Source: Azolla caroliniana (lineage: Eukaryota; Plantae; Polypodiophyta). Taken from it: a stretch of DNA of 17,421 nt. This document shows, in pieces, positions 1-17,421 of this stretch. Every line of letters begins with the position of its first letter. Within the stretch, counting starts at the first letter, position 1. The position numbers and the translations under genes are program-made. The notes below the pieces were generated by a model, which worked only from the letters and a program-made list of their open reading frames with translations, did no database searches and was not told the origin of the DNA. The DNA is taken from the NCBI GenBank assembly GCA_043228905.1, contig JBHGNT010000698.1:1-17421 (forward strand), in the 5' to 3' direction.

Positions 1-1202
1 ATGCCGGCTCGCTGCCAGCTTCTCCTTGTTTAAGCCCAGCTTCAGCTCCACCTGGTCGAGGATGGCCGGGCCTCCCGGGTGTGCCACCCAGAACACGTCA
101 TTGTAGCTTGGGAGGGCATCCCCTGGTGATGATGATGAAACCCTACCAAACACTTGGGCGAAGGCGCTTTCAAGGACCCTGCCTATGTTCTTGGAGATGA
201 TGGTGGGCACGTCCTTGAGGAGGTGGAACATGAGGCCCACCTCGCGCAGGTGGCCATCAATGGCACCGTCACTATCCGGCATGATCTCCGACCCTGTCCA
301 GTGCAACTCGAACCAGGGTGTTTCCACCTCTGCCACCGGGTCTGCACCCACGATGACGGCAGACGCACCGTCACTGAACAGGGCTTGGCCCACCAGGTTG
401 TCCAGATGCGCGTCACTGGGACCTCGGAATGTGATGGCAGTGATCTCGCTGCATACAACCAGGACACGGGCGCCCTTGTTGTTCTCAGCCAGGTCTTTGG
501 CTATGCGGAGCACGGTGCCGCCGCCATAGCATCCGGTCTGGTAGAGCATAAGGCGCTTGACGGAGCTACGGAGGCCAAGAAGCTTAGTGAGCGCCCAATC
601 GGCACCAGGCATGTCCACCCCTGCAGTGGTGCAGAAGACGAGATGGGTGATCTTGGATTTGGGCTGCCCCCACTCCTTGATGGCCCTGGCCGCCGCCTCC
701 TTGGCGAGCTTGGGCACCTCGACCACCACGATGTCCTGGCGCACGTCCAACGACTTCTCCCAGTGGCCGCAGATGCTGGGGTTGGCACGAAGGATCTCCT
801 CGTTCAGGTGGAGGTGCCGCTTCGTGATGCATGACTTCTCGCCTGCAGAAAGTATGTAATATAAATGGCACAAACTCGGAAGTTACGGTTGTTCCTCCTC
901 CATTTAAATGGGATACATACTAAGTAAGAGGTGACATGATGGGTTGGGGGTGGGGTGGTTCTTATACATACATACTACAGTTACTTACACATGCGCTTGA
1001 ACTTGTGCTTGAGATCTGTCTGGTGGTTGCTTTTGGTGATGTCGAAGTAGAAATCGGGGTAATCCTTTTGGAGGAAGACATTGGGTGGGATGGCCGTACC
1101 GATGGCGAGCACGGTGGCAGGGCCATCCGAACGCTCCACGATCCGCCTAGTATGAGCTCCAAAGGGAGAGGTGTGGTTGTCCAGATTGTAATTGGAAGCC
1201 AT
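1..1202 (-). CDS. CHS: Chalcone synthase-family type III polyketide synthase, copy 1 (3'-partial; exon 1 1202-989, exon 2 842-<1)
   Basis: Manual translation: exon 1 [37 protein letters not shown]...KFKRM, Cys codon split T|GC by a GT..AG intron (the conserved CHS intron position). Exon 2 reads [34 protein letters not shown] (catalytic Cys), [24 protein letters not shown] (catalytic His). The frame stays open to the window edge. Confidence 0.95.
843..988 (-). other. Intron of CHS copy 1 (146 bp)
   Basis: GTAAGT donor at 988, TTCTGCAG acceptor ending at 843, phase restores Cys. Same length as the copy 2 intron. Confidence 0.93.
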
Positions 1203-1238
1203 TGTTAGTAATAATTATGTGAGATGCCTTGTGTTTGA

Positions 1239-1243
<5 letters not shown>

Positions 1244-1268
<25 letters not shown>
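1244..1268. repeat. (GT)n microsatellite in the 5' leader of CHS copy 1
   Basis: About 12 GT units; copy 2 has a (GCGT/GT) variant at about 16844-16868. Confidence 0.85.
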
Positions 1269-1271
<3 letters not shown>

Positions 1272-1365
1272 GCTATGGCTGTGATGTGATTTTGGTAGCA
1301 GTAGATGCCTTTGTGTGTGTTGTGTGCTCTATCTATCGTTTGTTTTTGAAGAGCAGATTTTGGGT

Positions 1366-1373
1366 TATTTATA
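1366..1373 (-). promoter_or_regulatory. TATA box of CHS copy 1
   Basis: TATAAATA on the minus strand about 165 nt upstream of the ATG, conserved in copy 2. Confidence 0.65.
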
Positions 1374-2085
1374 GTAGTTCATCTACAGCCTTCTACTTAT
1401 GAGGTCTTAGTCGCCAATTTTCTAAGTGTTGCAATGTTTTAAGTTTCAATACTCCACATTCCGATTAAATGCATAATCCTTTTTTCCCTTCGTCTTTTCC
1501 CTTCGTCTTTGACATCAATTTCCATCACCATCTTGCACCATCCTTGTTTTAATTGTCGTTTGTGTACTTAAAGTTAAAGTTGTTGGGCCATGGACATGAG
1601 AAACTCGACCCATCTCAAACTAAAGCAACCTAATATTTCAATGGTTGGGCAGGGATCCATTCCTTGGAGTTTTTTTTTAACTAACACTTACGAGTACAAG
1701 AGAAAGGATTTGCGGAGTGTACTTTGCTTGACTACACAAATTTACCATGATCGAAAGAGTGTTGAAAAATCACCACTATACAAAAACATGGCAAGCTCTT
1801 AAATGTGTTCAACAATGTCTCACATATCAAAGCTTCCAATCCAAGAATTTGTTACAACCTATTGGATGGATCAATACTTCTCTAATTAGTTGGACGGATT
1901 GGGGGGAGGGGGGGGGGGGTTGAATAGAAATGTTGCTATGTTACACTTCAACAACAACAATGTGGGCGGATTTTTTAACTAAGTCGGTGTCACATCAAAA
2001 GCATTGGAACTGTTGCAATAAAATTAGCCTCTATCTACAAAAGGTAGAGAACTAAAATGTTTTACATTAAGGAGGGGGGTGCTAG

Positions 2086-2213
2086 TGTTACGGGCATGAC
2101 CATTTAATATCCCGTGGTGAGAATTTACCACAGTATTCTATACACTTATCCACTTGTATAGAATACTATGGTAAATTCTCACCACGGGATATTAAATGGT
2201 CATGCCCGTAACA
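2086..2213. mobile_element. 128-bp fold-back MITE with TGTTA...TAACA ends and 5-bp TSD GCTAG
   Basis: 59-bp arms (2086-2144 and 2155-2213) are complementary at 58/59 positions around a 10-nt loop. GCTAG is directly repeated at 2081-2085 and 2214-2218. Confidence 0.88.
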
Positions 2214-2375
2214 GCTAGAATAATTAATAATATATAAACATTTTAGTTTGTACCTATTATAGCCTTTTATTGTTACGAAATAAATGTACCCCTCCATATC
2301 ACTTTAGATGAAGAGGTGCACCTTTTTGTAACCTCTCAGATACATATCTTTATACAATATAATATAAAACACATA

Positions 2376-2378
<3 letters not shown>

Positions 2379-2427
<49 letters not shown>
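2379..2427. repeat. (TC)n microsatellite
   Basis: About 24 perfect TC units. Confidence 0.95.
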
Positions 2428-2429
<2 letters not shown>

Positions 2430-2430
<1 letters not shown>

Positions 2431-3595
2431 GTGAAAACACACAATTATATTGATAAATGTGTATAAAAAACACTACTTACAATGGGTGTGACAATGGAGT
2501 ATGGTCACCCACTAACTACACTACATGGGTAGTGGAACATGTTGAATTGCCAATAGGCAAGACGAACACTCCACCAAGGAAAGAATTTCCACTTTATCCA
2601 ATAAAGAAAATTGTCACATTAGTACTCCCTTCAACTTTCGTAGATATGCTTTCACCCCATGTCTACCATCGAATACAAAAGTGTTGCGCATACTCCAATT
2701 ATGACGCAATCCCCAATATCTTAGAAATAGAAAAACAATATCCAATTTGAGAAATGTAATTCCAAATATGACAAGCAATTAGACATTGTATGAATCGATG
2801 AGTACTATCTTCCATTTGAACAGTGCAAAAGAAACAATTGCCCCTTGTTAGTCCACGACGCTTTAGAGCTAATCCCAAAGGCAATCCTCCAATCAAAACT
2901 CTCCAAATGAAGACCTTTGCTACAAGTGGCAATTTAGAATGCCAACTACGTTGTAAGATCTGCCACCACCCATGATCGGATTTGTGTATTCCCCATTCTT
3001 CTTCAGCCTTAGATGATAACCATCCAAGAGACTCGACAAAGCAATGGTACAAAATATTAGTAGTCACTTGTAACAATGACGTTTGACCCATTAAACACCA
3101 ATCAATCCACGGTTGTTCTCCTGTTTGTAGAGGTAAGGGACCTTGCATCAATGGAATATTTTGTAGTTGTTGCCAAATAAATCCAAAATTAGGTGGAATG
3201 CATAATAATTGTCGCACTTCAACAAACTCCAAAATTCTTTGAGATGGAGCCTCAACTACATCTCCTAGCTCTTTGACCCCCAAACGAAACAAACGATTAA
3301 ATTGAGAGCGCAATCTCTCCTTTCCTAGCCAACATAATAACCGAAAAGACACAATCAACTCCTTTTGCAAAGAATTACAAAGCTCTCTACTAGGTGATGG
3401 TTTCCATACAAATAACAAGAGTGCTTCTTTCCATGAGGTAACCAAGTGTTGAACACATATAGAGCTCGGAATCCTAAGTGAAATACATCCGTTCAATAAT
3501 TGCCACTATGAAGCCTTAGACGTTTTCCTCCCATGTGTTAATCCCTTGTTCTCAATGAAATATTGAACAATAGATATCCATAATTGTGAGTTTGA
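2430..3595 (-). mobile_element. 5'-truncated, degenerate L1-type LINE fragment (ORF2 C-terminus with zf-RVT/CCHC)
   Basis: ORF 2699-3496 has KVFIWRVLIGGLPLGLALKRRG...CFFC...EDSTHRFIQC...IW, the plant L1 zinc-binding motif. A shifted frame continues LRYWGLRHNWSMRNTFVFD. No RT core is present. Boundaries approximate. Confidence 0.8.
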
Positions 3596-3779
3596 ATCTC
3601 TCTCTCTCTCTTCTCCTTTTCTTCTCTCTCTTTAATTTCTCACATCTAGAACCTGAGACTTGGGCAGTGGAGTGCAGAGTACTGTCATATAATGGTCATA
3701 TTCACATTGTCCATTTGCAGAGACCACATTTCAAATAATCGGAAACGACATTTGTCCTAGCTTGTGTTAGCATATAACC

Positions 3780-4929
3780 AAACTTGTATTGTTTGTTGTT
3801 TCGTGTTTCAGTTTCTTAATTTGAAATATACAATGTATATTGTATGTACAATAATGAGCCACTTGAATGTGTGGAAAGCTGCAAATATGGCCTTGAAGTT
3901 CCTTCAAATCATAGATGGAATGAATGTGATACACGTCGCTTAGAGGAGGAAAAGTGAGCATATTATGCATTTGAGAACACATGTGATCGTGGAGATATTA
4001 AGTGTTGGGTCCTTAAGAAATACTTTTTCGACACTTTGGTAACACCGGTGCTTCTCTATGGGGTAGAAGTATGGAGTGGTAGCATCCTAAATCTACTTGG
4101 AAAGAGTTTGAAAATGTCCAAAAACATTTTCTTACAAAGTTTCTACAAGTTAAGAAACAAACGGCATACATCCTCCTCCTTGAGACAGGATCACTTCCCA
4201 TTGAGATCTTAGCCATGGAAAGGGTTGTTGAATACATGCTTAAGGTTCAAAAAATTCCCTCACATCGACTTCCAAGAATGGCATGGGAAGCATGCAAAAA
4301 GATCCAAAAGACGCATAAAAGCAAAATTTTGTGTTCTAGTTGGATGCAAGATATGAAAAAGTGGTTTGGTAAATGGGATGCAACATATTTGCTTCACGAT
4401 GTATCACTAGATTCCTCTGTAAATGAGGTCTTTTTGCAACGCCAATGTATCATGACATGGGAAAAATGTGGCGGCTCATGGTTCATACATTATACTACAC
4501 ATGTTGCACCTAACGACAAAACCATATTCTTCACGGAACGGGAAAACCGTACACATCGATACATGTTAGAGCCTAGTCCATTGGCTTCTATTCGAACCAT
4601 TGCTTCCATGCGACCTAGCTCACATGCATTGCTATGTGAGACGGGGCATTGGCGCACAAGTGATGAGAGTATTTGACTAGCACACTTTGCCCTAAACAAG
4701 TTCAAGAGTTTTGAGTATCACACTTTGATACTATGCTCTGCCTTTAATCATATTCGTCCATGCTTTCCACACATCTTCGACCAAGCCCAATCCATGCACA
4801 AATTCCTCTCACAACCAGAATGTGCACTCTCGATTGCAACATTGATTGGTAAAGTTCTTGAACATCGAGAGTTGCTACTCACTTTCACACGTATCACGTG
4901 AAATGTAATCTTTTTAGTCTCATAGGTCA
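3780..4929 (+). mobile_element. Degenerate non-LTR retrotransposon fragment (RTE/RTEX-like, post-RT C-terminus), interrupted at its 3' end
   Basis: Frame reads YYAFENTC...FDTLVTPVLLYGVEVW...ENVQKHFL...LLETGSLPI...HRLPRMAW...LLCETGHW, followed by a decayed Cys/His finger. Stops are present and the 5' boundary is approximate. Confidence 0.75.
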
Positions 4930-4965
4930 AACACATTCGCGTTCACAAGTGGAAGGATTGCGCAT
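4930..4965 (+). repeat. Left terminal inverted repeat
   Basis: AACACATTCGCGTTCACAAGTGGAAGGATTGCGCAT. Confidence 0.92.
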
Positions 4966-5309
4966 TCCACTTGTAGAATCTTCTTAAAACGAAGCAAATA
5001 CACCCTCTCTACAAAAATTGGATGCACTAGTATCACATGTTCCTCAACTTGATGAGAATTTGCAAATATAAAAATACATGATAGATCTACGAGTGGAGAT
5101 CATTAGAAATCATGCAAGTTTAGACATGTTGATAAGTTAATGTAGGCATAATAAAGTTCAACTATGGCTCAATATGGCACTACTGTGCGACAAGGGAAAC
5201 ACTAACTTAAAGACTTATATTAATTAGGTAAGTTATACAAAAATATGAGGTGTACTTGTATCCATACTAATAAAATGAGATATAATTTATACTTTGACCC
5301 ATACGTGCA

Positions 5310-5584
5310 TGTATGTAATTGTGGAAAATGTAGGATAGTGCACATTAGGATAAGTGATTGGAATAACTAACTTATTAAAGTATTCAATACTTGTATTTAA
5401 AGTTGATCTAATCTATTCCTCAGTTTGTTCATATGAGATCAAACCATATGTGTATATAATTGTGCACAATGTAAGGCAGTGAACTTTAGGATAATGTCGT
5501 GGAAATAACAAACCTATTAGGCTTTTATACCTGTATTTAAAATTGGTCTACTCTATTGCTTAGGTGATTCACACAAGTTCAAAC
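5310..5584. repeat. Two diverged tandem copies of an about 141-bp unit
   Basis: TGTATGTAATTGTG...TAGGATAA...TGTATTTAAA...TCAAAC starts at 5310 and recurs from 5451 with many substitutions. Confidence 0.6.
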
Positions 5585-5977
5585 TCCGAACGATAACGCA
5601 ACTGGAACCATTATCAACACACTACACAATCTAAGCAGCAATGGAATAGAAACATAATAGTTTTAACAATAGAAGACAAAGATCCATAATAACAACATGG
5701 ACAGTCATGGCAACAATTATAGGGCCATGTTCTGTTAAGGTTAGCTTGGACCAAAATCAGCCTCCATTTAAACTAGTTCATGTTTCTCCATAAGTTTGGT
5801 AGTCAGGTATGCACGCGGTGAAACCAATGTCATAAATCTACTAATCAAGTATATAAAAATAAAATTGAAACATATAGAAGATTATAAAGAATAGAATCCA
5901 CTAGGTAAAACCCAATATTTGTATTAATAATGTGAAATCTTAACAAATCGTCAGTGTCATATTCTTCATAGAGTCTA

Positions 5978-8900
5978 TTACATAGCAATCAATTCATCAA
6001 CGTCATTTTCTTCATCATCTTGTGTAGAACTGTCTTCGGCTATACGTGCATTGATTTCCCCTGTTAGCCGAGCCAACGAAATATCTTCTATAAGCTCATC
6101 ATCAAGCTCTATTAGCTCCCCCGGTTCGCCGGCTAACGGAGGAATAGGCTCTCGCGAAGCAGGTTGAAACCTTTCTGTATTGGCGAGGTTCTTTGCACCG
6201 ACCTCCTCATCCTGGTCTGGGCACTCCCACAAAGCCTTAATCCGCATATTAATAAATATAACTTGGTCCTCGTCCTTCTCCAATGCAACTGTATTTCTAA
6301 ACAGCTTCAATGCACATGCTGACGTAGTTCCTGTGATGTAAGTAACAAGAAGATTTAGTTGTCAAACGAAAAAAAAGTGATTGGTTATCTCAAGATCGTT
6401 ACCCTAGTTCGAGGAATACCTGTGCCAGAAAAGAGATCTAATATCCAGTCTCCTTCGACAGAAAACATCTCGATCAAGCGCATCATAAGTCGTTGAGGTT
6501 TTTGGTATGGGTTGACAAGTCCCCATTCTGTCGTGGTGACATGTCGCAATTTCCGAGTCACTGCTGGATATACGAACAGATTTGAACCTCCCACTTCATT
6601 AGAATGCTCTTTGATTCTCTGTTTCTTAATTTCATCGAAGTAGCCAACCGTTATGTATTCAATGGCATTAACGAACCGAAAAGTTGGCCCTCTATTTACA
6701 TTGGTCTTGATCCTATAAAAAATAATACATCCAGTTAAGAATAGATTCAACAACCTTAAGAAATGCAATATAGTGAAAGACACCTATAAATAATCCTTAC
6801 CATGCAAGGTTCTCGATGCCATGGCAACGAGATCTCAAAGCTTGAGCTACCGAGTACCCTTGGTCCATACTATGAAAGACAACTATTCGCCACAAGGATG
6901 CGGTCGTTAGCTCAGCGAAATCCTTGACCATCTTCTCCAATTGTTTAAACCTAAACGGTTCATCGTCGTATGATGACCCCGCCATTCGAAATCCGTAAGG
7001 AATATCCGCAATCATTAGCGTATATTCCTTCTTTGGCACCTTCTGGATCAAGTCGATGACATCACCGCAAACCACATTGTAGTAAAGATCTCTTGTAATA
7101 TCTTTTTTGTGGCTAAATTTTTTAAAGGAGCCATCTTCCTCCATTTCGTACGCCTTGACTAAGCGACGATCCTTTTCTTTTCTGGCTCGTTCGAGATGTG
7201 CAAGGAAGGATGTAGGGAAATCGTGTATATCCTTAACTTCTCCTTGTTTCTTGCCTCGACACGGTTTCTAATAGAAGCAATAGGACATCAGGTATTATTA
7301 TACAAGATCTACATATGATGAAAGGGTAATGAAAAAACATGAATACTAACCCAATCCTTGAATGCAATAAAATACTCTGATAACGCCTTATACGAAGACG
7401 TTAGAGGATAATCCTCGGTCACTTGTTCCCAAGTTATACATCCAAGTTGTTTCATCATAACTTCTTGGATCTTCATGTACACCTTATGACTGTAAAATTA
7501 GAAATCAAGATTAGAACTTTGAATTACACTAGATAGACTACAATTTCAGTATTTGAGGGACTTACTTATTGAACTCAGTGACCATTTCTTCAAGGCTTCA
7601 ATCTTTCGCCACAACCCTTGACAAAACCGACACAAGAAGCTGTTCGTCCTTAATACCTTGCATCGCTCTCCATAGAGACAGCTTCATGTCATCTGCCGCT
7701 TCTTCAATTGTCAAGTCAATTTTCTTGGCGGCTTGTGACTTTAACTCTAGTTGAGGGTCAACCCTACATTTCTTTTGTCGTTGACCCTTTACCTCCTTAT
7801 TCTCCCACATTGAGAAGATTTGATCTTGTAGGTCCCATACTTCTCCATCTCTAAACGCCAATTGAAACCAAGACTCATACTTTCGAAGAACATCGGACCT
7901 AACATTATCATCTACCACAATGCCGACTTCATGCAGACATTGACGTCGAAGGCCTGGATGTAACTTCACACCAAACTTTTGTTTCACATCTAAATACTCG
8001 TGGTGGAAGAACCGTATACGCTCAATGGACGACATTTTCTGCCTATAGTCATTATCATTATTATGGTCCCATGCCAACAGCTTAGCCTCTTCGGTTGTGA
8101 GGCCAACATAAATTTTGCACTCGGCATACTTGAAGAAGAAAGTGGTTGGATGTTCTCTCACAAGTTGCCGACGTGCCTCTGCTGAATGCGATCCACCAAT
8201 GACAAAATAATTATATTGATCATGTTTTCTAATATCAAAATCTTCAATGGTTTCACATTCTTCAGGATCTACCATAACAATAAAAGGCACCACAGTGGCA
8301 TGAGGATTAATTTTCATTTTTTTCTTGAGATTTTGAACATGCATGCAGTGAGGCTCTCTAATCTCAAGTGGTCTTCGACCTGTTTTTTCATCAATAGGGG
8401 GCCGATGGATGTGTGTTATAGGCAAATTAAATACTTGCCCTTTCTTGACCAGCTTCCGTTGCATTAACTCTCTCCTTATTTTATTCTGCTCGGATGACAA
8501 AACACCCGAGGCCAACTCAGCTCCTGGCGTCCCCTTATTATCCTCCTCTTCGTTTTCACTTGTTGAATCCGTATCCGACATTTTCGTTGTCTTCTTCTTT
8601 GCTGGTCTTGACTGGACTTTGGAAACCTTTTTTGTTGGCTTCAATGGGGAGGGCACTTCATCTCTTAGAGTTACATGGTCTTGTATAGAAGGCCTCAAGG
8701 TAACAATAAGGTTTTGTGAGCTATCAAGTGCTTTTTTGAACACTTCTGGCCCACAAGATTCTTTTACTAAAAGGTCTTCTGAAAGGAACACTTTACGTAC
8801 CCCCTTGGAGCACTCTATCATTACCAGTATGTTGGCCGAATCTGCATCTTCGTAGTCAAATCGTAGAATACGGCCATACATAAATGGGGTTTCCTTTCCA

Positions 8901-10190
8901 AGTTGCCCCTCACCCTTCTTCTTTGCTGTATACAATACGACTTTTTTCTTTGAGTCGACATATTGCATACACCATTCCTTGTCCATTAGATCTCGGTCAG
9001 GAAGGTCTTCACCTCTAGTAGCGGCGACAAGTTTCTTTTGGCTAACATCACTATGTGGCTGAGATTTTGTCTCTTCGTTAAAGAGAAGCTTTTATCCTCT
9101 CTTCATGGTCTCAGGAGCTACCTTGGTCTGGGCTTCGATTGGAGAACCTTGTATGCGAAGCTTTATTTTCTTCACCGGTCGGTCCGACAGGTTTTCAAAC
9201 GACCTATTTAAGAAAGTATATGCAAAAACATAAGTTAGGTAGTCACGTAGATTAAGGTTGTATATTAACATGAAGAACAGTTCCCAGGAGCATTCCTATA
9301 TTCAAAAATCTATTATAGGTAGGGCTATTCAACCTAGAAAATATATATCGTAATAAGTAAAAAGGGTTATATATTCTTTTAAATAGTAGGTATGACTTAT
9401 ATAGATTCCAAACCTATATTGACGAGAATTTGCTATCGTAAAGGCAATTTGTGGATCATTTTCTACTATTTTAAGCTAAAGTAGGTCATAAAACACCTAT
9501 AATTAGAGCATGTTTTTTTTTAAAAGTAAGGAAAGCCAACATAAAAAGATTGATTTTGCCAGACAATTTGATAACTTTTCCATCCCAAAATTATTTGTTA
9601 CCCCAAAAATACAATTTTTCTCTCTCAAAGCCTTCTTATATACAGGAACTCGATACGGCGTATCGAGTTCGTATTTAAAACCTAAACTTTAAACAGGAAC
9701 TCGATACGGCGTATCGAGTTCCTGTTTAAAATTCAAATTTTAAATAGGAACTCGATACGCCGTAACGAGTTCGTGTTTAAAGTGTAGGTTTTAAACACGA
9801 ACTCGATACGGCGTATCGAGTTCCTATTTGAAACCTACACTTTAAACAGGAACTCGATACGCCGTATCGAGTTCCTGTCTAAAACCTACACTTTAAACAT
9901 GATCTCGATACGGCGTATCGAGTTCCTGTTTAAAACCTACACTTTAAACAGGAACTCGATACGCCGGTTTTAAACAGGAACTCGATACGGCGTATCGAGT
10001 TCCTGTATAAAAAGCAAAATTAAATTATGAACTCGATACGCCGTATCGAGTTCATGTATAAATATTTGTATTGTATACATGAACTCGATACGGCGTATCG
10101 AGTTCTTGAGAAACGAAACATATTTACAAAAATGTCCACAGTGTCAGAGGCCTACCTGGAGTCCTCACGCTCGATTCTCTTTGAAGACAT
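5978..10190 (-). pseudogene. Six-exon ParB/Srx-like domain + beta-class N6-adenine/N4-cytosine DNA methyltransferase fusion (about 974 codons, two in-frame stops)
   Basis: Exons 10190-10156, 9203-7566, 7489-7351, 7267-6801, 6712-6420, 6330-5978. All five introns are GT..AG with matching phases, total 2925 nt. The spliced product has FVIGGSHSAEARRQL...EAKLLAWDHN (ParB-like), then GDVIDL, IADIPYG (motif IV), LAWIK, NPYQKPQRLMMRLIEMFSVEGDWILDLFSGTGTT (motifs X-I) and ALEKD. Stops: TAA 9092-9094, TGA 7598-7600. Confidence 0.85.
9646..10105. repeat. Array of 25-bp palindromes GAACTCGATACG(G/C)CGTATCGAGTTC at 51-bp period, inside intron 1 of the methyltransferase gene
   Basis: Full cores start at 9646, 9697, 9748, 9799, 9850, 9901, 9978, 10029 and 10081, with a half core at 9952. 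AT-rich linkers often extend the palindrome (TTTAAACAG...CTGTTTAAA). Confidence 0.95.
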
Positions 10191-10235
10191 GTTTGATCGT
10201 GTGGAAGTGGAGGCGGAGATCGCGCTTTCGCGCTT

Positions 10236-10298
10236 TGTGCTCTATGTGCTTTGTGTGCTCTGTGTGCTCTGTGTGCTCTATACGCTCTGTACGCTCTG
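10236..10298. repeat. 10-bp tandem repeat (TGTGTGCTCT-like) in the predicted 5' UTR of the methyltransferase gene
   Basis: About 6 degenerate units between the TATA box and the ATG at 10190. Confidence 0.7.
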
Positions 10299-10324
10299 GT
10301 GAGTGAAATATGACGAGGTCTTCC

Positions 10325-10332
10325 TATTTATA
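10325..10332 (-). promoter_or_regulatory. TATA box for the ParB-methyltransferase gene
   Basis: CCTATAAATAGG on the minus strand, 135 nt upstream of the predicted ATG. Confidence 0.65.
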
Positions 10333-10339
10333 GGGATTG

Positions 10340-11033
10340 AACACATTGGTTAAAGTAACCATAGTCACCTTAACCAAGGTTGGTAACTTTGAGGATAGTT
10401 AGTTGGTAACCATAGTCACATTAACTAGAGAAACTTATGATTGTATTAATGATTACAAAGTCAAACTACCATATTGATCAATCTTTTATAGTCATAACAA
10501 CCTACAATGACTTCAAAGGTTATGAATGAGACAATGATAGAGGTTCATGAATGTACCAATGATTGATTACTAAAACCAACAATTTTTATGACTCTCAAAT
10601 GTTGTGTATTAAAGATGTGGGCATAAATTAACCAATGATTGATAAGTCTAATATTTAAAATGGTGAGCATTAAAGAACCAATGAGTGAGACGTTCTATAT
10701 CAAAATGGGTGCCATTAATTAGCCAATGATTTTAACATTAATCCAACATATTCATGGCTTGTTAATGATTAGTTTTATATTTTACTTGATTTAACTTTAT
10801 ATAGATCTAGTTTATATAATAATTGATATTTTAAGTACAATTACTTTATTAAAAATAATTTTTTGATGTATTGTATTAATAGAATATTACATAATATAGA
10901 CATTCTATTGATTTGGCTTTTGTTTAGAGAGAAGTTTATGTTTAGAGAGGAGTATATGTTTAGAGAGGAGCTTATTAGTTTTTTTCTTTCCCCTAAGCCC
11001 ATAACTTAGAGAGCCCTATCTAGACCTTAAGCC
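10340..11033. promoter_or_regulatory. Divergent intergenic/promoter region with repeated CCAATGA boxes
   Basis: CCAATGA at 10556, 10632, 10678 and 10723 (last three 45-46 bp apart). GTAACCATAGTCAC at 10355 and 10406. Three 18-bp TTTAGAGAG-containing repeats at about 10923-10975. Confidence 0.45.
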
Positions 11034-13886
11034 ATGAGTGAAGATTCACCGTTCTCGATTGAAGAATATTGTTTGTCATCAGACCCATCGTTTTCTACTG
11101 AAGAGTATTGTTTGTCATCAGAGTCACCATATTCGATTGAAGAATATTGTCTGTCGACCGACTCACCATATTCTATCGAAGAATATTGTCTGAGCTCATC
11201 TACAGGGAATGTAAATAATGACACATGTGAAGAGTTCTCTATTGAAGAATACGATATTAATAAAGATACCGAGAATGAAGGAAGTGCCCAGGAAACATTG
11301 AATAACATTGGCGATGGTCACAGCAAAGAATTAGACTGTAACAAGGTTACACCAACCTCTATGCAGGAAGAGAAATCTGGGAGCCCTATGCATATTAGAA
11401 GAATCCCACGAAGAATTCGTCTAACTAGATTTAGCTTGGTGACATCAGATAAACAGATTGGATTTGATGTCAACAAAATATGTTGTGCCCGTGGTTGTAT
11501 GTCTATGATTGGAAAATGAAAGTTGCGAGAATTAAGGCGATACTATTTTTCGATGACCGGTGATGAGCAAGACACTTACCTCGGGTCACATATGCAACTA
11601 GTATCTGACAAATGTACGGGGATCAAAGTATCATTCGAGTATTATATCTTCCATGCGCAACAGATATGTAGAGTTGCATTCAAAATTGCGTTATGTGTTA
11701 GTAACATGCGGCTACATAGAGTACAACAACGTCTACTTAACGGGGATCAGATGCTCAATTGTAAAGAGGTTCCAAGTATGAAAGGTGCAATTGGAAGACT
11801 AGCTATTGGTTGGATGAAAACTTACTTTCAGTTAAATTGTGAAGTAATGCCCACTACAGGTAGGATGCATCTTTCTGATAATTATACACGTCGGGAAGTT
11901 TATGATGCCTATCGATCTGATATGCTGGGCTCACGTAATAAATCGATCACATATAGCCAATTCACAAGATTATGGAGAGCTCAGTTTTCAAATGTTATTA
12001 TTCCTCGTAAAGTACGTATGGGGTATTGCTCCATTTGTGCAAATCTTAAAAGTTTGGCTAAAGGTGCAAAGACATCAATGGAAAAGGATACGAGTAAGAA
12101 GTTACTACAAGAGCATCGTGAGGCACAATCCTTAGAACGAAGGAAGGCGATGCATCATAGAGAGAAGTGTTTGAAGAGGCCCGAACAATACATGTGCTTA
12201 ATGATAGATGACATGGACCAGAAGAAGACATGCTTGCCGCATATGCGGAGGCTCCCCAAAGATGTCAATGATGAGTGCCTTGTTCAAATGCACTTGGTGG
12301 GATGCTTGGCTTATAATAGGTCTGTTCGACCTCACGTCTTCATTACTTACCCCAATGTTCACAATGACCCTAACCTAACAGTTACAGTGATTCACCGAGT
12401 TTTGATGTCTTGGGGACAACCTTTCCCCCCTGTTCTATACATTCAATTGGACAATACTGCTAGAGAGAACAAAAATTCAACTGTATTTGGCTATCTAAGT
12501 ATGTTGGTCAACCTAGAATTGTTTAGGAAAGTGAAAGTCAATTTCCTTTTGGTTGGCCACACACATGACCATATAGATAAGATGTTTAGCACATTCTCCA
12601 GACAGTTGTCTCGGCATGATGCTTTCACTTTACCTAAACTATTTGATGTCATTTGTGATGCTTATACACCACGCCCAAAAGTGTTACACTTGAAGGAGGT
12701 ATATGACTTTAAGAGATATATATTAGATGGGGGTGGTGGGAATGTTAAAGTGCTTGCTCAGTTAAACAATATAAGTTTCAATCACATTTTTTTGATAAAG
12801 AAAAATGGAATAAGTGGTTCTACACTTTTGTATGCCAAACAATATTCATCTTCTACAACATGGGAACCTGAAGGTGGTTGCCAGTTATTACTTTGTATGC
12901 CGAGTACAATTGTCCATGGAGCTAAGCAAATGCCAATTGAGAAGAAAGGACAGTTGCAGAGCGACTTGGTATCAGAACAAAAACGGTCATGGCTCCAAGC
13001 CTTAGAAGAAAAAAGAAAGCATATTGAGGCCGCCAAGAAATATGCCGCACAACAAGACACGTCATGGTGGGATGTATTTTATAGTGATCAGAAAGAAATT
13101 ATAGACAATTGTGTATCTGTTGATAATTGGAATTTGGAAACGCCATTCACATGGTCGTTGCAACATGATTGCGTAAATAGAAGTCCGGAGCAACTAGTAA
13201 ATGCGATTAATGACAGTGTGGTCCATCCACAACAAAGAGACATTTATGTGGGACCAAGGATGACCAAAGTAGCCGAAGCTAGATGGCAAGGAAATTTGCA
13301 AGAGCTCACCGCGGGGATGTTGATTGCAACGCTGGCTGATGAGAACTCACATGGCCACCAATTTTGGGTTGGTAAAATTCTAGAAGTGCTAATGCATGAA
13401 ATAGAAAACACGATCAAGTCTATAAATGTTCATTGGTACAACACTAGAACTGCAAATGCTTTTACAGGTAAGTATACATTGGAGATGATTGAATGCCAAA
13501 CAAGAAGGGGAGGTAGGAAGAGGAAGCGAACCATTCGTAACACCTCGACCCTTGATATCTCTGATGTGGATATCATCGTGTACGACTTCACACTTACAAA
13601 AGCCGGACGATTAAGGAAGTCAACAATAGATATAATAAAAGAAAAATTACTAGGTCTACAAGGTGGCTCGAGTCAAAGGCAAACGAGATCTGCTACATAT
13701 AATCTAGAGTCAAACCATTTGGTTTATGACGAAGATAATGCACTGATTGGTACATCCGAAATGATGAGGAGGATTCGTAATTGTATATTAGTTATAGTAG
13801 TGATTCTCCGTAAAGGAGTGATCATGAATGTATATTTGGCTATTAAGTGTAACTACATTCCGCTTGTAACAAATCGAGTAATATAA
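11034..13886 (+). pseudogene. Sola/DUF7869-like DDD transposase (about 950 codons) split by one in-frame TGA
   Basis: ORFs 11034-11519 and 11523-13886 share a frame across TGA 11517-11519. Motifs: CC..GC and C...F N-terminal Cys cluster, YSQFTRLW...CSIC...H, IDDMDQ (12204-12221), QLDNTARENKN (from 12444), FLLVGHTHDHIDKMFS (about 12543-12590). Located between TIRs with a 4-bp TSD. Confidence 0.82.
11043..11198 (+). repeat. Four 39-bp coding repeats (DSPYSIEEYCLSS-like) at the transposase N-terminus
   Basis: DSPFSIEEYCLSS / DPSFSTEEYCLSS / ESPYSIEEYCLST / DSPYSIEEYCLSS, plus a partial FSIEEY downstream. Confidence 0.85.
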
Positions 13887-14135
13887 AATCATGTGTTTTG
13901 AATTCTTATGATTTCTAAAAAATTGTTTCTTATAAAATAACATTGGTTGTGAAGTTTGTGATATAAATTGAGAATGTATCTTTTTGAAATTCGTCTTTTT
14001 TTAGTTACTTCTAAATCACGAAAATAGTGGATTTTTAACCTTTTTCGTAGTATGTTTGAACATGTATGATACTGGTATCAATGTGTTTTGTAAAATCATT
14101 GAAAAACCCCTAAAATTTCCCTTATCCTTCCATTT

Positions 14136-14171
14136 ATGCGCGATCCTTCCACTTGTGAACGCGAACGTGTT
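14136..14171 (-). repeat. Right terminal inverted repeat
   Basis: Reverse complement is AACACGTTCGCGTTCACAAGTGGAAGGATCGCGCAT. Confidence 0.92.
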
Positions 14172-14199
14172 GTCATATTTGACCTTTGAAGACGATAAT

Positions 14200-14232
<33 letters not shown>
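14172..14232 (+). mobile_element. Displaced 3' end of the RTE-like LINE: second hairpin arm plus (ATA)n/(TC)n tail
   Basis: GTCATATTTGACCTTTGAAGAC pairs with GTCTCATAGGTCA at 4917-4929, and is followed by ATAATAATAA and about 14 TC units. Confidence 0.65.
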
Positions 14233-14234
<2 letters not shown>

Positions 14235-15402
14235 TATTCTTGTACATTGCACTCACTATCACAATAGCTACTCCTCATTTGGGGCATTATCGCAAAATGT
14301 GCACTCTAAGAATATATGTGGGGATAAATTGACAACTTGGGGTTGATCATTGATTTTATCTAACAGATACATCATATGGTTATACCATAATACTTTTACA
14401 TTTAGAGTAGTTTTGATGTTCTAGAAATCTCGAGAAAGTTATAGAAACTTCTAAAGCATGGCAAGCATGTTTTCAAAATAGTGTTTGCCTAAATGGAATT
14501 CTCCAAGGACTTTTATAAATACAATTGTTCATCTTGATCCCAATCAAGATGAGCAACACCGGGTACCGAATAATAAATACAATTCATTCTTTCACATTCC
14601 TTGTCTCCTTTCTGCTCTGCTCTAGTTGTCCATGATGGTGAACTAGAAATATTCATTTTTATCAACCAAATGACCGATCTTTTTATGGCTCATTGACCAT
14701 TAATTCAAGAAATGGGGTGAATGTTGACTTGACAACATCAATATTGATTGCCAAATATACGCATATCATGTGGTATGTGAAACCTCAAATGGAGTCTTCA
14801 AAAGGCCATGATTTGGTTATGTGACTCTAAGATAGCATCTTCCACATTTACCAAGCCCCGCCTTGCCATTCAATTGAACACGGACTTACTTAAGAGTTTC
14901 TTTTTCCGTCGTGATGTTTAATTGTTGAGGTTGCCAACACATCTTTTGCCAAAAATTTACTATCATTTTCATACTTAGGTAGGCCAAGGGGGCTTCCAAT
15001 TCAACAATTGCAAACATCATTGGCTCTCAAGTGTCAAGAGAGCACTTTAATAGATTTTGAACAATTAAATGCCCTAGTACTATTAACAACATGAGACCAA
15101 AAATCTCTTTATCTCCCTCTTTCTTATATTTCTTTTCCTAGTGACTCTTGAGGGTATTCAATTCAAGATTTTATTGTCCCGCATTACCATAAAAGTGAGA
15201 TGTTATTTTCTCCTTTAAGAGTATATATTGCTCAATTTAGATAAAGCATTTTGGTGTTATTATTATTATTATGATTATTTGTCTTATCCAATTTCGTTCG
15301 AGGTTACACAGGAAGTGTGGAAGAGAGAATAAATTTTGTATCATTTCAGCCTTCATGTTGAGGCATATATAATAATAATTATTACTGTTCACATCTATCA
15401 CA

Positions 15403-16814
15403 CTACTCCACTACTGCTACTACTTCAGGTGCAGGGAGAGAAGGAAGGCGGAGCTGCTGAGCGGGAGTCGGGAGCGGAAGGCTTCGGAGCACGACACTCT
15501 CACATGTGAGACCCGGCCCGAATCCTAGCAACACACCCCATTCATGCCCCTCCCCGGTCGTGGCCGCGCCCCTCGACACGGAAGTCCGTCGCACTTGATC
15601 CAATATGAAGAGCACACACGCACTCGACATGTTGCCGTACTGATCCAGCACATGCCGGCTCGCTGCCAGCTTCTCCTTGTTTAAGCCCAGCTTCAGCTCC
15701 ACCTGGTCTAGGATGGCCGGGCCTCCAGGGTGTGCCACCCAGAACACGTCATTGTATCTTGGGAGGGCATCCCCTGACGATGATGCACCAAACACTTGAG
15801 CGAAGGCGCTTTCAAGGACCCTGCCTATGTTCTTGGAGATGATGGTGGGCACGTCCTTGAGGAGGTGGAACGTGAGGCCCACCTCGCGCAAGTGGCCATC
15901 AATGGCACCGTCACTATCCGGCATGATCTCGGAGCCTGTCCAGTGCAACTCGAACCAGGGTGTTTCCACCTCTGCCACTGGGTCTGCACCCACGATGACG
16001 GCGGACGCACCATCACCGAACAGGGCTTGGCCCACCAGGCTGTCCAGATGCGTGTCACTGGGACCTCGGAATGTGACGGCGGTGATCTCGCTGCATACAA
16101 CCAGGACGCGGGCGCCCTTGTTGTTCTCAGCCAGGTCTTTGGCTATGCGGAGCACGGTGCCACCGCCATAGCATCCGATCTGGTAGAGCATGAGGCGCTT
16201 GACGGAGCTACGCAGGCCGAGGAGCTTAGTGAGCGCCCAATCAGCACCAGGCATGTCGACCCCGGCAGTGGTGCAGAAGACGAGATGAGTTATCTTGGAT
16301 TTGGGCTGCCCCCACTCCTTGATGGCCCTGGCCGCCGCCTCCTTGGCGAGCTTGGGGACCTCGACCACCACGATGTCCTGACGCACGTCCAACGACTTCT
16401 CCCAGTAGCCGCAGATGCTGGGGTTGGCACGAAGGATCTCCTCGTTCAGGTGGAGGTGCCGCTTCGTGATGCATGACTTCTCGCCTGCAGAAAGTATGTA
16501 ATATAAATGGCACAAACTCGGAAGTTACGGTTGTTCCTCCTCCATTTAAATGGGATACATACTAAGTAAGAGGTGACATGATGGTTTGGGGGTGGGGTGG
16601 TTCTTATACATACATACAACAGTTACTTACACATGCGCTTGAACTTGTGCTTGAGCTCTGTCTGGTGGTTGCTTTTGGTGATGTCGAAGTAGAAATCGGG
16701 GTAATCCTTTTGGAGGAAGACGTTGGGCGGGACGGCCGTACCGATGGCGAGCACGGTGGCAGGGCCATCCGAACGCTCCACGATCCGCCTAGTATGAGCT
16801 CCAAGGGAAGCCAT
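15403..16814 (-). CDS. CHS: Chalcone synthase-family type III polyketide synthase, copy 2 (complete, 421 aa; exon 1 16814-16631, exon 2 16484-15403)
   Basis: 146-bp GT..AG intron (16630-16485) splits the Cys codon. Catalytic Cys (QIGCYGG), His (AHPGG) and Asn (GNMSSAC) are present, with gatekeeper Phe residues (ALFGDG, GLTFHL) and the GFGPG loop. Confidence 0.96.
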
Positions 16815-16963
16815 TGTTAGTAATAACTATGTGAGATGCCTTTTGTGCGTGCGTGTGCGTGCGTGTGTAGCTATGGCTGTGATGTGATGTTGGTAGCAGT
16901 AGATGCCTTTGTGTGTGTTATGTGCTCTATCTATCGTTTGTTTTCGAAGAGCAGGTTTTGGGT

Positions 16964-16971
16964 TATTTATA
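16964..16971 (-). promoter_or_regulatory. TATA box of CHS copy 2
   Basis: TATAAATA on the minus strand, homologous to 1366-1373. Confidence 0.65.
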
Positions 16972-17421
16972 GTAGTTCATGTACAGCCTTCTACTTATGA
17001 GGTTTTAGTCGCCAATTTTCTAGAAGCCCTTGACCGCACCCTCCTTTTGAAATCAAAGTGTTGGAATGTTTTAATTTTCAATACTCCACATTCCGATTAA
17101 ATGCATAATCCTTTTTTCCCTTCGTCTTTGACATCAATTTCCCTTACCATCTTGCACCATCCTCGTTTTAATTATCGTTTGTGTGCTTAAAGTTATTGGG
17201 CCATGGACATGAGAAACTCAACCCATCTCAAACTAAAGCAACCTATTTCAATGGTTGGGCTGGGGTCCATTCCTTCGAGTATTTTTTAACTAACACTTAT
17301 GAGTACAAGAGAAAGGATTTGTGGAGTGTACTTTGCTTGACTACACAAATTTATCATGATCAACAGAGTGTTGAAAAACGAGTTGAAAAATCACCACTAT
17401 ACAAAAACATGGTTGTACCTC

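Follow-up and report, generated by a model that had tools for sequence, protein, structure and literature searches.

A beta-class DNA methyltransferase domain split by introns in Azolla caroliniana very probably belongs to an accessory gene of a DUF7869 transposon

Introduction

The presence of 6mA and 4mC in land plants, and the identity of the enzymes that write them, are disputed. The stretch of Azolla caroliniana DNA analysed here (contig JBHGNT010000698.1, positions 1 to 17,421; referred to as the window in its full length of 17,421 nt) bears directly on this question. An original prediction, made from the letters of the window, recognized on the minus strand three exons that together encode a bacterial-type DNA methyltransferase domain of the beta class, and proposed that the gene was acquired horizontally long ago and probably writes 6mA. 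Is the domain what it seems to be, to what kind of gene does it belong, and could that gene supply a writer of amino-methylated bases in plants?

Results

Identity of the methyltransferase domain

The window sequence was searched exon by exon, with separate searches for the pieces before and after each in-frame stop. Exon 5 alone matched the Pfam family PF01555 (N6_N4_Mtase) with 31.5 bits (E 2.1e-7), which is above the gathering score of 26.7, and also PHROG 67 (phrog_67, ‘DNA methyltransferase’; 7.4e-8). Exons 4 and 6 searched alone gave no significant match in Pfam, NCBIfam or PHROGs. On the NCBIfam model of CcrM, exons 4, 5 and 6 matched positions 5–41, 183–216 and 218–260, respectively; each of these matches is weak and the three are colinear. 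The homologous proteins P0059 and P0062 span positions 5–219 of the 221 positions of the PF01555 profile. The motifs follow one another as DIPY (exon 4), NPYQKP and FSGTG (spanning exons 5 and 6), so that motif IV precedes FxGxG in the permuted order of the beta class, as had been predicted.

Phmmer searches of the PDB sequences with single exons found nothing significant; only the family profile (A3) matched solved structures. The best match of the profile was M.MboIIA (9.8e-15, from motif IV to motif I), and CcrM (3e-12), DpnA (4e-12) and M.RsrI (2e-11) were also found, whereas the N4-cytosine enzymes reached only 7e-5 to 8e-4. An AF2 model of the Adiantum homologue P0062 (40% identical, pLDDT 77), built on an alignment which includes the exons of the window, was used as a proxy for the fold. 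In Foldseek searches, this model matched CcrM (9.5e-15), M.BceJIV, M.RsrI and M.MboIIA with E-values of 1e-14 to 1e-12, and the N4CMT of Adineta with 3e-12. By this proxy, the domain is predicted to have a class I methyltransferase fold that can be superposed on the solved beta-class enzymes. Both the profile and the structural match to be expected of an N6_N4_Mtase domain were thus found, the latter on the Adiantum model.

Splicing of the methyltransferase exons

The coordinates and GT-AG sites of the three exons (Table 1) are those given in the original prediction, and the frame is open when the exons are spliced. The borders of the 88-nt intron read AAC CTT GCA TG/gtaagg ... tatag/G ATC AAG and those of the 89-nt intron GGC ACA G/gtattc ... 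cacag/GA ACT ACG. In a comparison with six related loci (L001–L006), the exon boundaries, phases and GT-AG sites matched those of the window, and the boundaries also agree with the spliced proteins annotated in Adiantum and Ginkgo. The positions and phases of the introns inside the conserved motifs LAW-IK and FSGTG-TT recur in the related loci, too. Nucleotide identity between the loci is 77–82% in the exons, whereas the introns, at about 40%, are unalignable. Because our search found no RNA run holding the sequence of the window, the support for splicing is entirely comparative. As judged from these comparisons, the DNA amino-methyltransferase domain encoded by the three exons is of bacterial type and is interrupted by plant introns.

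Table 1 Features of the element in the window (related loci are designated L001 to L006)
Feature	Position	Strand	Remarks
Left TIR	4930..4965	+	36 nt; TSD GTCA at 4926-4929
Exon 6	5978..6330	-	End of motif I, rest of the core (ALKLFRN..ALEKD), acidic C-terminal tail
Stop codon of exon 6	5980-5978	-	TAA
Intron inside FSGTG-TT	6331..6419	-	89 nt, GT..AG, phase 1; position kept in L002, L003, L005 and L006
Exon 5	6420..6712	-	Central and target-recognition part, NPYQKP, start of SAM-binding motif I (DLFSGT-G)
Intron inside LAW-IK	6713..6800	-	88 nt, GT..AG, phase 2; position kept in five other loci
Exon 4 of the ParB-like/methyltransferase gene	6801..7267	-	By translation: linker, then N-terminal half of the methyltransferase with motif IV D-I-P-Y-G-F, to which the A3 profile aligns motif IV of M.MboIIA; kept end to end in L001-L006
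3' end of exon 4		-	Trp codon split after its second base
Intron between exons 4 and 3	7268-7350	-	
Exon 3	7351..7489	-	46 codons plus 1 base, in frame with exon 4; junctions match annotated Ceratopteris protein P0019
Intron between exons 3 and 2	7490-7565	-	
Exon 2	7566..9203	-	N-terminal region; predicted ParB/sulfiredoxin-like domain at about 7925-8449
In-frame stop in exon 2	7600-7598	-	TGA
In-frame stop in exon 2	9094-9092	-	TAA
Intron 1	9204-10155	-	
Palindrome array	9585..10108		About 10 palindromes, 51-nt period, core TCGATAC-N4-GTATCGA
Tentative exon 1	10156..10190	-	ATG at 10190; proposed from the sequence
TATA-like box	near 10330		Upstream of tentative exon 1
DUF7869 transposase gene	11034..13886	+	PF25273, E 5.9e-51; divergent from the methyltransferase gene
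In-frame stop in transposase gene	11517-11519	+	TGA; gene colinear across the stop with the intact ORF of L004 (915 aa)
Right TIR	14136..14171	-	94% complementary to the left TIR; TSD GTCA at 14172-14175

The whole gene

The original prediction had implicitly treated the domain as an isolated or host gene. It proved instead to be the C-terminal part (exons 4–6) of a six-exon fusion gene with a ParB/sulfiredoxin-like N-terminal half, carried as cargo by a DNA transposon with terminal inverted repeats. The presence of the ParB-like domain N-terminal of the methyltransferase in one protein is predicted by structural modelling. All top Foldseek matches of the N-terminal AF2 model were Noc, ParB, Srx, PadC or KorB (E 1e-5 to 1e-3); the model itself is moderately confident (pLDDT 60 overall and 70–90 over residues 1–130). 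By sequence, no Pfam ParBc match was found in the pieces of the window or in any of the 26 family members, six of which weakly matched DUF6551, and the N-terminal pieces of 462 and 497 aa searched alone had no significant match in Pfam, NCBIfam or PHROGs.

The continuity of the frame through exons 2–6 was deduced from relatives, and where exon 2 has its two in-frame stops, E/K and L stand in the relatives P0001 and P0002. The claim that the methyltransferase exons contain no stop is true of their translations; both stops lie further upstream in the same gene. The copy in the window is dead: besides these two nonsense codons, which precede the methyltransferase exons, a third one interrupts the transposase gene. 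As a consequence of the upstream nonsense codons, the domain cannot be made from this copy as part of the full protein.

The transposon and its insertion site

The methyltransferase gene is arranged head-to-head with the DUF7869 transposase gene in an element of 9.2 kb, and the palindrome array lies inside intron 1, between both genes. The same divergent pair of genes was found in five other loci (L002, L004, L005, L006 and L008), and L002 also carries, at the equivalent place, an array with the 51-nt period and the same core. The insertion site separates two chalcone synthase genes of the fern, which lie in tandem on the same contig. The idea that the left chalcone synthase copy is broken was rejected, as this copy is open to the edge of the window. 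The element has the Pfam domain DUF7869 and a 4-bp target site duplication, a length which fits Sola transposons; it is a cut-and-paste DNA transposon with a transposase that is probably of the Sola1 type. Our literature search found no paper on DUF7869 and no description of this element from a fern or another land plant.

Distribution and selection

Relatives of the gene occur in Adiantum, Ceratopteris, Ginkgo and Chara, and gene models are annotated in the first three of these genera. The phmmer matches of exon 5 were fern, Ginkgo and Chara proteins, and none of the 63 phmmer matches with E<=0.001 was a prokaryotic protein. Adiantum has dozens of paralogues, and the Chara protein P0095 contains the unit of ParB-like and methyltransferase domains twice. 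In the family, purifying selection on the exons is strong: pN was 0.063 and pS 0.76 between the window and L003 (pN/pS about 0.08), and omega was 0.03–0.07 between the window and L001. Synonymous sites between the copies are saturated. This saturation, together with the relatives in ferns, Ginkgo and Chara, bears out the original view of a gene of prokaryotic type long resident in eukaryotes. The search with the family profile, which is limited by word matching and length, identified no prokaryotic donor with the ParB fusion; its best prokaryote-like matches were stand-alone or HTH-fused methylases with E 1e-17 and weaker.

The catalytic motif

Motif IV reads D-I-P-Y in all seven loci of the clade to which the window belongs (the window and six related loci), D-A-P-Y in 20 Adiantum proteins and D-F/L-P-Y in Chara; H or R occasionally takes the fourth position, namely in Ginkgo and a single Logan contig. 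Across the family, NPYQKP and FxGxG are conserved. Compared with the canonical (D/N/S)-P-P-(Y/F/W), the Asp, the second Pro and the Tyr are kept and the first Pro is replaced. Since motif IV has Ile or Ala where nearly all DNA amino-methyltransferases have this first Pro, catalysis is not assured. On the other hand, N6-adenine activity of the family is plausible from its sequences: the reading as a 6mA enzyme is reasonable because motif IV begins with Asp and the family profile is far closer to the solved N6-adenine than to the N4-cytosine enzymes.

Discussion

Taken together, the locus is very probably a copy, now dead, of the accessory gene of a 9.2-kb DUF7869 transposon. The gene joins a ParB/sulfiredoxin-like and a beta-class PF01555 methyltransferase domain, both of prokaryotic or phage type and split by introns, and we infer that it serves for self-marking. 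In intact copies, the protein would be made from the promoter facing the transposase gene and the ParB-like domain would bring it to the palindrome array of the element itself. There it could methylate exocyclic amino groups of DNA, most likely N6 of adenine. Such methylation may mark the element and so modulate its own expression or transposition, or evade silencing by the host.

The idea that the domain sits in a horizontally acquired host gene, which was domesticated or was never mobile and merely lies beside a transposase, would agree with the deep conservation, the low dN/dS and the annotated gene models in Adiantum, Ceratopteris and Ginkgo. It is nevertheless very unlikely, as the gene is enclosed by terminal inverted repeats with a target site duplication, occurs in unrelated contigs invariably together with the DUF7869 transposase and has dozens of paralogues in Adiantum, and as both genes of the copy in the window carry nonsense mutations. 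The probability that the domain stems from bacterial or phage contamination, or from ORFs patterned by chance, is negligible: the domain type is indeed prokaryotic, but the GT-AG introns are conserved in position, fern chalcone synthase genes flank the element on the same contig and the 63 phmmer matches with E<=0.001 were free of prokaryotic proteins.

The activity of the accessory protein leaves more room for alternatives. A specificity for N4 of cytosine instead of N6 of adenine, as in two members of the same Pfam family, Marchantia DN4MT1 and bdelloid N4CMT, seems unlikely to us. PF01555 covers both specificities, the Foldseek E-value of the Adineta enzyme is near those of the N6-adenine enzymes, and the authors of the Ectocarpus study, in its available text, also left 4mC or 6mA open (PMC12477816). 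However, motif IV begins with Asp and not with Ser as in TSPPY of MpDN4MT1, and with the family profile, N4CMT and M.PvuII scored 5 to 10 orders of magnitude worse than N6-adenine enzymes. There is likewise a small chance that the domain lacks catalytic activity or has RNA as its substrate and persists as a module for nucleic-acid binding or regulation, a role proposed for the methyltransferase-like domain of DIRS1. The non-canonical D-[I/A/L/F]-P-Y, with its occasional H or R, would fit such a role, and the DIRS1 domains are inactive in the view of Iyer et al. Against it, the Asp, the Pro-Tyr, NPYQKP and FxGxG are all retained under strong purifying selection. Moreover, rRNA methyltransferases of the Erm/KsgA type modify N6 of adenine with N-[I/L]-P-Y as their motif, and a hydrophobic second residue is therefore compatible with catalysis.

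The window copy by itself adds little, being dead. The family as a whole provides a concrete candidate for a writer in land plants: a conserved and selected beta-class amino-methyltransferase fused to a ParB-like DNA binder in an abundant family of fern transposons. The introns conserved inside its catalytic motifs show that a gene of prokaryotic type has fully adapted to eukaryotic expression. A further step would be that intact members are active in ferns, Ginkgo and Chara and deposit 6mA (or 4mC) in nuclear DNA, with methylation starting from their own arrays of palindromes through the ParB-like domain; we consider this tentative and, on balance, doubtful. If true, a land-plant transposon would possess a self-marking epigenetic device which shields it from silencing or times its transposition, and the genomes of land plants would have in it a real source of amino-methylated bases.

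The solved bacterial N6-adenine enzymes M.MboIIA (1g60), CcrM (6pbd), M.RsrI (1eg2), M1.HpyAVI (5hek) and M.BceJIV (8urk) share with the fern family the order of motifs (IV, target-recognition region, xPxQKP, FxGxG) and the predicted fold, with profile E-values down to 1e-14. They differ by an identity of only 13–21% and by D-P-P-Y in place of D-I-P-Y, and they belong to restriction-modification or cell-cycle systems, whereas the fern gene has introns, a ParB/Srx-like fusion partner and a location in a eukaryotic transposon. Marchantia MpDN4MT1a/b and bdelloid N4CMT resemble the fern family in being eukaryotic members of the same Pfam family with a prokaryotic origin. In contrast to the D-x-P-Y transposon cargo with a ParB-like domain described here, they are host genes with TSPPY or SPPY and demonstrated 4mC activity (PMC8885841). 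In place of the (T)SPPY/F motif of the eukaryotic N4-cytosine methyltransferases, the domain in the window has DIPY, and close kinship with Marchantia DN4MT1 was rejected on this motif.

The original prediction stated, with these two eukaryotic examples, that such enzymes are rare in eukaryotes. The statement understates the published record, as transposon-borne ParB-like/DNA methyltransferase genes have been published for brown, green and red algae, according to the available texts (PMC12477816, PMC4738411). The red-algal Plavaka accessory genes PAG2 and PAG3 of Bostrychia (bioRxiv 2025.02.11.637652) and the chlorophyte ParB-HTH/Dam-like fusions (Iyer et al., PMC4738411) are associated with transposons and combine a ParB-type domain with a DNA-modifying enzyme; tandem inverted repeats adjoin the ParB-encoding gene, as in the fern element. 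Unlike the fern fusion, Plavaka has its adenine methylase (with SET) and its ParB domain (with a 2OG oxygenase) on separate proteins, and the chlorophyte enzymes belong to a different, Dam/DpnM-like clade of methyltransferases. DAM-carrying retrotransposons (2026 preprint) were set aside as retroelements with a different methyltransferase family.

The same design as in the fern has already been published for algal transposons. The giant DNA transposon Sola1-1_Ec32 of Ectocarpus carries a ParB-like/DNA-methyltransferase gene on the strand opposite the transposase (Genome Biol 2025, PMC12477816), just like the fern element when the two are compared by description, and in the available text its authors propose that the accessory protein binds and marks its own transposon (PMC12477816). 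According to that text, Sola1-1_Ec32 is a 21.5-kb element of a brown alga for which a palindrome array is not mentioned, whereas the element in the window is a 9.2-kb fern element with such an array, from a family found in streptophytes (ferns, Ginkgo and Chara). The theme of transposons with their own DNA-modifying enzymes, noted recently in algae, now extends to land plants.

Results

The methyltransferase domain of the window is part of a larger gene carried by a DNA transposon, and the window copy of this gene is dead. The window was searched exon by exon or via natural homologues. The profile against which the original prediction of a beta-class DNA methyltransferase was to be checked, PF01555 (N6_N4_Mtase, Pfam), was matched by exon 5 alone above its gathering score (31.5 bits against 26.7; E 2.1e-7), and the same exon matched PHROG 67 'DNA methyltransferase' (E 7.4e-8). 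The NCBIfam CcrM model was matched weakly but in colinear order by exon 4 (positions 5-41), exon 5 (183-216) and exon 6 (218-260), the junction of exons 5 and 6 coinciding with the step from model position 216 to 218. Solved structures were searched with a family profile built from alignment A3, in which each window exon is a row of its own; it matched the N6-adenine enzymes M.MboIIA (E 9.8e-15, motif IV through motif I), CcrM (E 3e-12), DpnA (E 4e-12) and M.RsrI (E 2e-11) as well as the N4-cytosine enzymes Adineta N4CMT (E 7e-5) and M.PvuII (E 8e-4). Foldseek with the AlphaFold model of the Adiantum homologue P0062 (mean pLDDT 77, pTM 0.76) found CcrM, M.BceJIV, M.RsrI, M.MboIIA and M1.HpyAVI at 1e-14 to 1e-12. 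Owing to the exon matches, the family profile and this fold match, the beta-class assignment is sound, as had originally been proposed.

Features of the window (caret, splice junction)
Feature	Position	Strand	Size	Remarks
Chalcone synthase gene copies	1-1770 and 15652-17421			GC-rich, with upstream and downstream regions
Terminal inverted repeats	4930-4965 and 14136-14171		36 nt	94% complementary
TSD GTCA			4 bp	flanks both ends of the inverted-repeat pair
Tentative exon 1	10190-10156	minus		3' of a TATA-like box; predicted from sequence only
Intron 1		minus	952 nt	predicted, as exon 1
Exon 2	9203-7566	minus		long; two in-frame stops
Exon 3	7489-7351	minus		in-frame junction with exon 4
Exon 4	7267-6801	minus		3' end ...GCA TG^gtaagg
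Intron after exon 4		minus	88 nt	ends tatag^, then G ATC AAG; Trp codon restored, phase 2
Exon 5	6712-6420	minus		3' end ...ACA G^gtattc
Intron after exon 5		minus	89 nt	ends cacag^, then GA ACT ACG; phase 1
Exon 6	6330-5978	minus		terminates in TAA at 5980-5978

The splice sites read from the window sequence around all three methyltransferase stretches are canonical, and exons 4, 5 and 6, each translated in its proper frame, contain no stop codon; the exon limits and the absence of stops in these exons were correctly predicted. The motifs follow in the order motif IV (D-I-P-Y-G-F), NPYQKP, which aligns to the HPTQKP motif of M.RsrI and CcrM, and the SAM-binding DLFSGTG, which is divided by the second intron. 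Motif IV is non-canonical, since Ile replaces the first Pro.

With the N-terminal ORF of the gene as a query, 33 relatives were found. In the contigs encoding six of them (L001-L008), exons 3, 4, 5 and 6 align end to end with the window exons, and the introns (68-113 nt, all GT..AG) have positions and phases identical to those in the window. Nucleotide identity between the window and the related locus L003 is 77-82% in exons and about 40%, i.e. unalignable, in introns. In Adiantum nelumboides, Ginkgo biloba and Ceratopteris richardii, annotated spliced gene models give proteins that continue across the exon junctions of the window (...W-x-K-x-N..., ...F-x-G-x-G-T-T..., ...FNN^HKVY..., ...F[KR]D[WY]^KP...). 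A search for RNA runs containing this sequence found none; comparison among relatives gives strong support to the predicted junctions as real introns. Synonymous differences have reached saturation in exons 4-6 (pS 0.76-0.9), and non-synonymous divergence is down to 0.063 (window-L003; pN/pS about 0.08); omega between the window and L001, the closest relative found, is 0.03-0.07 (dS 0.6-1.3). All seven loci of the window's clade have D-I-P-Y, and 20 Adiantum proteins have D-A-P-Y; NPYQKP and FxGxG are retained across the family, with only occasional degenerate copies. The low pN/pS and omega together with the retained motifs show that selection has long preserved the methyltransferase domain of the family.

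The original prediction was right about the stop-free exons 4-6, but the domain is only a part of a bigger gene with two stops upstream of it; the observation is confirmed and the interpretation only partly so. As the homologous proteins P0001 and P0002 have sense residues at both positions in exon 2 (...KKG-E/K-K... and ...AKE-L-SLEEM...), TAA 9094-9092 and TGA 7600-7598 are, by this comparison, nonsense mutations of the window copy. The N-terminal half of the gene has no Pfam match. For the residues encoded by 8449-7601, AlphaFold gave a model with a confident stretch of approximately the first 130 residues, and all of the best Foldseek matches of this model are to Noc, ParB, sulfiredoxin, PadC and KorB (E 1e-5 to 1e-3). 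The annotated Chara braunii protein P0095 (1825 aa) holds two consecutive ParB-like and methyltransferase units with the motifs D-F-P-Y and D-L-P-Y; its probable origin is either the fusion of two adjacent element genes by the gene model or a true tandem duplication. The presumed 5' leader of the window gene contains, immediately after the TATA-like box, seven tandem copies of a 9-nt unit (TGTGCTCTG, read on the plus strand) at 10236-10298.

A DUF7869 ORF (E 5.9e-51) lies between the inverted repeats and is oriented divergently to the methyltransferase gene. Locus L004 has an intact, colinear counterpart of 915 aa, whereas the ORF in the window is interrupted by an in-frame TGA (11517-11519). 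The same head-to-head pair is present in L002, L004, L005, L006 and L008. About 10 palindromes with a 51-nt period lie between the two genes, inside intron 1 of the methyltransferase gene; the array of L002 shares with it the period, the TCGATAC...GTATCGA core and the location. A 39-nt coding repeat (3.5 copies, 11042-11192) encodes S-x-EEY-C-L-S-S peptide repeats at the transposase N-terminus, and the intact L004 transposase has similar ones. L006, L007 and L008 (ENA assemblies ERZ1034427, ERZ1034429 and ERZ1034435) represent one element contig in three assemblies filed as metagenomes. Its recurrence and its coverage of 80-111x, far over that of neighbouring contigs of the series, suggest that these samples contain plant DNA in which the element is present at high copy number.

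The element lies as a single insertion between two tandemly duplicated chalcone synthase genes. The two copies at the window ends, 15.6 kb apart, are about 95% identical, their reading frames are open to the window edges, and their closest named relatives are from the ferns Lindsaea, Adiantum and Odontosoria (77-78%), which identifies the host as a fern. Outside the element, a 265-aa ORF with a zf-RVT domain (2699-3496, minus strand; E 1.7e-11) is probably a non-LTR retrotransposon fragment, and a MITE-like or foldback element could account for a near-perfect hairpin at 2086-2213, with a 10-nt loop and 59-nt arms that are 98% complementary.

Discussion

The identity, architecture and conservation of the methyltransferase gene and the decay of its window copy are matters of observation. 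Judged by sequence and fold, the product is a DNA methyltransferase, with putative activity and putative splicing in vivo. By analogy with the binding of parS-like sites by bacterial ParB, Noc and KorB, the ParB-like domain of intact copies would bind the palindrome array of the element; the methyltransferase would then modify DNA near the array. Adenine N6 is the most likely target, given the Asp in motif IV and the nearer match of the profile to N6-adenine enzymes. Erm/KsgA-type rRNA adenine-N6 methyltransferases use N-[I/L]-P-Y, so that a hydrophobic second residue in motif IV appears compatible with catalysis. The DNA mark could shield the element from silencing or, much as Dam couples IS10 and Tn5 transposition to replication, could tie its transposition to replication.

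No description of such a ParB-like/methyltransferase transposon in ferns or other land plants was found in the literature searched. The window gene adds a new member, from a land plant, to a class of transposon accessory genes that has been recognised only recently. Related cases are the chlorophyte ParB-HTH/Dam-like fusions (Iyer et al., PMC4738411) and the Bostrychia Plavaka genes PAG2/PAG3, which inverted-repeat arrays adjoin (bioRxiv 2025.02.11.637652). The arrangement in the window also resembles that of Ectocarpus Sola1-1_Ec32, of a 21.5-kb family, in which, according to a 2025 study of Ectocarpus transposable elements (PMC12477816), a ParB-like/DNA-methyltransferase gene likewise lies on the strand opposite to the transposase.
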